Notes: a model not told the origin generated them from the sequence alone. Shown: positions 1 through 64,000, counted from the stretch's first letter. The stretch: DNA of 64,000 bases from Planctomycetota bacterium (GCA_046290465.1 JBKAGP010000001.1:1536001-1600000); one strand, 5' to 3'. A program made the numbers and translations.

Positions 1-1470
1 TACCCGCACGCCGGCCCCGACCTGTCGTGCACGCAGTACGCGGCGCTCGGCCTCTACATCGGCCAGAAGCACGGCATCAAGATCGATCCGTCGCACTTCC
101 TCGATCTGCTCGACTCGCTCGAGGACTACCGCGGCGACGTCGACAAGATCACCAACCCCAACGTCGGCGAGGGCCGCACCGGCGCCGCCAAGGTCGAGAT
201 CGCCGGCTATCGCTATCGTCGCCACGCCGAGGGCGAGCCGTGCACCGGCTCGATGACGACCGCGGCGCTGGCGGTCATGCAGATCTGCAAGGCCGGCCTC
301 GGCAAGAAGCTGCGCCGCACCACCCGCAACCAGATCGAGCGCGCCAGCGACGCGGCGATGATCTGGATGGGCAAGCACTTCACGCCCGACAAGAACCCGT
401 TCGGCGGCCACCACTACTACTACCTCTACGGCTGCGAACGCGCCGGCGCGCTGCTGCGCACCGAGCAGTTCGGCCAGCACTGGTGGTACCTCGACGGCGC
501 GAAGTTCCTGGTCGGCAGGCAGGACAAGAAGGACGGCAAGTGGAGCAACGTGACCGACACGTGCTTCGCGCTGCTGTTCCTGCGCCGCGCGACCAGCGGC
601 CACGCGCCGACCACCGGCCTCGGCGGCGCCAACACCCACAGCTTTGCGGTCGGTGACGAGAACAGCGACGTGCGCCTGCGCGGCGCCGGCCAGCAGCCGC
701 TGTCGATGTGGATCGACGGATTCGGCAAGGACCTGCTCGACCTGCACAGCGAGTACGGCCTGCGCGTCGTCTCGGTCACCTACGAGGACGACCAGGGCAA
801 CGTGCTCGGCAAGGTCGCCAGCGATCCGAGCAAGACCTGGAACACCGAGACGTATCTCTACCGCGACAAGGCGATCGCCCGCGGCGCGCACAAGATCCGC
901 GCCAGGCTCGAGGTGCTGACCAACGACAGCATTCCGGGGCAGACCGACGCGACTGCGGAGCTGACGTCGGGCTGGATGGAGGTCAAGATCCGCGACGTGC
1001 TGGCGCCGTGGATGGAGACCGCGACCAACGCCTACCGCGAGAACATCCTGCGCCTGCAGAAGGCCAAGGTGACGGTGTCGAGCGCGGCGGATCGCAACCC
1101 CGGCGAGCACCTGATCGACGGCTTCGAGTCACGACGCTGGCTGGCCGAGGCCGAGGACGACGAACCGACGGTGACGTTCTCGTGGCGCAAGGCGCAGAAG
1201 GTCGGCCGCATCATGCTGACCGGCCTGGCCCAGCACGACCGGGAGCTCGGTCGCTTCGACGGCTTCGCGATCGAGTTCGCGGTCGGCAACGACCGCCGCC
1301 GCTGGACCCGCATCGACGTGCCGAGCGACTCGCTCGAACCGGTGGTGTTCGAGCTCGACAAGCCGCGCAAGATGCGCAGCCTGAAGATCCGCTTCGTCGA
1401 CCGCGTCAAGCGCAACGGCCAGCTCGGCCTGTCCGAGTTCGCGCTGCTGCCGCCGGCCAAGAAGCGCTGA
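1..1470 (+). CDS. Prenyltransferase/squalene-oxidase-repeat (alpha/alpha toroid) protein with C-terminal F5/8 type C (discoidin-like) domain; 5' end lies outside window
   Basis: Frame 1 is open from base 1 (YPHAGPDLSCTQYAALGL...). Motifs TGSMTTAALA, YYYLYGCERAG, WWYLDGAKFL, DTCFALLFL. C-terminal LIDG...RW...LGLSEF discoidin pattern. Confidence 0.65.
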   Translation, partial: YPHAGPDLSCTQYAALGLYIGQKHGIKIDPSHFLDLLDSLEDYRGDVDKITNPNVGEGRTGAAKVEIAGYRYRRHAEGEPCTGSMTTAALAVMQICKAGLGKKLRRTTRNQIERASDAAMIWMGKHFTPDKNPFGGHHYYYLYGCERAGALLRTEQFGQHWWYLDGAKFLVGRQDKKDGKWSNVTDTCFALLFLRRATSGHAPTTGLGGANTHSFAVGDENSDVRLRGAGQQPLSMWIDGFGKDLLDLHSEYGLRVVSVTYEDDQGNVLGKVASDPSKTWNTETYLYRDKAIARGAHKIRARLEVLTNDSIPGQTDATAELTSGWMEVKIRDVLAPWMETATNAYRENILRLQKAKVTVSSAADRNPGEHLIDGFESRRWLAEAEDDEPTVTFSWRKAQKVGRIMLTGLAQHDRELGRFDGFAIEFAVGNDRRRWTRIDVPSDSLEPVVFELDKPRKMRSLKIRFVDRVKRNGQLGLSEFALLPPAKKR

Positions 1471-1492
1471 CGCGCCGCCGACGACGCGGGGA

Positions 1493-2059
1493 CTACCGGT
1501 GCCGCTTCCAGGCGCGCTCGAGCGCGTTGGCGAACTTGCGGTCGCCGCCGCTCTCGCCGGCGACGTAGAGCACGAACTGGCTGCCGTCGTCGCGCTCGAT
1601 CGTGATCAGCGCGTCGTCGACCCAGCCCTCCGCGTAGCGCACGTCGACGTCGGCGATCTCCTCGTACGGCGCCGCATCGACCTGCAGCTGCTCGTCCTCG
1701 GTCCAGTAGCTGATGACCCGCCGGTCGGTGCACAGATTGCCGTCCTCGAGGTAGTCGAACAGGCCGCCGCAGTACAGGTAGAGCACCCGCTCGTCGTCCT
1801 CGAGGATGTCGGCGTCGCGCAGCCTGGCCACCACGCGCGCCGGCACGTCGTCGCCGGCGACCGCGGCCGTGTCGGGGAAGTAGCCGAGTTCGAACGCCAT
1901 GCCGATCGCCACCAGCGACAGCATCAGGATGCCGGCGAGCACGAAGCCGACGATCGCGACGGCACCCCCGGGCGAGCGCCAGAAGCTCTTCTTCACGCGC
2001 TTCTCGGGCAAGTCGGGCGGTAGCGGCGGCGGGGTGCTGGCGATCACGTCCTCGGACAT
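1493..2059 (-). CDS. Hypothetical single-pass membrane protein
   Basis: 188-aa ORF with one hydrophobic segment (GAVAIVGFVLAGILMLSLVAIGMAF). TAGGAT -10-like hexamer 6 nt upstream of ATG. Confidence 0.7.
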   Translation of the reverse strand: MSEDVIASTPPPLPPDLPEKRVKKSFWRSPGGAVAIVGFVLAGILMLSLVAIGMAFELGYFPDTAAVAGDDVPARVVARLRDADILEDDERVLYLYCGGLFDYLEDGNLCTDRRVISYWTEDEQLQVDAAPYEEIADVDVRYAEGWVDDALITIERDDGSQFVLYVAGESGGDRKFANALERAWKRHR

Positions 2060-2241
2060 GCAGCCATCCTAGTCCACGGGGTCGCGCGAGTTCGCGGCGA
2101 ACCGCCGACCGCAGTGTCAATGCAGCGCGCCGCATCGGAGCACGTTCGTAGCGCGTCTCGGTGGTTTCCCGGGCAGAAGCCGACGCGCGCATCGGCCATA
2201 CTCCGCCTCGAACAACTCGCTACGAACCTACTCCGAAGAAC

Positions 2242-3264
2242 ATGCACACCCCCCTGCTCGCCCGTAGTCCGCTCTCCCGCACCCTCTTGACCGTCTCGCT
2301 GCTGGCCGCCACCCCGCTCGTCGCGCAGACGAGCACCGCGTCGACCGTGATCACCCACGACGGCGTCGGCTGCCAGTACGGCAACGGCTGGCTGACCAAC
2401 TACGTGACCCCGGGCGCCGGCATCACGTTCGCCTACGACCAGTCGACCGGCGTGCTCGACGTCACCATCGACAACACCACGCCCGTCGTCGCCGGCGAGG
2501 CGACCGCGACGATCAGCGAGGTCCACTTCAACCTGCCGCCCGGTGCCGTCACCGGTGCCGTGCTGGCGAACCAGACCGGCGCGGGCGGCGCCACGCCGGC
2601 CTTCACGCTGAGCTTCGACGCCGACACCGCTGCCGCGCCCAACCCCAACGGCGCCGGCTGCCTGGGCAACTTCAACGTGACGCTGAGCGGTGGCGCGATC
2701 GCCAACGCGGCGGCCACCAACGTCGCGACCGCCAACCCGACGATCGGCCCGGTCACGTTCTCGATCCAGCTGACCGGCCCGGGCACCGACGGCATCGACG
2801 CGGAGGCCGCGATCGCGACGATCTCGCAGAACGCCACCATCGCGACCAACGTCGCGGCGACGTTCCAGGACGGCGGCGTCACCGGCACCGACGCCGGCAT
2901 CTCGGGCGCCTGTGACTTCTGCCGCACGGCGATGTACACGACCGGCAGCCGCACGCCGGGTGGCCAGTTCGACATCTGCGTCTCGGGCGGCTACGGCTGC
3001 CACGCCTGCGTCTGGGTCTCGGCCACCGCCGGCCCGACCACGGTCGGCAACGAAACGATCCCGATCGGCCTGCCGATCGCGGCAGCCTGGACGCTCGGCA
3101 ACTTCGGCCTCGCGGGCGCCGGCAACTCGTTCTGCATTCCGGTCAACGTGCCGAACAACCCGCAGCTGAGCGGCTTCACGTTCCACGTCGTGAACATCAC
3201 CTACAACGCGCTGAACGTCGTCGACTACAGCTTCTCGGCGCCGCTCGAGATCGTCATCAACTGA
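2242..3264 (+). CDS. Secreted Thr/Ala/Gly-rich beta protein with recurring C-terminal domain
   Basis: Signal peptide MHTPLLARSPLSRTLLTVSLLAATPLVA|Q. Strong codon bias. C-terminus ...IPVNVPNNPQLSGFTFHVV...SAPLEIVIN. Confidence 0.8.
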   Translation: MHTPLLARSPLSRTLLTVSLLAATPLVAQTSTASTVITHDGVGCQYGNGWLTNYVTPGAGITFAYDQSTGVLDVTIDNTTPVVAGEATATISEVHFNLPPGAVTGAVLANQTGAGGATPAFTLSFDADTAAAPNPNGAGCLGNFNVTLSGGAIANAAATNVATANPTIGPVTFSIQLTGPGTDGIDAEAAIATISQNATIATNVAATFQDGGVTGTDAGISGACDFCRTAMYTTGSRTPGGQFDICVSGGYGCHACVWVSATAGPTTVGNETIPIGLPIAAAWTLGNFGLAGAGNSFCIPVNVPNNPQLSGFTFHVVNITYNALNVVDYSFSAPLEIVIN

Positions 3265-3559
3265 TCGTCCGCAGCCGCAGCCGGACCGCGCCGCGCTCGA
3301 CGGCGCCCATCTCACGCCAACGGGTGATCTCGTCGACGGTCCGGCCGCAGCCGCGACAGAGGGTGCGCGCCTCGTCGAGCGTGCACAGGCTGACGCACGG
3401 CGACGGCACCTCGCCGGCGGCGCACGAACGGCACAGCTGCCGCTGGTCGAGGCCGTGATGGCTGGCGAACACCAGCACCTCGGCGACCGCCGACCGCGTC
3501 CCGACCTCGTTGCGGGGCACCACGGCGGAGCAGATCGGACACGAGACGTCGGCGTTCAC
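3257..3559 (-). CDS. DUF1289 family Cys-rich protein with extra N-terminal CxxC pairs
   Basis: PSPCVSLCTLDEARTLCRGCGRTVDEITRW is the DUF1289 signature. GTG start at 3559 inferred. Confidence 0.7.
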   Translation of the reverse strand: MNADVSCPICSAVVPRNEVGTRSAVAEVLVFASHHGLDQRQLCRSCAAGEVPSPCVSLCTLDEARTLCRGCGRTVDEITRWREMGAVERGAVRLRLRTIS

Positions 3560-3629
3560 GGGGCGAAGACGAGACCCGAATCGAGGCCTCGGCGCAATCC
3601 TCGGCCGTCCCGCCGCTAAGCTCTGCGCC

Positions 3630-6236
3630 ATGCACGTCGCAGCCCTCGCCTCGTGGCTCTCCCTCGTCCCGCTGGCCGCCCAACAGCATCCGGAGCGCGA
3701 ACCGGTCCCCGCCAAGGTCGCCCGCGCCCGGCCGCAGTCGCCCGAGCAGGCGATCGCCTCGTTCCAACTGCCAACCGGCTACCGGCTCGAGCTGGTCGCA
3801 AGCGAACCGATGATCCAAGAACCCGCGGTGCTCGCGTGGGACGGCAACGGCCGCATGTACGTCGCCGAGATGCGCACCTACATGCAGGACATCGACGGCA
3901 CCGACGAACTCGCCGCCACCAGCCGCATCAGCCTGCTCGACGACACCGACGGCGACGGCCGCATGGACCGGCACTCGGTGTTCGTCGACGGGCTGGTGCT
4001 GCCGCGCATGCTGCTGCCGCTGCAGGACGGCGTGATCGTGCGCGAGACCGGCACGCTCGACCTGCATCTCTACCGCGACACCGACGGCGACGGCAAGGCC
4101 GACGACAAGCAGCTGGTGTTCGCCGGCGGCAAGCGCGGCGGCAACCTCGAACACCAGCCGTCCGGCCTCGACTGGAACGTCGACAACTTCCTCTACGTCA
4201 CCTACACCAACCGCCGCTATCGCTTCCGCGACGGCAAGGTCGAGGCCCACCCGATCGCCGCCGGCGACGGCCAGTGGGGCATGACCCACGACGATTGGGG
4301 CCAGTGCTTCTACTCGCGCGCCGGCGGCGAGGTGGTCGCGTCGAACTTCCAGCAGAACCTGCAGTACGGCAAGCTCGCGCTGCCGGGCCAGCTCGAGCAC
4401 GGCTTCCACGAGTGCTGGCCGATCGACGACATCCCGGACGTGCAGGGAGGTCTGCGGCGGGTGCGCGACGACGGTTCGCTCAACCACTTCACCGGCTGCT
4501 GCGGCCAGAGCGTGTTCCGCGGCGATCGCCTGCCCGAGGAGCTGCGAGGCAACCTGTTCGTGCCCGAGCCGGTCGGCCGCCTGATCCGCCGCGCCACCGT
4601 GCACGACGTCGACGGCACCCGCGTGCTGCGCAACCCGCACGTCAGGTCCGAGTTCCTGCGCACCAGCGACGCCAACTTCCGGCCGATCAACACCTACACC
4701 GGCCCCGACGGCACGCTCTACATCGTCGACATGTATCGCGGCATCATCCAGGAGGGCAACTGGGTGCGGAAGGGCAGCTACCTGCGCGGCGTGGTGCAGG
4801 AGTACGGCCTCGACCAGAACATCGGCCGCGGCCGCATCTACCGCCTGGTCCACGACGACCATCAGCCGGGCCCCCGCCCGCGCATGCTCGACGAGAGCAG
4901 CGCCGAACTGGTCGCGCACCTGGCCCACCCCAACGGCTGGTGGCGCGACAACGCACAGAAGCTGCTGGTGGTCCGCGACGACCGGTCGGTAGTGCCGGCG
5001 CTGCAGCAGATGATGCGCGGCCACCGGAACCCGCTGGCGCGGCTGCACGCGATGTGGACGCTGCACGGCCTCGAGGCCTTTGCCAGCGACGACGCGGTGC
5101 GCTGCCTCGCCGACGCGGACCCGCGCCTGCGGGCCGCCGCGATCCGCGCCGCCGAGCGCTTCCTCGGCGAACAACCGTCGGCCGACGTGCGCACCGCGGT
5201 GGTCTCGCTGGCCACCGACGACGACCTGCAGGTCGTGCTGCAGGTGCTGCGCACCGCGCTCTACGCGCGCCTGCCCGGCTACGAGGAGCTGGTGCGCAGC
5301 ATCGTCGCCGCCCACCCCGACAACGCCGCGATCGAGGGCACCGCCCGCAGCTACTTCGAACGCGTCGCGCGCGAACGGCAGGAAGCCGCCGAGCGCGCCG
5401 CGATCGCCCGCAAGAACGCCGAGCTCGCCGACGCCATCCAGCGCGGCGCCAAGATCTACAAGTCGCTGTGCTTCACCTGCCACGGCAGCGACGGCAAGGG
5501 CGCCCCGGTCGTCGGCATCGAGGGCATGAAGCAGGCGCCGTCGCTGATCGGCTCGCCGCGCGTGCTCGGCTCGACCGAACGCCTCGGCCGGATCGTGCTC
5601 AACGGCCTGCAGGGTCCGGTCGACGGCAAGACCTACATCGCCGCGATGGCGTCGATGTCGATGAACGACGACGCCTGGATCGCCGACGTGCTGACCTACG
5701 TGCGCAACAGCTGGGGCAACCAGGGCGAACTGGTCACCGAAGCCGAGATCGCCCGCGTGCGTGCGGCGTGCAAGGACCGCAGCGAGCCGTGGACGCTCGC
5801 CGAGCTGAAGCCGTTCGACCCGGTGCTCGAGGGCCGCAGGCGCTGGAAGCTGACGTCGGATCGCAACCAGGCCGAGCTCACCGGCTGCATCGACGGCGAC
5901 CCGTCGACGCGCTGGACGACCGGCGAGACCCAGCGGCCCGGCACCTGGCTCGTGATCGAGCTGCCCGAGGCGGTCGAGGTCGCCGCGATCGACCTCGACA
6001 CCACCGCGTCACCCGGCGACTGGCCGAAGCGCTACGAGCTGCGCACGTCCGAGGACGGCAAGCAGTGGAGCCGGCCGATCGCCAGCGGCAAGGGCTCGAA
6101 GGACGCGTCGCGCATCACCTTCGCGCCGGTCACGACGCGCTGGCTGAAGGTCACGCAGAAGGGCAAGAAGGGCGGCCTGTGGTGGTCGATCCACGAACTC
6201 AACCTCTACGGGCCGAAGGCGACTAGCGCCCGTTGA
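3630..6236 (+). CDS. PVC-type heme-binding membrane-bound dehydrogenase-like protein (beta-propeller + HEAT + cytochrome c + F5/8 type C)
   Basis: FQLPTGYRLELVASEP, DTDGDGRMD repeats, FRPINTYTGPDGTLYIVDMYRGII, HPNGWWRDNAQKLL, heme motif CFTCH, C-terminal IDGDPSTRW...WSIHEL. Confidence 0.85.
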   Translation: MHVAALASWLSLVPLAAQQHPEREPVPAKVARARPQSPEQAIASFQLPTGYRLELVASEPMIQEPAVLAWDGNGRMYVAEMRTYMQDIDGTDELAATSRISLLDDTDGDGRMDRHSVFVDGLVLPRMLLPLQDGVIVRETGTLDLHLYRDTDGDGKADDKQLVFAGGKRGGNLEHQPSGLDWNVDNFLYVTYTNRRYRFRDGKVEAHPIAAGDGQWGMTHDDWGQCFYSRAGGEVVASNFQQNLQYGKLALPGQLEHGFHECWPIDDIPDVQGGLRRVRDDGSLNHFTGCCGQSVFRGDRLPEELRGNLFVPEPVGRLIRRATVHDVDGTRVLRNPHVRSEFLRTSDANFRPINTYTGPDGTLYIVDMYRGIIQEGNWVRKGSYLRGVVQEYGLDQNIGRGRIYRLVHDDHQPGPRPRMLDESSAELVAHLAHPNGWWRDNAQKLLVVRDDRSVVPALQQMMRGHRNPLARLHAMWTLHGLEAFASDDAVRCLADADPRLRAAAIRAAERFLGEQPSADVRTAVVSLATDDDLQVVLQVLRTALYARLPGYEELVRSIVAAHPDNAAIEGTARSYFERVARERQEAAERAAIARKNAELADAIQRGAKIYKSLCFTCHGSDGKGAPVVGIEGMKQAPSLIGSPRVLGSTERLGRIVLNGLQGPVDGKTYIAAMASMSMNDDAWIADVLTYVRNSWGNQGELVTEAEIARVRAACKDRSEPWTLAELKPFDPVLEGRRRWKLTSDRNQAELTGCIDGDPSTRWTTGETQRPGTWLVIELPEAVEVAAIDLDTTASPGDWPKRYELRTSEDGKQWSRPIASGKGSKDASRITFAPVTTRWLKVTQKGKKGGLWWSIHELNLYGPKATSAR

Positions 6237-7206
6237 GCCTGGTCAACGCCTCCAGGTAGACGGCGCGGCGCTGCCGCAGGTCCCAGACCGTCGAGCCGTC
6301 GGGCTGGTGCACGAGGACGCCCTCGGTCGCCGCGAGCAGCTGCAGCAGCCGTTCGGTGTAGTTGCGGAAGCCCCACGTGCCGAGCCGCTCGACGGCCCAG
6401 GTCTCGAACTCGGGCACGACGTTGTGCGACTGCTGCTCGAGGAAGGTCACGATCCGCTCCTTGTGCAGGTCGAACACCGGATACTCGATCGACGCGAGGT
6501 CGACGAACGTGCGCCGCTCGAGGCTGTAGACCAGCAGGCGGCGGGCTCGCCAGCGCTCGTCGATGTCGGGCACCAGGTAGCGCTGGCGCGCGCCGGTGTT
6601 GACCCACAGCAGCAGGTCCCCGAGGCGCAGCATCAGCCGGTCCGGCATCGCCGCCTCGGCGGTCGCCGCGCGCGCCAGGTCGTCGTCGCAGATCTCGAGG
6701 ATCTCCTGCAGCGGCGTCGCCGTGTGCCGTTCGACGTCGACCTCGAACGACGCGACCTGCAGCAGCCGCCGCACCCGGCGCACGACGACGCACTGGTCGC
6801 CGAGGAAGTGCACGCGGCCGCCCCGGTTGGTGTTGAGGTCGTCGTAGTCCTCGGTGCCGCAAGGCGTGCGCGGCTGCAGCGGGTAGGCGAGCCGCTCGCC
6901 GTCGGCGAACGACAGGAACGGCGGCCCCCCGACCGGGTCGACGAAGCACAGCCCGTCGTCGCGCAGGAACACCGCCGCAGCCCCGGTCGAGTCCTCCTGG
7001 TGGATCCGCCGCCCCTGCTCGGCGCCCGGCGCGAACCGCAGCACCTCCTGCCCGAACCTCGGTGCGTGCGCCCCGGGGCGCGACGTCTTCGTGTAGTGGA
7101 TCTCGACCCGCCAGTCCCCCGCGACCACGACCTTCGGTTCCCTCGCGCGGTGCTGCGCCGGGAGCGCAGCGACCAGGACCGGCAACAGCAGCGACGCCAC
7201 CTTCAT
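6223..7206 (-). CDS. Hypothetical secreted protein
   Basis: Signal peptide MKVASLLLPVLVAALPA|Q; 327 aa; TAGCAT hexamer 7 nt upstream of ATG. Confidence 0.7.
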   Translation of the reverse strand: MKVASLLLPVLVAALPAQHRAREPKVVVAGDWRVEIHYTKTSRPGAHAPRFGQEVLRFAPGAEQGRRIHQEDSTGAAAVFLRDDGLCFVDPVGGPPFLSFADGERLAYPLQPRTPCGTEDYDDLNTNRGGRVHFLGDQCVVVRRVRRLLQVASFEVDVERHTATPLQEILEICDDDLARAATAEAAMPDRLMLRLGDLLLWVNTGARQRYLVPDIDERWRARRLLVYSLERRTFVDLASIEYPVFDLHKERIVTFLEQQSHNVVPEFETWAVERLGTWGFRNYTERLLQLLAATEGVLVHQPDGSTVWDLRQRRAVYLEALTRLNGR

Positions 7207-7274
7207 GAGCCGGATGCTAGCGGCGACGGCGAAGCGCGCGTGTCAGGGATCGGTAAGCGCCGTACGATGCCGGC

Positions 7275-8819
7275 ATGATCCTGACCGCCGCCGCGTTGGC
7301 GCTGCTGCTGCAGCAGCAGCCCGAGCGCTTCCCCGCAAAGCCCGAGCAGGACGCGCGCCGCTACGAGCTCGACCTGCGCGTCGACCTCGACGCGCAGCAG
7401 CTCCACGGCACCGTGGTCTACACGTTCACCGCGCTGCAGGACCTGACCTCGATCCGCCTCGACGCGAAGCGCTCGGCCGACTGGACGGTGCGGTTCACGA
7501 CCATGAGCGGCCAGCCGATCGAGGCCGAGTGGCACGCCGAGCACTGCATCGTGCCGCTCGCCCGCACCGCCGCGAAGGGCAGCGACGTGCGCTTCCGCGC
7601 CGAACTGTCGGGCAGGCCCGTCGACGGCTTCTACTTCCAGAAGAACCGCTACGGCGCGCCGATGGCGTTCACCGACCATTACTCGATCCGCGCCCGCGGC
7701 TGGCTGCCGTGCGAGGACCACCCGTCCGACCGCGCGGTGTTCGTCACCACGCTGCGCTGTGCGAGCGACCAGCAGGCGGTCGCGTTCGGCCTGTCGCAAG
7801 GCGTGCTCGGACCGGCCGAGAAGGGCTACGTGAGCCGACGGTTCGTCGGCGGCAGTGAGATCCCGCCGTACATGTACGCGCTGGTCGTCGGCCCGCTGGA
7901 GCGGGTCGCCGAGGCCGGCGACCCGCGGCTGGTCGACCACTTCGTCTACCCCGAGGACGTCGCCAAGGCGAAGCGCTCGCTGGTCCACCACGCCGCCTGG
8001 ATCGCGGCGATGGAAGCGACCTTCGGCGCGTACCCGTACGGCAAGTACACGACCGTGCAGTGCCCGACCCGCTGGGGCGGCTTCGAGGCGCCCGGCAACG
8101 TGCAGCTGGCCGAGGGCCTGTTCGATCGCGGCGGTGTCGGCACGCTCGCGCACGAACTGGTGCACATGTGGTTCGGCGACGCGATCGGCTACGCCGCCTG
8201 GCGCGAGGTCTGGCTCAGCGAGGGCTTCGCCAGCTACTTCGGGCCGTGGCTGCACGCGCGGACCGGCGGTCCGACGCTGCAGCAGAGCCTGGCCAACCTG
8301 CGCGAACGCTGGCGCAACAGCTTCGAGGGGCGCACCAAGACGATCCGCGACGACCGCTTCGCGCACCCCGACCAGGCACTCAACGCCAACACCTACCCGA
8401 AGGGCGCGTGGGTGCTGCACATGCTGCGCGGTGAGGTCGGCGACGAGGCGTTCTTCGCGGCGCTCAAGGCCTACGTCGCGCAGTTCCGCGGCCAGTCGAT
8501 CACGACCCGGCAGTTCGTCGCATGCATCGAGCAGCAGACCGGCGAAGAGCTGAGCTGGTTCTTCGACCAGTGGCTCGACCGCGTCGGTTGCCCGACCCTG
8601 CAGGTCGCACGCACCTCGACCGGGCTCCGCATCGAACAGATCCAGAAGGGCGCGCCGTACCGCTGCTGGCTGCGGCTGCGCTGGCAGGGCCAGGACGGTC
8701 GGCCAGCCGAGCGGCGGGTCCGCCTCGACGGCGCGCGGACCGACGTCGCGATCGACGGCCCGTGCGACGAACTGCAGCTCGACCCCGACGTCGAGCTGCT
8801 GTTCCGCAGCGCGAAGTAG
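7275..8819 (+). CDS. M1 family zinc aminopeptidase
   Basis: HELVH + WLSEGFASY zinc motif, YPKGAWVLHMLR, GGFE variant of the GxMEN motif. Confidence 0.9.
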   Translation: MILTAAALALLLQQQPERFPAKPEQDARRYELDLRVDLDAQQLHGTVVYTFTALQDLTSIRLDAKRSADWTVRFTTMSGQPIEAEWHAEHCIVPLARTAAKGSDVRFRAELSGRPVDGFYFQKNRYGAPMAFTDHYSIRARGWLPCEDHPSDRAVFVTTLRCASDQQAVAFGLSQGVLGPAEKGYVSRRFVGGSEIPPYMYALVVGPLERVAEAGDPRLVDHFVYPEDVAKAKRSLVHHAAWIAAMEATFGAYPYGKYTTVQCPTRWGGFEAPGNVQLAEGLFDRGGVGTLAHELVHMWFGDAIGYAAWREVWLSEGFASYFGPWLHARTGGPTLQQSLANLRERWRNSFEGRTKTIRDDRFAHPDQALNANTYPKGAWVLHMLRGEVGDEAFFAALKAYVAQFRGQSITTRQFVACIEQQTGEELSWFFDQWLDRVGCPTLQVARTSTGLRIEQIQKGAPYRCWLRLRWQGQDGRPAERRVRLDGARTDVAIDGPCDELQLDPDVELLFRSAK

Positions 8820-8851
8820 GCGCAGCGGCGGCCGCTGCTATCGTGCACGCC

Positions 8852-9283
8852 ATGTCCCCGATCCCGGCCAGCGTGCGCATCGCGCGCCCGACCGACCGAC
8901 TCGAACCGCTGGTCCGCCAGTACGAACAGGCGCTGGGCCTGCAGCGCCTCGGCGGGTTCGACGACCACGACGGCTTCGACGGCGTCATGCTCGGCCATCC
9001 CGGCCAGCCGTGGCACCTCGAGTTCACGCGCGAACGCGGCGCAGCGGCCGGCGGCGGCCCGAGCCCCGAGCACCTGCTGGTGCTCTACCTCGGCGACGAG
9101 TCGGCACACCGGGCGGCGGTCGAGCGCGCACGCGCCGCCGGCATGCGTGAGGTCGCGGCGCACAACCCGTATTGGGCGCGCACCGGCGTGACGTTCGAAG
9201 ACCTCGACGGCTACCGCGTCGTGCTGGCGCCGGGCACGTGGCCCTCGACGGCGGGCGACCCGGCCGTCGCAGCAGCGCGATGA
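8852..9283 (+). CDS. VOC/glyoxalase family protein (YycE-like)
   Basis: VRIARPTDRL, FDDHDGFDGVMLG, HLEFT, LLVLYL, NPYWARTGVTFEDLDGYRVVL. Confidence 0.85.
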   Translation: MSPIPASVRIARPTDRLEPLVRQYEQALGLQRLGGFDDHDGFDGVMLGHPGQPWHLEFTRERGAAAGGGPSPEHLLVLYLGDESAHRAAVERARAAGMREVAAHNPYWARTGVTFEDLDGYRVVLAPGTWPSTAGDPAVAAAR

Positions 9284-9906
9284 TCGAAGCCCTGCAGTAC
9301 CTCGCCGTCGTCGCGTCCGGGCTGTTCGGCGTGCTGCTCGCGCGCAGCAAGGGCATGGACGTCGTCGGCATCGCGTGGGTGGCGTTCATCGTCGCGTTCG
9401 GCGGCGGCACCCTGCGCGACGTGCTGCTCGATCGCGGCACGCTGTTCTGGATCGAGCACGAGCACTACGCGTGGACCCTGTTCGCGATCGCGGTCGCCGG
9501 CGCCGTGCTGCCGCGGCTGCCGCGACGGCTCGAGTCGTGGCTGCTGATCCCCGACGCGCTCGGCATGGCGCTGTTCAGCATCGCCGGCGCCAAGATCGCG
9601 ATCGACGCCGGGATGTCGCCGTTCCTGGCGTCGCTGTTCGGGGTCATCACCGGCTCGTTCGGCGGCGTCATCGCCGACGTCGTCTGCAACGAAGTGCCGC
9701 GCATGTTCCTGCCGACGATGCCGTTCTACTCGGTCTGCGGGTTTGCCGGCTGCTGGCTGTTCCTCGGACTGCGCGCCGCCTCGGTGCCCGAGGACGTGAC
9801 GCTGTGGGCCGGCGTCGCCGCGGCGGTCGTGCTGCGGCTGCTCGCCCACCACCGCGGCTGGCGCTTTCCCAGCCGGGATGCCGAGGCGCCCGCGAAGCGA
9901 AGCTGA
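9280..9906 (+). CDS. Trimeric intracellular cation channel family / UPF0126 (YadS-like) membrane protein
   Basis: GMDVVG...AFGGGTLRDVLL and duplicated GVITGSFGGVIADVVCNEVP. ATGA overlap with the upstream stop. Confidence 0.9.
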   Translation: MIEALQYLAVVASGLFGVLLARSKGMDVVGIAWVAFIVAFGGGTLRDVLLDRGTLFWIEHEHYAWTLFAIAVAGAVLPRLPRRLESWLLIPDALGMALFSIAGAKIAIDAGMSPFLASLFGVITGSFGGVIADVVCNEVPRMFLPTMPFYSVCGFAGCWLFLGLRAASVPEDVTLWAGVAAAVVLRLLAHHRGWRFPSRDAEAPAKRS

Positions 9907-9968
9907 ACTGCGCCCCGGCGACCGCCGGAGCCCCGTGCGGATAGAACGTGCGGACAACCCGTTCGGAC

Positions 9969-10001
9969 AAAAAAAGAGCCCCGCGGGTTCGCCGCGGGGC
10001 T
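9969..10001 (-). terminator. Rho-independent terminator downstream of tRNA-Asn
   Basis: Stem AGCCCCGCGG/CCGCGGGGCT followed on the minus strand by a T7 tract. Confidence 0.8.
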
Positions 10002-10025
10002 GCTTGGTCCGTCAACGCGGACGAA

Positions 10026-10101
<76 letters not shown>

Positions 10102-10137
10102 TCGCTCCGAAAGGGATTCGACCCGATCGGGGCGGAA

Positions 10138-10165
10138 ACCTTAGCCGAGCTTTCGAACAGTTCAA
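10138..10165 (-). promoter_or_regulatory. Putative sigma70 promoter of tRNA-Asn
   Basis: TTGAAC-16nt-TAAGGT on the minus strand upstream of the tRNA. Confidence 0.5.
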
Positions 10166-10294
10166 GCGCCGTCTCAAGATCGACCCGGCACCGCGCGCGT
10201 GGGTCGAAGCCCCGGCAGCACCGGACGGTGGCGGCCGGCCGGATGGGCCGAGGGTGCCAGCTCGAATCCGCCGCCGCGCTGGTAAGGTGCGCGC

Positions 10295-11725
10295 GTGCGC
10301 GCCCTCTTCGTCCGGATCTCTGCCTGCCTGCTGCCGCTGGCGTTCGCCGGGGCACAACAGGCTCCCGCCGCGGTCCACATGGCCAACGGCATCAAGGTCG
10401 GCGACATGCGCGGCGACCGCTGCGCGGTCTGGGTGCGGCTGACGTCGGTGCCGCTCGCCGACCAGCAGGGCCTCGCGTTTCCCCGGCGCAAGCCGCACGA
10501 ACCGCAGTTGCCCGACGGCGCGACGCTCGATCGCATGGCCGGAGCGGTGCCCGGCGCTGCCGGCGAGGTGCGGCTCTCCTACCACCGCGAAGGCGCGGCC
10601 GACCAGGCCCGCACCACCGCGTGGGTCGAGGTGAGCGCGGCGCGCAACCACGCGCACACGTTCGCCCTGCGCAACCTGACGCCCGGCGCGCGCTACCGGC
10701 TGGAGGTCGAAGGCCGCGCGTCCGCGGACCGTGACGTCGACTGCCAGGTGCGCGGTTCGTTCCGGCTGCCGCCGGCCGCCGACCAACGCGAGGCGGTGTC
10801 GTTCTGCGTCATCGCCTGCCAGGACTACCACCGCCGCGACGCCGGCGCACAGGGCCACCGGATCTACTCGCACATGCTCGACGTCGCGCCCGATTTCGTC
10901 GCGCACTGCGGCGACACGATCTACTACGACAAGCCGAAGCCGTGGGCCGACACGGTGGCGCTGGCGCGCTTCAAGTGGAACCGCTTCTACGGCCTGCCGC
11001 TGCAGCGCGACTTCCACGCCAGGGTCGGCACCTACTTCGTCAAGGACGACCACGACACGCTCAAGAACGACTGCTGGCCGGGCCAGCGCTACGGCGAACT
11101 GACCTGGGAACGGGGCCTGCAGCTCTACCGGGAGCAGCTGCCGCTGCTCGAGGGCCTGCCGTACCGCAACGTGCGCTGGGGCGCGCTGCTGGAGGTCTGG
11201 TTCCTCGAAGGGCGCGAGTATCGCTCGCCGAACCGCATGCCCGACGGCCCGGACAAGACCATCCTCGGCGCCGAGCAGTGGCGATGGCTCGAGCGCACGC
11301 TGCAGCAGAGCGACGCGACCTTCAAGGTGATCGTGTCGGCGACGCCGATCGTCGGCCCGGACCGCAAGAACAAGAACGACAACCACGCCAACCTCGGCTT
11401 CCGCAGCGAGGGCGACCGGCTGCGCAAGCTGCTCGCCGCGCACGGAGCCCACGTCGTCTGCGGCGATCGCCACTGGCAGTACGCATCGCACGACCCGACG
11501 ACCGGCCTGCGCGAATGGTGCAGCGGCGCCGCGTCCGACCAGCACGCCGGCGGCTTCCACCAGAAGCTGCGTACCGAACAGCACGACTACCTGCGCATCC
11601 GCGGCGGCTTCCTGCACGTTCGCGCCGAGCCGGACGGCGACGGCGCGCGCCTGTGGATGCGGCACGTCGACACCGACGGCAAGGTCCAACACGAAGACGT
11701 CCTCACCCCCTCGAGCCCCAAGTGA
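10295..11725 (+). CDS. Alkaline phosphatase D family metallophosphoesterase
   Basis: MANGIKVGD, HCGDTIYYD, KDDHD, GREYRSPN, TILGAEQWRWL, CGDRHWQY; signal peptide. Confidence 0.9.
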   Translation: MRALFVRISACLLPLAFAGAQQAPAAVHMANGIKVGDMRGDRCAVWVRLTSVPLADQQGLAFPRRKPHEPQLPDGATLDRMAGAVPGAAGEVRLSYHREGAADQARTTAWVEVSAARNHAHTFALRNLTPGARYRLEVEGRASADRDVDCQVRGSFRLPPAADQREAVSFCVIACQDYHRRDAGAQGHRIYSHMLDVAPDFVAHCGDTIYYDKPKPWADTVALARFKWNRFYGLPLQRDFHARVGTYFVKDDHDTLKNDCWPGQRYGELTWERGLQLYREQLPLLEGLPYRNVRWGALLEVWFLEGREYRSPNRMPDGPDKTILGAEQWRWLERTLQQSDATFKVIVSATPIVGPDRKNKNDNHANLGFRSEGDRLRKLLAAHGAHVVCGDRHWQYASHDPTTGLREWCSGAASDQHAGGFHQKLRTEQHDYLRIRGGFLHVRAEPDGDGARLWMRHVDTDGKVQHEDVLTPSSPK

Positions 11726-11730
11726 TCGCC

Positions 11731-12903
11731 ATGAACCGCGCCCTGCTCCTGTTCTCGCTGCTGACCTTCGCCGCCTGCGAGTCCGCCCCGCCCCGCTGGT
11801 ACAAGGGCAACCTGCACACCCACACGCTGTGGAGCGACGGCAACCACTTCCCGGAGATGGTCGTCGACTGGTACGCGCAGCGTGACTACGACTTCCTCGC
11901 GCTCACCGAGCACAACATCGTCGCCGACCACGAACGCTGGATGCAGAACGACCAGGTCGTGCGCCGCGGCGGCCGCACGGCGCTGGCCGACTACCGGGCC
12001 CGCTTCGGCACGGACTGGGTCGAGGAGCGCCAGCGCGACGGCAAGCTCGAGGTGCGGCTGAAGCGGCTCGACGAGATCATGCCGCTGTTCGACCAACTGC
12101 TGCTGATCCCGGCCGAGGAGATCACGACGTCGTTCGAGAAGAAGCCGATCCACATCAACGCCAGCAACGTCGCGGCGAAGATCCCGCCGAGCACCGGCAC
12201 CAGCGTGCAGGACGTGATGCGCAAGACGCTGCAGGCGGTCGCCGCGCACGCCGCGGAGCACGATCGGCCGGTGCTGGCGCACCTCAACCACCCCAACTTC
12301 GGCTGGGGGGTCACCGCCGACGACCTGGCCCAGGTCCAGGAGGAGCACTTCTTCGAGGTCTACAACGGCCACCCGAGCGTGCACCACCGCGGCGACGCGA
12401 CCCGTCCGGGCACCGAGCGCATCTGGGACATCGCCAACACCACGCGCCGCCGCGACCTCGATGCGCCGCTGCTCTACGGCCTCGGCACCGACGACTGCCA
12501 CAAGTACCACAACGCAGCGGGCTCGACGCCCGGCCGCGGCTGGGTGATGGTGCGCGCCCGCGCATGCACCACCGAAGCGCTGCTGGCGGCGATCGAAGCC
12601 GGCGAGTTCTACGCGTCGAGCGGCGTCGTGCTCGACGACGTGACGTTCGACGGGCGCACGATGACGATCGACATCGCCGCCCAGGGGAACGCGAGCTACG
12701 TGACCGAGTTCGTCGGCACGCGCCGCGACGGCGAGGTCGGCGAGGTGCTGGCCCGCGTCGAGGGCCTGCGGCCGACCTACACCGCGCGCGGCGACGAGCT
12801 GTTCGTGCGCGCGACCGTGACGTCGACGCTGCCGGCCGACAACCCGGTGTGGGAAGGCCAGCCCCGCCAGGCCTGGGTGCAGCCGGTCACGCTGGCGCCG
12901 TAG
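11731..12903 (+). CDS. PHP-domain metallohydrolase lipoprotein (CehA/McbA-like)
   Basis: WYKGNLHTHTLWSDG, FLALTEHN, HLNHPNF, EVYNG, TDDCH; lipobox FAAC. Confidence 0.85.
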   Translation: MNRALLLFSLLTFAACESAPPRWYKGNLHTHTLWSDGNHFPEMVVDWYAQRDYDFLALTEHNIVADHERWMQNDQVVRRGGRTALADYRARFGTDWVEERQRDGKLEVRLKRLDEIMPLFDQLLLIPAEEITTSFEKKPIHINASNVAAKIPPSTGTSVQDVMRKTLQAVAAHAAEHDRPVLAHLNHPNFGWGVTADDLAQVQEEHFFEVYNGHPSVHHRGDATRPGTERIWDIANTTRRRDLDAPLLYGLGTDDCHKYHNAAGSTPGRGWVMVRARACTTEALLAAIEAGEFYASSGVVLDDVTFDGRTMTIDIAAQGNASYVTEFVGTRRDGEVGEVLARVEGLRPTYTARGDELFVRATVTSTLPADNPVWEGQPRQAWVQPVTLAP

Positions 12904-13057
12904 CCGCGGCAAAGCCTCGGCAGCGACAACGCCGCGCTACGTGCGCCTGCATGAGCGAACCGGACGCCGCATGGATCCGGCTGTGCGAGGTCGTCGCCGA
13001 CTGCGCCGACGCCAACCGCATCGCCGGCGGCCTGGGCGTGACGCTCGAGCGCTGCGT

Positions 13058-14911
13058 TCAGCGCGGCGCGGCGACGCGCACCAGCACCGCGCGATCCTCG
13101 AGCGTCACCAGCGCCAGGCCGTGCCGCGGCCGGAAGTCGACGTGCCGCGCCCACGATCCCAGCGCCAGCCGCGGCCCCACCACGCCGTTCTGCACGTCGA
13201 GCACGGCCAGCTGCTGCTCGTCGTCGACGCCGAGCAGGCGCCCGTCGTCGAGCCAGTGCACGTGGTGCAGCTTGCGGCCCAACCGGCCCTGCTCGGTGAG
13301 TGCGGGCAGCGCTCGCAGCACGACCTGCTCGTCGTAGACGACCGCGACGCGGCTCGCGTCCGGCGACACGGCCAGGCCCCGGAAGCGGTCGTCGGCGTCG
13401 ATCGAACCGAGCAGCCGACCGTCGGCGGCCAGCACCCGGAGGCCGTCGCGCAGCCCGAACGCGCCCGACGTGCGCACCAGCATCTGCCCCGCACGCGTTC
13501 CGCCGAGCGGCTTCACCTGCTGGATGCGTTGGTTCTCGAGCAGCACGTCCTGGTGGTCGAACACCGACTGCGCCGGGCCCCCGGCCACCAGGTCGACGAC
13601 CTGGTCGCCCCAGGTCAAGAACCGCTGGTCCTGGGACAGCGACGGCCAGCCCTCGTGGCCGCCGCGCTGGCGCAATTCGAGCTCGAACGGCACCGAACGC
13701 ACCAGGTCGACGCGCGGCTTGCCGCCACCCGAGATCTTCCACAGCTGCAGTTCGCGTCGTTCGCGTTCGTCGGTGTTGGACTTCAGCACCATCAGCGCCA
13801 GCTCGACGCCGGAGCGGTTCTCGAGGAACGTCGCGTCCTCCGGCAACCCCGCCACCGGCAGGCGGCGGCCCGACGCGACCTCGAAGATCTCGATCGAACC
13901 CGAACGGAAGCTCGGCGCCAGCGCCGCATGGCGGCCGTCGCTGGTCAGGATCGCCGACGTCGGCTGGCGCGCGTGCAGGTTGGCGAGCCGACGCGGCGCC
14001 GCACCTCGGGCATGCAGTTCGATCGCGCCGTCGACGACGCGTGCCCAGCTGCTGCCGTCGGCGCACAGCGCGACCGGCCCGCTGTCGCCGAGCGATTCCG
14101 GCTCGCCGCCGTCGACGATGCGCAGCAGGCCCTGGCCGTTGCGCACCAGCACCGTGCTGCCGTCCGCGGTCGCGTCGAGCGAGACTCCGAGGATGCCGAC
14201 CGAACGGTCCTTCCCGAGCCCCTGCAGCTTGCCGTACCAGCCGAGCCGCAGCAGCCGGCCGTCGCCGAGCCAGACCATGTCGTGCACCCAGCCGGCCTGG
14301 CGACGCCGCTCCGACAGGTCCCCCGACGTGGCGTCGAACACCAGCGTCTCGCGGCGCCGCGTGCCGACCGCGACCCGCTTCGACGCACGATCGAACGCGA
14401 TCACGTCGGCGCTGAGGTCGTCCCCGATCGGCAGCGAGCGCACCACCTCGAACGTCGCGCCGTCGAGCAGTTCGGCGTAGCCCTTCTTGCGCAGCACGCA
14501 CAGCCGTCGACCGTCGCCGCTCCAGTCGAGCGCGCGCGGGTTGGCGCACGGCGAGTCGTGCAGCAGCTCGCCGCCGCGCAGGGAGAACACCCGCAGGCGA
14601 TCGCCGACGGCGGCCAGCCGCCGGCCGTCGGGCGAGAAGCAGACGCGGCCGATCCAGTGGCCGCCTGCCGAAAGCCGGTGCCGCAGTTCGCCGCTGGCGA
14701 CGTCGTAGACGAGCACCTCCCCGCGTTCGCCGCCGGACGCCAGCTGCGTGCCGTCGGCCGAGAACTGCAGCGTCTGGCTGCGCCCGCCGCTCAGCCGGAA
14801 GGTCCGTTCGAGCCGCAGCGGTGCCGCGACCTGCGCCGGCAACCACGACGCCAGCACCGCGACCAACAACGCCGCACCTGCGGCGATCCGCGCCACGCCG
14901 GCCTGGCCCAT
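13058..14911 (-). CDS. Secreted WD40/beta-propeller repeat protein
   Basis: Repeats FSADGTQLASGG, CFSPDGRRLAAV, WSGDGRRL, VSPDASRVAV; signal peptide ending LPA|Q. Confidence 0.8.
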   Translation of the reverse strand: MGQAGVARIAAGAALLVAVLASWLPAQVAAPLRLERTFRLSGGRSQTLQFSADGTQLASGGERGEVLVYDVASGELRHRLSAGGHWIGRVCFSPDGRRLAAVGDRLRVFSLRGGELLHDSPCANPRALDWSGDGRRLCVLRKKGYAELLDGATFEVVRSLPIGDDLSADVIAFDRASKRVAVGTRRRETLVFDATSGDLSERRRQAGWVHDMVWLGDGRLLRLGWYGKLQGLGKDRSVGILGVSLDATADGSTVLVRNGQGLLRIVDGGEPESLGDSGPVALCADGSSWARVVDGAIELHARGAAPRRLANLHARQPTSAILTSDGRHAALAPSFRSGSIEIFEVASGRRLPVAGLPEDATFLENRSGVELALMVLKSNTDERERRELQLWKISGGGKPRVDLVRSVPFELELRQRGGHEGWPSLSQDQRFLTWGDQVVDLVAGGPAQSVFDHQDVLLENQRIQQVKPLGGTRAGQMLVRTSGAFGLRDGLRVLAADGRLLGSIDADDRFRGLAVSPDASRVAVVYDEQVVLRALPALTEQGRLGRKLHHVHWLDDGRLLGVDDEQQLAVLDVQNGVVGPRLALGSWARHVDFRPRHGLALVTLEDRAVLVRVAAPR

Positions 14912-14918
14912 CGCAGCG

Positions 14919-15920
14919 CTACTCCGGCAGGCGCAGACCCGACAGGGTCCAGCGCGGGTGCCAGTAGTCGAACCCGACCTTCATCTCGCCGCCGGCGACG
15001 GTGAAGTAGACCGAGCAGCTGCCGTCGGCGCGCATGCCGCCGATGCGCGCCTCCTCGAGCACCGGGCGGCGCTCGTGCCACTCGCGGCGTTCGAGCAGCG
15101 TCGCGAGCGAGTTCGCCAGGCGACCGTCGGGGATCCGCGTCAGCTCCTGCAGGCCGTCGCAGCCGGGTGCGCCCCAGGCCGCCCGGAACGCCGCGACGCC
15201 CGAGTCGACCGACGGCGGCTGCCACTCGGGCCACGCGAAGCGGGTGATGCGCCAACGATCGTTCTCGGTCAGCAACCACGCGACCCGCAGCTTGTCGCCG
15301 GCACAGTCCCACGACGTGGCCGCGCGGCGGTCGCGCCGCTCGATCTCGCACGTGCCGAGGGTGGGCATGTCGGCGAGCCAGCCCCGCTTGGTCAGCTTCG
15401 CCTTCAGCTTCGACGACGTGCGCGCGCTGTTGGCGTCGATCCTGTCGATCATCGCGTCGGCGTCGCCGGCCTGCCACAGCGCCTCGAACTCGGCCGCGGC
15501 GTCCTCGATCGCCGGCGGCAGGGTCATCGCCCAGACACCCCCGCCGACCAGGAACAGCGCCCCGACCGTCACCAGGATGATGCGCAGCGCCGACGAGTTG
15601 CCCTTCTGCGAACGCTCGCGACGCCGGGTTCGCGAACGTTCGCCGACGCCTTCTTCGGCGATGCGTTCGGCGCGGCTCTTGACGCCGTACTTGCGGCTCG
15701 GCGAGGCCACCCGCGCGGCGCCGCGCACCTCCGCCGGCGTGCGCGCCTTGCGCGCCGAACTGCCGGGCACCGGCGGCGGCGCGGGACCACCGGCCGGCGG
15801 CAGCGGCGGCGGCGCGGCCGACGGCGTCGCGGCCGGCTTCAGGCTCGCGCCGCATGCGACGCAGACCTCGGCGTCGGACTTGTTCAGGGCATCACAGTGC
15901 TCGCACGCGATCATCGGCAT
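14919..15920 (-). CDS. Zinc-ribbon membrane protein with Pro-rich linker and duplicated extracytoplasmic domain
   Basis: CEHCD...CVACG N-terminus, one TM helix, two similar halves (AAEFEALWQ / VAAFRAAWG; KRGW / RREW). GGAG RBS. Confidence 0.7.
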   Translation of the reverse strand: MPMIACEHCDALNKSDAEVCVACGASLKPAATPSAAPPPLPPAGGPAPPPVPGSSARKARTPAEVRGAARVASPSRKYGVKSRAERIAEEGVGERSRTRRRERSQKGNSSALRIILVTVGALFLVGGGVWAMTLPPAIEDAAAEFEALWQAGDADAMIDRIDANSARTSSKLKAKLTKRGWLADMPTLGTCEIERRDRRAATSWDCAGDKLRVAWLLTENDRWRITRFAWPEWQPPSVDSGVAAFRAAWGAPGCDGLQELTRIPDGRLANSLATLLERREWHERRPVLEEARIGGMRADGSCSVYFTVAGGEMKVGFDYWHPRWTLSGLRLPE

Positions 15921-16025
15921 GACGGTCTCCGGGGGTTCTTCCAGCCCGGAGCTTAGCGGATCGGACGCGGCCGAACACAGCGACCATCGACCGACAGGGC
16001 CCGCGGGCCGCGCCGGGCAGGCGGC

Positions 16026-16898
<873 letters not shown>

Positions 16899-16909
16899 GT
16901 GCAGTCCTG

Positions 16910-18229
16910 TCAGTCCTGATCGTCGTCGTATCGCAGCACGGAGCGCGCCCGCAGGTCGCGGCCGCCGCGGCCCCGACCTCGGTCGCGGTCGCGGTCGCGG
17001 TCGCGATCGTGACCCCGACCGTGCGGCTCCGGCGGGTGCATGCGGTCGTTGGGCCGGCTGTACCAGCTCGGCGCGAACAGCCGCTTGATCAGCATCGTCG
17101 CGTAGGCGCCGCGCGGCAACGAGAACTGCAGCGTCGCCTTGACCTGCCCCTCGTGCATGTCGTCCGGCTCGATGCGCACGTCGGCGACGTCCTTCGGCTT
17201 GACGAACGCGTCGCGCTGCTCGTGCTTCCAGATCATGCCGGGCACCTCGTGCTCGACGAAGTCGGTGCGGCGCAGTTCGGCGCGCTTCAGCTCCTCGACC
17301 ATCGCCTTCTTGAACGGCGGGCTGCCGCCGTCGCCGTCGAGGCCGAACAGCGGCGTGCGCATCGCCTTGAGCTTCTCCTCGCGTTCGGGCGACAGGTACT
17401 TCCACGCCAGCAGGTCGCCGGCGAGCGTCGACAGGCGCAGGCGCTGCGCGCCGCGCACCGCCACCCGCAGCAGGTTGCTGAGCGCGCGGTTCCACAGGAA
17501 GCTCTGGAACGCGAACGCGTGGATCACGCGCAGGCGCAGCGGCACGAACGGCAGCGCGCCGCGGAAGTCGCGCGGGTTGTTGCAGAGGTGCTCGAACAGC
17601 GGCTCGTAGGCCGGGCCGCGCGCGATCCGCAGGCACGCCTCCCAGTCGCCCCAGCGCAGCTGCAGCGCCTTCTTGAGCTTGACGTCCCCGCTGATCGCGA
17701 CCGGCGACGGCTCGGCCACCAGCTGCTGCAGCGCGCGCTCGAAGTTGCCGTGCAGCACGCTCTGCATCGGGAACCCCTGGCCGTGGCGCAGGCTGCCGAA
17801 GCGCTGGTCGTCGAAGTAGTTCGGAAAGCCCGTCTTGACCAGCGACGGCATGCTGCGGCGCAGCGTCGCGGCCTCGGTCGGACGCAGGTCGCGCACCGTG
17901 ATCGTGAACGCGTTGCCGTCGGACTGCTTGGACGTGATCGGCTTGTCGGTGGTGCCGCACGGCGTGACGCGCAGGTTGGCGAGCTTCAGCTCGACCGCGC
18001 GCCGCTCGATGGTGATGAACTGATCGGTGACCGCCTGGCGGTCCTTGAGGCCGGCGTAGGCGATCTTGGCGCGCTCGACGTCGGCGTCGCGCGACAGCAT
18101 CGTCAGCGCCTCCGGCGTCGACAGCTTCTCTTTGTGCAGCTTGTGCACGACGAAGTCGCCGTCCGGCACTTCGTCCCATTCCAGCAGTTCGCGAACGCGG
18201 AAGTCTTCGGGCGTGGTCTTCAGTCGCAC
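16910..18229 (-). CDS. truD: tRNA pseudouridine(13) synthase TruD
   Basis: LKTTPEDFRVRE, AGLKDRQAVT, GNAFTITVR, GFPNYFDDQRFG, FSLPRGAYATM. Confidence 0.92.
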   Translation of the reverse strand: MRLKTTPEDFRVRELLEWDEVPDGDFVVHKLHKEKLSTPEALTMLSRDADVERAKIAYAGLKDRQAVTDQFITIERRAVELKLANLRVTPCGTTDKPITSKQSDGNAFTITVRDLRPTEAATLRRSMPSLVKTGFPNYFDDQRFGSLRHGQGFPMQSVLHGNFERALQQLVAEPSPVAISGDVKLKKALQLRWGDWEACLRIARGPAYEPLFEHLCNNPRDFRGALPFVPLRLRVIHAFAFQSFLWNRALSNLLRVAVRGAQRLRLSTLAGDLLAWKYLSPEREEKLKAMRTPLFGLDGDGGSPPFKKAMVEELKRAELRRTDFVEHEVPGMIWKHEQRDAFVKPKDVADVRIEPDDMHEGQVKATLQFSLPRGAYATMLIKRLFAPSWYSRPNDRMHPPEPHGRGHDRDRDRDRDRGRGRGGRDLRARSVLRYDDDQD

Positions 18230-19221
18230 TTGGGTCTCCGCGTGCTGTTGGCGTGCTTCTCGACGTGTCGCAGGGCGACCGCGAGGTCTTCGGGCAAAGG
18301 GGCTTCGACGTCGATCTCGGAACCGTCGACGTCACGGAACGACACGCGCTCGGCGTGCAGGAACATGCGCTGCAGCAGCGGACGTTCCTCGACACCCGTG
18401 CGCTTCTTGTAATCCGGCTTGAGGCGCGACAGCAACAACCGTTCGCCGCCGTAGTCCTCGTCGCAGACGATCGGGTGGCCGACCGACTGCAGGTGCACGC
18501 GCAGCTGGTGGCCGCGGCCGGTGGTCGGGTGCAGCGCGAGCAGCGCGTGGCGGCGGAAGCGCTGCCGCACGCGCACGTCGGTGTGCGCCTCGCGGAAGCC
18601 CTTCTTGTCGCGATCGGAGGCCACCACCATGCCGGGCCGGCGCCGATCGGGGCCGAGGAACGCGTCGATCGCGAACTCGTCCTGGTGCGGCACGCCCGCG
18701 ACCAGCGCCACGTAGGTCTTGCGCACGTGCCGTTCGCGGAACTGCTGGTCGAAGTGGCGCGCGGCCTCGAGGCCCTTGGCGAGCACCAGGCAGCCCGAGG
18801 TGTTGCGATCGAGCCGGTGCACGATGCGCAGGTCGTCGTCGGGCCGCAGCTCCTGCAGGCGGCCGTGCACCCCCGGCTCCTTGCCGTGGCGCGTCGGCAC
18901 CGACGGCACGCCGGCCGGCTTGGCGACGACCAGCGCGGTGCCGGTCTCGGCGAGCACGACGAGGTCGACGCGCGGCGCAGCGGGCGCCTCTGTGGCCGGC
19001 TCGCGCGACTCGGGCACCTGGGTCAGCGTCACGACGTCGCCGACGCGCAGGCGCCGGTCGCTGACGCACTCCTCGCCGTTCACGCTTACCTCACCGCCCG
19101 CAACGATTTGGCGCAGATCGCTGCGACGGACCCCGGGCCACGAGCGGGCCAGGAGGTCGTGCAGACGGATCCCAGCCAGCTCGCGCTCGACGACCAGGAC
19201 TTCGAACTCGGACGCGCTCAA
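18220..19221 (-). CDS. RluA family pseudouridine synthase (S4 domain + catalytic domain)
   Basis: KPAGV, VHRLDRNTSG, TGRGHQLRVHL, GHPIVCDEDYG, LHA. TTG start uncertain. Confidence 0.9.
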   Translation of the reverse strand: MSASEFEVLVVERELAGIRLHDLLARSWPGVRRSDLRQIVAGGEVSVNGEECVSDRRLRVGDVVTLTQVPESREPATEAPAAPRVDLVVLAETGTALVVAKPAGVPSVPTRHGKEPGVHGRLQELRPDDDLRIVHRLDRNTSGCLVLAKGLEAARHFDQQFRERHVRKTYVALVAGVPHQDEFAIDAFLGPDRRRPGMVVASDRDKKGFREAHTDVRVRQRFRRHALLALHPTTGRGHQLRVHLQSVGHPIVCDEDYGGERLLLSRLKPDYKKRTGVEERPLLQRMFLHAERVSFRDVDGSEIDVEAPLPEDLAVALRHVEKHANSTRRPKCD

Positions 19222-19427
19222 GGGGCGAACAGGATACGGAGCACCCGACGAGGCTCAAGCCCCCATACGGCCCAACCGTGGTCGGTAACGACCCTGTCTC
19301 GACCCGCCGCGGCCCTTGCGACACTGTCCGACGCATGAGAGCATTCCGTCTCGCGTCCGGGACACGGTAGTCCCCAACCCCGGACGCGCTCCCCTAAGTA
19401 GCCTGATCTAAACCTCTTGAGTTTTTT

Positions 19428-19457
19428 TTGCCAACGCGGCACGGTCCTCGCTAAGAA
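19428..19457 (+). promoter_or_regulatory. Possible sigma70 promoter upstream of the structured element
   Basis: TTGCCA-18nt-TAAGAA preceded by a T tract. Confidence 0.35.
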
Positions 19458-19464
19458 CGAAGCA

Positions 19465-19763
19465 TGCAGATGAGAGGCCCGTTCCAGAGTGCGAGTCGGC
19501 GGGAGCCCAAGGCCCGTCCGGCAACCGGCTTCGGAGCGGGTTCAAGCAGAGAGCTGTGTGGAGAAGACACGACGCTGATGGCCTTGGTTGGCGAGACCCA
19601 GCCATCTGGCGTAGGTCGTCGATCCGGTCGGTTGCCAGTGGCGAGCTGGCAGCAGGCCTCTGCGAAGCACCCCAGGTGCTGACGCAGGTCGGCGGCCAAG
19701 GATGAGGGGTAACACCCCATTCCCACTGCCCGGCGTTCGAGAGAACGTCGGGCAGTTTTTTTT
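19465..19763 (+). ncRNA. Candidate structured non-coding RNA or attenuator leader (family not recognised)
   Basis: Several nested helices (AGAGGCC 19473-79/GGCCTCT 19655-61; GGCAACCGGC 19520-29/GTCGGTTGCC 19627-36; GATGGC/GCCATC; AGCACC/GGTGCT; GGGGT/ACCCC), no convincing ORF, ends in an intrinsic terminator. Confidence 0.5.
19726..19763 (+). terminator. Rho-independent terminator
   Basis: 13-bp stem CTGCCCGGCGTTC/GAACGTCGGGCAG (one G-U), GAGA tetraloop, T8 tail. Confidence 0.85.
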
Positions 19764-19790
19764 GCCGGCCGAACTGCCGATGACACCGGC

Positions 19791-21179
19791 ATGCGGTGCT
19801 CGGTCGTCATCCCCTGCCACAACGGCGTGGAGCTGACCCGTGCCTGCCTGCAGACGCTGCTCGCGCAGACCGCGCCGCCCGACGAGATCCTGATCGTCGA
19901 CAACGCCAGCGACGACGCAACCACCGCGCTCGCCGACGAGTTCGGCCCACCGGTCCGCGTGCTGCGGCAGCAGCGCAACCTCGGCTTCGCCGGCGGCGTC
20001 AACGCGGGCCTGCGGGCCGCCAGCGGCGAAGAGCTGCTGGTGGTCAACAACGACACCCAGGCGGCCAACAACCTGATCGCCGAGCTGCGCCGCGCGCTGC
20101 ACCACAGCCCCACCATCGGTGCGGTCGCGCCGGTCAGCAACCACGTCAAGGGCGACGCCCACCTGATGGTCGGCGAGTTCGCGCGCGATCCGGAGCAACG
20201 CGAAGCGCTCGCCGAAGAACTGCAGCAGGCGCCGCTGCTGCAGGACGTCGACACGCTCGCGGGCCTGTGCCTGATGGTGCGCCGCGGCACGCTGGCCGAG
20301 GTCGGCCTGCTCGACGAACGCTTCGGCCACGGCAACTACGAGGACGACGACTTCAGCCTGCGGCTGCGCCTGCACGGCTATCGGCTGGCGGTCGCCCGGC
20401 GCGCGTTCCTGCACCACGAGGGACACGCGACGTTCCACGCGCTGGGCATCGACCTGTTCGACGAGATCGAGCGGCGTCTCGGGCAGTTCCGCGACAAGTG
20501 GCAGCACCACCCGGCCGGGCTGGCGACCATCGCCAACCTGCACAGCGACCTGCGGCTCGCCGCCGCAGCGGCCGAGGAGGCCCGGCGCCGGTGCCCGCAG
20601 TGGCTCGACGCCGACTGGCTGATCGGCCGCTTCCACGAACGCCGCGGCGACGCCGACCGCGCGATCCGCCACCTGCGCACGTTCTTGCGCCACTGCCCCG
20701 AACACGTCGAAGCCCGCCTGTTCCTCGGCACCGCGCTGCTGCGCGCCGGCCGCACCGACGAGGGCACCGCGGTGCTCGAGGCGACGCTGCGCCGGCACCG
20801 GCCGACGCGCGGCCAGGAGACCCACATGCTCGAACGGCTCGGCGAACTCGCCTACCAGCGCGGCCAGCACACCGCCGCGCTCGAGCACTTCTCGCTGGCG
20901 ACCGGGCTGATGCCCGAACGCAACGAACTGCACAACTGGCGCGGCCTGTGCCTGCTGGCGCTCGGCCGCGTTGAGGCGGCCCGGCACTCGTTCGCGCGTG
21001 CGATCGAACTGGGCCACGCGCTCGCGCACAGCAACCTCGGCGTCTGCCTGCACCGACTCGGCCACGAGGACGAGGCGTTCCGCAGCTTTGAGCAGGCGGT
21101 GGTGCTGCTGCCCGAAGACCCGATCGCGCGCGCCAACTACGACGCCGGACTGGCGGCGCGCAGCCCCGCGCCCTGCTGA
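19791..21179 (+). CDS. Glycosyltransferase family 2 with C-terminal TPR repeats
   Basis: SVVIPCHN, IVDNASDD, NLGFAGGVN, NND, LDERFGHGNYEDDDF; TPR helices (AHSNLGVCL, ARANY). Confidence 0.9.
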   Translation: MRCSVVIPCHNGVELTRACLQTLLAQTAPPDEILIVDNASDDATTALADEFGPPVRVLRQQRNLGFAGGVNAGLRAASGEELLVVNNDTQAANNLIAELRRALHHSPTIGAVAPVSNHVKGDAHLMVGEFARDPEQREALAEELQQAPLLQDVDTLAGLCLMVRRGTLAEVGLLDERFGHGNYEDDDFSLRLRLHGYRLAVARRAFLHHEGHATFHALGIDLFDEIERRLGQFRDKWQHHPAGLATIANLHSDLRLAAAAAEEARRRCPQWLDADWLIGRFHERRGDADRAIRHLRTFLRHCPEHVEARLFLGTALLRAGRTDEGTAVLEATLRRHRPTRGQETHMLERLGELAYQRGQHTAALEHFSLATGLMPERNELHNWRGLCLLALGRVEAARHSFARAIELGHALAHSNLGVCLHRLGHEDEAFRSFEQAVVLLPEDPIARANYDAGLAARSPAPC

Positions 21180-22222
21180 CCGTCCGCGAGCCGTTCGCCG
21201 ACCATGCGCGCCCGCTCGTACGCGACCACGTCGTCGACGATCGCGCGCAGCGGGGTCTCCGGCACCCAGCCGTTGGCGGCGCGCAGGCGCTCGAGCGACG
21301 GCACGCGCCGCGGCGGATCGACGAAGCCCTGCGGGAACACGTCGTGGAACGGCACGTGGTCGACGACCGAACGGCTGGCCGCCGCGGCGATCACCAGCTC
21401 GGCCAGTTCGCCGACCGAGGTCTCGAGCGCGCTGCCGACGTTGACGACGCGACCGGGCAGCGTCTTCGAACGCGCCAGGTCCAGCAGCGCCCGCGCGACG
21501 TCGTGCACGTGCGCGAAGCAGCGCGTCTGCGCCCCTTCGCCGTAGACCGTCAGCGGCTGCGCGAGCAGCGCCTGCCGCACGAACCGCGGCAACACCATGC
21601 CGTGGTCCCCGGCCTGCCGCGGCCCGACCGTGTTGAACAGGCGCACCACCACGACCGGCAGGCCCGACTGCTCGGCGTGCGCGCCGGCCAGCCACTCGCC
21701 CATCGCCTTGGCGCAGGCGTAGCCGCCGCGCAGGCCCTCGGTCGAACCCGGCATCACCGGCGCGCCCTCGACGAACGGCACCGGGCCGTCGCCGTAGACC
21801 TCACTGCTCGACGTGATCAGCGCCGGCACGCCGCGATCGGCGGCGGCCTGCAGCATCACCTCGGTCGAGCGCAGGTTGGCCTGCATCACATCGAGCGGCT
21901 CCTCGGCCAGGCGCCGCACGCCGACCACGCCCGCCAGGTGGAACACCAGATCGGCCTGCGCGACCGCGTGGCGCGCGACCTGCGGCGCCGCCGCCGACGC
22001 GACCGTCACGCGCAGCTGCGGGTGCGCCTGCACGGCGGCCAGGTTGTCGAGGCTGCCGGTCGACAGGTCGTCGACGACGTGCACCGAAAAGCCCTCGGCG
22101 AGCAGCCGCTCGACCAGGTGCGACCCGATGAAGCCGGCGCCGCCGGTGACGACGGCGCGGCACGGCTCGGTGCAAAGCGGAGCTGGCGGCGGCGTTGCGC
22201 CGGATGGAAACGGTCGGGTCAT
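21137..22222 (-). CDS. NAD-dependent epimerase/dehydratase (nucleotide-sugar)
   Basis: VTGGAGFIGSHL, SSSEVYG, YACAK, RLFNTVGPRQ, QTRCF. Confidence 0.92.
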   Translation of the reverse strand: MTRPFPSGATPPPAPLCTEPCRAVVTGGAGFIGSHLVERLLAEGFSVHVVDDLSTGSLDNLAAVQAHPQLRVTVASAAAPQVARHAVAQADLVFHLAGVVGVRRLAEEPLDVMQANLRSTEVMLQAAADRGVPALITSSSEVYGDGPVPFVEGAPVMPGSTEGLRGGYACAKAMGEWLAGAHAEQSGLPVVVVRLFNTVGPRQAGDHGMVLPRFVRQALLAQPLTVYGEGAQTRCFAHVHDVARALLDLARSKTLPGRVVNVGSALETSVGELAELVIAAAASRSVVDHVPFHDVFPQGFVDPPRRVPSLERLRAANGWVPETPLRAIVDDVVAYERARMVGERLADGQQGAGLRAASPAS

Positions 22223-22332
22223 GCGCGATCAGGAACATAGAGCGTCGGCGCCACGGCGTCGCCAGTCCATGCCACTGGCTCCGCAAAACGTGACGCCGAC
22301 GGTCGGTGCATCCGACGCCGACCGACCTCCGA

Positions 22333-23433
22333 CTATTCCCGGCCGCGCTTCAGCTCTTCGAGAAGCTTGCGCAGCTCCTTCAGCTCGGCGCGCAGTTCGC
22401 GCAGCTCCTGCTGCAGGTCCGCGCCGTTGGCCGGCGCCCGGCGCCCGGGGCGGATGCGGCTCGGGCCGCTCGGGCCGGCCTGCTCGGGCTGGGTCGCCTC
22501 GGCGGCGCGCGCGGGCCTGGCCGGACGGGCAGGGCGCGCCGGCTTGGCGGGACGCGCCGGGCGCGCGATGCGGCGCGGCTTCGCCGGCACGACCTCGATC
22601 TCGACGACCTCGGGCTCGTGCGCCTCGACGACCACTTCGCGGGCCGGCTTCGGCTCGTGGGCTTCGACGACGACCTCGCGGGCGACCTCGGGCTCGTGGG
22701 CCTCGACGACGACCGGTCGACGGGTCGGGCGCGCGATGACGGCGCGCTCGGCACGGTCGCCGCCGCGGCTGCCGGTGGTGATCACGAGCTGCTTGACGCC
22801 GCCGTCGCGCCGCACGCCGAGGTAGGTCTTGCGACCGGCGCCGACCTTGCCGAGCGCCGTGTCGAGGTCGTCGAGGGTGCGGGTGCGGTGGTCACCGAGG
22901 TTGACGATCACGTCGCCGCTGCGCACGCCGGCCTTGGCGCACGGGCCGTCCTCGAGCACGCGGTCGACGGCGAGGCCGTCGTCGGCTTCGCGGACGCTGA
23001 CGCCCAGGTAGCCCTTGCCGCGCGGCGCGGCGATCTCGGCGACCGGCTTCGGCTCCGGTGCCGGCGGTTCTTCGCGCACCTCTTCGACGGCGACGCCAGC
23101 ACCCGCGCCGGGCTGCTCCTGGCGCTCACCGAGCTTGACGACGACGACCCGATCGCGCTTGCCGCGGCGCAGCTTGATGCGCACGCGGTCGCCGGACTGG
23201 TGGCCCTGGATCGCCTCGACGAACGACTGCCGCGTCGGCGTCTTGGTGCCGTCGACCGCGAGCATCACGTCCCCGGCCTTGATGCCGGCCTTCTGCGCGG
23301 CGGTGCCCGGGATGACCTCGCGCACGACGGCCTGGTCGGACTCCTTGAGGAAGACGCCGAGGTAGCCGGGGCCGAAGGTGGCCGCCGGGGTCATCAGCAG
23401 GAACGAGAGAAGGGTAGCGGTGAGTGCGTGCAT
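22333..23433 (-). CDS. Secreted tandem-PDZ protein with repetitive C-terminal tail
   Basis: GYLGV...PGTAAQKAGIKAGDV and GYLGV...GPCAKAGVRSGDVI; repeats VVVEAHEP x3 and (ARP)n; coiled-coil end. Confidence 0.8.
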   Translation of the reverse strand: MHALTATLLSFLLMTPAATFGPGYLGVFLKESDQAVVREVIPGTAAQKAGIKAGDVMLAVDGTKTPTRQSFVEAIQGHQSGDRVRIKLRRGKRDRVVVVKLGERQEQPGAGAGVAVEEVREEPPAPEPKPVAEIAAPRGKGYLGVSVREADDGLAVDRVLEDGPCAKAGVRSGDVIVNLGDHRTRTLDDLDTALGKVGAGRKTYLGVRRDGGVKQLVITTGSRGGDRAERAVIARPTRRPVVVEAHEPEVAREVVVEAHEPKPAREVVVEAHEPEVVEIEVVPAKPRRIARPARPAKPARPARPARPARAAEATQPEQAGPSGPSRIRPGRRAPANGADLQQELRELRAELKELRKLLEELKRGRE

Positions 23434-23638
23434 CGTTGGGGACTCCGATAGCGGGCCGGTCCGCGCGAAGGCGCACGTCCGGTGTGGACGTAGCTACGTG
23501 CGGCCGAGCCAGGACGCAGAGCTTGTCCGAACATTCCTCGATCGCCAAACCCCAACGGCCCACCGAAGCGAATCCGGACCGATCCGGTTTGGCCGTTCTT
23601 CGTTGCCGCCCCAGCGGTTGTGTGCGACGTTCTCGGCA

Positions 23639-24727
23639 ATGGTCTGGTTACGCCGCGAGGACCACGAGGACCGCGAACTGCACTGGCTGAGCCCCTGGGC
23701 GACGCCGAGCCGCAACTCCGGCGGCCGCCGCATGGCCGAGCCGGAGGACGCGCTGCGCACTGTGTTCACCCGCGACCGCGACCGCGTCGTGCACGCGACC
23801 GCGTTCCGCCGCCTGCAGCACAAGACCCAGGTGATGGCCGCGTTCGACGGCGACCACTTCCGCAGCCGGATGACGCATTCGCTCGAGGTCGCGCAGATGT
23901 CGCGCGGCGTCGCGCGCGCGCTGCGCTGCAACGACGAACTCGCCGAGGTGATCGCGCTGGCGCACGACCTCGGCCACCCGCCGTTCGGCCATGTCGGCGA
24001 GGAGGCCCTGCACGCCAAGATGGCGGCGCACGGCGGCTTCCGGCACAACGCGCAGGGCGCGCGCACGGTCGACGACCTCGAGGACCGCTACGGCCACGGC
24101 CTCGGCCTCAACCTGACGCTGGCAGTGCGCAAGAGCCTGTTGAAGGGACGCGTGCCGGACGGCTTCCCGCTGAGCGCGGACCTGCTGCCGCAGGGCGCGG
24201 TGCCGATCGAGGCGCACCTGGTCGACCTGTGCGACAAGATCGCCTACCTGAGCCACGACCTCGACGACGGCCTGCGCGCCCGCATGTTCGCCGAGCACGA
24301 GGCCGCCGAACTGCAGCTGTGGCGCGCCGCGCGCGAGGCGTGCGGCAGCGACAACCGCCAGCGCATCGTCAGCGAGATCACGTCGCTGCTGATCCACGAC
24401 CTGGTGTCGACCTGCGACGACGCGCTGGCCAACGCCAAGGCCGGCGGCGACCTGCCGCGCATGCGCCACAGTGACGCGATGGTCGGCCAGGCGCAGGAGC
24501 TGCTCGTGTTCCTGCGCCAACGGTTCTATCGCGCCCCGCGGGTGCTGGCGGTGATGGAGGACGGCGCGCGCCGGATCGAGCGCGTCTTCGACCGCCTGCT
24601 CGTCGATCCGTCGCCGATGAGCGAACGCCGCCGCGGCCGCATCGACGACGACGGCCTGGAGCGGACCATCTGCGACTACATCGCCGGCATGACCGACCGA
24701 TTCCTGATGAAGATGAGCGCCGACTGA
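23639..24727 (+). CDS. dgt: Deoxyguanosinetriphosphate triphosphohydrolase (HD-family dNTPase)
   Basis: FTRDRDRVVHATAFRRLQHKTQV, RMTHSLEV, AHDLGHPPFGH, DKIAYLSHDLDD, DYIAGMTD. Confidence 0.92.
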   Translation: MVWLRREDHEDRELHWLSPWATPSRNSGGRRMAEPEDALRTVFTRDRDRVVHATAFRRLQHKTQVMAAFDGDHFRSRMTHSLEVAQMSRGVARALRCNDELAEVIALAHDLGHPPFGHVGEEALHAKMAAHGGFRHNAQGARTVDDLEDRYGHGLGLNLTLAVRKSLLKGRVPDGFPLSADLLPQGAVPIEAHLVDLCDKIAYLSHDLDDGLRARMFAEHEAAELQLWRAAREACGSDNRQRIVSEITSLLIHDLVSTCDDALANAKAGGDLPRMRHSDAMVGQAQELLVFLRQRFYRAPRVLAVMEDGARRIERVFDRLLVDPSPMSERRRGRIDDDGLERTICDYIAGMTDRFLMKMSAD

Positions 24728-24728
24728 C

Positions 24729-26198
24729 ATGCACCACCGACACCTCGCCCGCACGTTCGCGCTGGTCGCGCTGCTGGCCGCGCAGCTGGCTGCGCAGCTG
24801 GCCGCGCAGCTGGCTTCCCCGGCGCGCGCCCAGCAGCCGCCGAACGTCGTCTACATCCTGCTCGACGACGCCGGCTGGGGCGACCTCGGCTGCTACGGGC
24901 AGCAGAAGCTGAAGACGCCGAACATGGATCGGCTGGCGCGCGAGGGCATGCGCTTCACGCAGCACTACGCCGGATCGACCGTGTGCGCGCCGACGCGCAG
25001 CTGCCTGATGACCGGGCAGCACACCGGCCACACGCCGATCCGCGGCAACGGCCGCGCCCCGGACCAACCGGAGGGCGTGTTCCCGATCGGCAAGGGCACG
25101 ACCACCGTCGCGTCGCTGCTGCAGCAGCGCGGCTACGCGACCGGCGCGTTCGGCAAGTGGGGTCTCGGCGGTCCAGGCAGCGACAGCGACGCGCTGCAGC
25201 TCGGCTTCGACCACTTCACCGGGTTCTACAGCCAGTCGTTCGCGCACGACTACTATCCGCGCTGGCTGTGGCGCGACGGCGAGAAGCTGCAGCTCGACCG
25301 CAAGGTCTACGCGCACGACGTCTACATGGACGACGCGCTGCAGTTCGTGAAGCAGCACAAGGACGGGCCGTTCTTCTGCTACCTGCCGGTGATCATCCCG
25401 CACGCGGCGATGCAGGCGCCGCCGGAGTACCACGAGCGATTCCGCAAGCAGTACCCGCAGTTCGACGACCAGGTCGGCAGCTACGGCGGCGACGCGCGCA
25501 CGTCGAAGGTGCAGAACCCGATCGCCGGCTTCGCCGCGATGATGGCCAGGCTCGACGACGACGTCGGCCGGCTGCTGGCACTGCTCGACGAACTCGGCAT
25601 CGCCGACGACACGCTGGTGCTGCTGTCGTCGGACAACGGCCCCCACCACGAAGGCGGCCACGACCCGAAGTTCTGGGACAGCAACGGACCGTTCACCGGC
25701 ACCAAGCGCAGCCTCTACGACGGCGGCATCCGGGTGCCGCTGCTGGCGCGCTGGCCGGGCAAGGTCGCCAACGGCTCGACGTCGGAGCTGATCAGCGCGC
25801 ACTGGGACCTGCTGCCGACGCTGTGCGACCTCGCGGGCGCCGAGGTGCCGGCCGGCGTCGACGGCCTGTCGATGAAGCCGACGCTGCTCGGCGAGAGCGG
25901 CCAGCAGCAGCACGACTACCTCTACTGGGAGTTCTACGAGCAGGGCGGCAAGCGCGCGCTGCGGTTCGGCCGCTGGAAGGCGGTGCGCAACGGCCTGCGC
26001 GACGATCCCGACGCGCCGATCGAGCTCTACGACATCACCGCGGACCTCGGCGAACGAACCGACGTCGGCAAGCAGCATCCGGAAGTCGTCGCGCAGGCGC
26101 GCACGTTCTTCGAAGCGGCGCACACGCCGGATCCGCGCTGGCGGTATCGGGGCGGGCGCCAGCAGAAGAAGAAGCAGCAGCAGAAGAAGAAGCAGTAG
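24729..26198 (+). CDS. Arylsulfatase (formylglycine-dependent)
   Basis: PNVVYILLDDAGWGD, CAPTRSCLMTG (CxPxR), GKWGLG, SDNG, GGIRVP. Confidence 0.95.
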   Translation: MHHRHLARTFALVALLAAQLAAQLAAQLASPARAQQPPNVVYILLDDAGWGDLGCYGQQKLKTPNMDRLAREGMRFTQHYAGSTVCAPTRSCLMTGQHTGHTPIRGNGRAPDQPEGVFPIGKGTTTVASLLQQRGYATGAFGKWGLGGPGSDSDALQLGFDHFTGFYSQSFAHDYYPRWLWRDGEKLQLDRKVYAHDVYMDDALQFVKQHKDGPFFCYLPVIIPHAAMQAPPEYHERFRKQYPQFDDQVGSYGGDARTSKVQNPIAGFAAMMARLDDDVGRLLALLDELGIADDTLVLLSSDNGPHHEGGHDPKFWDSNGPFTGTKRSLYDGGIRVPLLARWPGKVANGSTSELISAHWDLLPTLCDLAGAEVPAGVDGLSMKPTLLGESGQQQHDYLYWEFYEQGGKRALRFGRWKAVRNGLRDDPDAPIELYDITADLGERTDVGKQHPEVVAQARTFFEAAHTPDPRWRYRGGRQQKKKQQQKKKQ

Positions 26199-26225
26199 CA
26201 GCAGGAACGTCCGCGGCGCCCCCAC

Positions 26226-27422
26226 TCAGCGGCCGGACACGCGCGTCAGCGTCGCCGCGGCCCGCCCACCCCGGGCCTGCCAGCGCAGCTGCAGCGCGTC
26301 CTCGGGAGCGAACGGCTCGGCGAGCGACGCGCACTGCCTGCCCCGCCGGACCACCAGCTGCACGTCGCCCTGGTCGGGCAGGTCGTCGAACGCGAACCGG
26401 CCGGCCTCGTCGGTGCGCCGGAGCGACGGGAACCGCGGCGCGTCGTCGTTGGCGGCGGCGGCGACCGCCACCGTGGCGCCGACGATCGGGCGTCCGCCCG
26501 CGTCGACGAGCGTGCCGCGCAGCTTGCGTCCGGCCTGCACGGCGACGCGCGCGCGCTGCTGGTCGCGCACGCGTTCGGCAGCGACCTCGACCCGCGGGAG
26601 GCGCCGCAGCTTCGACAGCCGCGACGGGTTGCCAAGGACGCGATCGCGCCCCGGCGTCGGCGCCACCTGCGCCCCGTGTTCGTAGGCGAGTTCCGAGACC
26701 GCGACCAGCGCCACCGCGTAGCCGTCGTCGCCGCTGGTCGCGACGCTGGTCGGCAGGCCGCTGTTGGTCGGAGCGGTGCCGGCCGAGCGCTGCTGTTCGC
26801 CCGGGATCACGACCGGAAAACGCACCGCGACGCCTGCCAGCGGCCGGCCGTCGTCGCCGACGCAGCGGACCCGGCACAGCAGGTCGAACACGTAGTCGCG
26901 CTTGGCCGCCTCGACGTGCACGTCGGGCTTGCCGGCGTTGGCCGCGGGCACGGTCATGTGCCGTGCGAGCGCCGTCGCGATGTCGGCGGGCACGAAGCCG
27001 TTGGCGCCGCGCTCCTGCACGAGCGTGCGCCGGACGGCCGACGGATCGGCGAGTTCGACCTTCTGCAGCGACGACAGCTTGGGCAGCTTCCAGTTCCGGC
27101 GCTGGTGGCCGCGCGCGATCCACACGGTCGCGTCGCCGGCGCGCCACAGCACACACCAGTGCTCCTTGTTGCCGAACGCATCCGACGCGACCTCGCTGCG
27201 ATGGTGGCGCGGCGGCTCGGCGCCGTCCTGCGGCCAGCGCACCTTGAGGAACGTGTGGTAGTCGGCGCCGTGGTAGAGCCGGCTGTGGATCTCGAGCGTG
27301 GTCTGGCCGGCGAACGTCCAGGTGCCCGGACGGGTCGCCACCTGCACCTTCGCCTGCGCCGCTGCGACCGGCAGCAGCAGCGCGAACCAGACCAACGCCC
27401 CGATGCAACGCGCGCACAGCAT
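26226..27422 (-). CDS. Secreted protein with carboxypeptidase-regulatory-like (transthyretin-fold) repeats
   Basis: DDGRPLAGVAV, LRGTLVDAGGRPIVGATV, TDEAGRFAFDDL; signal peptide. Confidence 0.65.
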   Translation of the reverse strand: MLCARCIGALVWFALLLPVAAAQAKVQVATRPGTWTFAGQTTLEIHSRLYHGADYHTFLKVRWPQDGAEPPRHHRSEVASDAFGNKEHWCVLWRAGDATVWIARGHQRRNWKLPKLSSLQKVELADPSAVRRTLVQERGANGFVPADIATALARHMTVPAANAGKPDVHVEAAKRDYVFDLLCRVRCVGDDGRPLAGVAVRFPVVIPGEQQRSAGTAPTNSGLPTSVATSGDDGYAVALVAVSELAYEHGAQVAPTPGRDRVLGNPSRLSKLRRLPRVEVAAERVRDQQRARVAVQAGRKLRGTLVDAGGRPIVGATVAVAAAANDDAPRFPSLRRTDEAGRFAFDDLPDQGDVQLVVRRGRQCASLAEPFAPEDALQLRWQARGGRAAATLTRVSGR

Positions 27423-27481
27423 CCGGCCATGCTACCGGCGCAACCTGAACCGGGTTCGGTATGCGGTGTTTGGGGGGTGGC

Positions 27482-28321
27482 TCAGCGGCGGTCGGCGGTG
27501 AGGGCCTGCTGGAGGAAGGTGACGAGGCGGCGTTCGAACTCGTCGCGGCGCACGGTCCACGGCGAGAAGTGCGCGGCCTCGGGCACCAGCCACAGCTCCT
27601 TGGGCTCGCGGGCCTGCTCGAACAGGCGCTTGCCGAACGCGACCGGCACGATGTGGTCGCGCTCGCCGTGGATGACCAGCAGCGGCGCCGGCGACAGTTC
27701 GGCGAGCACGTCGGCCGGGTCGTGGCCGTCGGAGACGAACAGCGGCACCAGGGCCGAGAACAGCGGCGCCTTCGAACGCGCGATCTCGCGGTAGTCCGAG
27801 AAGGTCGACTCGGCGACGACGCCGCGCACGGCATCGCGACGCGCGGTGGCGGCGATCCCGACTGCGCCGCCGAGGCTGTGGCCGAACACCACCGTGCGGT
27901 CCGGATCCCGCTGCAGCGCGAAGTCGATCGCGGCGACCGCGTCGTCGACCGAACCGGCTCGGGTGATCGTGCCGGCGCTGCGACCGTAGCCGCGGTAGTC
28001 GAACACGAGCACCGCGTAGCCCTGGGCCGGCAGCCACGCGACGTAGCGCGTGTGCAGCGTCAGGTTGGCGGCGTTGCCGTGGCAGTAGACGACCGTGCCC
28101 TTGCGCTCCCCCTCGGCCTCGAGCCACCAGCCATGCAGCTCCGGCCCGCCCGGCGCCGCGAACGAGACCTGCTCGACGTCGACGCCGTAGCTGCCGGGAT
28201 CGGCGTGCACGCGGTCGTCGGGGAAGTAGAACCAGCCATCGCCGATCCACAGCATCACCGCGAAGCCGAGCACGATCGGCAGCAGCAGCACGCAGAGGGC
28301 GATGCGGAGCTTCGGGGACAT
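27482..28321 (-). CDS. Alpha/beta hydrolase (YfhR/ABHD13-like)
   Basis: HGNAAN, FDYRGYGRS, GHSLGGA nucleophile elbow, IHGERDHIVP, terminal His; N-terminal TM/signal. Confidence 0.9.
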   Translation of the reverse strand: MSPKLRIALCVLLLPIVLGFAVMLWIGDGWFYFPDDRVHADPGSYGVDVEQVSFAAPGGPELHGWWLEAEGERKGTVVYCHGNAANLTLHTRYVAWLPAQGYAVLVFDYRGYGRSAGTITRAGSVDDAVAAIDFALQRDPDRTVVFGHSLGGAVGIAATARRDAVRGVVAESTFSDYREIARSKAPLFSALVPLFVSDGHDPADVLAELSPAPLLVIHGERDHIVPVAFGKRLFEQAREPKELWLVPEAAHFSPWTVRRDEFERRLVTFLQQALTADRR

Positions 28322-28486
28322 CTTCTTGGCCACGGTGTGGTCGCGCGGCGACGCTGGTCGCCAGGATGCCGGGGCGGGGCCGTTCGGGCCAGTAGCCGTG
28401 CGGCGCGAGGGCCGCGCCAGAAGGGCCGCCAGATCGGCCGGTCTGTGCAGCATCCGGCGGGCAGATCCAGGGCCGTACAAAGCACT

Positions 28487-28520
28487 CGCGTTGGCGGCTC
28501 CCGGAGGAGCCACCAACGCG
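28487..28520 (-). terminator. Hairpin immediately 3' of tRNA-Gln
   Basis: CGCGTTGGCGGCTCC / GGAGCCACCAACGCG near-perfect inverted repeat; weak U tract. Confidence 0.5.
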
Positions 28521-28522
28521 AT

Positions 28523-28598
28523 TGGTTACCCCGCCTGGACTTGAACCAGGAACCAACAGTACCAAAAACTGCTGTGCTACCGATTACACCACGGGGCA
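28523..28598 (-). tRNA. tRNA-Gln (TTG)
   Basis: Reverse complement TGCCCCGTGGTGTAATCGGTAGCACAGCAGTTT-TTG-GTACTGTTGGTTCCTGGTTCAAGTCCAGGCGGGGTAACCA; U1-A72 typical of bacterial tRNA-Gln. Confidence 0.95.
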
Positions 28599-28610
28599 GT
28601 GCGGGCGGAG

Positions 28611-28638
28611 ACTATAGCAACCGGATCGGCGAACACAA
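28611..28638 (-). promoter_or_regulatory. Putative sigma70 promoter of tRNA-Gln
   Basis: TTGTGT-16nt-TATAGT with extended TGn, 12 nt upstream of the tRNA. Confidence 0.55.
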
Positions 28639-28958
28639 GGCCTCTCGCCCGCCGGTTTTCCCGGCGCCACCCGCCTTCGGACGCTGCCGCGATCGGCGTC
28701 CCTCGCGCAGCGCGCGCAGCTGCTCGCGGTAGCGCAGCCGCTTCGGCGCGACCTGCCTGGCGCTCCCGCGCGGTCCACTCGTGGATCGCCTGCCAGAAGC
28801 CAGGGCTCGCGTTGCCGCTGCGCAGCCAGTGGCATCGCCGACAGCGCCGCGAGCGGGACCACGAACGGCGACACGGCCCGCATCCCCCCGAGCGCAGCTC
28901 GGGGTTCTCCCTCGCACGGCGCCATCGACGAGGGCGGATCGTCGGATACCCTTCGACG

Positions 28959-30188
28959 ATGCGCCTCCTCGCCGGCACCACCATCGCGCTGCTGCTCGCC
29001 GCAGCCGTCCCCGCTCAGGGCAAGAACCTGCTCTTCTACGGCAACAGCTATACGTTCCTGGTCTGGGGCTACGGCGTGCCCGAGGTCGTCGAGTGGATCG
29101 CCACCGAGGCCGGCCACCCGACCCCCAACGTCACCCAGGCGCTGATCGGCGGCTCCAACCTGAGCATGCACGCCGCCGACCCCGGCCAGGTCGCGGCGAT
29201 CTCGACGCTGCCCGCGGGCCAGACCTGGGACCACGTCGTGATCCAGGGCCACTCGCTCAACGCGACGCCGTACTTCGGCTTCTCGGTGCCGCAGTTCCGC
29301 GCCGACGCGGTCACGATCGCCGGCAACGTGCGCGCGCACAGCCCCAACGCCGATGCCGTGCTCTACCAGACCTGGGCGCGCGCGCACGGCTCGCCGCTGC
29401 ACTACCCGTCGCCGTGGGTCGACCCGATGGCGATGCACCAGATGGTGCGCGGCAACTACGACCTCGCGGTGGCCGACATCAACGCGACGTTCGGCGCCGG
29501 CACGGCGCAGAAGGCGGCGGTCGGCGATGCGATCGCGCTGCTCGAGTGGGACCCGATCTGGTACGACCCGGACCTGTCCCACCCGACTGCGGCGATGTCG
29601 ATGATGGCCGGGATGGTGATCTACACGTCGATCTACGGCGGCCGTGTCTGCGACGTGCAGGTCGACTGGAACAACCCGCAGAGTCCGCTGGTCGCGGGAC
29701 TCGCGAGCCAGGGGCTCGGCGAAGCGGCGTGGAACCTGTTCCGCGGTCTCGCCGACCGCAGCGCCCATCCGCAGAACCGCCGCTACCCGGGATCGGGCGA
29801 CCACTTGCTGCTGCGTTCGGCGATCGATGCGGCGCCGCTGTCGGCGTGCCCGGTCGAGACGATCACCACCGGCAGCCAGATCCAGGTCGAGCTGCGCTCG
29901 ATGAACGGCGTCTACGACGGCGCGATGGGCTTCCTCGGGATCGACTTCTTCGCCACCAACGCTGCGCCGGGTGCAAGCGCGACCTGGCCCGAGTTCCAGA
30001 TCGACACGACGCGCAGCGCGTTCCTGCCGATCGCGCCGCTGTCGACGCCGCTGGTCGCGCAGCTGCAGCTGCCGTTCACGCTGCCGGGTTACTCGCTGCT
30101 CGTGCAGGGCGGCGCTCTGCAGGCGAGCGGCGAGACCGGCAACGCGGTGTTCACCACGACCGACGCGCACGAGCTGGTGTTCCAGTAG
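28959..30188 (+). CDS. Secreted SGNH/GDSL-like hydrolase with recurring C-terminal domain
   Basis: LFYGNSYT (block I), WDHVVIQGHS, LYQTWAR, DLSHP (DxxH); signal peptide AVPA|Q. Confidence 0.8.
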   Translation: MRLLAGTTIALLLAAAVPAQGKNLLFYGNSYTFLVWGYGVPEVVEWIATEAGHPTPNVTQALIGGSNLSMHAADPGQVAAISTLPAGQTWDHVVIQGHSLNATPYFGFSVPQFRADAVTIAGNVRAHSPNADAVLYQTWARAHGSPLHYPSPWVDPMAMHQMVRGNYDLAVADINATFGAGTAQKAAVGDAIALLEWDPIWYDPDLSHPTAAMSMMAGMVIYTSIYGGRVCDVQVDWNNPQSPLVAGLASQGLGEAAWNLFRGLADRSAHPQNRRYPGSGDHLLLRSAIDAAPLSACPVETITTGSQIQVELRSMNGVYDGAMGFLGIDFFATNAAPGASATWPEFQIDTTRSAFLPIAPLSTPLVAQLQLPFTLPGYSLLVQGGALQASGETGNAVFTTTDAHELVFQ

Positions 30189-31248
30189 GCGGCGGGGTTC
30201 CCGGCTGGCCGCGCCGGCTTGCCAGCAGCTGCACGTGCACCCGGCGCCGTTCGTCGGTCGGGTGCCTAGCGACGATCGCCCGCACGCCCGCGGCCGCGCG
30301 GTCCGGTGCGCCGCCGGCGCCCGTGACGACGAACGCATAGAGCGCCGGCTGGTCGTTGAGCAACAGCGTCAACGGCACGCTCCACAGCTCGTGGCCGTGC
30401 CCCTCGTAGACCGACGCCGGCACGCGACGGGCGGCGAAGAAGTCCACCGACAGCGCCATCCGCACCTTCATCGTGGTCACGATCGACCACAGCGTCGGCA
30501 GCGCGACGACCTCGTAGAGGATGTCGCGCGTGACCGGGTTGCGCTGCAGCACGCGGAACAGCAGTTCGCAGGCACCGACCCCTTCGGCCACGCACATCAC
30601 GTCGTCGTGGTCTTCGTCCGAGAGCTGCAGCGTCTCGGCATCGTCCCCGAGCGCCACCCGACCACGCATGGTGGCGCGCTGGCGGAACCCGGCGAGGCAC
30701 GACGCCTGCAGCGCCTTCAGCGTCGACAGGGTCACCAGCGACTCGGCGGTCGCGAGCGGCGCTGCGTGCGCGTCGAACGCGTCGACCCGGATGCGCGCAC
30801 ACGGCAGCTGCCATCGTTCCGCCGGATCCATCGCGCGGAACGCCTGCCAGACCTCGCGGCTCTGCTCGAGCAGCTGCCGCTGCCGTTCGGCGCTCGGCCT
30901 GACGCGACGCTCGAACGGCGTCTGGCGCCGGCCACCGATGCCGTCGCCGACCTCGAACGCGACCACCTGCAGGCGCAGGTACCAGGTGCGCGGCTCCGAA
31001 CCGGTCTTGAGGCTGACGCCGAACAGCAGTTGGTCGCCTGGTGCGAGCGGCGCGTCGGCCGTCGGTGGCGCCATACCGGAGAGGATCGCGGCGCCGTTCG
31101 CGAACCGGTCGGCGACGTCACAGAGCTCGGCGCGCAGGTCGCGCTCCCAGCCCGTTCGCGGCGGCACCGTGCACGACGCGAGCCAGACCGCGAGGCAGCA
31201 GGTGGCGGACCGTCGCCAACGGTTGCGCGCGACGGTGTGCGTTCCCAT
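30151..31248 (-). CDS. Hypothetical lipoprotein
   Basis: Lipobox LASC after a basic N-terminus; TACGAT hexamer 6 nt upstream of ATG; no recognised family. Confidence 0.6.
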   Translation of the reverse strand: MGTHTVARNRWRRSATCCLAVWLASCTVPPRTGWERDLRAELCDVADRFANGAAILSGMAPPTADAPLAPGDQLLFGVSLKTGSEPRTWYLRLQVVAFEVGDGIGGRRQTPFERRVRPSAERQRQLLEQSREVWQAFRAMDPAERWQLPCARIRVDAFDAHAAPLATAESLVTLSTLKALQASCLAGFRQRATMRGRVALGDDAETLQLSDEDHDDVMCVAEGVGACELLFRVLQRNPVTRDILYEVVALPTLWSIVTTMKVRMALSVDFFAARRVPASVYEGHGHELWSVPLTLLLNDQPALYAFVVTGAGGAPDRAAAGVRAIVARHPTDERRRVHVQLLASRRGQPGTPPPTGTPARARRSW

Positions 31249-31362
31249 GCGTGCATCGTAGGCGGCGACCACCGTGGATCCGAGACAACGGCTACGACGG
31301 CCTGGTGGCGGCTTCTACGGAACCTTCCAGGGACGCCGTACGCGCAGCAGCACGCGCGCGCG

Positions 31363-31413
31363 AATGTTGCAGGATGAACCGCGTACCGTACGGCAACTTC
31401 CGTACGGCAACTT
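31363..31413. repeat. Dispersed ~35-bp repeat copy A with tandem CCGTACGGCAACTT x2
   Basis: 29/35 identity to 47602-47636; palindromic core CCGTACGG. Confidence 0.6.
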
Positions 31414-32404
31414 AGCGGGCGGGGACTTCGGGGGTGGGGTCGGGGTTGGTGAGCCAGGGTTGGGCGCGGTAGCGGTCCCAGCTGTCGCAGCCGATGGTGA
31501 CGACCGGGCCGTCGAGGTCGTTGCGGGTGGCGACCTGCAGGGCGGCGGCGATGTTGGTGCCGGCGGAGCCGCCGAGCAGCAGGCCTTCGTCGCGGATGCA
31601 GCGGCGCGCGGTCTCGAAGCTCTGTTCGTCCGGGATGCGCAGCGCTTCGTCGATGACGGAACGGTCGAGGTTGGCGGGCGGCTGGCTGCTGCCGATGCCC
31701 TCGACGAGGTAGTCGGCCGACGGGCCGACGGTGCCGCTGGTGACCCAGTCCGCGAGGCCGGAGCCGACCGGGTCGGCGAGCACGATCCGCACGTCGGGGC
31801 AATGGCGCTTCAGCCGACGGCCGACGCCGGTGATGGTGCCGCCGGTGCCCGCGCCCGCGACGAACGCGCCGATCCGCCCGCCGGTCTGCTCGAGCAGTTC
31901 GCGCGCGGTCTGCTGCTCGTGCACCGCGACGTTGGCCGGGTTGCGGAACTGGTCGGCGAGGAACCAGCCGTGCTCGCGCGCCATGCGCTCGGCGACATTC
32001 TGGAAGTTGTTCGGATCGCTCGGCGGGGCGTTGGGCGTCACCACCACCTCGACGCCGAGCAGCCGCAGCGCGCGTCGCTTCTCGACGGCCATCTTCTCGG
32101 GCATCACGCAGACCACCCGGTAGCCGCGCGCGGCCCCCACCAACGCGAGCCCGATGCCGGTGTTGCCGGCGGTCGCTTCGACGATGGTCGCGTCGCCGGG
32201 GCGCAGCAGGCCGCGCGATTCAGCGTCGTCGACGATCGCCCGGGCGACGCGGTCCTTGACGCTGCCGCCGGGATTGAGGTGCTCGCACTTGACCAGCACG
32301 TCGACGCGGCAGCCGTGCTCGCGCGGCAGCTTGCGCAGCGCGACGAGCGGCGTGCCACCGATCCGATCGAGGAGGTCGCGGGATCGGGTGGACGTGTCGT
32401 TCAT
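31412..32404 (-). CDS. PLP-dependent cysteine synthase family protein
   Basis: IGGTPLV, KCEHLNPGGSVKDR, EATAGNTG, QFRNPAN, GAGTGGT, EGIG. Confidence 0.92.
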   Translation of the reverse strand: MNDTSTRSRDLLDRIGGTPLVALRKLPREHGCRVDVLVKCEHLNPGGSVKDRVARAIVDDAESRGLLRPGDATIVEATAGNTGIGLALVGAARGYRVVCVMPEKMAVEKRRALRLLGVEVVVTPNAPPSDPNNFQNVAERMAREHGWFLADQFRNPANVAVHEQQTARELLEQTGGRIGAFVAGAGTGGTITGVGRRLKRHCPDVRIVLADPVGSGLADWVTSGTVGPSADYLVEGIGSSQPPANLDRSVIDEALRIPDEQSFETARRCIRDEGLLLGGSAGTNIAAALQVATRNDLDGPVVTIGCDSWDRYRAQPWLTNPDPTPEVPAR

Positions 32405-32549
32405 GGTCGGCGGGTGGTCGGCGGGCGGTGTCGCACCGGGGCGACGGCGCGGAGCGAGATCCTCGGCGGTGCCGCTGCAGAAGTCCACGAACGCGCCGCG
32501 AGCGGCCCGGCCGTGTCGGCGGTGCGCGGTTGCCGCTACGTTGGCACGG

Positions 32550-33338
32550 GTGCAGATCGCGCACATCGAGGACTGGGCCGCCGCCTACGTGGAGTCGACG
32601 GCCCTCGCGTACAAGCTCGCGCCGCCGCCGCCACCGGCGACGTTCGGCAGCGGGCCGGGCGAGGCGCGCCGCATCGCGGCGCCGGGTCGGCCGGGCGAGC
32701 TCGACCTGGTCTCTCGCGCCGGCCGCTCCGCGACGCGGGCGCAGCTGGCCAACCCGCGCCGGCGCGCGCAGCTGGTGCACGCGTTCTGGCACCACGAACT
32801 GCAGGCCGCCGAGCTGATGTGCTGGGCAATGCTCGCGTTCCCCGACACGCCCGAGCCGTTCCGTCGCGGCCTGCTCGGCATCTGCCTGGACGAGATCCGC
32901 CACATGGGCCTCTACCGCGACCACCTGCAGCGGCTCGGCTTCGCGCTCGGCGACTTCCCGGTGCGCGACTGGTTCTGGCAGCGGGTCCCCCACTGCGAGA
33001 CGCCGCTGCAGTTCGTGGCGCTGATGGGCATCGGCCTCGAGGGCGGCAACCTGGACCACACCCAGCGGTTCGAGCAGTGGTTCGACGAGGTCGGCGATCG
33101 GCACGGAGCCGAGCTGCAGCGCATCGTCGGCGACGAGGAGGTCGCGCACGTGCGGTTCGCGATGAAGTGGTTCGCAGCGTGGAGCGACGGCGTCGCGTTC
33201 GACGGTTGGCGCGAGCAGCTGATCGCGCCGCTGACGCCGACGATGATGAAGGGCGCGAGCCTCGACACCGCGCGTCGGCGGCAGGCGGGCTTCTCCGACG
33301 ACTTCCTGGCCGCGCTGCGCGAGTGGCACCGGCCGTGA
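32550..33338 (+). CDS. DUF455 family ferritin-like diiron protein
   Basis: HAFWHHELQAAEL, DEIRH, LEGGNLD, DEEVAHVRFAMKWF, RRQAGF. Confidence 0.8.
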   Translation: MQIAHIEDWAAAYVESTALAYKLAPPPPPATFGSGPGEARRIAAPGRPGELDLVSRAGRSATRAQLANPRRRAQLVHAFWHHELQAAELMCWAMLAFPDTPEPFRRGLLGICLDEIRHMGLYRDHLQRLGFALGDFPVRDWFWQRVPHCETPLQFVALMGIGLEGGNLDHTQRFEQWFDEVGDRHGAELQRIVGDEEVAHVRFAMKWFAAWSDGVAFDGWREQLIAPLTPTMMKGASLDTARRRQAGFSDDFLAALREWHRP

Positions 33339-34228
33339 CGACCGTCGGCTGGATCTGCAACCTCGACGCGGACCTGGAGCTGGCCGACCCCGACGGTTTC
33401 GCGCCGAGCGCGCGCCTGCGACAGCAGGTCGACGCGATGGCCGAACGGCTGCTGGCGACGGCGCGGGCGGCGTGCCCGCGCGTGCAGCACGTCCGGATCG
33501 ACGACGGCGGTGCGCCGACGGTCTGCCAGGCCTGGTGCGCGACGCCGCGCGCGCGCGCGCAGGCCACCCGGCACGGCGTGGCGCTGCCGGCCGCACCGGC
33601 CCTGGCCGTGCTGCAGCGCGTCAACCACCGGTCGTTCGCCGCGGGCTTCGGCCTCGGCCTGCCCCACGCCGCGTTCGTCACGTCGCTGCCGCAGCTCGAA
33701 GCCATGCTGACGGCCTCGCACCCCGCGCGCGTCTGGCTGTGCAAGCGACCGTTCGGGTTCAGCGGCCGCGGCCACAAGCGCGTGGGTGGCGTGCTCGCGG
33801 GCGGGGACCGGCGCTGGGCCGAGGCGTCGATGACCGCGTACGGGCGCGGCCTGATGGTCGAACCGCTGGTCGCGGTCGAGGCGGAGTTCGCGCTGCACGC
33901 GTGGCTCGACGCGGACGGCACGTGCCTGACCGGCCGGCCGACCACGCTCGTCACCGACGAGCGCGGCGCGTGGCTGCGCAGCGAAGCGGCCACCGATCTG
34001 GTCGAGCAAGAACGCCAGCAGCTGGACGCGGCGCACGCGCTCGCCGCGGCGGAGCTGAGCGCGGCCGGCTACTTCGGGCCGTTCTCGATCGATGCGTTCC
34101 GCTACCGCGACGAGCGCGGCGAGCTGCGGTTCCACGCGCTGAGCGAACTCAACGCGCGCTACTCGATGGGGTTCTTCGTCGGCCTGGCAGAGCGGCTGGA
34201 AGAATGGCTGCTGCGGGTGCGCCGCTGA
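33335..34228 (+). CDS. Divergent ATP-grasp-like protein
   Basis: WLCKRPFGFSGRG, LMVEPLV, GYFGPFSIDAFRY, SELNARYSMG. GTGA overlap with the DUF455 stop. Confidence 0.65.
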   Translation: MTTVGWICNLDADLELADPDGFAPSARLRQQVDAMAERLLATARAACPRVQHVRIDDGGAPTVCQAWCATPRARAQATRHGVALPAAPALAVLQRVNHRSFAAGFGLGLPHAAFVTSLPQLEAMLTASHPARVWLCKRPFGFSGRGHKRVGGVLAGGDRRWAEASMTAYGRGLMVEPLVAVEAEFALHAWLDADGTCLTGRPTTLVTDERGAWLRSEAATDLVEQERQQLDAAHALAAAELSAAGYFGPFSIDAFRYRDERGELRFHALSELNARYSMGFFVGLAERLEEWLLRVRR

Positions 34229-34237
34229 GGCGAGCGC

Positions 34238-36301
34238 TCAGAACAGCTTCACGGCCGACGGCCCGCCGACGAACGTCTCGGCCAACGTGACGGGATCGAG
34301 CCCGACGACCGCGTGGTGGTAGAGACCCGGCGGCAGCCCGTAGGCGCCGGCCGGCAGCTGGAACGTCGCGGTCGCGCGGCCGCTGCCGTCGGTGAACCCC
34401 AGCGTGTTGCCGTAGGCGGTCGTGTTGAACAGCGTGATCGTCGCGCTGGTGTAGGCGTCGAAGTTGAGCGGGATCGTCAGCGGGCCGAAGGCGGGCAGCA
34501 CCGTGCCGGGATAGCTGCCGCTGGTCGACCCGAGCACCGCGTAGAGCATGTTGGCGTTGGCCGCGCCGGCGTCGATCCGGAACGTGTGGGTGCCGCCGGC
34601 GCCGATCGGGACGAACGACGGCGTCGCGATCAGCGAGCCGCTGTGGCCCTTGACGATCGCGGCACCGGCGCCGCCGTCGATCGCCTGGTAGAACACGAAG
34701 TCGCCGCCGTTGTTGAACCAGTTCGGGCTGCCCGCGGAGCTGCTCCAGTTGCCTGCCGCGGCGATGCCGGCGGTGGCCGTGCCGGTGCCGAGGCTGGTCG
34801 TGTAGGTCTCGGTCTGGTCGCGCGCGACCCGCAGGCCGAGGTCCAGATCGTGGACCAGGAAGAACGCGACCGTCGCGACGCCGTCGCTGGCGGCGACGAC
34901 GCACATCATCTGGCCGCGCGAGTTCAGGTCCGCCGTGACCGTCGCGGATTCGCAGACCCACGGGCCGTTGGCCGACGCCGGGATCGCCGGAATCACCTGC
35001 CCATCGCGCACGACCAGCTGCAGGTTGCCGGGCGTGCCGTGGAACAGCGCGCCGTCGCTCGTCGGGGGCAGCGCGCCGCCGGCCGCGTCGCGCAGGATCG
35101 TGCTGAAGCCGATCGACCCGTCCTCGCCGGTGCTGAGCGAACCGGCGACGATCTCGCCGTACGTCTCGCCGCCCGGCAGGCCGGTCGGGTCGCCTTCCTG
35201 CAGGATCGGAGCCACCGCGCCGATGCCGCCGAAGAACACCACCCGGTCATTGGCGGACGTGATGCCCGGCCCGCTGACCCGCGACGCAAACGCCAGGTTC
35301 GCCGTGTTGGTGAAGCCGTTGCCGCCGGCACCGGGACTGCCGGAGTAGACGACGCCGGCAGCCAGGCCCGGCGCCTGGTCGCCCTTGCGCGCCACCACCG
35401 ACAGGCCGGCACCGGGCTGCCAGATCGCGAGCGCGACATCGTTGCTGCTGGTCACCGTCGGCCCGGCGAGCCGGACCTGCAGCAGGATCTGGCCGCTGTC
35501 GTTGATCTGCGTCAGGAAGGCCAGGTGCGGACCGTAGTGCGGCACGAACACTTCGCCGTTGCCCAGCCCCGCATCGTCGCCCTCCCGGATCACGATCTGC
35601 AGGCCGGATGGCGAACCGGTCAGCACGATCGTGTCGTTCGCGCCGGTGACGTTGCCGGTCAGCGTGCACGGCAGCGTGACGACGCCGCTGCGGTTGATCT
35701 TGTGGTTGGTGCGGTCGATCGCGAGCGGGCCGAACCGCACGCCGCTGGCGAGGCCGGGCACGGGATCGCCCTCGCGGGCGAGCAGCGTGACCATGCCCGG
35801 CGCGCCCCAGAACAGCGCGCTGTCGGCATCGGGTGGCGTCATCGTCGGGTCGATCGGGTCGTAGAGGCGGCTGCCGAAGTAGACCAGCCCGCCGTCCGGT
35901 GAGAGCACCGGATCGTCCTCGAGGCCAGCACCCGGCGACGGACCGTCGTACTGCAGCAGGATGTTGCTCGGCAGGCCGACGATCGCGTGCGGCGAACCCG
36001 ACTGCGCGACCAGCTGCATGTCGTCGGCGAGGTGGCCGAGGAAGAGCGCGTGGTCGTCGGGGCCCGACGGCGTCAGCCGCGCGCGCAGCAACACGCGCCC
36101 GTTCTGGTCGACGACGGGTGTGGACAGCCACTGCCCGACGCCGCCGTAGATCGTCTTGCCCGGAATGCCCGGAGCGGGATCGCCGGCGGCGAGCACGACC
36201 TCTCCGTGCAGGCTGCTGAGGCTCTGGGCGAAGCCGGTGGCGGCAGTGGCGGCGAACGCGACCATCGGGAGGATCGCGGCAAGAGGGCGGGCTCGGAGCA
36301 T
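34238..36301 (-). CDS. Secreted repeat protein (choice-of-anchor NxxGxxAF-type tandem repeats) with C-terminal domain
   Basis: Repeats LAREGDPVPG, IREGDDAG, ARKGDQAPG, INRSG, INDSGQ, LNSRGQ, NNGGDFVF; signal peptide TGFA|Q. True start at 36301, not 38110. Confidence 0.8.
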   Translation of the reverse strand: MLRARPLAAILPMVAFAATAATGFAQSLSSLHGEVVLAAGDPAPGIPGKTIYGGVGQWLSTPVVDQNGRVLLRARLTPSGPDDHALFLGHLADDMQLVAQSGSPHAIVGLPSNILLQYDGPSPGAGLEDDPVLSPDGGLVYFGSRLYDPIDPTMTPPDADSALFWGAPGMVTLLAREGDPVPGLASGVRFGPLAIDRTNHKINRSGVVTLPCTLTGNVTGANDTIVLTGSPSGLQIVIREGDDAGLGNGEVFVPHYGPHLAFLTQINDSGQILLQVRLAGPTVTSSNDVALAIWQPGAGLSVVARKGDQAPGLAAGVVYSGSPGAGGNGFTNTANLAFASRVSGPGITSANDRVVFFGGIGAVAPILQEGDPTGLPGGETYGEIVAGSLSTGEDGSIGFSTILRDAAGGALPPTSDGALFHGTPGNLQLVVRDGQVIPAIPASANGPWVCESATVTADLNSRGQMMCVVAASDGVATVAFFLVHDLDLGLRVARDQTETYTTSLGTGTATAGIAAAGNWSSSAGSPNWFNNGGDFVFYQAIDGGAGAAIVKGHSGSLIATPSFVPIGAGGTHTFRIDAGAANANMLYAVLGSTSGSYPGTVLPAFGPLTIPLNFDAYTSATITLFNTTAYGNTLGFTDGSGRATATFQLPAGAYGLPPGLYHHAVVGLDPVTLAETFVGGPSAVKLF

Positions 36302-36483
36302 CGGGGTTCCCGTTTCGGGTGTGGCGCTGCCGGGCGACGGCCCGCGGGGTTGCACGCGGGGGCAGCGCAATGAGGGTCGGCAGGAGCTAGTCGCGCCACC
36401 CCGACGGGCAACCGGTTCTCGAGAAGCCGCCGCACGCCGACGATGGCGGCGGCCGTGCTGGCCCCCCGCCGGCCCGCCGCCTG

Positions 36484-37860
36484 CTAGTCTTTGGCAAACG
36501 TGGCGACGACGTCGTCGAACGAACACACCGGCCCGCCGCGCATCCCGAACGCCTGCAGCACCACGCCGTCGGCGGCCACCACGACGTAGCTCGGAAACCC
36601 GGTCACCCCGAACCGTTGCTGCCAGTCGACGGTGGCGTGCACGACCGGATAGGTGCCGCCGCGTTCGCGCACCGCAGCGAGCGTCGGCCCGCGGTCGGCC
36701 GCGGGCCCCGCGACGATCGCCAGCACCGCGACCTCGGGATGCTGCCGCTGGAACGCCTGCAGCTTCGGCACGGCGGCCTGGCACGGCCCGCAATGACGCT
36801 GCACGAAGTCCAGCAGCAGCGGCCGGCCCCGCAGCGTCGCGGCGTCGAGCGGGCGGCCGGTGGCGACGTCGACCAGCGTGGCGGGATCGAAGCGCAGCGC
36901 CGATGGCAGCAGCGGCGCGGGTCGGCGCGCGACGGCCAGCTCGAACCGGCGGGCGCCCGTGCGGCCGCCGCACGACGTGTAGAGCGGCCGCAGCGCGGCG
37001 GCGGGCAGGCTGCCCTCGGTCGTCGACAGCAGGCCGAGGTCGAGCACGGCCAGCGCCGCATCGGGACGCTCGGCGGCGGCGTGGGCGCGGGCCAGCCGCG
37101 CGACCAACGACGCGAAGCCGCTCGGCGGGTCCCCGGGGATCGCCAGCGACGACAGCTCGGCGTGGGCTCGATGCAGGCGTCCGTCGCGGATGCCGCGCTC
37201 GACGTCGACCAGCCGCGAGAACCGCCGCAGCAGCGCGACGATCGCCGGCACGCGACGCGACAGCGAACGGCCTTCGGCGTCGGCCTGCCGCTGCCACGCG
37301 GCGACGGCATCCGGCAGGCGACCGATCGCGGCCTGCAACCGTTGCAGCTGCTCCGCCGGGACCCGCTCGAGCAGTTCGCAGCGGGCGACGCCGTTGACGA
37401 AGGAGGGGTAGTGCAGCAGCGCCGACGCGCCCGCTTCGCGTCCTGCGACGGCGGCTTCGAGGTCGGCGAGCAGCGCCGGCAGCACCCGTTCGAGGTGCGT
37501 GTGTTCGGTCAGGGCAGCGCTCGGCTCCCCGTCGGCGACCAGCATCGGCGACCACGACCAGACGTAGGGCGAGAACGACGCGATGCGGCTGTCGGGCGGC
37601 ACCTCGGCGCCGACCTGCTCCGCATAGGCAGCCTCGGCTTCGACCAGCCAGCGGTAGCGGGCTTCGTCGGACGCCCCGGCGATCGGCCGCGCCTTGCGGT
37701 GTTCGAACAAGAACCGCTGCTGCTGGCCGGAGCGATCGGACAGCTGTTGGCGCGCGGCCTCTGCGGTTGGGGACGGATCCTGGGCGGCGGCGGGAGCGAG
37801 GCTGCAGGTGGCGGCGAACATGGCCGCGGCGAGGCAGGTGGATGAGGAGATGTGCATCAT
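36484..37860 (-). CDS. Secreted protein with C-terminal TlpA/redoxin domain
   Basis: LRGRPLLLDF...HCGPCQ...FGVTGFPSYVVVAADG; signal peptide PAAA|Q. Confidence 0.75.
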   Translation of the reverse strand: MMHISSSTCLAAAMFAATCSLAPAAAQDPSPTAEAARQQLSDRSGQQQRFLFEHRKARPIAGASDEARYRWLVEAEAAYAEQVGAEVPPDSRIASFSPYVWSWSPMLVADGEPSAALTEHTHLERVLPALLADLEAAVAGREAGASALLHYPSFVNGVARCELLERVPAEQLQRLQAAIGRLPDAVAAWQRQADAEGRSLSRRVPAIVALLRRFSRLVDVERGIRDGRLHRAHAELSSLAIPGDPPSGFASLVARLARAHAAAERPDAALAVLDLGLLSTTEGSLPAAALRPLYTSCGGRTGARRFELAVARRPAPLLPSALRFDPATLVDVATGRPLDAATLRGRPLLLDFVQRHCGPCQAAVPKLQAFQRQHPEVAVLAIVAGPAADRGPTLAAVRERGGTYPVVHATVDWQQRFGVTGFPSYVVVAADGVVLQAFGMRGGPVCSFDDVVATFAKD

Positions 37861-38206
37861 GTGGCGAGCAGCGGAGGGCCCGGGAGGTTCGAGGCGGACG
37901 GTTCGGGCGGTTCAGGCGGTTTGGTTCGGGCGAGTGCCGTTCGGGCCGTGCCGTTCCCGCCGTGCCGTTGGATCGGGTCCCCATGGAGTTCCCGCGGCCC
38001 ATCGGAACGCGAACGGGATCTGCCAGAACGGTCCCTGCCGCACGAGACGTCGCCGCCACCCCGATCCGTCGCGGATTCTCGCGCGCGCCGCCTTGCGAAC
38101 GTCCTCGCACGGACCGGGCGAGCCTCTAGGCTTGCTCGCGGTGCCGGGCCTGCGCCCGCCCCCACCCCTTTGCCGCGAGGCTCCACGCCAACCGACGTCC
38201 CAAGAG

Positions 38207-38572
38207 ATGGCCCTGCCCACCGACGACACGATCCTGCTGCTCCACAACCCCAGGTGCTCCAAGAGCCGCGCGACGCTGGCGCTGCTCGAGCAGCACGGCG
38301 CGACCTTCGCGGTGCGCCGCTACCTCGACGAGCCGCTCGACGAGCGCGAACTGCGGGATCTCGGCCGGCGCCTCGGCAGGTCGGCGGTCGCGTTCACCCG
38401 CACCGGGCAGGACGAGTTCGCCGCGGCCGGGCTGACCGCCGACGCGAGCGACGACGAGATCTTCGCCGCGATGGCCGAGCAGCCGATCCTGATGGAGCGA
38501 CCGGTGGTCGTGCGCGGCGCGCGCGCGCGCATCGGCCGGCCGCCCGAAGACGTGCTGGCGTTGCTCGACTGA
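38207..38572 (+). CDS. arsC: Arsenate reductase (glutaredoxin-type ArsC/YfgD family)
   Basis: HNPRCSKSR, PILMERPVV, IGRPPEDV. Confidence 0.85.
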   Translation: MALPTDDTILLLHNPRCSKSRATLALLEQHGATFAVRRYLDEPLDERELRDLGRRLGRSAVAFTRTGQDEFAAAGLTADASDDEIFAAMAEQPILMERPVVVRGARARIGRPPEDVLALLD

Positions 38573-38716
38573 CGCGGTGTTTGCGGCTGAGCGGCCATCC
38601 GTGCCGATTCGTCGGACGTTCTCACCGGCCGGAACGGCCGTTCGAGCTGCGGCAACGTTCCCGCCCCGGCGGGGCTTTCGAGGTCGCACCGCGCGGACTA
38701 CCCTCCGCGCACCTAC

Positions 38717-39781
38717 ATGAATACGACCCCTTTCCTTCTTCTCGCTACCCTTCTGACCACGCCCCTGCTCGCGCAGGGCGAGACGGTCCTGCCCGTCAGC
38801 CTCGACAAGTTCTGGGGCCAGGGCAGCTCCAGCGTGCTCGGCCAGGACAGCTCGCGCACGCAGCTGATCAGCGCCATGCCGGTGGCGCCCGGCACCACCA
38901 TCACCGGCCTCGGCCTGCGCCCGACGGCGTCGACCAGCGACCGCGCCAGCTTCACGGCCGACATCGAGATCCGCCTGTCCAGCGGTCCGAACGCGCCGGG
39001 TTCGCTCGACGCGACGTTCGCCAACAACATCGGCAACGACGAGGTCGTCGTGCTGCCGCAGCAAACGATCACCGTGCCGGCGATGCCGGCCAACCGCAGC
39101 ACCGGCTTCTACGTCGACATCCCGTTCACGACGCCGTTCGTGTTCGGCACCAACGGCAACACCAACCTCGTCGTCGAGGTGCTGGTGTTCTCGCGTTCGG
39201 CCGGCGCCTCGTGGAGCACCGACCGCGTCTTCGCCGGAGCCTCGGGCCGCGCCGGCACGGCCGGTATCGGCTGCGGCTCGGCGACGATCGGCTCGAGCTC
39301 GACCAACGCCAGCGGTTCGACCTACGTCGCCGGTGAGACCGTCGACGTCACCATCAGCGGCGGCACGCCGAACAGCGCCGCGCTGCTGGTGCCCTCGCTC
39401 GACATGAAGGAGCTCGTGCCCGGCCTGCTGCTGCCGTTCGACCTGTCGATGGTCGGCGCCGGCCCCGGCTGCGACCTGCTCGTCGCCGGCGAGATCGGCG
39501 CCGTCACCTACCTGACCGATGCGCTCGGCGACGCGGCGATGTCGCTGCCGCTGACCTCGGCCTTCACCGGCCAGAGCATCGGCTTCCAGTGGGTCTACCT
39601 GGTGCCGCCGAGCAGCACCAACCCGCTCGGCCTGGCGACGACGCCGAGCCGCGTCGTGACGATCGGCCCGCGCATCGCGGTCCCCGAGGTCCAGTACGTC
39701 TGGAACCTGTTCGACGTCAACGCGACGAGCGGCACGGCCACGACCGACTCGTGCCCGGTGCACAAGCTGTTCACGCTCTGA
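38717..39781 (+). CDS. Secreted beta-rich protein with recurring C-terminal-type domain
   Basis: Signal peptide PLLA|Q; GIGCG...GPGCDLLV...GDAAMSLPL...GFQWV...NPLGLATT. Confidence 0.8.
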   Translation: MNTTPFLLLATLLTTPLLAQGETVLPVSLDKFWGQGSSSVLGQDSSRTQLISAMPVAPGTTITGLGLRPTASTSDRASFTADIEIRLSSGPNAPGSLDATFANNIGNDEVVVLPQQTITVPAMPANRSTGFYVDIPFTTPFVFGTNGNTNLVVEVLVFSRSAGASWSTDRVFAGASGRAGTAGIGCGSATIGSSSTNASGSTYVAGETVDVTISGGTPNSAALLVPSLDMKELVPGLLLPFDLSMVGAGPGCDLLVAGEIGAVTYLTDALGDAAMSLPLTSAFTGQSIGFQWVYLVPPSSTNPLGLATTPSRVVTIGPRIAVPEVQYVWNLFDVNATSGTATTDSCPVHKLFTL

Positions 39782-39899
39782 TCCGCCGCAGCGCCGCGGC
39801 CGGCGCGGGTTCGGGAGGCATGCCCGACCCGCGCTGCTGCCGCACGGCGCGATCCGCGCGCGCCGCTGGGCGCGCGCCGCATCGCGAGCGCCCCGGCGC

Positions 39900-40270
39900 T
39901 CAGCGAACGACGCCGCCGACCACCGGCGCCAGCTGCAGCGGAGCCGCTCCGTCCTCGAGCGCCTGCAGCCACAGCTGCTGGTTCTGCACGTTGGGCGGCA
40001 GCGTCCAGGTGCCGCCCGCATCGCCGTGCTGGTCGGCGAGCAGCAGCGCCAGCGGGAACGCCGACGCGCCGAGCAGCACCGGCTGCTCGATCACCGGAAC
40101 GGTCAGCCCCTGCAGCGAGAACGCCGCGAACACGACGATCGCGCGATTGGGCTCGCCCCGGAACGACAGCGAGAACGGTGCGTTCGCAACCAGCGGTGCG
40201 CTCCGGGTCGCGGCGAACACCGGACCGTTCGGCGGCGTCGGCAGCGCACAGCCGTTCGGCGTCAGCGTGC
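39900..40270 (-). pseudogene. Orphan C-terminal-domain fragment of a secreted protein
   Basis: Codon-biased ~120 codons (NGC...GDAGGTWTLPPNVQNQQLWLQAL...) with no signal peptide or credible start upstream. Confidence 0.45.
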
Positions 40271-40408
40271 AGCGCCCAAGCCGGCCCGCGACGAGCCGGT
40301 CGCCTTCGATTCGGTCCGTGACCAATCCGCGTCCACCGGGGCGGCTGCGGTGACCAGCGAACGCCCACGAATCGGCGCGCGATGCGCTGCTTGCCCGGGT
40401 GACGCGCC

Positions 40409-40425
40409 AAGGCATGAGCATTGCA
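40409..40425 (+). promoter_or_regulatory. Putative sigma54 (-24/-12) promoter of the CobN-like operon
   Basis: AAGGCATGAGCATTGCA: GG(40411-12)-N10-GC(40423-24). Confidence 0.4.
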
Positions 40426-40441
40426 AGGGGCGGGCAACGCG

Positions 40442-43400
40442 ATGTGCCACCAACGCCGCTCCCTCCCCTTCCTGCTGCTCTCGCTGCTGGCAGCCGCCGC
40501 AACCGAACTGCGCGCCCAGTCTCCAGACGCTGCCGCGTCCCCGCCCGAGATCGTCGTCGTCGGTCGCGACGGCGCGGTCGGCTACATGAGCCGCTTCGCC
40601 GACGCGGCCGGCATCCGCCTGCGTTCGCTGTCCGTCGATGCGCCACCGAAGCCCGAGCAGACCGCGCGTGCTCCCGACGTCGTCGTGTTCCTGTGGGGCG
40701 ACCGGCGCGGCCGTGGCCGCAGCCAGCTCGACGACAGCGATGCCCTGCAGACGTCGTGGCGCCACCTGCTCGGGTCGATGCAGGAACGCAGACCGGACCT
40801 GACCATCGTGTGCGCACCGGGAGCGGCGCAAACGGTCGCGTCGTGGCTGCCGCAGGGCACGACCGCCACGACCGATGCCGTCCTCGACGACTACCTGCAG
40901 GTCGGCATCGACCGTTCCAACCTCCGCCGGCTGGTCTCCTACCTCGCCGTGACCCACGCCGGCCTCGCCGGCACGGTCGAACCTCCGGATCGCGACGTCG
41001 CCACCGTCGGCATCTACCACCCCGAGCACGATGGCCTGTTCGCCAGTGTGCAGGACTTCCTCGACTGGACGCGCGTGCGCGGCCGTGACCCGGACGATCC
41101 TCGCCGGATCGTCGTGCGCGCCACGTCGACGCACTTCGTGGTGCGCAACCGGGACCTGTGCGAGCAGCTGATCGCCGCCTGCGACCGCCTCGGCATGCTG
41201 GCGTTCGTCTACATCGAGCGGCGCCGCGGCAGCGAGTTCGGACCGATCGCCGAGGCCTTCCGTCCCAGGGTCCTGCTCGACACCCGGCACCGCGGCCAGG
41301 ACGTCGACACCCTGGCATCGATCGGCGCGCCGACCCTGCAGTGCAGCACGCTCGCCCGGAGCACGATCGAGGCGTGGCGCACGACCAAGATGTCCGCACG
41401 CCACCTGATGGGGCTGACGACCGGCGAGTCCAGCGGATGGATCGAGCCGCACGTCGTCGCCGGCCGTCGCGACACCGGACGGGACCTCGCCGCCGAGTTC
41501 GCCGCGATCCCCGAACGGGTCGAACGCGTGGTCGCCCGCGCTGCCCGCTGGATCGCGCTCGCGACCGAGCCGGTACGGGATCGCAGGGTCGCGATGTTCG
41601 TCGGCGGCATGGGCGGCGGAACGGCCGACAACCAGCAGCTCGCGATGCCCGCGAGCATCCACGCCGTGCTCACCGCGATGCGCGACCACGGCTACGCGAT
41701 CGAGAACCTGCCCGCCGACGCCGACCGACTGTATGCAGCGTGGTCGGCCCAGCTCGTCGACGCCGATGATCCTGCAGCGCTCGATCGGCTGGCGCGGACG
41801 GGCAACGCCGCGCTCGTGCCGGTGCGGGACTACCTGCGCTGGTACGAACACCTGGTGCCCGCGCATCGACGCGCGCAGCTCGAGCGGCGGCACGGTGCCG
41901 CGCCGGGGACCTGGCGGGTCTGGCGCGACGACGACGGCGCGTCGTATTTCGTCATGCCGCGGCTGCCGCTCGGCAACGTCGCGCTGGTCGGCTCCGGCGG
42001 CCTGCCACCGGACGAGGCGAAGGACTTCGTCGCGATCCGGCGGCGCATCGACGACGACCTGCCGCTGACCCCGTCGCACAACCAGCTGGCGCTGGCCTTC
42101 TGGCTCGAGCACGCCGACGGCTGCGACGCAGCGGTGCACTGGGGTTCGTTCCAGTTCGATCTGCTGCTGCCCGAGAAGCCGATCGGGCTCGATCGCGACG
42201 ACTGGCCCGACATCCTCACCGGCACCCTGCCGAACATCCGGCCGTTCAGCATGACCGCGACCACGTTCGCCGCGCCGGCGCGGCGCCGCACGTTCGCCGT
42301 GCTCGTCAACCACCTGACCGCCCCGGTCGATACGGCCGGCCTGCACGACGAACTGCTCGACCTGTCGAGCGACCTGCACAAGTGGGCTGAGCTGCCCGAC
42401 GGCAGCCTGCGCGAGCACTTCCGCGAGTCGATCCAGCAGCGCGCGATCGCTGCCGACCTGCACGTCGACCTGCGCACGCTCGCCGGCGACGACGAGGCCT
42501 TTGGCGAGGCACCGTGGCGCGACGGGGAGCTGGACGCGCTGGCGCGCCACCTGGCACGGATCGAAGCGGAGCAGATCACGACGACATCGCACACCTTCGG
42601 ACGCGAACCGCGCGTCGAACACCTGCTGACGCAGATGACGGCGACGGCCGGCCGGCCGACGTGGCAGGCGATCGACAAACTGTTCGACCGCGGCGAGGCG
42701 ACGTTGCCTGGCGACGCCGACCGACGCGCACGTGAGCGCACCCGCGCAGTGCTGACCGCGATCGAACGCCACCGGCTCACGCCCGAGCAGGCGCTGGTGG
42801 CCACGGGCGCCACGTTGCCAGGGGCAGGTCTCGACGACGACCTGAGCCGCGACTTCGGGATGCTCGCGCGCCTGCGCGACGGCTACCGACGGACCGGTGA
42901 CGAGATCGGCAATCTGCTGGCAGCTCTCGACGGGCGCTTCGTTCCGCCCGGCCCGGTCGGCCCTCCGGAACGCAACCCGCTGGCCGTCCCGTCGGGCCGC
43001 AACACCTGCTTTGCCAACCCCGAGGAGTTGCCGACGCGAGCGTCGTGGCAGCTGGCGACCCGGCTCTGCGACGACATGCTCGCCGAGCGCCGCGCACGAC
43101 ACGGCGGTCGCTGGCCGAGGAAGGTCGCGCTGGTGGTCACCCCGCGTCGGTCCCTCGCCGACTTCGGCGTCAGCGAAGCCCAGGCGTTCTGGCTGATCGG
43201 TGTGCGGCCGGTGTGGTCGCGCGGTCGCGTCGCGGACTTCGAGGTGATCCCAGCGGCCGAGCTCGGTCGCCCCCGCATCGACGTCCTGCTCGAGTCCAAG
43301 CATCACTACAACGACTACCTCGAGACCCGTGCCGAGTTGATCGACCGCGCGGTGCGCACGGTTTGTGAACTCGACGAGCCCGACAACTTCGTGCGCTCCA

Positions 43401-44527
43401 ACCGTCTCGCCGCCGAGCACTCGCTGCGCCGGGCCGGCGTCGCCGCCGAGCGCGCCGCGATCCTGTCGCGCGCCAGCATCCTCGCCGTCGAACCCGGACG
43501 CTTCGGCAGCGGCCGCCACGACCAGCTGTTCGAAGCGACCGGGGTTTGGGACACCCGGGAGCAGCTGACCGAGGTGTTCCTGCGCGAACACGACCACGTC
43601 TACACCAAGGGCGCCTGGGGTGTCGCCGCGCCGGAGGCCGTCGGCACCCACCTGGCACAAGCCGAGATCGTGCTGTCGGGCGTCGGCTCCAGAAGTGCGT
43701 TGACGGGGCGCGGCCACTACAGCGGCGGCAACCTCGCGCAGGCGATCGAACGGCTGTCCGGCAGCCGGCCCGACTACTACCTCGCCGACCTGCGCCACTA
43801 CGGCGATGAGCGCGTCGAACGCGCTGAGGTCGCGGTCCGGCGCGACTTCCGATCGCTGGTCTTCAACCGCAAGTGGCTTGAGGGCATGCAGCATCAGGGG
43901 CGCAACGGAGCCCACCGGATGGCGGCGATGACGTGGAAGGCGCTCGGCTGGAGCATCAACCGCCCCGACAGCATCACGCCGGACATCTGGCAATCGATCG
44001 TCGACGTCTACCTCCACGACGAGAAGGGACTCGGCCTGCCGAGCTTCTTCGAGCATCACGACCCGAAGGCGATGCAGGAGATCACCAAGAACCTGCTCGA
44101 GGCCGTGCGCAAGGGGTACTGGCATGCCGACCCGGCGACCGTGCTCGAGATCGCCGAGACCCATGCGCGTTCGCGTGCCCGGCACGGCCAGCTGCTGGAC
44201 GACAACGGCAAGCTCGACCGCTTCGTCGTCGGCACGCTGCACGCGGCGGCCGACGAGCAGCTCGATCGACTGGTACAGGCCCTCGGCACGGCACCGCAGC
44301 CCGTCGGCGAGGACGCGGCTCCAGCAGGGACGCCCGTCGACGCCGACGCCGCATCGCCGGCCGCGCGGGCGCAGGACGCGGCGATGCCGCTGCCGTCGCC
44401 CGCGACGGTCCCCGTGAGCGGACGCGAACTCGTCGACGACGGTGCGCCTCCATCGACCGGCTGGTGGTGGCTCGCAGCGCTGCTGCTGCTCGCGGGCGGT
44501 CTGCTGACACGTCGAGGTGCCGCGTGA
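40442..44527 (+). CDS. Exported, C-terminally anchored CobN/magnesium-chelatase-family protein (HmuS/BtuS-like), divergent
   Basis: GIYHP, LGNVAL, WPDILTGTLPNI, LLAALDGRFVPPGPVG...PSGRN, LGRPRIDV, NRKWLEGM, LLEAVRKGYW; signal peptide and C-terminal TM (WWWLAALLLLAGGLL). Confidence 0.85.
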   Translation: MCHQRRSLPFLLLSLLAAAATELRAQSPDAAASPPEIVVVGRDGAVGYMSRFADAAGIRLRSLSVDAPPKPEQTARAPDVVVFLWGDRRGRGRSQLDDSDALQTSWRHLLGSMQERRPDLTIVCAPGAAQTVASWLPQGTTATTDAVLDDYLQVGIDRSNLRRLVSYLAVTHAGLAGTVEPPDRDVATVGIYHPEHDGLFASVQDFLDWTRVRGRDPDDPRRIVVRATSTHFVVRNRDLCEQLIAACDRLGMLAFVYIERRRGSEFGPIAEAFRPRVLLDTRHRGQDVDTLASIGAPTLQCSTLARSTIEAWRTTKMSARHLMGLTTGESSGWIEPHVVAGRRDTGRDLAAEFAAIPERVERVVARAARWIALATEPVRDRRVAMFVGGMGGGTADNQQLAMPASIHAVLTAMRDHGYAIENLPADADRLYAAWSAQLVDADDPAALDRLARTGNAALVPVRDYLRWYEHLVPAHRRAQLERRHGAAPGTWRVWRDDDGASYFVMPRLPLGNVALVGSGGLPPDEAKDFVAIRRRIDDDLPLTPSHNQLALAFWLEHADGCDAAVHWGSFQFDLLLPEKPIGLDRDDWPDILTGTLPNIRPFSMTATTFAAPARRRTFAVLVNHLTAPVDTAGLHDELLDLSSDLHKWAELPDGSLREHFRESIQQRAIAADLHVDLRTLAGDDEAFGEAPWRDGELDALARHLARIEAEQITTTSHTFGREPRVEHLLTQMTATAGRPTWQAIDKLFDRGEATLPGDADRRARERTRAVLTAIERHRLTPEQALVATGATLPGAGLDDDLSRDFGMLARLRDGYRRTGDEIGNLLAALDGRFVPPGPVGPPERNPLAVPSGRNTCFANPEELPTRASWQLATRLCDDMLAERRARHGGRWPRKVALVVTPRRSLADFGVSEAQAFWLIGVRPVWSRGRVADFEVIPAAELGRPRIDVLLESKHHYNDYLETRAELIDRAVRTVCELDEPDNFVRSNRLAAEHSLRRAGVAAERAAILSRASILAVEPGRFGSGRHDQLFEATGVWDTREQLTEVFLREHDHVYTKGAWGVAAPEAVGTHLAQAEIVLSGVGSRSALTGRGHYSGGNLAQAIERLSGSRPDYYLADLRHYGDERVERAEVAVRRDFRSLVFNRKWLEGMQHQGRNGAHRMAAMTWKALGWSINRPDSITPDIWQSIVDVYLHDEKGLGLPSFFEHHDPKAMQEITKNLLEAVRKGYWHADPATVLEIAETHARSRARHGQLLDDNGKLDRFVVGTLHAAADEQLDRLVQALGTAPQPVGEDAAPAGTPVDADAASPAARAQDAAMPLPSPATVPVSGRELVDDGAPPSTGWWWLAALLLLAGGLLTRRGAA

Positions 44528-45117
44528 GCTGGCTGACCGACTGGATGAGCAGGCTGGCCGAGATCACGCTGCCGTCGATCCTGGTGCTGCTGACCATCAT
44601 GGCCGCCGCCACGGTCGTGCTGATCGGCGGCATCGTGCGGGAGTGGTGTGGGCGCCGCCGGGTCGACCGGTCCCTCGCCGACGCCCTCGCACAAGCGGCC
44701 CCGGACGGCACCGAGCGGCTACGGCTGCAGCTGCTGCGCGGTCATGGGCTGCCTACCCGGTTTGCGTCCGGCCTCGGTCAGCACGGCGACGTCGATGCCG
44801 CCCTGCTGGCCGCGCGCGCCCGTGCATCGGCGACCCTCGCACCGCTGACCTTCCTGACCCGCATCGGTCCGATGTGCGGCCTGATCGCGACGCTGCTGCC
44901 GCTCGGCCCCGCGCTGGAGGCTCTCGCCGGAGGCGAACTCGAAGACGCGGCGACCGAACTGACCGTGGCGTTCACCGCAACCGTCATCGGTCTGCTGGTC
45001 AGTGTCGCCGCCTACCTGATCGGCCTGGTGCGCCGGACCTGGTACGTGCGCGACTACGATCGCCTCGAGGACCTCGCGCATCGGCTACGCCCGCACCCGC
45101 CCGAGGCGACCGCATGA
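44524..45117 (+). CDS. MotA/TolQ/ExbB proton channel family protein (HmuU-like)
   Basis: RIGPMCGLIATLLPLGPAL...AFTATVIGL...RRTWYVRD; GTGA overlap with the upstream stop. Confidence 0.85.
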   Translation: MSWLTDWMSRLAEITLPSILVLLTIMAAATVVLIGGIVREWCGRRRVDRSLADALAQAAPDGTERLRLQLLRGHGLPTRFASGLGQHGDVDAALLAARARASATLAPLTFLTRIGPMCGLIATLLPLGPALEALAGGELEDAATELTVAFTATVIGLLVSVAAYLIGLVRRTWYVRDYDRLEDLAHRLRPHPPEATA

Positions 45118-45452
45118 GCGCGCCTGCTTCGCCACGGCCACGACGTCCGCTGTTCGACGACCGCTTCGGCGACGACGACGACCCCGCCGCCGGGCTGGTC
45201 AACCTGTTCGACCTCTGGATGGTGTTCGCGTTCGCGCTGCTGCTGATGCTGGCGAACTCGGCACTCGACGCGAGCAGCACGAGCGCCGACGCCCCGGTCG
45301 ATCCCAGCCATCCGCAGCTCCCCGATCCGATGCGGGCGAGCGGCCGCGAACTCGACGGCCAAGGCACCCGCCTCGGCACGGCCTACCGGCTTGCCAGCGG
45401 CAGCATCGTCTACGTGCCCGACACGGCCGAACACGCCGCGGGACCGCGCTGA
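45114..45452 (+). CDS. DUF2149 family protein (HmuV-like)
   Basis: DDDPAAGLVNLFDLWMVFA and GTRLGTAYRLASGSIVYVP signature; ATGA overlap. Confidence 0.85.
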   Translation: MSAPASPRPRRPLFDDRFGDDDDPAAGLVNLFDLWMVFAFALLLMLANSALDASSTSADAPVDPSHPQLPDPMRASGRELDGQGTRLGTAYRLASGSIVYVPDTAEHAAGPR

Positions 45453-45495
45453 CCACCGACTCCCTGATTCCTGCAACCCCATCGAACCGACGAAG

Positions 45496-47442
45496 ATGAC
45501 CGACAACCTCTCCCCGCTCGCCCGCTCCCCGATCGCCTGCTCACCGATCGCCAGCGCCCCGATCGCCAGCGCCCCGATCTCCTGCGCCTCTGGGGCCTGC
45601 TCCAGTCTGGCGCTCGCCCTCGTGCTTGCGGGTAGCGCGCTCGCCCAAGAACCCAGCTCCAACTGGAGCGTGATCCCTGCCGACGCGACCCAGTACACGA
45701 TCCGCAGCCGCGTCAACTCGTTCGCGCTGCAGTTCAGCGACCGAGTCCTGCTCTACAGCGGCTACCAGCGCAAGTGGGTCGTGCTGCCGGTTTCGGCCGC
45801 GGCCGTCGTGACACCGCAGAACGACCATGCGCTGATCGTCGACGGCACCACTCTGCACGGCTGGTCGCCGCGCTACGGCACCATCGACACGATCACCGTG
45901 TCGAACAACGCGGTCTTCCTGCCCAACCCGCCGTCCGCGACCTACGTGGTGACCGTCCAGGATGGTAACGACTTCCACGCCTACGGCTCGTATGCGGCGC
46001 GCTGGTCGACCCTGTCGCTGCCTACGCCCGCAGTGGCAGCAGAACAACACCGCCGCTGCGCCATCGTGCACGACGGCACGATGGCGTACGGCTACAGCTC
46101 GTATTCGGGCGACTGGGTGGCGACGCCGGCCCCCGAACCGGGCATCGCGCTGTTCGCGTCCGGCGACGTCTGCTTCGCCAACAGCCAACAGATCGTGCGC
46201 GGCTTCTCGGCGCCGACCAGCAGCTGGTCTTCGACGGTCGTCGCCGACAGCTCCAACCTGTCGCTGGAGGCAAGCCTCGGCTACATCGAGGACCAGGGCG
46301 AGGTGCTCGTGTTCAGCGGCAACCGGGGCGCCTTCTCGAGCTACACCCCGAATGGCTCGTACGTGCTCGACACCGGCTCCGAAACGCTCGCGATCGAGGA
46401 CCAGAACGGGGTCACCTGCTACAGCTCGATCCGCAACTCGTGGGCGACATTGCCGATCAGCGGGGCCACCAGCCTCGAGCTCGGGGACGACGTATGCGTC
46501 GTGACGACGACGAACCAGTGCGCCGCCTACTCCGGCGTGACCGGCCAGTGGAGCCCGGTCCTGACCGGCGCCTTCACCGCGTCGGTGGGCACCTGCATGG
46601 CGTTCGTCGACGACGGCATCGCCCAGCGCTACGCCTACACCGCGCTCGGCAACCGGTGGTTGCCGGTCCCGACCGTGCTGCCGTTCGTCGCAGCCGAGGT
46701 GCTCGGACACTCGGTGCTCGTCACCCACACGCAAGGCTTCAGCGGCATCGGCGCACGCTTCGACCAGTGGCAGACGCTCGTCACCCAACCGGGCGCGACG
46801 GTCTCGGTCCCCAACAACCGCGGCCGCACGGCGATGGTCACCGACACCAACCGCATCTCCGCCTGGAACGGAAGGCTCAACCGCTGGGCCTCGGTGCAGG
46901 TCGACCCCAACACGCTCACCACGGCGTCCGTGCGCTTCTCGTCGTCGCTGCTCGAGGACGGCGACCGTGCGTTCGCGTTCGGGGTGCCGGGCAAGGCCTA
47001 CGACGGCGTGACGCTCTCCGGCGACACGGTGCTCGCGGCGACTGCCGGCTCGGGCATCAGCTACGTGCAGACGGACGATCACATGCACGCCTATTCGCCC
47101 CTCGCGACGCTGACGCCGACGACCTCCTTTCCCGAGACCGACGGCTTCGCCCACATCGGCCGATCGACCGAGGTGCAACAGGTGGCCCTCCCCGGCAGCC
47201 TGGTGACCCTGCTGGTCGGGTTCGCGCCGACCAGCACCGTCACGCCGTTCGGAGAACTGTTGGTCGATACGCCGCTGTTCCTGCCGGCCCCGTTGATCCC
47301 GACAGCAGGCAACCTGTTGCTCGAGATCCCCGTGCCGAACGAACCCGGGCTGATCGGCTACCCCGTGCACCTGCAGAGCGCGATCACCCCTCCGGCAGGC
47401 CTGCCATACCTGACCGGCTCGACCAGCATGGTCCTGCTCTGA
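45496..47442 (+). CDS. Secreted beta-repeat protein with recurring C-terminal domain
   Basis: About a dozen ~37-aa repeats with [AG]YS..x.W; C-terminus IPVPNEPGLIGYPVHLQSAI...LTGSTSMVLL; 15-nt tandem repeats (PIAS) in the leader; start uncertain. Confidence 0.75.
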   Translation: MTDNLSPLARSPIACSPIASAPIASAPISCASGACSSLALALVLAGSALAQEPSSNWSVIPADATQYTIRSRVNSFALQFSDRVLLYSGYQRKWVVLPVSAAAVVTPQNDHALIVDGTTLHGWSPRYGTIDTITVSNNAVFLPNPPSATYVVTVQDGNDFHAYGSYAARWSTLSLPTPAVAAEQHRRCAIVHDGTMAYGYSSYSGDWVATPAPEPGIALFASGDVCFANSQQIVRGFSAPTSSWSSTVVADSSNLSLEASLGYIEDQGEVLVFSGNRGAFSSYTPNGSYVLDTGSETLAIEDQNGVTCYSSIRNSWATLPISGATSLELGDDVCVVTTTNQCAAYSGVTGQWSPVLTGAFTASVGTCMAFVDDGIAQRYAYTALGNRWLPVPTVLPFVAAEVLGHSVLVTHTQGFSGIGARFDQWQTLVTQPGATVSVPNNRGRTAMVTDTNRISAWNGRLNRWASVQVDPNTLTTASVRFSSSLLEDGDRAFAFGVPGKAYDGVTLSGDTVLAATAGSGISYVQTDDHMHAYSPLATLTPTTSFPETDGFAHIGRSTEVQQVALPGSLVTLLVGFAPTSTVTPFGELLVDTPLFLPAPLIPTAGNLLLEIPVPNEPGLIGYPVHLQSAITPPAGLPYLTGSTSMVLL

Positions 47443-47601
47443 GGGGCGCGGCGGCCATGACGCGCGCATGGCTGCGCGAGACGCTCGAACAGCCGCCGGC
47501 GCAGCGACCGTTCGCCGTGCGACGGCAGGCGTTCGGCCCGACGCGCGTAGGTGGTGCGGCCGGCGCCCCCTTCGCACGCAGCGGAGTGCGCCGCACACCG
47601 C

Positions 47602-47636
47602 AAAGTTGTAGGTCGAACCAGGTACCGTACGGCAAC
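47602..47636. repeat. Dispersed ~35-bp repeat copy B
   Basis: AAAGTTGTAGGTCGAACCAGGTACCGTACGGCAAC; 29/35 identical to 31363-31397. Confidence 0.6.
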
Positions 47637-47671
47637 CTGTACGTCTCCCGACCGGCTCACGGATCCCGCGC

Positions 47672-48301
47672 ATGGACCTCTCCCCCTCCCACCCCATCCT
47701 CGCTCGGTTCTTGTCGCAGACGCCCTGGCAGGTGGCGGGCGGTGGCAGCCTGCAGAACGAGCTGACGTTTCGGTTCGGGCGCGCGATCACCGAGCCTGGC
47801 TTCCTCGGCGGCAGCTCGACGCGCGGCGAGTACGAGCTGGAGCTGGTGGCGCCGGAGTGGACGCTGACGCCTACGGGCGGCGGCGACACGATCCGCTGGG
47901 ACGACGAGGGCCAGCGTCGCCGGGCCGCGATCCGGGGGATCGGCGCCACCGGCGAGCTGCGCGACGTGGCGCTGGTGCGTCAGCCCGACCGCTTCCGCAT
48001 CGAACTGACGTTCGAGCAGTGGGTCGTCACAGCCTGCTCGCACTCGCAGGCGAGCTGGCTCGCCGAGCATGCCGACGACGACGAGGACGAGCTCGAAGAG
48101 GACGAGTGGCAGGATCTGCCCTCGAACACCTCCGTGCTGCAACTCAACACCCCGGACGGGATCTTCGAGATCTACCACGACGGCACGCACACGCCGACCG
48201 ACCGCCTGCTCGATCCGGACACACCGATCGGCGAGCTGCCGACCGACCGCGAGCGCATCTGGCCCGACTTCGACCCGTTCTCGTCGCCGCGTGGCGCGTG
48301 A
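47672..48301 (+). CDS. Hypothetical cytoplasmic protein with acidic loop
   Basis: 209-aa ORF with host-like codon bias; no family recognised. Confidence 0.65.
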   Translation: MDLSPSHPILARFLSQTPWQVAGGGSLQNELTFRFGRAITEPGFLGGSSTRGEYELELVAPEWTLTPTGGGDTIRWDDEGQRRRAAIRGIGATGELRDVALVRQPDRFRIELTFEQWVVTACSHSQASWLAEHADDDEDELEEDEWQDLPSNTSVLQLNTPDGIFEIYHDGTHTPTDRLLDPDTPIGELPTDRERIWPDFDPFSSPRGA

Positions 48302-48346
48302 CGGCTCCGCTGCAGGCAGCGCACGGCCGCCGCGGCTCGCGCTCCC

Positions 48347-50506
48347 CTACCGCACCTGGATGCGCAGCCCGTCGCTCGCCTGGTAGTCGAACGGCCGGAA
48401 CGCCTGCGCATACAGATCGCCGAGGAACGCCGGATCGTCCGGCAGCGGCACCGGGAACAAGAGGTCGCCGCCCGTCCCGATCGCAGCATACGTGATGACC
48501 GGTGTCACCAGCAGCGAGCACGGGAACCCGAACGGCTGCAGGCTAACGTTGGCCGGCGTCGTGCCGAGGGCCAGCAGCATCGGCGTATTCTGCGGCACGA
48601 ACGTGACCGTCACCGCGAAGTTGAGGTTGCCGGCAAACGGGTAGGGCGCCTCCAGGAACGCCGTCGCGCAGCTGGTGCCGTACGACACCGATTCGGCGTC
48701 GGCCGGATAGACGAACCGCGTGCCGCGGATCTGGCGCAGCGCCGAAGCGTTGTCGTAGGCGAGCAGGAAGTCCGGCTCCCCGGTCGGCTCGAAGCACATG
48801 CCGAGGCTGCCGTACGAACCGAGCACCTCCGAGTCGACGATCGCGCCGTGGCCGCCGAGGCGCGCCAGGTAGATCTCGGGCGTGAGGCCGGTCAGCACCG
48901 AGTAGGCCAGCAAGAAGTTGGATCCGGTCGCGTGGTCGGCAACGACCTCGCGCAGCTGCAGCTGCGGCCCCGCGGTCAGCGTGCGCACCTGGCTGCCGCT
49001 GCCGAAGTCGAACCCGCGCAGCACGTCGTTGAGCGGCGCCTCGCGCTGCCACACCAGCACCTGCCGCAACGCATGGTTGTCGTCGTAGGCGCCGGCGATC
49101 CGCGGCGCGCCGAGCTCGTCGGAGGTGTTGTCGTAGCCCACGTAGCCGGCGCTGGTGCCGGCCTGGGTGACGGTCGCGACCCGGATCTCATGGATCGCGC
49201 CGAGGTCCGTTCGCCACGCGACGCGCCACGGCTCGCCGTCGCGGCTCATCGGCATGACGTCTGGATCCCGCGACGCGTCGGTGACGGCGGAGCCATGCGG
49301 ATCGAAGAACTGCACGCCGGCGGTCGGGTTGGCGGCATCGATGACCGCGCACGTCACCTGCGGCCCGAGCCCGCTCGACCACGTCCAAGCCGTCAGCGCC
49401 TTGGTGCACGTTCCGAAGCCGCCGCCGACAACGCCACCACCCCACGAGACGCCGGACGAACCCGTCGCGAGCTGCACCTCGGTGCCGGCATTGTTCTGCA
49501 TCTGGTCGTCCCGCTGCACGTAGACGACCGGCAGCGAGAAGAACAGCACGTCCCGGTCGAAGGCGATCACGTAGGAGCGTGCCCCCTCGCAGTAGGCGAC
49601 ATCGACCTGCTTGATGAAGTAGCCCGACGCGTTGTCGATCCAGTGGTAGTTGAACCCGGTGAAGTCCTTCTTGCCGTAGAGCGAGAAGCCATCGGCATCC
49701 CCCAGCGCAAAGGTGCGCACGAACGTCACCACGACCTGGTCGAGCACGGTCGAACACGCCAGCTCGACCGAGGTCGCCGGCTCCCCGGCGAAGTTGGAGT
49801 TGATCAGCGCGTTGCCGATCAAGGGATCGATGGTCAGCGGAAACTGCGCGGCGTCGACGAACGACTGCGGCACGTGCAGGCGCACCAGCCCGCGCTCGGC
49901 GCTGGTCGCGATCTCGATGCGCTGGCCGACGGCGTCGTACGCAAAGGCCCGCCCGTAGCGCACCGTCGCCTCGCCATCGACCGAGAACACCAGGTCGCCG
50001 TGCTCCGCCGCGCGATCGGGCGTCGTCAGATCGCCCGCGATCCGGCCGGTCACGACCAGCTCGCCGCTGCCCGCCGGCCGCTGCGGGATCACGAACAGCT
50101 GCTCGACGCCTTCGGGGCGAATCTCGTAGACCTCGCGCGCATCGCGGTATCGGGTCTCGTAGCGATCCTCACTGGTCTCGGTGGCAACCGGCGCCAGCGA
50201 CAGCGGTTGCCCCCCGACCGTGATCGACGCCGTGCGCCAGCGCAGCGCCACCAGCTCGCGGTCGGCACCGCGGAAGGGATGGAACGTCAGACCATCGTGG
50301 AAGCTCGCCTTCCACGTCGGACCACCCGCCCACCAGCCGTATTCGGGCTGGCCCGCGGCGACGGTCCGGGTGTGCAGCGGCACGCAGCGTTCGGCCACGA
50401 CCTGCTGCACGCTCTGCAGCAGGCGGGAATCCGGTGCCTGCGCGGGCAGGCAGAACGCGAGAGCCAGGACGGCGAACAGGATGACGGGGATCTTGGGCAT
50501 GGGCAT
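48347..50506 (-). CDS. Secreted multi-domain protein with recurring C-terminal domain
   Basis: GGAG RBS, signal peptide CLPA|Q; N-domain ending FPLTIDP; C-terminus SYGTSC...PCSLLV...PVPLPDDPAFLGDLYAQA...SDGLRIQVR. Confidence 0.8.
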   Translation of the reverse strand: MPMPKIPVILFAVLALAFCLPAQAPDSRLLQSVQQVVAERCVPLHTRTVAAGQPEYGWWAGGPTWKASFHDGLTFHPFRGADRELVALRWRTASITVGGQPLSLAPVATETSEDRYETRYRDAREVYEIRPEGVEQLFVIPQRPAGSGELVVTGRIAGDLTTPDRAAEHGDLVFSVDGEATVRYGRAFAYDAVGQRIEIATSAERGLVRLHVPQSFVDAAQFPLTIDPLIGNALINSNFAGEPATSVELACSTVLDQVVVTFVRTFALGDADGFSLYGKKDFTGFNYHWIDNASGYFIKQVDVAYCEGARSYVIAFDRDVLFFSLPVVYVQRDDQMQNNAGTEVQLATGSSGVSWGGGVVGGGFGTCTKALTAWTWSSGLGPQVTCAVIDAANPTAGVQFFDPHGSAVTDASRDPDVMPMSRDGEPWRVAWRTDLGAIHEIRVATVTQAGTSAGYVGYDNTSDELGAPRIAGAYDDNHALRQVLVWQREAPLNDVLRGFDFGSGSQVRTLTAGPQLQLREVVADHATGSNFLLAYSVLTGLTPEIYLARLGGHGAIVDSEVLGSYGSLGMCFEPTGEPDFLLAYDNASALRQIRGTRFVYPADAESVSYGTSCATAFLEAPYPFAGNLNFAVTVTFVPQNTPMLLALGTTPANVSLQPFGFPCSLLVTPVITYAAIGTGGDLLFPVPLPDDPAFLGDLYAQAFRPFDYQASDGLRIQVR

Positions 50507-50899
50507 CTGCTCCGGTTGGGCGGGGTGACGAGGCGGGCGCCTCGCCGGAGATGCAGTGCCCGGTGCGTGGTCGGGCTGGACAGCCGATTCGCCGATCTCG
50601 CGGAGAATCTGCCGCAGCGATCGCGCTCGACGCATGCGCAAGGTCATGTGGCCCTCCCCCCAGTCGGCCGCCCGAGCGGCGCCTTGCTGCTCCGGCAACC
50701 GATCTCTCGACGACGCGCATGCCCTTCGTCGGCCGATCGACGCCCGGCAGGACATGGCGCCGATACGGTGACTCCGTCCATGGCGAGCTGCCGAGGTTCG
50801 GAATACAGAATCACACCGATCCCCCGCCAGACTCGATCCGCACGGAGCGCCTTACATCGAGCTGACCCGACGCCGCGAGCCCTGCAGTATGCATTCCTC

Positions 50900-51976
50900 A
50901 TGCCGTTCCACCACCTCGCACGCGCGCGCACACGAGCGCTCGCCGTCGCGCTGCTCGCACTCGCCTCCTGCACGTCGGACGCTCCGACCCGCCCAACGAC
51001 GACCGAGGTCGATCCGCGCATCTGGGCCATGCACCAGGCGCACAACGGCGACTACTGGTTTGGCAGCAACGGCGCCGGCGTCTACCGCTTCGACGGCGAG
51101 CAGGTCGCGCACTACGACACCCGAGACGGTCTCGCCGGCAGCCAGGTGCGCGGGATCTACGAGGACGTGCGGGGTCACCTGCTCGTTTCGACGACGCGCG
51201 GGGTCAGCAGGTTCGAGGACGGGAGGTTCGTAGCAGTGGAGTTCGTCGACGAGCCGACCCCGCTGGAGGACTGGGAGCTGCACGATGACGACCTCTGGCT
51301 GGTGTTCGGGCCGGGCGAACGCGGCCCCGCGCGCTACGACGGCGTCAAGCTGCACCACATGCAGCTGACCGAGAGCCCGGCGGCCGCGACGCGCCCTTCG
51401 CGCACCGAGCCGTTTCGGCTGGATCTGGCCAGTGTCTACAGCGTGCACGAGGATCGCCGCGGCCATCTGTGGTTTGGCACTGCCGGCCATGGTCTGTGCC
51501 GCTACGACGGCGAGTCGCTGGCGTGGATGTACGAGGAACATCTGACGACGACGCCGAGCGGTGGCGCGTTCGGCATCCGGTCGATCTTCGAAGATCGCCA
51601 CGGCGACTTCTGGATCTGCAATACGCGGCATCGCTTCGCCGTCGCGCCGGAGGTCGCGAACAAGGACGGGTTCACGGTGTTGCAGTACCAGACCAAGCCT
51701 GGCATGCCGAAGGCTGCCACGGACACGGACGAGAACTTCTTGTACTTCGCGTCCGTCGCGGAGGACGAGTCGGGCGCCCTGTGGTTTGCGAGTTCAGGGG
51801 ATGGCTTGCTGCGTCTCGCCGATGGCGAGGTCACGCGCTTCGCGCTGCCGGACGGAGCCTATGCGTGCTGCGTCATGATCGGCCAGGACGGCAGGGTGTG
51901 GGTCAGCACGATCGAACACGGTGTGTATGTGTTGGACGGGGATCGGCTCGAGCGGTTTCGGGGGCGTGTTGGATGA
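50900..51976 (+). CDS. Two-component-regulator-propeller (Reg_prop) repeat lipoprotein
   Basis: Repeats IYEDVRGHLL, VHEDRRGHLWFGT, IFEDRHGDFW, EDESGALWF; lipobox LASC. Confidence 0.85.
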   Translation: MPFHHLARARTRALAVALLALASCTSDAPTRPTTTEVDPRIWAMHQAHNGDYWFGSNGAGVYRFDGEQVAHYDTRDGLAGSQVRGIYEDVRGHLLVSTTRGVSRFEDGRFVAVEFVDEPTPLEDWELHDDDLWLVFGPGERGPARYDGVKLHHMQLTESPAAATRPSRTEPFRLDLASVYSVHEDRRGHLWFGTAGHGLCRYDGESLAWMYEEHLTTTPSGGAFGIRSIFEDRHGDFWICNTRHRFAVAPEVANKDGFTVLQYQTKPGMPKAATDTDENFLYFASVAEDESGALWFASSGDGLLRLADGEVTRFALPDGAYACCVMIGQDGRVWVSTIEHGVYVLDGDRLERFRGRVG

Positions 51977-52875
51977 ACGTGACCGGGGTGGATGCGATCT
52001 CCTGTCCTCCCAGCCGGCGTGGACACCGACTGCGTTCGGCCCTCCGCGCGTCACGAGGCGCGATCGCTGCCGTCTACCAGTTCTTCTTCACCGCAGACGG
52101 CTTGATGGCGTCGACCATCGCTGGCCATCCCGCAAGCAGCAACATCTCGACCAGAGGAGCATCGTCGCCCGCCCGACCCGTCTCGCTGCCAGGAGCAACG
52201 TAACTGCTGCCACAGGTCCGTCTCCTTGGGGTGATCGGACGTCAACCGCGCAGCGCGACCACGAGTTCGAACTACACACCCGTACTTCTGGAGCCCGGTC
52301 TTGCTCTGGATCACCTAACCCGCGCCCGCCCGCGAGCCAGCCGTTCTCGACCACGGCCACCGCATCCAACCCCCTACCACCACCTTACGTGCGGCCCGTA
52401 CAAGCCAACGCCCCGAGGCCATCGGCCCCAGGGCGTTCGCCATCTTACGATTGGTAGAGCGGTCTGGACGCAGATCGAACGCTCTGGGGTTCGAGGAGAG
52501 TCTTGCCCAGTCATGGTTGGGGCGATCCTGGCTAGATCTAGTGTCGACCGAGTAGTCGGACACGACGCACCTGTGCCATTGCCGATGCCTGCAGGAACCG
52601 CGGCTGGCCTCGAACCGGCGAGGCGACCCTGACGCACCACACCGATGCAGGATGATCACATCCCACTAGCGTGATGCCGACCTCCCACCAGGACGTCGAA
52701 ACCCCTGTCGCGGCTCGACGGCCACGAACTCTTGAAGATCAATCTCTCGGCACCGAACTGTGACGGTGTAGCCGAGGCAAGTCCCTTCGCAGCTCACAGT
52801 TGAACACGACCACGACGTAGAGCTCAGCGGCCGGCTCGACCAAAAACCCGCAGCCAACCGCGAAGGCAAACGACG

Positions 52876-52892
52876 CTGGCATCCCAATTGCC
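52876..52892 (+). promoter_or_regulatory. Putative sigma54 (-24/-12) promoter of the contractile injection system operon
   Basis: CTGGCATCCCAATTGCC: TGGCA-N6-TTGC, GG(52878-79)-N10-GC(52890-91), 15 nt before ATG 52907. Confidence 0.6.
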
Positions 52893-52906
52893 TGAGCGCG
52901 CACGGA

Positions 52907-53926
52907 ATGATCACCATCGTGGATGCGCTGAATGTCGCTGCCAACTGGCAGACGCGACAGCCGGATGGCACTCCGGGATCGACGGAACTCACCGCCGCCA
53001 ACGCAACCGGAACATCCTACCTGGGCACCGACCAGACCAGCATGCTGCTGACGGGTTCGACCTCGGCGTTGGACCACAGCATCCGCCGAACCCTGCCCGC
53101 CGTCGATGCTACAGTGTGGCCGGACCTCGCGATCGCAGTCCGCGCCGACCGCGAAGCAACCGGGTCCGATGCATCGCCGTTCTACCTGCGCCTGCGCGTC
53201 GGCAGCGCCGCCGTCGACCTCGACGACCCCGCGAACACCTGGCATCGCTACCTGCCGATCAAGGCCGTTGACACGTGGAACCCACTCCGCCTGTCACTGC
53301 ATGACCTACCGGCGAACATCCGTGACGCCATCACACAGGTCGAGATCACGTGCACGGACGCCAGCCGGGAGTTCGCGTGCCACCTCGACGACCTCAACCT
53401 GGTTCGCGACGAGCTGATCTCCGACGTCGACGCGGCGCTGCACGCCCTGCTGCACAACCAGTTGACCCTCACCGGCCTGGTGCCCGCGCTGGAGCTGGTG
53501 ACCGGCGCCGCGCTGCCCGCGAACCCGCGCCCCGCCTTCGCGATCGCCAACTACAAGTTGGAGTGGAACGAAGAGCGGACCAACCGGCAGCCGTCCTCGA
53601 GCGACTACGTCGACGACGGGTTCCGCCTCCGCCCCGACCGCATCGCCTACGTCGCCCACTATGCGATCCTGGCGCTGGCCGCAACCCGGGCCGAGCAGGC
53701 CGAGATGCTCGACTTCGCGTGCCAGGCCGTTCCGCCGCGCGCCACGCTCGTGGTGAACGACTACCGCGCGGATGCGTGGCACGTGCCAACGCCTTCGTTC
53801 CACGAGACTCCGTGGCCGGCGTTCTATCCGCAGCTCCACGTTGCGGCCATGAACTGGACGGAGATCGGAACCGCAACACCGGTACGTCCTACCCGCAACG
53901 TCCGCATCGAGGCGGAGGCGTTCTAG
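52907..53926 (+). CDS. Pvc16/Afp16-like (DUF4255) tail terminator/cap protein with an extra N-terminal beta-sandwich domain
   Basis: C-half LISDVDAALHALL...PAFAIANYKLEWNEER...P...AHYAILA...EQAEML resembles Pvc16_N; first gene before the sheath, the usual position. Confidence 0.65.
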   Translation: MITIVDALNVAANWQTRQPDGTPGSTELTAANATGTSYLGTDQTSMLLTGSTSALDHSIRRTLPAVDATVWPDLAIAVRADREATGSDASPFYLRLRVGSAAVDLDDPANTWHRYLPIKAVDTWNPLRLSLHDLPANIRDAITQVEITCTDASREFACHLDDLNLVRDELISDVDAALHALLHNQLTLTGLVPALELVTGAALPANPRPAFAIANYKLEWNEERTNRQPSSSDYVDDGFRLRPDRIAYVAHYAILALAATRAEQAEMLDFACQAVPPRATLVVNDYRADAWHVPTPSFHETPWPAFYPQLHVAAMNWTEIGTATPVRPTRNVRIEAEAF

Positions 53927-53946
53927 CGCGCTCCTGCATCCCACAC

Positions 53947-54327
53947 ATGAGCAAGGACCAACTCGTTCGTTTCCGCAACATGCGCAGGCAACCCGTCGAG
54001 CTCCACTGCCACGATCGCGTACTGGTCGTGCCGCCACTCGGCGAGGTCGAACTGACCGACGAACAGGCCGCGGTCCCGCAGATCGCCTTCCTCATCCGGG
54101 CACGTCACCTGTCCAGCATGGTCGCGAGCTCCACGCCGCCGAAGAAGCCCCCGACCTCCGCCCAGTCGACGCCAGGGCGTGCCGCCACGAAGAAGCCCCG
54201 GAACCGCCGCAAGGCGGAAGCCTCGAAGCCCGCCAAGCCCAACGCGAAAGGCTCTGGGCGCAAGAAGACCACCAAGCCCGAGAAGCCCAAGAAGGGCGCA
54301 GGCCCCAACGCAAGAGCGACTAGCTGA
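53947..54327 (+). CDS. Small hypothetical protein with Lys/Pro-rich tail (CIS locus)
   Basis: MSKDQLVRFRN... ~60-aa beta-like domain followed by a basic low-complexity tail; sits between cap and sheath genes. Confidence 0.6.
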   Translation: MSKDQLVRFRNMRRQPVELHCHDRVLVVPPLGEVELTDEQAAVPQIAFLIRARHLSSMVASSTPPKKPPTSAQSTPGRAATKKPRNRRKAEASKPAKPNAKGSGRKKTTKPEKPKKGAGPNARATS

Positions 54328-54387
54328 CTGAGTTCGCGTTCCCGAACGCCCTCGCCCCCACCATTCGAACGCCCAGGAAGCAGAGAC

Positions 54388-56496
54388 ATGACATTCATCG
54401 GTATCAACATCCGCGAGGTCGACGGCTCGGGCTCGCCGACCATCGTTGGTGCAGCAACGTCCATCGCCGGCTTCAACATCCTGACGCAACGGGGCGTGGC
54501 CAACACACCCATCCGCGTGAACAGCTACGAGGAGTTCGCGGAGCGTTTCGGCGGCTACATCGACGGTGCGTTCGGTGCCTATCTACTCCGCGGCTTCTTC
54601 CTGAACGGTGGCGCAACCGCGTATGTCAACCGGGTCGTTTCCAACGACGCCGTAACCGGACACGCCCCCGCCAGCATCACCCTCCAGGACGCGGCCCCGG
54701 CCGATACCCTCGTACTCGAAGCTGGCTACCTGGGACAACCGGACCCCGGCTCGTGGGGCGACCGCCTGCGCGTCGCCGTCACCCACACCGCCACCGCGAC
54801 GACGCGGCTACGCGAAACCGCCGCCGCCACGGTAACGGGAACGGTGGCGCTCGCCGCCGCCACCGACATGAGCGCCTTCGGACCGCTCACCCTTCGGATC
54901 GACGGCGAGACGACCGACACGGTCATCACATTCGAGGCCTCGGACTTTCCGAGCGCCGGCGCCGCCGCGGCAACGCGCGAGGAGATCCGGGATGCGATCA
55001 ACGCGCGTGGCAACCGGGTCGTCGCATCGCTCAACGGCGCCAACAACATCGTGCTGACCTCGACGGGCGAGGTCGCGAGCCTGAGCGGTGGCTGGACTAG
55101 CATCGAAGTGCGGGCGGTAAACGCCGTCCTCGGTTTCGCGGTCGCGCCGGCCGTCTTCGGCACCGCCGCGGTCCCTGCCGGAACGGGCGTTGCCCTGCAC
55201 AGCGTCGAGGGCTTCCAGATCGGAGACGCGATCCGCATTCGCGACACGACCACGCCCGCGAACACGGCCCTGGCGAAGCTGCTGACGGCCAACGAGACCA
55301 CCGGGGCCGTCACCTGGACGACGAACATCGCGGCAATCGCGGGATGGGATCTGCGTGCCATCGTCGTCGAGAACGTGCGCTTCGATCTGGCGATCGGCCT
55401 CGGCGAGCCTGATGGCGTCGTCGAAACGCTCACCGGACTGTCGATGGAGTCGGACATCGCCGACTACGCCGTCGCCCGAATCAACGATCGGATCACCGGG
55501 TCCCGCTACGTGATGGCAACGGACGCGGCCAGCGCCAGCCCGGCCGGTGCGGACCTCCCGGCGGAAACGGCCGGCGAGGTGACGTTCGATCCGGGGCGGG
55601 ACGGAGTGCCGACGGCCCAGGAGTTCATCGGCGACCCGGCGGCGCACACCGGTTTCTCCGCGTTCGACACCTTCGACGTGCAGCTGCTCACCTGCGAACG
55701 CACGGACAGTGGTATCGCACGCGCTGGCATGGACTACTGCGCCAATCGCGGCGACTGCACCTACGTGGGCGCCGTCCCCGAAGGCTATGTCGAGGTCGGC
55801 CAGGCGGGCGCCTACGGCCAGGGTCTGCAGGGCAGCAAGGTCTACGGCGCGCTCTATGGCCCTTGGGTGCGCGTCGTCGATCCGATCGGAGTAGGCGACA
55901 ACCCCGAACGCATCATCCCGCCCGTCGGCCACATCCTCGGCACCTTCGCACGCATCGACACCAACCGCGGCATCTGGAAGGCACCTGCGGGCGACGAGGC
56001 GAATCTGCGCGGCGTGCTCGATGTCACCTACCGGCTCAGCGACGCGGAACACACCGATCTGGTGGAGAACGGCAGCGTCAACGGCATCCGCTGGGTTCCG
56101 CGCTCGGGCATCGTCGTCGATGCGTCGCGAACCCTGAGCACCGATACCCGCTGGCTCTACGTGAACGTGCGACTGCTGTTCAACTTCGTCAAGAGCAGCC
56201 TGCGCGACGGGCTTCGCTGGGTCCGACAGGAACCCAACCGCGACACGCTGTGGAAGACCATCAAGTTCAACAGCGTGACGCCCTTCCTGACCCAGCTGTG
56301 GCGGCAAGGCGCCTTCGGCACCGGATCTCCCGAGGAGGTCTTCACGGTCACCATCGACGCGTCCAACAACCCGCCGTCAGAAGTCGACATCGGCAACCTC
56401 AACGTCGAGGTGCTGTTCTACCCGTCGCGTCCGGCAGAAAAGATCATCATCACCGTGGGGCAGCAGCAGAGCGGTGCGACCGCGACGGAGAGCTGA
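54388..56496 (+). CDS. Contractile tail sheath protein
   Basis: GINIREVD, FFLNGG..AYVNRV, PGSWG, YGALYGPWV, PPVGH, RGIWKAPAG, YVNVRLLF, EPN, GAF, RPAEKI. Confidence 0.95.
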   Translation: MTFIGINIREVDGSGSPTIVGAATSIAGFNILTQRGVANTPIRVNSYEEFAERFGGYIDGAFGAYLLRGFFLNGGATAYVNRVVSNDAVTGHAPASITLQDAAPADTLVLEAGYLGQPDPGSWGDRLRVAVTHTATATTRLRETAAATVTGTVALAAATDMSAFGPLTLRIDGETTDTVITFEASDFPSAGAAAATREEIRDAINARGNRVVASLNGANNIVLTSTGEVASLSGGWTSIEVRAVNAVLGFAVAPAVFGTAAVPAGTGVALHSVEGFQIGDAIRIRDTTTPANTALAKLLTANETTGAVTWTTNIAAIAGWDLRAIVVENVRFDLAIGLGEPDGVVETLTGLSMESDIADYAVARINDRITGSRYVMATDAASASPAGADLPAETAGEVTFDPGRDGVPTAQEFIGDPAAHTGFSAFDTFDVQLLTCERTDSGIARAGMDYCANRGDCTYVGAVPEGYVEVGQAGAYGQGLQGSKVYGALYGPWVRVVDPIGVGDNPERIIPPVGHILGTFARIDTNRGIWKAPAGDEANLRGVLDVTYRLSDAEHTDLVENGSVNGIRWVPRSGIVVDASRTLSTDTRWLYVNVRLLFNFVKSSLRDGLRWVRQEPNRDTLWKTIKFNSVTPFLTQLWRQGAFGTGSPEEVFTVTIDASNNPPSEVDIGNLNVEVLFYPSRPAEKIIITVGQQQSGATATES

Positions 56497-56544
56497 CATG
56501 CCCAATCCGTATTCCGTTTCCTAGTCAGCCAAAGGACCAGCGAC

Positions 56545-57015
56545 ATGCCACAAGAAGGCGACATCTGGGCAGGTTATCAAACCAGCGAATTCGTGTTCGT
56601 CATCGACGGGATGGAGAGCCCGGGAGTCACCAAGATTTCGGGGCTGACGGAGTTCAACATCGAGGTCATCGAACAGCCCGACGGCGGCAGCATGACCGTG
56701 CACAAGCTCGCCGGAAACAAGGTGACCTACGACACGTTGACCGTCGAGCGCCGCATGGATGGCAGCCCGGAGGATCAGCGCTTCAAGGACTGGCTCGAAG
56801 AGACCTGGAAGCTCAACCGTGCAACGCAGGGCGGCTCGAACGTTCGCAAGGACGGAATGATCATCAAGCGTCACCGCGGCGAAGACGTACTGACGTTCGC
56901 CTTCTACGGCGCATGGATCAAGTCGTCGAAGTTTTCGGACTTCGAAGCCGGCACCACGAACCTCCTGACCCAAACGCTCGAACTCGAGCACGCCGGCCTC
57001 GAGCGCGTCGCCTGA
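56545..57015 (+). CDS. Tail tube protein (T4 gp19 / Afp1-5 family)
   Basis: FVFVIDG...ISGL...HKLAG..TYDTLTVER...WLE...RKDG.I...AWIKS...LELEHAGLER; 156 aa directly after the sheath. Confidence 0.92.
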   Translation: MPQEGDIWAGYQTSEFVFVIDGMESPGVTKISGLTEFNIEVIEQPDGGSMTVHKLAGNKVTYDTLTVERRMDGSPEDQRFKDWLEETWKLNRATQGGSNVRKDGMIIKRHRGEDVLTFAFYGAWIKSSKFSDFEAGTTNLLTQTLELEHAGLERVA

Positions 57016-57064
57016 TCGCGTTCCCTGACCGCCCCCACCGCATTGACCTCGGAGTGAGTTCACC

Positions 57065-57856
57065 ATGACCGCAACTACCCCAAGCATCACGACCAACGCC
57101 CGCGAATACGCGTTCACCCTGCCCATCGGGGTGCAGACCGAAGACGGACAACTGCACCGCGACGGCGCACTTCGCAAGATGAACGGGCACGACGAGGCGA
57201 TCCTCGCCGACCCCCGCTACCAGCGAAACGGCGGCCAGCTCGTGACCGAACTGCTCCATAGCTGCGTGACCGGCATCAGCGGCATCGAGCAACTGACGAA
57301 GTCGACGTTCGCGTCGATGTACTCGGCGGATCGCAACTTCCTGCTGCTCAAGATCCGTAGCTTCACGTTCGGAGCCGAGCTGCAGGCCAACTACACGTGC
57401 CCCTCCTGCGGAAACACGATGCAGGTGTACGAGAACCTCGAAGAGCTGCCCGTTCGCGAGCTCGCGGGTGGCGAACTGCCGGATCGCATCGAGGTCGAAC
57501 TGGTCGATGGCTACGTCGATCGCGACAACAAGACGCACACGCAGCTGGAGCTGCGGCTGCCGACCGGTGCAGACGAACAGGCTGTCGCCGCGCAGATGCG
57601 GAAGAACGCGTCGCTCGGCAAGAACGCGCTGCTCGCGCGCTGCATCGTGCGGTTCAGCGACCTCGAGCAGAAGCGCGTCAAGGCGCTGGGCCCGCGAATC
57701 ATGTCGGACCTGACCATGAGCGACCGGCGCTTGATCGATCGCTCACTCAACGCCGGCGCACCGGGGATCGACCTGATCCGTGATCACGAGTGCGTGCACT
57801 GCGGCCACGAGTTCAAAGCAAGCATGGACATGACCCATTTTTTGGAACTGGAGTAG
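57065..57856 (+). CDS. Tail assembly chaperone / T4 gp26-like protein with two CxxC knuckles
   Basis: FTLPIG...LHRDG.LR, ADRNFLLLKIR, CPSCG, LRLPTGADE, CVHCGHEF; internal duplication; follows the tube gene. Confidence 0.75.
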   Translation: MTATTPSITTNAREYAFTLPIGVQTEDGQLHRDGALRKMNGHDEAILADPRYQRNGGQLVTELLHSCVTGISGIEQLTKSTFASMYSADRNFLLLKIRSFTFGAELQANYTCPSCGNTMQVYENLEELPVRELAGGELPDRIEVELVDGYVDRDNKTHTQLELRLPTGADEQAVAAQMRKNASLGKNALLARCIVRFSDLEQKRVKALGPRIMSDLTMSDRRLIDRSLNAGAPGIDLIRDHECVHCGHEFKASMDMTHFLELE

Positions 57857-58023
57857 GTGAGGAAGGCCTCCAGGAGGAGGTCTTCTTCCTCGCTTATCAC
57901 CTCCACTGGTCGTGGTCCGAAGTCATGGCGTTGACCAGCGGCGATCGCCGTCGCTACGTCGACCTGCTCGTCAAGCAGATCGAGCGGGAGAACGCCCAGA
58001 TCGAGGCCGCCGGAAAACGTTGA
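57838..58023 (+). CDS. DUF6760-like (P2 GpE'-like) segment, probably a -1 frameshift extension of the upstream chaperone
   Basis: LQEEVFFLAYHLHWSWSEVMAL...RRRYV in the -1 frame, entered at slippery T TTT TTG (57838-57844); no credible own start before the conserved motif. Confidence 0.75.
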   Translation, partial: FFGTGVGEEGLQEEVFFLAYHLHWSWSEVMALTSGDRRRYVDLLVKQIERENAQIEAAGKR

Positions 58024-58026
58024 TCG

Positions 58027-59853
58027 ATGCCCTTTGCTCTCCTTCTGCAGAAAGCGCTCGAACCGCTCGTCAAGGGCAGTCGTGCGCTTACGCCGTGGGT
58101 TGAGCTCGTCTGGACCGAGGCGCTGCTGATCCGGCGAGCACGCAGCGCGTTCCTGGTGCACTGGTTCGGGGAACGCCTGCCGCTAGCCGGCTCCTCGATC
58201 CGCATCACCATCGCCAACCTGCCCGCGTTGGCGACTCGCTATCGCGAGGTGCTTGCCGGCTCGCGCTTCCGTGCCGAGAGCCCGAGCCTCGCCGAACCTC
58301 TTGCCGGGCTAGCCGGCAACCTGGCCGGCACGATCCTGTCTCCCGGCGGTGCAATCGCCTTCGCGTTTGCTGCCGTCCGCTTCCTGTGGCGAGGCGGTGG
58401 CGCGCTGGTCACCATCCTGCAGGTGCTCGCCGGCCTGATCGCAGGGCCGGTCCTCACGACCGTGGGCCTCGTCGGCGGCGCGCTCGCTCCTCTGGGCGGC
58501 TTGATCGGTATCTCAGTCAGCGCCTCCCGGAATCCGGTCCTCATGGAGCTGTCCCGGCTGCTCGAGTCCTCGGCGAGGATGATCCCGGCGCTCAACGGGC
58601 TCATCGACCAGTTGCTCGGACCGCGTTCCGGTGTTCGCAATCCGCTCCTGCGGCGGCTGCTCAAGGTCTTCGACAGCGTGGCTGGCCTGCTCGCGCAGGC
58701 CATGGGCGCCGTCGCGATCATCGTGACGCGACTCGGGCCACTGATCATCCCCTGGACGGCCCAGGTCCTGGCGTTCAGGCGCCTGTTCCAGGCTGTCGCC
58801 GACCTGATCGGCGAGATGATCACCTCGGCGGTAGCTCGCGTGCAATCGCTCCTGCAGGGCAAGTCGCCGCTCTACGTCCTCCGCTTCTACTTCGACATCC
58901 TGGCCGCGATCGAACGCGCCCTGCCGCGCATGTTCGTGCACGTAGCGCGGCTCCTGATCCGCGCGACGGCGCTACTGCTGATCGACGTCCTGCGCTATCT
59001 GGCGAATTTCTCGACGTGGATCAACGGGATGCGCAAGCACGTGCTCGGCCATTTCCTCAACCACTACGTACTGCGGCAGATCCTGGCAGCGGTTGAGCAG
59101 ATTCAGAACATCATCAGCGTCTTCGGGCCACTGGTGAGTTCCAGCCCCAGCCCTCCGAGCAGCGGCAGCTCGTTGCCGAGCGTGCCGCTGGCGCCACCGC
59201 CACCGCGGGCGCCTCAGCTGCCGACGGTCAAGCAGGTGCGCAGCCAAGCCGGCGGCGCCCCACCGTTCGAACTGACGGCCGAGGCCATCGACAAGGTGGC
59301 CAATTTGATCCCGCCGGGCATCATCATGTCGCTGTTCAGATTCGACGCCGACACCGAGAAGCGCATTGAGCAGATGCGGCTCGCACCGCCGAGCATCTTC
59401 GGTCGCGAGCGTGCGCGGATCCGCCGCGAACTGGCGGCCCGCGGACGCGGCCCGACGACCGGCGACGCGTTCAAGCAGATCCGTCGCGAGGAGATCCGCC
59501 TCCGGCAGCTGCTGTTCCACGTTGTCGGAACGATCCTCCCGCCGCGCCTCCGGGCCCAGCACTTCCCGCCGCTGCTCGAGGCCTTCCGCGACATCGAGCA
59601 CTACGTCTACGAAGGCCGGCGCGGCCCGCGCCCCGCGACCCCGAAGCCCGACCGCTTTCCGGTTCGCGAACTGCCCAACAACGGCCTGCTGTTCCCGGCC
59701 GTGGACACGTTGACCATCGAAGCGGTCGGGTGGGAACGCGACGAGGTCGAGACGTTCCGCGACCAGCTTGTCCGGTCCCTGGGCCGGGCCCCCTATTCGC
59801 CCGATGGCGACCGCTCCTCATCGTCCTCCCCCAGCCCCTTGTCCCTCGCCTGA
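58027..59853 (+). CDS. Large helical/hydrophobic protein 1 in the tape-measure position of the CIS operon
   Basis: 608 aa; ~60-aa Gly/Ala/Leu hydrophobic stretch; Pro-rich linker; C-terminal VDTLTIEA; 3 nt after the previous stop. Confidence 0.75.
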   Translation: MPFALLLQKALEPLVKGSRALTPWVELVWTEALLIRRARSAFLVHWFGERLPLAGSSIRITIANLPALATRYREVLAGSRFRAESPSLAEPLAGLAGNLAGTILSPGGAIAFAFAAVRFLWRGGGALVTILQVLAGLIAGPVLTTVGLVGGALAPLGGLIGISVSASRNPVLMELSRLLESSARMIPALNGLIDQLLGPRSGVRNPLLRRLLKVFDSVAGLLAQAMGAVAIIVTRLGPLIIPWTAQVLAFRRLFQAVADLIGEMITSAVARVQSLLQGKSPLYVLRFYFDILAAIERALPRMFVHVARLLIRATALLLIDVLRYLANFSTWINGMRKHVLGHFLNHYVLRQILAAVEQIQNIISVFGPLVSSSPSPPSSGSSLPSVPLAPPPPRAPQLPTVKQVRSQAGGAPPFELTAEAIDKVANLIPPGIIMSLFRFDADTEKRIEQMRLAPPSIFGRERARIRRELAARGRGPTTGDAFKQIRREEIRLRQLLFHVVGTILPPRLRAQHFPPLLEAFRDIEHYVYEGRRGPRPATPKPDRFPVRELPNNGLLFPAVDTLTIEAVGWERDEVETFRDQLVRSLGRAPYSPDGDRSSSSSPSPLSLA

Positions 59854-59859
59854 TTCGTC

Positions 59860-61878
59860 ATGCCGCTCGATCTCACGGCAGCCGTAGCAGCCTTCGCCGA
59901 CCGCTTCGCCCTGCAGCGACGCGGGATCGCGGATGCGTTCAAGGTGATCGAGAAGTGGCTGAAGGCGCGCAAGAAGCAGGCGGAGGCCCTCGAACTGGCC
60001 AGCCGCCGGTACCCGGCGATCGACTTTCACTTCGGCGGTCAGGTCATGCTGCGCCTCGACCGCAGCCAGCACCGGACCCTGGCCCGAGGAGAGCCGAGCG
60101 ACTTCGTGCGATCCCTGGAACGCGGCGGACGGGAGTTTGTCGACGGCATCGCCTACGTCGGACGCGCGGCGAGCCAGGAGTGGCTGCTACCCAACCTCGC
60201 GACGCGGCTACGAAGGATCTCCGACCTGGTGGTTGCCTCGATGGCCCGCTTCGCCACCAGCCGACTGGCCAGCGACACCTTCGACCCCGATCGCCGCACG
60301 GCATCGGACAGCATCGGGCTCGCCGCCCGCGGCTGGCGCGCGCTCGCGGAGAGCAATCGCCAGCTGCAGCTGTTCGTCGTTCGCCTGCACCTAGCCAAGT
60401 TCCTCGTCCAGCTCGACGAGACGCCGCAGGAAGAGCTGGAGCGCAAGAAGCGCGCGGCGTCCTCTCCCCCCAAACCATCCGTGAGCTTCGCCGACCGGCT
60501 CGGCGAAGCAGCGCGCTACCTGACGGCGGGCGTGTTGCTGCTGCCGATCCTGCCGCAGTACCTGCAGCGGCTGTTCGAGGCAGTCTGGCTGCGTGGCCGG
60601 CTGACCTTGCTCGACGAGTTCGCGGGATACGAACGGCGGGTCTTCCGCTTCCGTACCCGGATCGTCGACACGCTCTTCCGGGAACTGCCCAAACTGGCCA
60701 CCAAGGCCTTCCGCTTCGTGCTCGCCGCGAAGTTCGTTATCAGCTCGAACCTCGACTACTTCGTTTCGTTCGCGCGCATTTACGGCTCGGTCGTGCTGCG
60801 AGAGGTCCGCCGGTTCTCGCACGAGCTGCAGCAGTACCTCGAGTTCTTCCGCTCCCTGGTCGAAACCACGCGCCGGATCCTCGAGCGGGTGATGAACTTC
60901 GACCTGATGCCGTTCCTGATCGCGCCGCTCGGTCTGCCGGGCGCCATCCTGCACGCACTCGGCCACATACCCAGACTCACCATTGGGGATCTGGTCGACA
61001 CCGCCGGCCACATCGTGCGAATCCGAGCCCGCGACAGCCTGACGAACTTCATCATGGCGGTGCGCATCGCCATGCTCGCCGGCGGCCTCGCAACCCAGCA
61101 GCTGTATTGGCGGCACGTCAAGGCCAAGCTCGACCTGCTGCAGGCCATCGTCAGCATCCTGTTCCAGGCGCCGGCGCCGTACCCGGCGGAAACGCGCCGG
61201 CCCAGGCTTCCGAATCGATTCCCCAACCTGTTCAACGCTTTCTTCGGGCCGGCCGGCCGTTCGTTCGTGCGCCACATGGAGGCGATGGGACGCGGTCTCG
61301 CGGCGTCGGTCGGGACCACGCTACGCGCCGGGGAACGGGTGCTGCGCGACCTCGCGCTGCTGTTCGACCACCAGGCCGTAGTCGCCTCGCTGCTCGTCGA
61401 CCCGGCTGTACTGCGTGCGTTGGATTCACGCAGCGCCGCCACGAGCGATCGGCTGTTCGGGGACCAGATCCGGGAGCTGCGCCAACGTGTCGCCACCGCC
61501 AGAGGCGACACGGTCGCCGGCAGCTTCGAACGTTGGCTCGTGAGCAGCGGGTTCGAGATGGTCGCCGCCGCCATCCCGGTCTACCTGAGTGAGATGCAGC
61601 GGTTCTGGCGCCGCGAGGCCGCCGTCGGTGCGGAACCGACCGTCGAACTGTCGGAGCTCGAACGCATGCAGCCGGTGGCCCGGCAACGGCTCGCCCGCCG
61701 CCTCGGTCTCGGCCGCGTGCGACTGGATGCCGTGACCATCGACGCCCAGGACCGCGAGCTCAGCAGTGACCTGGTCGCGCGCATTACGGACCGATTCCAA
61801 ACCGTCATCCGCACTGCATACCGAGTAGGCCGCGCGCGCCTGCTCTCCGTGCAGGGCAACCAGGCAGGAGCGACCTAG
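59860..61878 (+). CDS. Large helical protein 2 (apparent paralog of protein 3)
   Basis: 672 aa; GVLLLPIL, RGLAASVGTTLRAG, SDRLFG, FERWLVSSG, C-terminal VRLDAVTIDA. Confidence 0.75.
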   Translation: MPLDLTAAVAAFADRFALQRRGIADAFKVIEKWLKARKKQAEALELASRRYPAIDFHFGGQVMLRLDRSQHRTLARGEPSDFVRSLERGGREFVDGIAYVGRAASQEWLLPNLATRLRRISDLVVASMARFATSRLASDTFDPDRRTASDSIGLAARGWRALAESNRQLQLFVVRLHLAKFLVQLDETPQEELERKKRAASSPPKPSVSFADRLGEAARYLTAGVLLLPILPQYLQRLFEAVWLRGRLTLLDEFAGYERRVFRFRTRIVDTLFRELPKLATKAFRFVLAAKFVISSNLDYFVSFARIYGSVVLREVRRFSHELQQYLEFFRSLVETTRRILERVMNFDLMPFLIAPLGLPGAILHALGHIPRLTIGDLVDTAGHIVRIRARDSLTNFIMAVRIAMLAGGLATQQLYWRHVKAKLDLLQAIVSILFQAPAPYPAETRRPRLPNRFPNLFNAFFGPAGRSFVRHMEAMGRGLAASVGTTLRAGERVLRDLALLFDHQAVVASLLVDPAVLRALDSRSAATSDRLFGDQIRELRQRVATARGDTVAGSFERWLVSSGFEMVAAAIPVYLSEMQRFWRREAAVGAEPTVELSELERMQPVARQRLARRLGLGRVRLDAVTIDAQDRELSSDLVARITDRFQTVIRTAYRVGRARLLSVQGNQAGAT

Positions 61879-61879
61879 C

Positions 61880-63736
61880 ATGGACGAAGACGAAGACGAC
61901 ATGCTCTTCGGCCAGCTCGGCCTGCTGCTGCACCAGCTCCGCTTCTCGCGGCGAGCCCTTGAGGACATCGAGCGCAGCACGGCCACGTACGGCAGCTTCG
62001 CGTTCACCAGCGCGCTCTCGTCCGGGGCGAGCTTCGGTGCACCGCCGCTCAGCGCGACCGGCGCGCTGCGCGTGCACGTATCGAACCTCACCGACCTGGT
62101 ACCGGGTGGCGGCCTGTTCGGCTTCATCGGCAGCCTGCTCGGCGGCATCGGCCGCTTCTTCGGCGGTCTGATCGGCGGCATCGTCGGAGGCACGGTGAGC
62201 GGTATCACGCTGCCGTACCTGATCTACGAGGTCGGGCGCATCAGCGACAACATCCGAAACGCGCTGCGGTTCCTCGGCCTGAACCTCTCCGACAGCGACG
62301 ATCCGCAGTCGCGGCGATCGTCTTCGAACACGCAGCCCGCCGCGAACGAGACGCTGGTCGGACAACTTCGCGGCATCCGATCGATCGTCGATGCGCTGAC
62401 CGCGCTGTTCACCGCGGCATCGAGCGGTGGCGACGCAGCCGCCAGCAACGCCACCAGTGCCAGCACGGCCCGTGGCCAGCAGTGGATGGCCGTGCTCAAC
62501 AGCACGCGCGCGCTGATGGACGGAATCGACCGGGTCATCCGGGGGATGATCCTGTTGGTCCCAATCCTGATCGGCAGCCTGGCCGTTCTGATCCAGCGAC
62601 TCGACAGCATGAAGCTCGCGCTCGTCGAGATCATGCAGTTTGCGGTTCGCAACACGTTCCTGTTGCGCGGGGTAATCCTGACGACAATCTTCGATCTGAT
62701 CGCGTCTGGAGCCCGACTAGCGGCCAGCCTGCTCGGCATCATCGCCAAAGCGGTGGAGACGATCCTCGGCTCGGTGTTCCGGATGATCGGCCACGTGCTC
62801 GACGGCGCGATCGCCGCGTTCCGGTTCCTGGCCACCGGCATCCAGGGAACGATCGACGGGTTGCTGCGATGGCTGGTCGACACCCTCGGCGCAGCACTGG
62901 TCTTCCTCGGCGACCTGCGCATCTTCCGGGTCCTGGTGCACATCGTCCGCATCATCCCGGCCGTGCTGCCACCGCTCTACGAGCTCATCCGCGGCTCCTC
63001 CCCTCCGCTGACCCCTGCGCAGCTCAATGACCTGCGCATCGCGGCCAACCTCACGCTCCCCGGCCCCACCACGACAGGTTCGGCTTCGATCCCGTTCCCT
63101 CCGATGCCGAACCCGGCAACGCTGCTGGCGAGCCCCGCATCTGTGGCGACCCTACGTCGTGAGCTCGACCAGGCCACGCGCGGACTCACCGGCGAAGTCG
63201 GCGGTGTCTTCCGCACCGGTGCCGGATCGCTGAACGCACTCGGCCAGCGCATCGATGTCGCCGCGCGAAGCGAGAGCCTGTTCAGCGGCGAGCGCATCCG
63301 TGACCTGCTCGACAACGTCAGCACCCGCAGCGACCAGCTCGCGGGCGCGCTCAACTCGGCCCGCGATGCGGCGGCCAACCGACCGGCGACGGGGCTCGAA
63401 CGGATCGCGGAGGCCTATGAGCGCTGGCTCAGCGGCAGCGGCCTGGACAGCCTACTCGACAACCTCGAGCGTCACTTCGCCGCGCGGCCGCCCGATCACA
63501 GCGATGTCACGGCCCAGGCCCTGGCCACCGGCGCCACACGGCCACTCGCCACGGTCGACATCGAAGACGTCACGATCGTGATCAAGGCGCCCGAGCAGAC
63601 GCCGGCACCACGTGACCCCGACGAACCCATGGTGGTCCGTGCCGACATTGGCGAGTCCACCCTGCAACCCTCCGTCCACGATCTCGACCGCACGCTCCAC
63701 CGCTGGCAGGAACGCGGTGGCTCTTTCCTGACCTAG
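61880..63736 (+). CDS. Large helical/hydrophobic protein 3, tape-measure-like
   Basis: 618 aa; GGGLFGFIGSLLGGIGRFFGGLIGGIVGG; GMILLVPIL, RGLTGEVGGVFRTG, SDQLAG, YERWLSGSG, C-terminal VDIEDVTIVI. Confidence 0.75.
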   Translation: MDEDEDDMLFGQLGLLLHQLRFSRRALEDIERSTATYGSFAFTSALSSGASFGAPPLSATGALRVHVSNLTDLVPGGGLFGFIGSLLGGIGRFFGGLIGGIVGGTVSGITLPYLIYEVGRISDNIRNALRFLGLNLSDSDDPQSRRSSSNTQPAANETLVGQLRGIRSIVDALTALFTAASSGGDAAASNATSASTARGQQWMAVLNSTRALMDGIDRVIRGMILLVPILIGSLAVLIQRLDSMKLALVEIMQFAVRNTFLLRGVILTTIFDLIASGARLAASLLGIIAKAVETILGSVFRMIGHVLDGAIAAFRFLATGIQGTIDGLLRWLVDTLGAALVFLGDLRIFRVLVHIVRIIPAVLPPLYELIRGSSPPLTPAQLNDLRIAANLTLPGPTTTGSASIPFPPMPNPATLLASPASVATLRRELDQATRGLTGEVGGVFRTGAGSLNALGQRIDVAARSESLFSGERIRDLLDNVSTRSDQLAGALNSARDAAANRPATGLERIAEAYERWLSGSGLDSLLDNLERHFAARPPDHSDVTAQALATGATRPLATVDIEDVTIVIKAPEQTPAPRDPDEPMVVRADIGESTLQPSVHDLDRTLHRWQERGGSFLT

Positions 63737-63750
63737 CACGACGACTCCCC

Positions 63751-64000
63751 ATGGCTCGAGGATACTTAGCAAACTGGCTGGCGACGCCGCCCCTCGTCTT
63801 CCGGTTCCAGTTCAACCCAGATCTGCTCCAGGACAAGAAGGCCTGGAAGTATGAAGAGCAACCGCCCGTGCAGTGGGGCTTCGACCAAATCGACGAGGCT
63901 TCCGGTTTCGGCATCGTTCCGGCCCTCTTCCGTGACGTCAAGGACTGGGGCAGTCTGTTACTGAAGACGCGCTGGCTCAAGGCCAAGGAGGGGCAGCAGC
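63751..64000 (+). CDS. CIS tube-initiator / Afp7(Pvc7)-like protein, 3' end outside window
   Basis: MARGYLANWLATPPLVFRFQFNPDLLQDKK...; the FQFNP motif is typical of this family; missing from the supplied ORF track because it is truncated. Confidence 0.65.
   Translation, partial: MARGYLANWLATPPLVFRFQFNPDLLQDKKAWKYEEQPPVQWGFDQIDEASGFGIVPALFRDVKDWGSLLLKTRWLKAKEGQQ

Follow-up and report, generated by a model that had tools for sequence, protein, structure and literature searches.

A conserved trio of tape-measure-like paralogs behind the tail assembly chaperone gene of a contractile tail-like cluster

Gene content of the locus

The window (the whole stretch of 64,000 nucleotides that was analysed) ends within a contractile tail-like gene cluster, whose genes follow in the order sheath, tube, chaperone, three tandem genes referred to below as P1, P2 and P3 (the trio), Afp7-like, LysM, gp27-like, gp5-like, gp25 and gp6. 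The features around the trio are listed in Table 1. A syntenic homolog of the sheath gene is present in related loci, and the PHROG families matched by the 0-frame product of the chaperone gene are baseplate hub and tail assembly chaperone. The original prediction described three tightly packed ORFs of 608, 672 and 618 aa in the tape-measure slot of a contractile injection system (CIS). Their coordinates and plus strand were confirmed, and so was the spacing of 3, 6 and 1 nt, which separates the stop of the conserved −1-frame extension of the chaperone from the P1 ATG, the P1 stop from P2, and the P2 stop from P3, respectively. The slot is also as predicted: the trio lies between the tail assembly chaperone gene and the baseplate-hub genes.

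Table 1. Positions of the trio and neighboring features, counted from the first nucleotide of the window.
Feature	Position	Strand	Evidence
Tail sheath gene, 702 aa	54388..56496	+	Pfam Phage_sheath_1C E 2.9e-9, Phage_sheath_1 E 1.7e-6
Inner tube gene, 156 aa	56545..57015	+	Pfam Phage_T4_gp19 E 2e-16
Tail assembly chaperone, 0-frame product, 263 aa	57065..57856	+	Pfam T4_baseplate E 1e-12, Phage_TAC_7 E 1.6e-5
T_TTT_TTG, candidate −1 slippery heptamer	57838..57844	+	Sequence; X_XXY_YYZ register with the chaperone frame
Putative −1-frame extension of the chaperone, ~60 codons	57845..58023	+	Open −1 frame, stop 58021-58023
P1, tape-measure-like paralog 1, 608 aa	58027..59853	+	ORF, profile homology to P3
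P2, tape-measure-like paralog 2, 672 aa	59860..61878	+	ORF, full-length profile homology to P3
P3, tape-measure-like paralog 3, 618 aa	61880..63736	+	ORF, best conserved of the trio
Afp7-like tube-initiator/hub gene, 245 aa	63751..64488 (window ends at 64000)	+	Pfam CIS_tube E 2.4e-8

Downstream of the trio, the gp27-like and gp5-like genes are separate ORFs in two frames. The cluster also contains one Baseplate_J gene and a gene whose 1357-aa product carries the TIGR02242 tail domain, and a sigma-54-type AAA+ protein is encoded approximately 5 kb downstream. No separate canonical tape-measure gene was found in the cluster, which was scanned downstream as far as a gene for a 182-aa protein; the other downstream genes of this region encode hub, LysM, gp27-like, gp5-like, gp25, gp6 and Afp12-like proteins or are small. 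Among the genes scanned, none matched Afp15-like or Afp16-like proteins, the small ORFs that separate the gp5-like gene from gp25 had no match in PHROG or NCBIfam, and the DUF4157 domain was absent from P1–P3 and from the scanned neighbors.

The T_TTT_TTG heptamer lies 12 nt ahead of the chaperone stop. The TTTTTTR word occurs four times in the 64-kb window versus 0.33 expected. All 38 related loci have either TTTTTTA or TTTTTTG at the equivalent position, and the peptide encoded by the −1 extension (..FFLAYHLHW..EQIERENA..) is kept in each of them. From this conserved pattern we infer −1 frameshifting in the chaperone gene. In lambda (G/GT) and P2 (E/E') a slippery chaperone pair likewise precedes the tape-measure gene, and the arrangement here is the same as judged from the genes alone. 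The Afp14-type genes of Afp and PVC come after the baseplate genes, unlike the slot occupied by the trio. The order of the cluster matches that of myophages such as phage G and Mu, in which, as in others, the chaperone pair is followed by the tape measure and the baseplate (PMC8570332). A frameshifting chaperone of the G/GT type, here in a tail cluster without a head, would suggest that these particles are closer to the tails of Mu/P2-like myophages than to Afp/PVC.

Conservation and paralogy of P1, P2 and P3

The slot is covered in 38 related loci, and in every one it is filled by P1-, P2- and P3-family genes in this order. For the seven loci without a tblastn match to P2, the P2-family ORF was found by profile (E from 2e-135 to 4e-63). 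The phyla with trio loci are Acidobacteriota, Actinomycetota, Myxococcota, Chloroflexota and Proteobacteria. Junctions between the trio genes mostly range from −20 to +23 nt. The P3 family comprises 114 proteins at E ≤ 0.001, query included, and an exhaustive profile search at the same threshold yielded 230 representatives for P2. No relative of P3 was found by tblastn in 50,697 phage records. P3 has the most conserved sequence of the trio: its 108 homologs are 31–52% identical to the window protein. Divergence is faster in P1 (25–34% identity) and P2 (21–40%).

The likeness of P2 and P3, originally noticed by eye, is recovered by BLASTP (131 aa, 28% identity, E = 2e-5). The family profiles of P2 and P3 align by hhalign at 99.4% (E = 5.5e-22, 516 columns), and this alignment covers the N-terminal block, the C-terminal block and the beta motif. 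Judged from their sequence profiles, P2 and P3 are full-length paralogs. The paralogy of P1 had been predicted to be weaker, and it is invisible to BLASTP. Its profile aligns with that of P3 at 96.9% (E = 1.9e-10, 190 collinear columns) and with that of P2 at only 56.7% (E = 1.1e-4, 53 N-terminal columns), whereas reversed-profile controls gave E-values of 0.0027–0.0065. By the profile comparison, P1 is a more distant paralog. The predicted relationship among the three thus appears in the profiles, both for P2 with P3 and for P1 with P3.

Across 36 clusters, the protein lengths are 578 ± 32 aa for P1, 631 ± 38 aa for P2 and 613 ± 14 aa for P3. Their covariation is modest (pairwise r 0.48–0.53). 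Phylogenetic contrasts of the lengths gave r values of 0.44, 0.16 and 0.47, the covariation of P1 and P3 being absent after this correction. The summed length of the trio is 1898 aa here and approximately 1750–1950 aa across the clusters.

The lengths bear on a serial arrangement, in which the three proteins, each perhaps as a homotrimer, would lie end to end and set a tube of approximately 300–400 nm by their summed length. This sum resembles the non-enzymatic part of Tme (2247 aa in all; PMC11126660), and long CIS exist, namely CIS-Sc with 268 nm (PMC12237407) and SLP with approximately 300 nm (PMC13277306). The conserved N- and C-terminal blocks could dock head to tail, but similar ends are explained as well by binding to symmetric partners, and the lengths covary positively with no mutual compensation. 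To our knowledge, no tape measure is a chain of separate proteins, and none was found in literature searches; we consider the serial ruler improbable.

Helical architecture and weak matches to tape measures

The AF2 models of P1 (pLDDT 67.9) and P3 (pLDDT 70.5) are nearly all helix, with helices of 65–77 residues. Both models share the same layout: long helices at approximately 200–275, 280–345 and 347–371 are followed by a Pro-rich linker, a C-terminal helical part, the unstructured beta motif and the last helix. The helical bodies and Pro-rich linkers proposed originally are thus seen in the models, the linkers as helix-free segments at 371–400 in P1 and 372–411 in P3. Conserved blocks are present at both ends of each paralog, helix-strand at the N-terminus and strand-helix at the C-terminus. 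Within each family the C-terminal parts are conserved; no enzyme domain was found in P1–P3.

The Gly-rich hydrophobic stretches expected in P1 (99–164) and P3 (97–115, 216–238) are present. Strongly hydrophobic 19-mers number several in P1 and in P3, where they are conserved across the families, and just one in P2, and P1 is the most hydrophobic protein of the trio. The lack of a Gly-rich hydrophobic segment in P2 suggests a division of labor. The conserved 19-residue segments of P1 and P3 could also belong to a membrane anchor or firing complex of a cell-bound CIS, located outside the lumen and comparable in role to CisA of Streptomyces; some CIS do need membrane partners (PMC12237407). We regard this as very improbable, given that the trio follows a G/GT-type chaperone and fills the slot up to the hub genes, that very long amphipathic helices make up most of the proteins, that P2 is nearly devoid of membrane-like segments and that the database matches, weak as they are, point to tape measures.

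The P1–P3 proteins of the window match no curated tape-measure family of Pfam or NCBIfam. None of the 38 P1-family members matched a tape-measure Pfam family, and PhageMin_Tail (PF10145) was matched by only one of the 29 P3-family members (E = 9.4e-5). In PHROG, tape-measure families are matched by 19 of the 29 P3-family members, with a best E of 9.5e-9, and by 12 of the 38 P1-family members; the annotation 'tail length tape measure protein' applies to 12 of the 15 families matched by the P3 family and to all five matched by the P1 family. For the P2 family such matches were limited to 2 of 42 members. The monocin tape measure FtbJ is matched by the profiles of P1 (E = 1.3e-6) and P2 (E = 0.0015), while designed helical bundles reach 5.8e-8. 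Since designed helical bundles score equally well or better, the weak PHROG and PDB matches may be driven by composition in long hydrophobic helices. The language-model neighbor of P3 is a T4_Tape_measure cluster near T4 gp29 (score 0.93), which serves as a lead only. Confident matches of P1–P3 to unrelated known families were not found.

The tripartite pore, which the original prediction also entertained, gained no support. A Foldseek search of the P3 model, which is of moderate quality, against the PDB gave no match with E ≤ 0.001, the tripartite pore protein AhlB being at rank 24 (E = 0.92, TM 0.13). Because of the only moderate quality of the model, this result is weak evidence against a ClyA-like fold.

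Possible roles of the trio in the particle

The tape measure is regarded as a homotrimeric ruler encoded by one gene. P1–P3 share helicity and hydrophobic stretches with T4 gp29, P2 gpT and monocin FtbJ, and with Afp14, Pvc14 and Alg14 of eCIS, and, the Afp14-type genes of Afp/PVC apart, also the slot. In contrast to these single-gene tape measures, here there are three diverged paralogous genes, whose products match no curated tape-measure family and have no enzymatic domain. Each paralog is of the size of T4 gp29 (~600 aa), which has 590 aa for a 92.5-nm tail (PMC8570332). Alg14 acts as a ruler in AlgoCIS (10.64898/2026.05.27.728243), and FtbJ is a trimer with the C-terminus anchored in the tip (PMC11830787). 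The PDB entries of solved tape measures (FtbJ, 80-alpha gp57 and gp20 of 8zdo) contain three chains each.

The trio may best be read as a triplicated tape-measure-like lumen protein, which would probably form a 1:1:1 hetero-oligomer. Of the originally predicted triplicated or hetero-oligomeric tape measure, the paralogs in the slot are borne out and make it the favored reading; the hetero-oligomer is suggested by three old copies, always inherited together, of a usually single gene, so that the inner core probably consists of three different chains. We assign a probability of about 0.5 to this explanation as a whole, in which P1–P3 are ancient paralogs of one tape-measure-like protein, the particle is an eCIS or tailocin of lineage II type, and the trio works by the scheme outlined below.

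Two further arrangements would use the same genes differently. Each particle might contain a homotrimer of only one paralog, so that three particle subtypes would arise, matched in length but distinct in the protein they eject. Paralogs this similar in length would indeed give equal tails, and the solved tape measures are homotrimers (FtbJ, 80-alpha gp57, gp20 of 8zdo; PMC11830787). Strict co-retention and fixed order across great phylogenetic distances, with tight translational coupling, fit an obligate set better, and the loss of the Gly-rich hydrophobic segment in P2 points to division of labor rather than interchangeable rulers, to which we give little credence.

Alternatively, P3 could be the sole tape measure, and P1 and P2 tape-measure-derived lumen cargo or a translocon ejected into the membrane. 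It also counts against the favored reading that in related CIS a tape-measure-like protein in or near the slot can be an effector and not a ruler, as are Tme (PMC11126660) and Sle1 (PMC13277306), and that CIS-Sc, which lacks a tape-measure gene altogether, is uniform in length (PMC12237407). P3 adjoins the hub genes and is the best conserved in both sequence and length (SD 14 aa), whereas P1 and P2 diverge faster and P1 is the most hydrophobic. Tme and Sle1 are helical, coiled-coil, partly hydrophobic CIS-loaded proteins with remote similarity to tape measures, and P1–P3 are likewise helical and partly hydrophobic; tme sits immediately upstream of the baseplate genes (PMC11126660). However, in Tme of S. 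davawensis a single chain of 2247 aa combines DUF4157 with an endonuclease at its C-terminus, both lacking in P1–P3, and Sle1 of S. lividans, whose gene lies ahead of the sheath gene, has a DUF4157 protein as its partner, none being found for P1–P3. The C-terminal functional domains of these effectors are variable, the C-termini of P1–P3 conserved. Moreover, all three proteins keep tape-measure-like length and similar end motifs. P1 and P2 are missing from none of the loci, with architecture and order unchanged throughout, and therefore behave as core parts. One ruler with two cargo proteins is thus rather unlikely.

For a hetero-oligomeric tape measure, the following scheme can be proposed. 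The chaperone would be made in two forms, short and −1-frameshifted long, as in lambda G/GT and P2 E/E', and would keep the long hydrophobic helical chains soluble and recruit tube subunits. The translationally coupled genes would supply the three chains in approximately equal amounts, to be joined in the tube lumen, most likely as a heterotrimer. The C-terminal ends, alike in the three proteins, would be placed at the three-fold hub and spike, and the N-terminal ends, also alike, at the far end of the tube, the trio serving both as a scaffold for a tube of approximately 95–130 nm and as its ruler. Contraction would expel the trio, and P1 and P3 may then enter the target membrane with their hydrophobic helices, those of the Gly-zipper kind among them, as ordinary tape measures may do after ejection. 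We entertain only tentatively, and with odds clearly below even, a stricter version with an obligate heterotrimer as the ruler, one chain coming from each of the paralogs, which split before the spread over five phyla, similar N- and C-terminal docking blocks that keep the chains in register, and a three-component channel in the target membrane after firing, two of its chains having Gly-zipper hydrophobic helices and one lacking them. Were the obligate heterotrimer true, it would be the first tape measure shown to consist of different chains; a conserved three-gene set would in itself show that the tail core can be built from diverged chains, and it may offer a route to length tuning and cargo loading in engineered injection particles.

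The architecture had originally not been recognised from Afp/PVC/MAC. It may already be on record in part, as unnamed subtype-specific genes are mentioned by Chen et al. 2019 (PMC6899500). In their account of lineage II eCIS, afp14 is absent, two or three conserved subtype-specific genes have no known domains, and the VgrG of subtypes IIa–c is divided between gp27 and gp5 ORFs (PMC6899500). The present cluster likewise has a split VgrG, a single afp11, an Afp12-like gene and no afp14. The genera of subtype IIb include Corallococcus, Lysobacter, Sorangium, Sphingomonas and Streptomyces (PMC6899500, Table S3), and P3 homologs are found in the same genera. Subtype IIb would further entail the absence of a PAAR gene (afp10) and the presence of an AAA+ ATPase (afp15) and a cap (afp16), of which the last two had no match among the scanned genes. 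By the match to the text description, we infer that the trio represents the lineage II subtype-specific genes and that the cluster belongs to subtype IIb. That description assigns these genes no function, nor does it mention paralogy among them or connect them with a frameshifting chaperone (PMC6899500). The trio would thus be a candidate ruler for lineage II eCIS, said to lack afp14. Hundreds of loci reside in culturable soil bacteria (Lysobacter, Myxococcus, Corallococcus and Streptomyces), in which this role is directly testable.

Locus organization and the end of the chaperone gene

The three tandem tape-measure-like ORFs P1, P2 and P3 lie in a window with a G+C content of about 70%, within a contractile tail-like cluster (see the table). 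In the DNA beyond the window end P3 is followed by genes for CIS_tube (Afp7-like), a small LysM protein, gp27-like and gp5-like VgrG halves, gp25, Baseplate_J (gp6), a 1357-aa phage-tail-domain/propeller-repeat protein and a 182-aa protein. Among the genes downstream of P3 through the 182-aa gene there is no tape-measure candidate, and the scanned genes include no Afp15-like ATPase. The 339-aa gene matched nothing in Pfam, PHROG, NCBIfam or PDB sequences; it may encode a cap or terminator.

Features of the cluster (window coordinates; L004 is the DNA stretch running past the window end, with L004:751 equal to window position 63751)
Feature	Position	Strand	Remarks
339-aa gene	52907-53926		directly upstream of the sheath gene; kept in related loci
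Sheath gene	54388-56496	+	upstream of P1
Tube gene, gp19-type	56545-57015	+	upstream of P1
263-aa chaperone gene	57065-57856	+	Pfam T4_baseplate and Phage_TAC_7
P1	58027-59853	+	ORF, 608 aa
P2	59860-61878	+	ORF, 672 aa
P3	61880-63736	+	ORF, 618 aa
VgrG halves, gp27-like then gp5-like	L004:1699-3740 (64699-66740)		beyond the window; two overlapping ORFs in different frames

The two frames of VgrG do not stem from a sequencing error. Chen et al. 2019 present the split as a trait of lineage II subtypes; their text reports it for subtypes IIa–c and describes lineage II eCIS as lacking afp14 and carrying two or three conserved genes that are subtype-specific and of unknown function (PMC6899500). 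Table S3 of the same paper places subtype IIb in genera that hold P3 homologs (PMC6899500). By the criteria in the text of that paper, the cluster appears to fit subtype IIb.

Reg_prop beta-propeller repeats occur in two large proteins, of 1042 aa (window 48848-51976) and 1357 aa (L004:6434-10507). Since the latter is an Afp12-like baseplate protein, the propellers may serve to bind the target. Also beyond the window, a few kb 3' of the cluster, the stretch L004:13073-16931 encodes a VWA-domain protein of 890 aa and a sigma-54-interaction-type AAA+ protein of 369 aa.

In the window the chaperone gene ends with CAT TTT TTG GAA CTG GAG TAG. This includes the heptamer T_TTT_TTG (57838-57844) in the X_XXY_YYZ register, 12 nt 5' of the stop codon, and the −1 frame stays open as far as 58023, an extension of roughly 60 codons that leaves 3 nt to the ATG of P1. 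Four TTTTTTR heptamers were observed in the window vs 0.33 expected; the other TTTTTTG heptamers are at 9968 (−), 19424 (+) and 19758 (+). A heptamer stands at the same place in all 38 related loci (TTTTTTA in 33, TTTTTTG in 5), the chaperone stop and P1 keep a conserved distance of about 170–200 nt, and the −1 peptide (..FFLAYHLHW..ERR.YV.LL.EQIERENA..) is strongly conserved among these loci. Such conservation suggests −1 frameshifting in the chaperone gene. A slippery site followed by a −1 extension is the arrangement of G/GT in phage lambda and of E/E' in phage P2. In myophages, as described in the text of one study, the tape-measure gene is directly 3' of the chaperone pair (PMC8570332). 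The literature searched contained no paper on a frameshifting chaperone in a contractile injection system.

Paralogy and distribution of the trio

The original prediction described P1–P3 as apparently paralogous proteins in the tape-measure slot, with weaker similarity for P1. By BLASTP, P2 and P3 match only over 131 C-terminal residues (28% identity, E 2e-5), and P1 has no significant match to either. Profiles of the P1, P2 and P3 families are decisive for the relatedness. The P2 and P3 profiles align over 516 columns (99.4%, E 5.5e-22), from the N-terminal helix through the C-terminal beta motif, and a separate second comparison agrees. P1 and P3 share 190 collinear columns (P1 173-373 on P3 157-367; 96.9%, E 1.9e-10), and the P1–P2 match is weak (53 collinear N-terminal columns, 56.7%, E 1.1e-4); reversed-profile controls reached E 0.0027–0.0065 at best. 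The AlphaFold2 models of P3 (pLDDT 70.5, 109-sequence alignment) and P1 (pLDDT 67.9, 38 sequences) follow a common plan: an N-terminal helix, a short strand region, hydrophobic helices and three long helices at nearly equal residues (197-273, 278-344 and 347-371 in P3; 206-276, 281-345 and 347-370 in P1). The chain then runs through a Pro-rich linker into a C-terminal helical part and closes with the beta motif, in an unstructured stretch, and one more helix. The family profiles together with the matching models confirm the paralogy, P1 included.

The P3 search yielded 114 proteins at E <= 0.001, the query counted, all of about 600–650 aa and none of them named; hosts include Lysobacter, Sphingomonas, Corallococcus, Myxococcus, Sorangium, Streptomyces, Geodermatophilus and Chloroflexi. 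For P2, a word-index search returned only one homolog, which reflects a sensitivity limit, given that an exhaustive profile search with P2 and one homolog recovered 230 representatives. Scanning species-representative genomes with the P3 alignment identified 40 loci in Acidobacteriota, Actinomycetota, Myxococcota, Chloroflexota, and Alpha- and Gammaproteobacteria. Corresponding scans of genome and metagenome contigs with the P2 alignment found no relative, the back-translated patterns being too specific.

According to tblastn with the window proteins, the gene order is the same throughout the related loci. After setting aside two of the 40 loci cut by contig ends, genes of the P1, P2 and P3 families, in that order, fill the slot between the chaperone and Afp7-like genes in 38 of 38. 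Seven of these had no tblastn match to P2, and in each of the seven the profile identifies an ORF of the P2 family (E 2e-135 to 4e-63). In locus L010 both P1 and P2 are split between frames, in L036 P3 is split, and in L033 P3 is short. Gaps or overlaps between the trio genes are mostly −20 to +23 nt. The ORFs, the profiles and the 38 loci bear out the observation of three tandem paralogs in the tape-measure slot.

No P2 was found in 60 genomes drawn from the genus, family and order to which the window belongs, and the window's cluster groups with Lysobacter loci in the tree built from sheath, tube, chaperone and Afp7. Therefore the cluster is patchy and probably both acquired horizontally and mobile over evolutionary time.

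Similarity to tape measures

The position, chaperone, length and architecture of P1–P3 are all as expected of a tape measure, and sequence similarity, though weak, points the same way. The trio has no match in Pfam or NCBIfam, curated tape-measure families included. Matches to PHROG tape-measure families are marginal for P1 (E 0.0016) and P3 (E 0.01), and those of the family members are almost exclusively to such families. In a PDB sequence search, the P1 and P2 profiles matched the monocin tape measure FtbJ, reported in the text of its description as a 622-aa trimer that its C-terminal helices anchor to the tip (PMC11830787); designed helical bundles reach equally high scores in this search. 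The P3 family matched only apolipoproteins and designed bundles among PDB sequence profiles, and Foldseek with the P3 model found nothing in PDB at E <= 0.001, only generic coiled coils. In a language-model search, P3 has a T4_Tape_measure cluster of 590 aa among its neighbours (score 0.93, 140 shared features), to be taken only as a lead; the best P2 score, 0.83, is within chance.

A tblastn search with P3 against 50,697 phage records gave no match. This result counts against a tape measure, as do the unmatched curated families, the scores of the designed bundles and the generic Foldseek outcome. Two IMG/VR 'provirus' records carry a homologous tail-like cluster. The longer one was rejected as evidence for a head-tail virion: its sole capsid gene is 27 kb off and on the other strand, and the interval includes genes for a transposase, an RHS-repeat protein, an SNF2 helicase and GH25. 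In the Streptomyces-like record G061 (L050:904-7536), which IMG/VR labels provirus, the genes just 5' of the cluster encode an RHS-repeat protein of 2210 aa, an SNF2 helicase and a GH25 lysozyme, the only capsid gene being on the opposite strand at 27 kb.

Tape-measure-related effectors occur in related Streptomyces systems; in a reading of the trio as one ruler and two cargo proteins, the cargo would be of that kind. The text on Tme places its gene in the slot before the baseplate genes (PMC11126660), and that on Sle1, upstream of the sheath gene (PMC13277306). Both effectors have DUF4157 links and variable functional C-termini, whereas P1–P3 have neither, and we regard the cargo reading as rather unlikely. 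CIS-Sc is described as having no tape-measure gene (PMC12237407). No description of the trio or its paralogy was found in the literature searched; the figures of Chen et al. and the supplements of the Nagakubo papers may show the genes.

Possible arrangement of the three chains

Solved tape measures among the matched PDB entries are trimers, with three chains per entry. P1, P2 and P3 could contribute one chain each to a heterotrimer, an arrangement that fits because the paralogs are equal-sized, translationally coupled, always co-retained and similar in their end blocks. The conserved ends would then engage symmetric partners, which would be the hub trimer for the C-terminal ends and either the chaperone or the distal tube end for the N-terminal ones. 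Alternative homotrimers would share the threefold form of the solved structures; next to the constant co-retention of all three genes, we consider them improbable.

Scaled by T4 (92.5 nm for 590 aa, as given in the text of PMC8570332) or by the eCIS fit (0.2156 nm per residue, as given in the text of preprint 10.64898/2026.05.27.728243), about 600 aa predict a tube of ~95–130 nm, and the 1898-aa sum, as for a serial ruler, ~300–400 nm. Lengths are 578±32 aa for P1, 631±38 for P2 and 613±14 for P3, based on the 36 clusters left after removal of five loci whose genes are broken or truncated. Pairwise length correlations are 0.48–0.53 in this set, and 0.44, 0.16 and 0.47 by phylogenetic contrasts (34 tips, two further loci with truncated sheath genes dropped). 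The covariation is weakly positive, not compensatory, and too weak for a choice between parallel and serial arrangements; we give the serial ruler little credence.

The original interpretation, a triplicated or hetero-oligomeric tape measure or else lumen-loaded proteins forming a membrane channel, finds partial support: the paralogous trio in the tape-measure slot stands. A membrane anchor, as a further reading of the trio, is highly improbable. The trio is best read, with moderate confidence, as a triplicated tape-measure-like core, probably hetero-oligomeric, in a lineage II tail-like particle that is widespread. Complex prediction for the N-terminal halves of P2, P3 and P1, run without controls, scored 0.03 against a mark of 0.32 and speaks neither for nor against binding.
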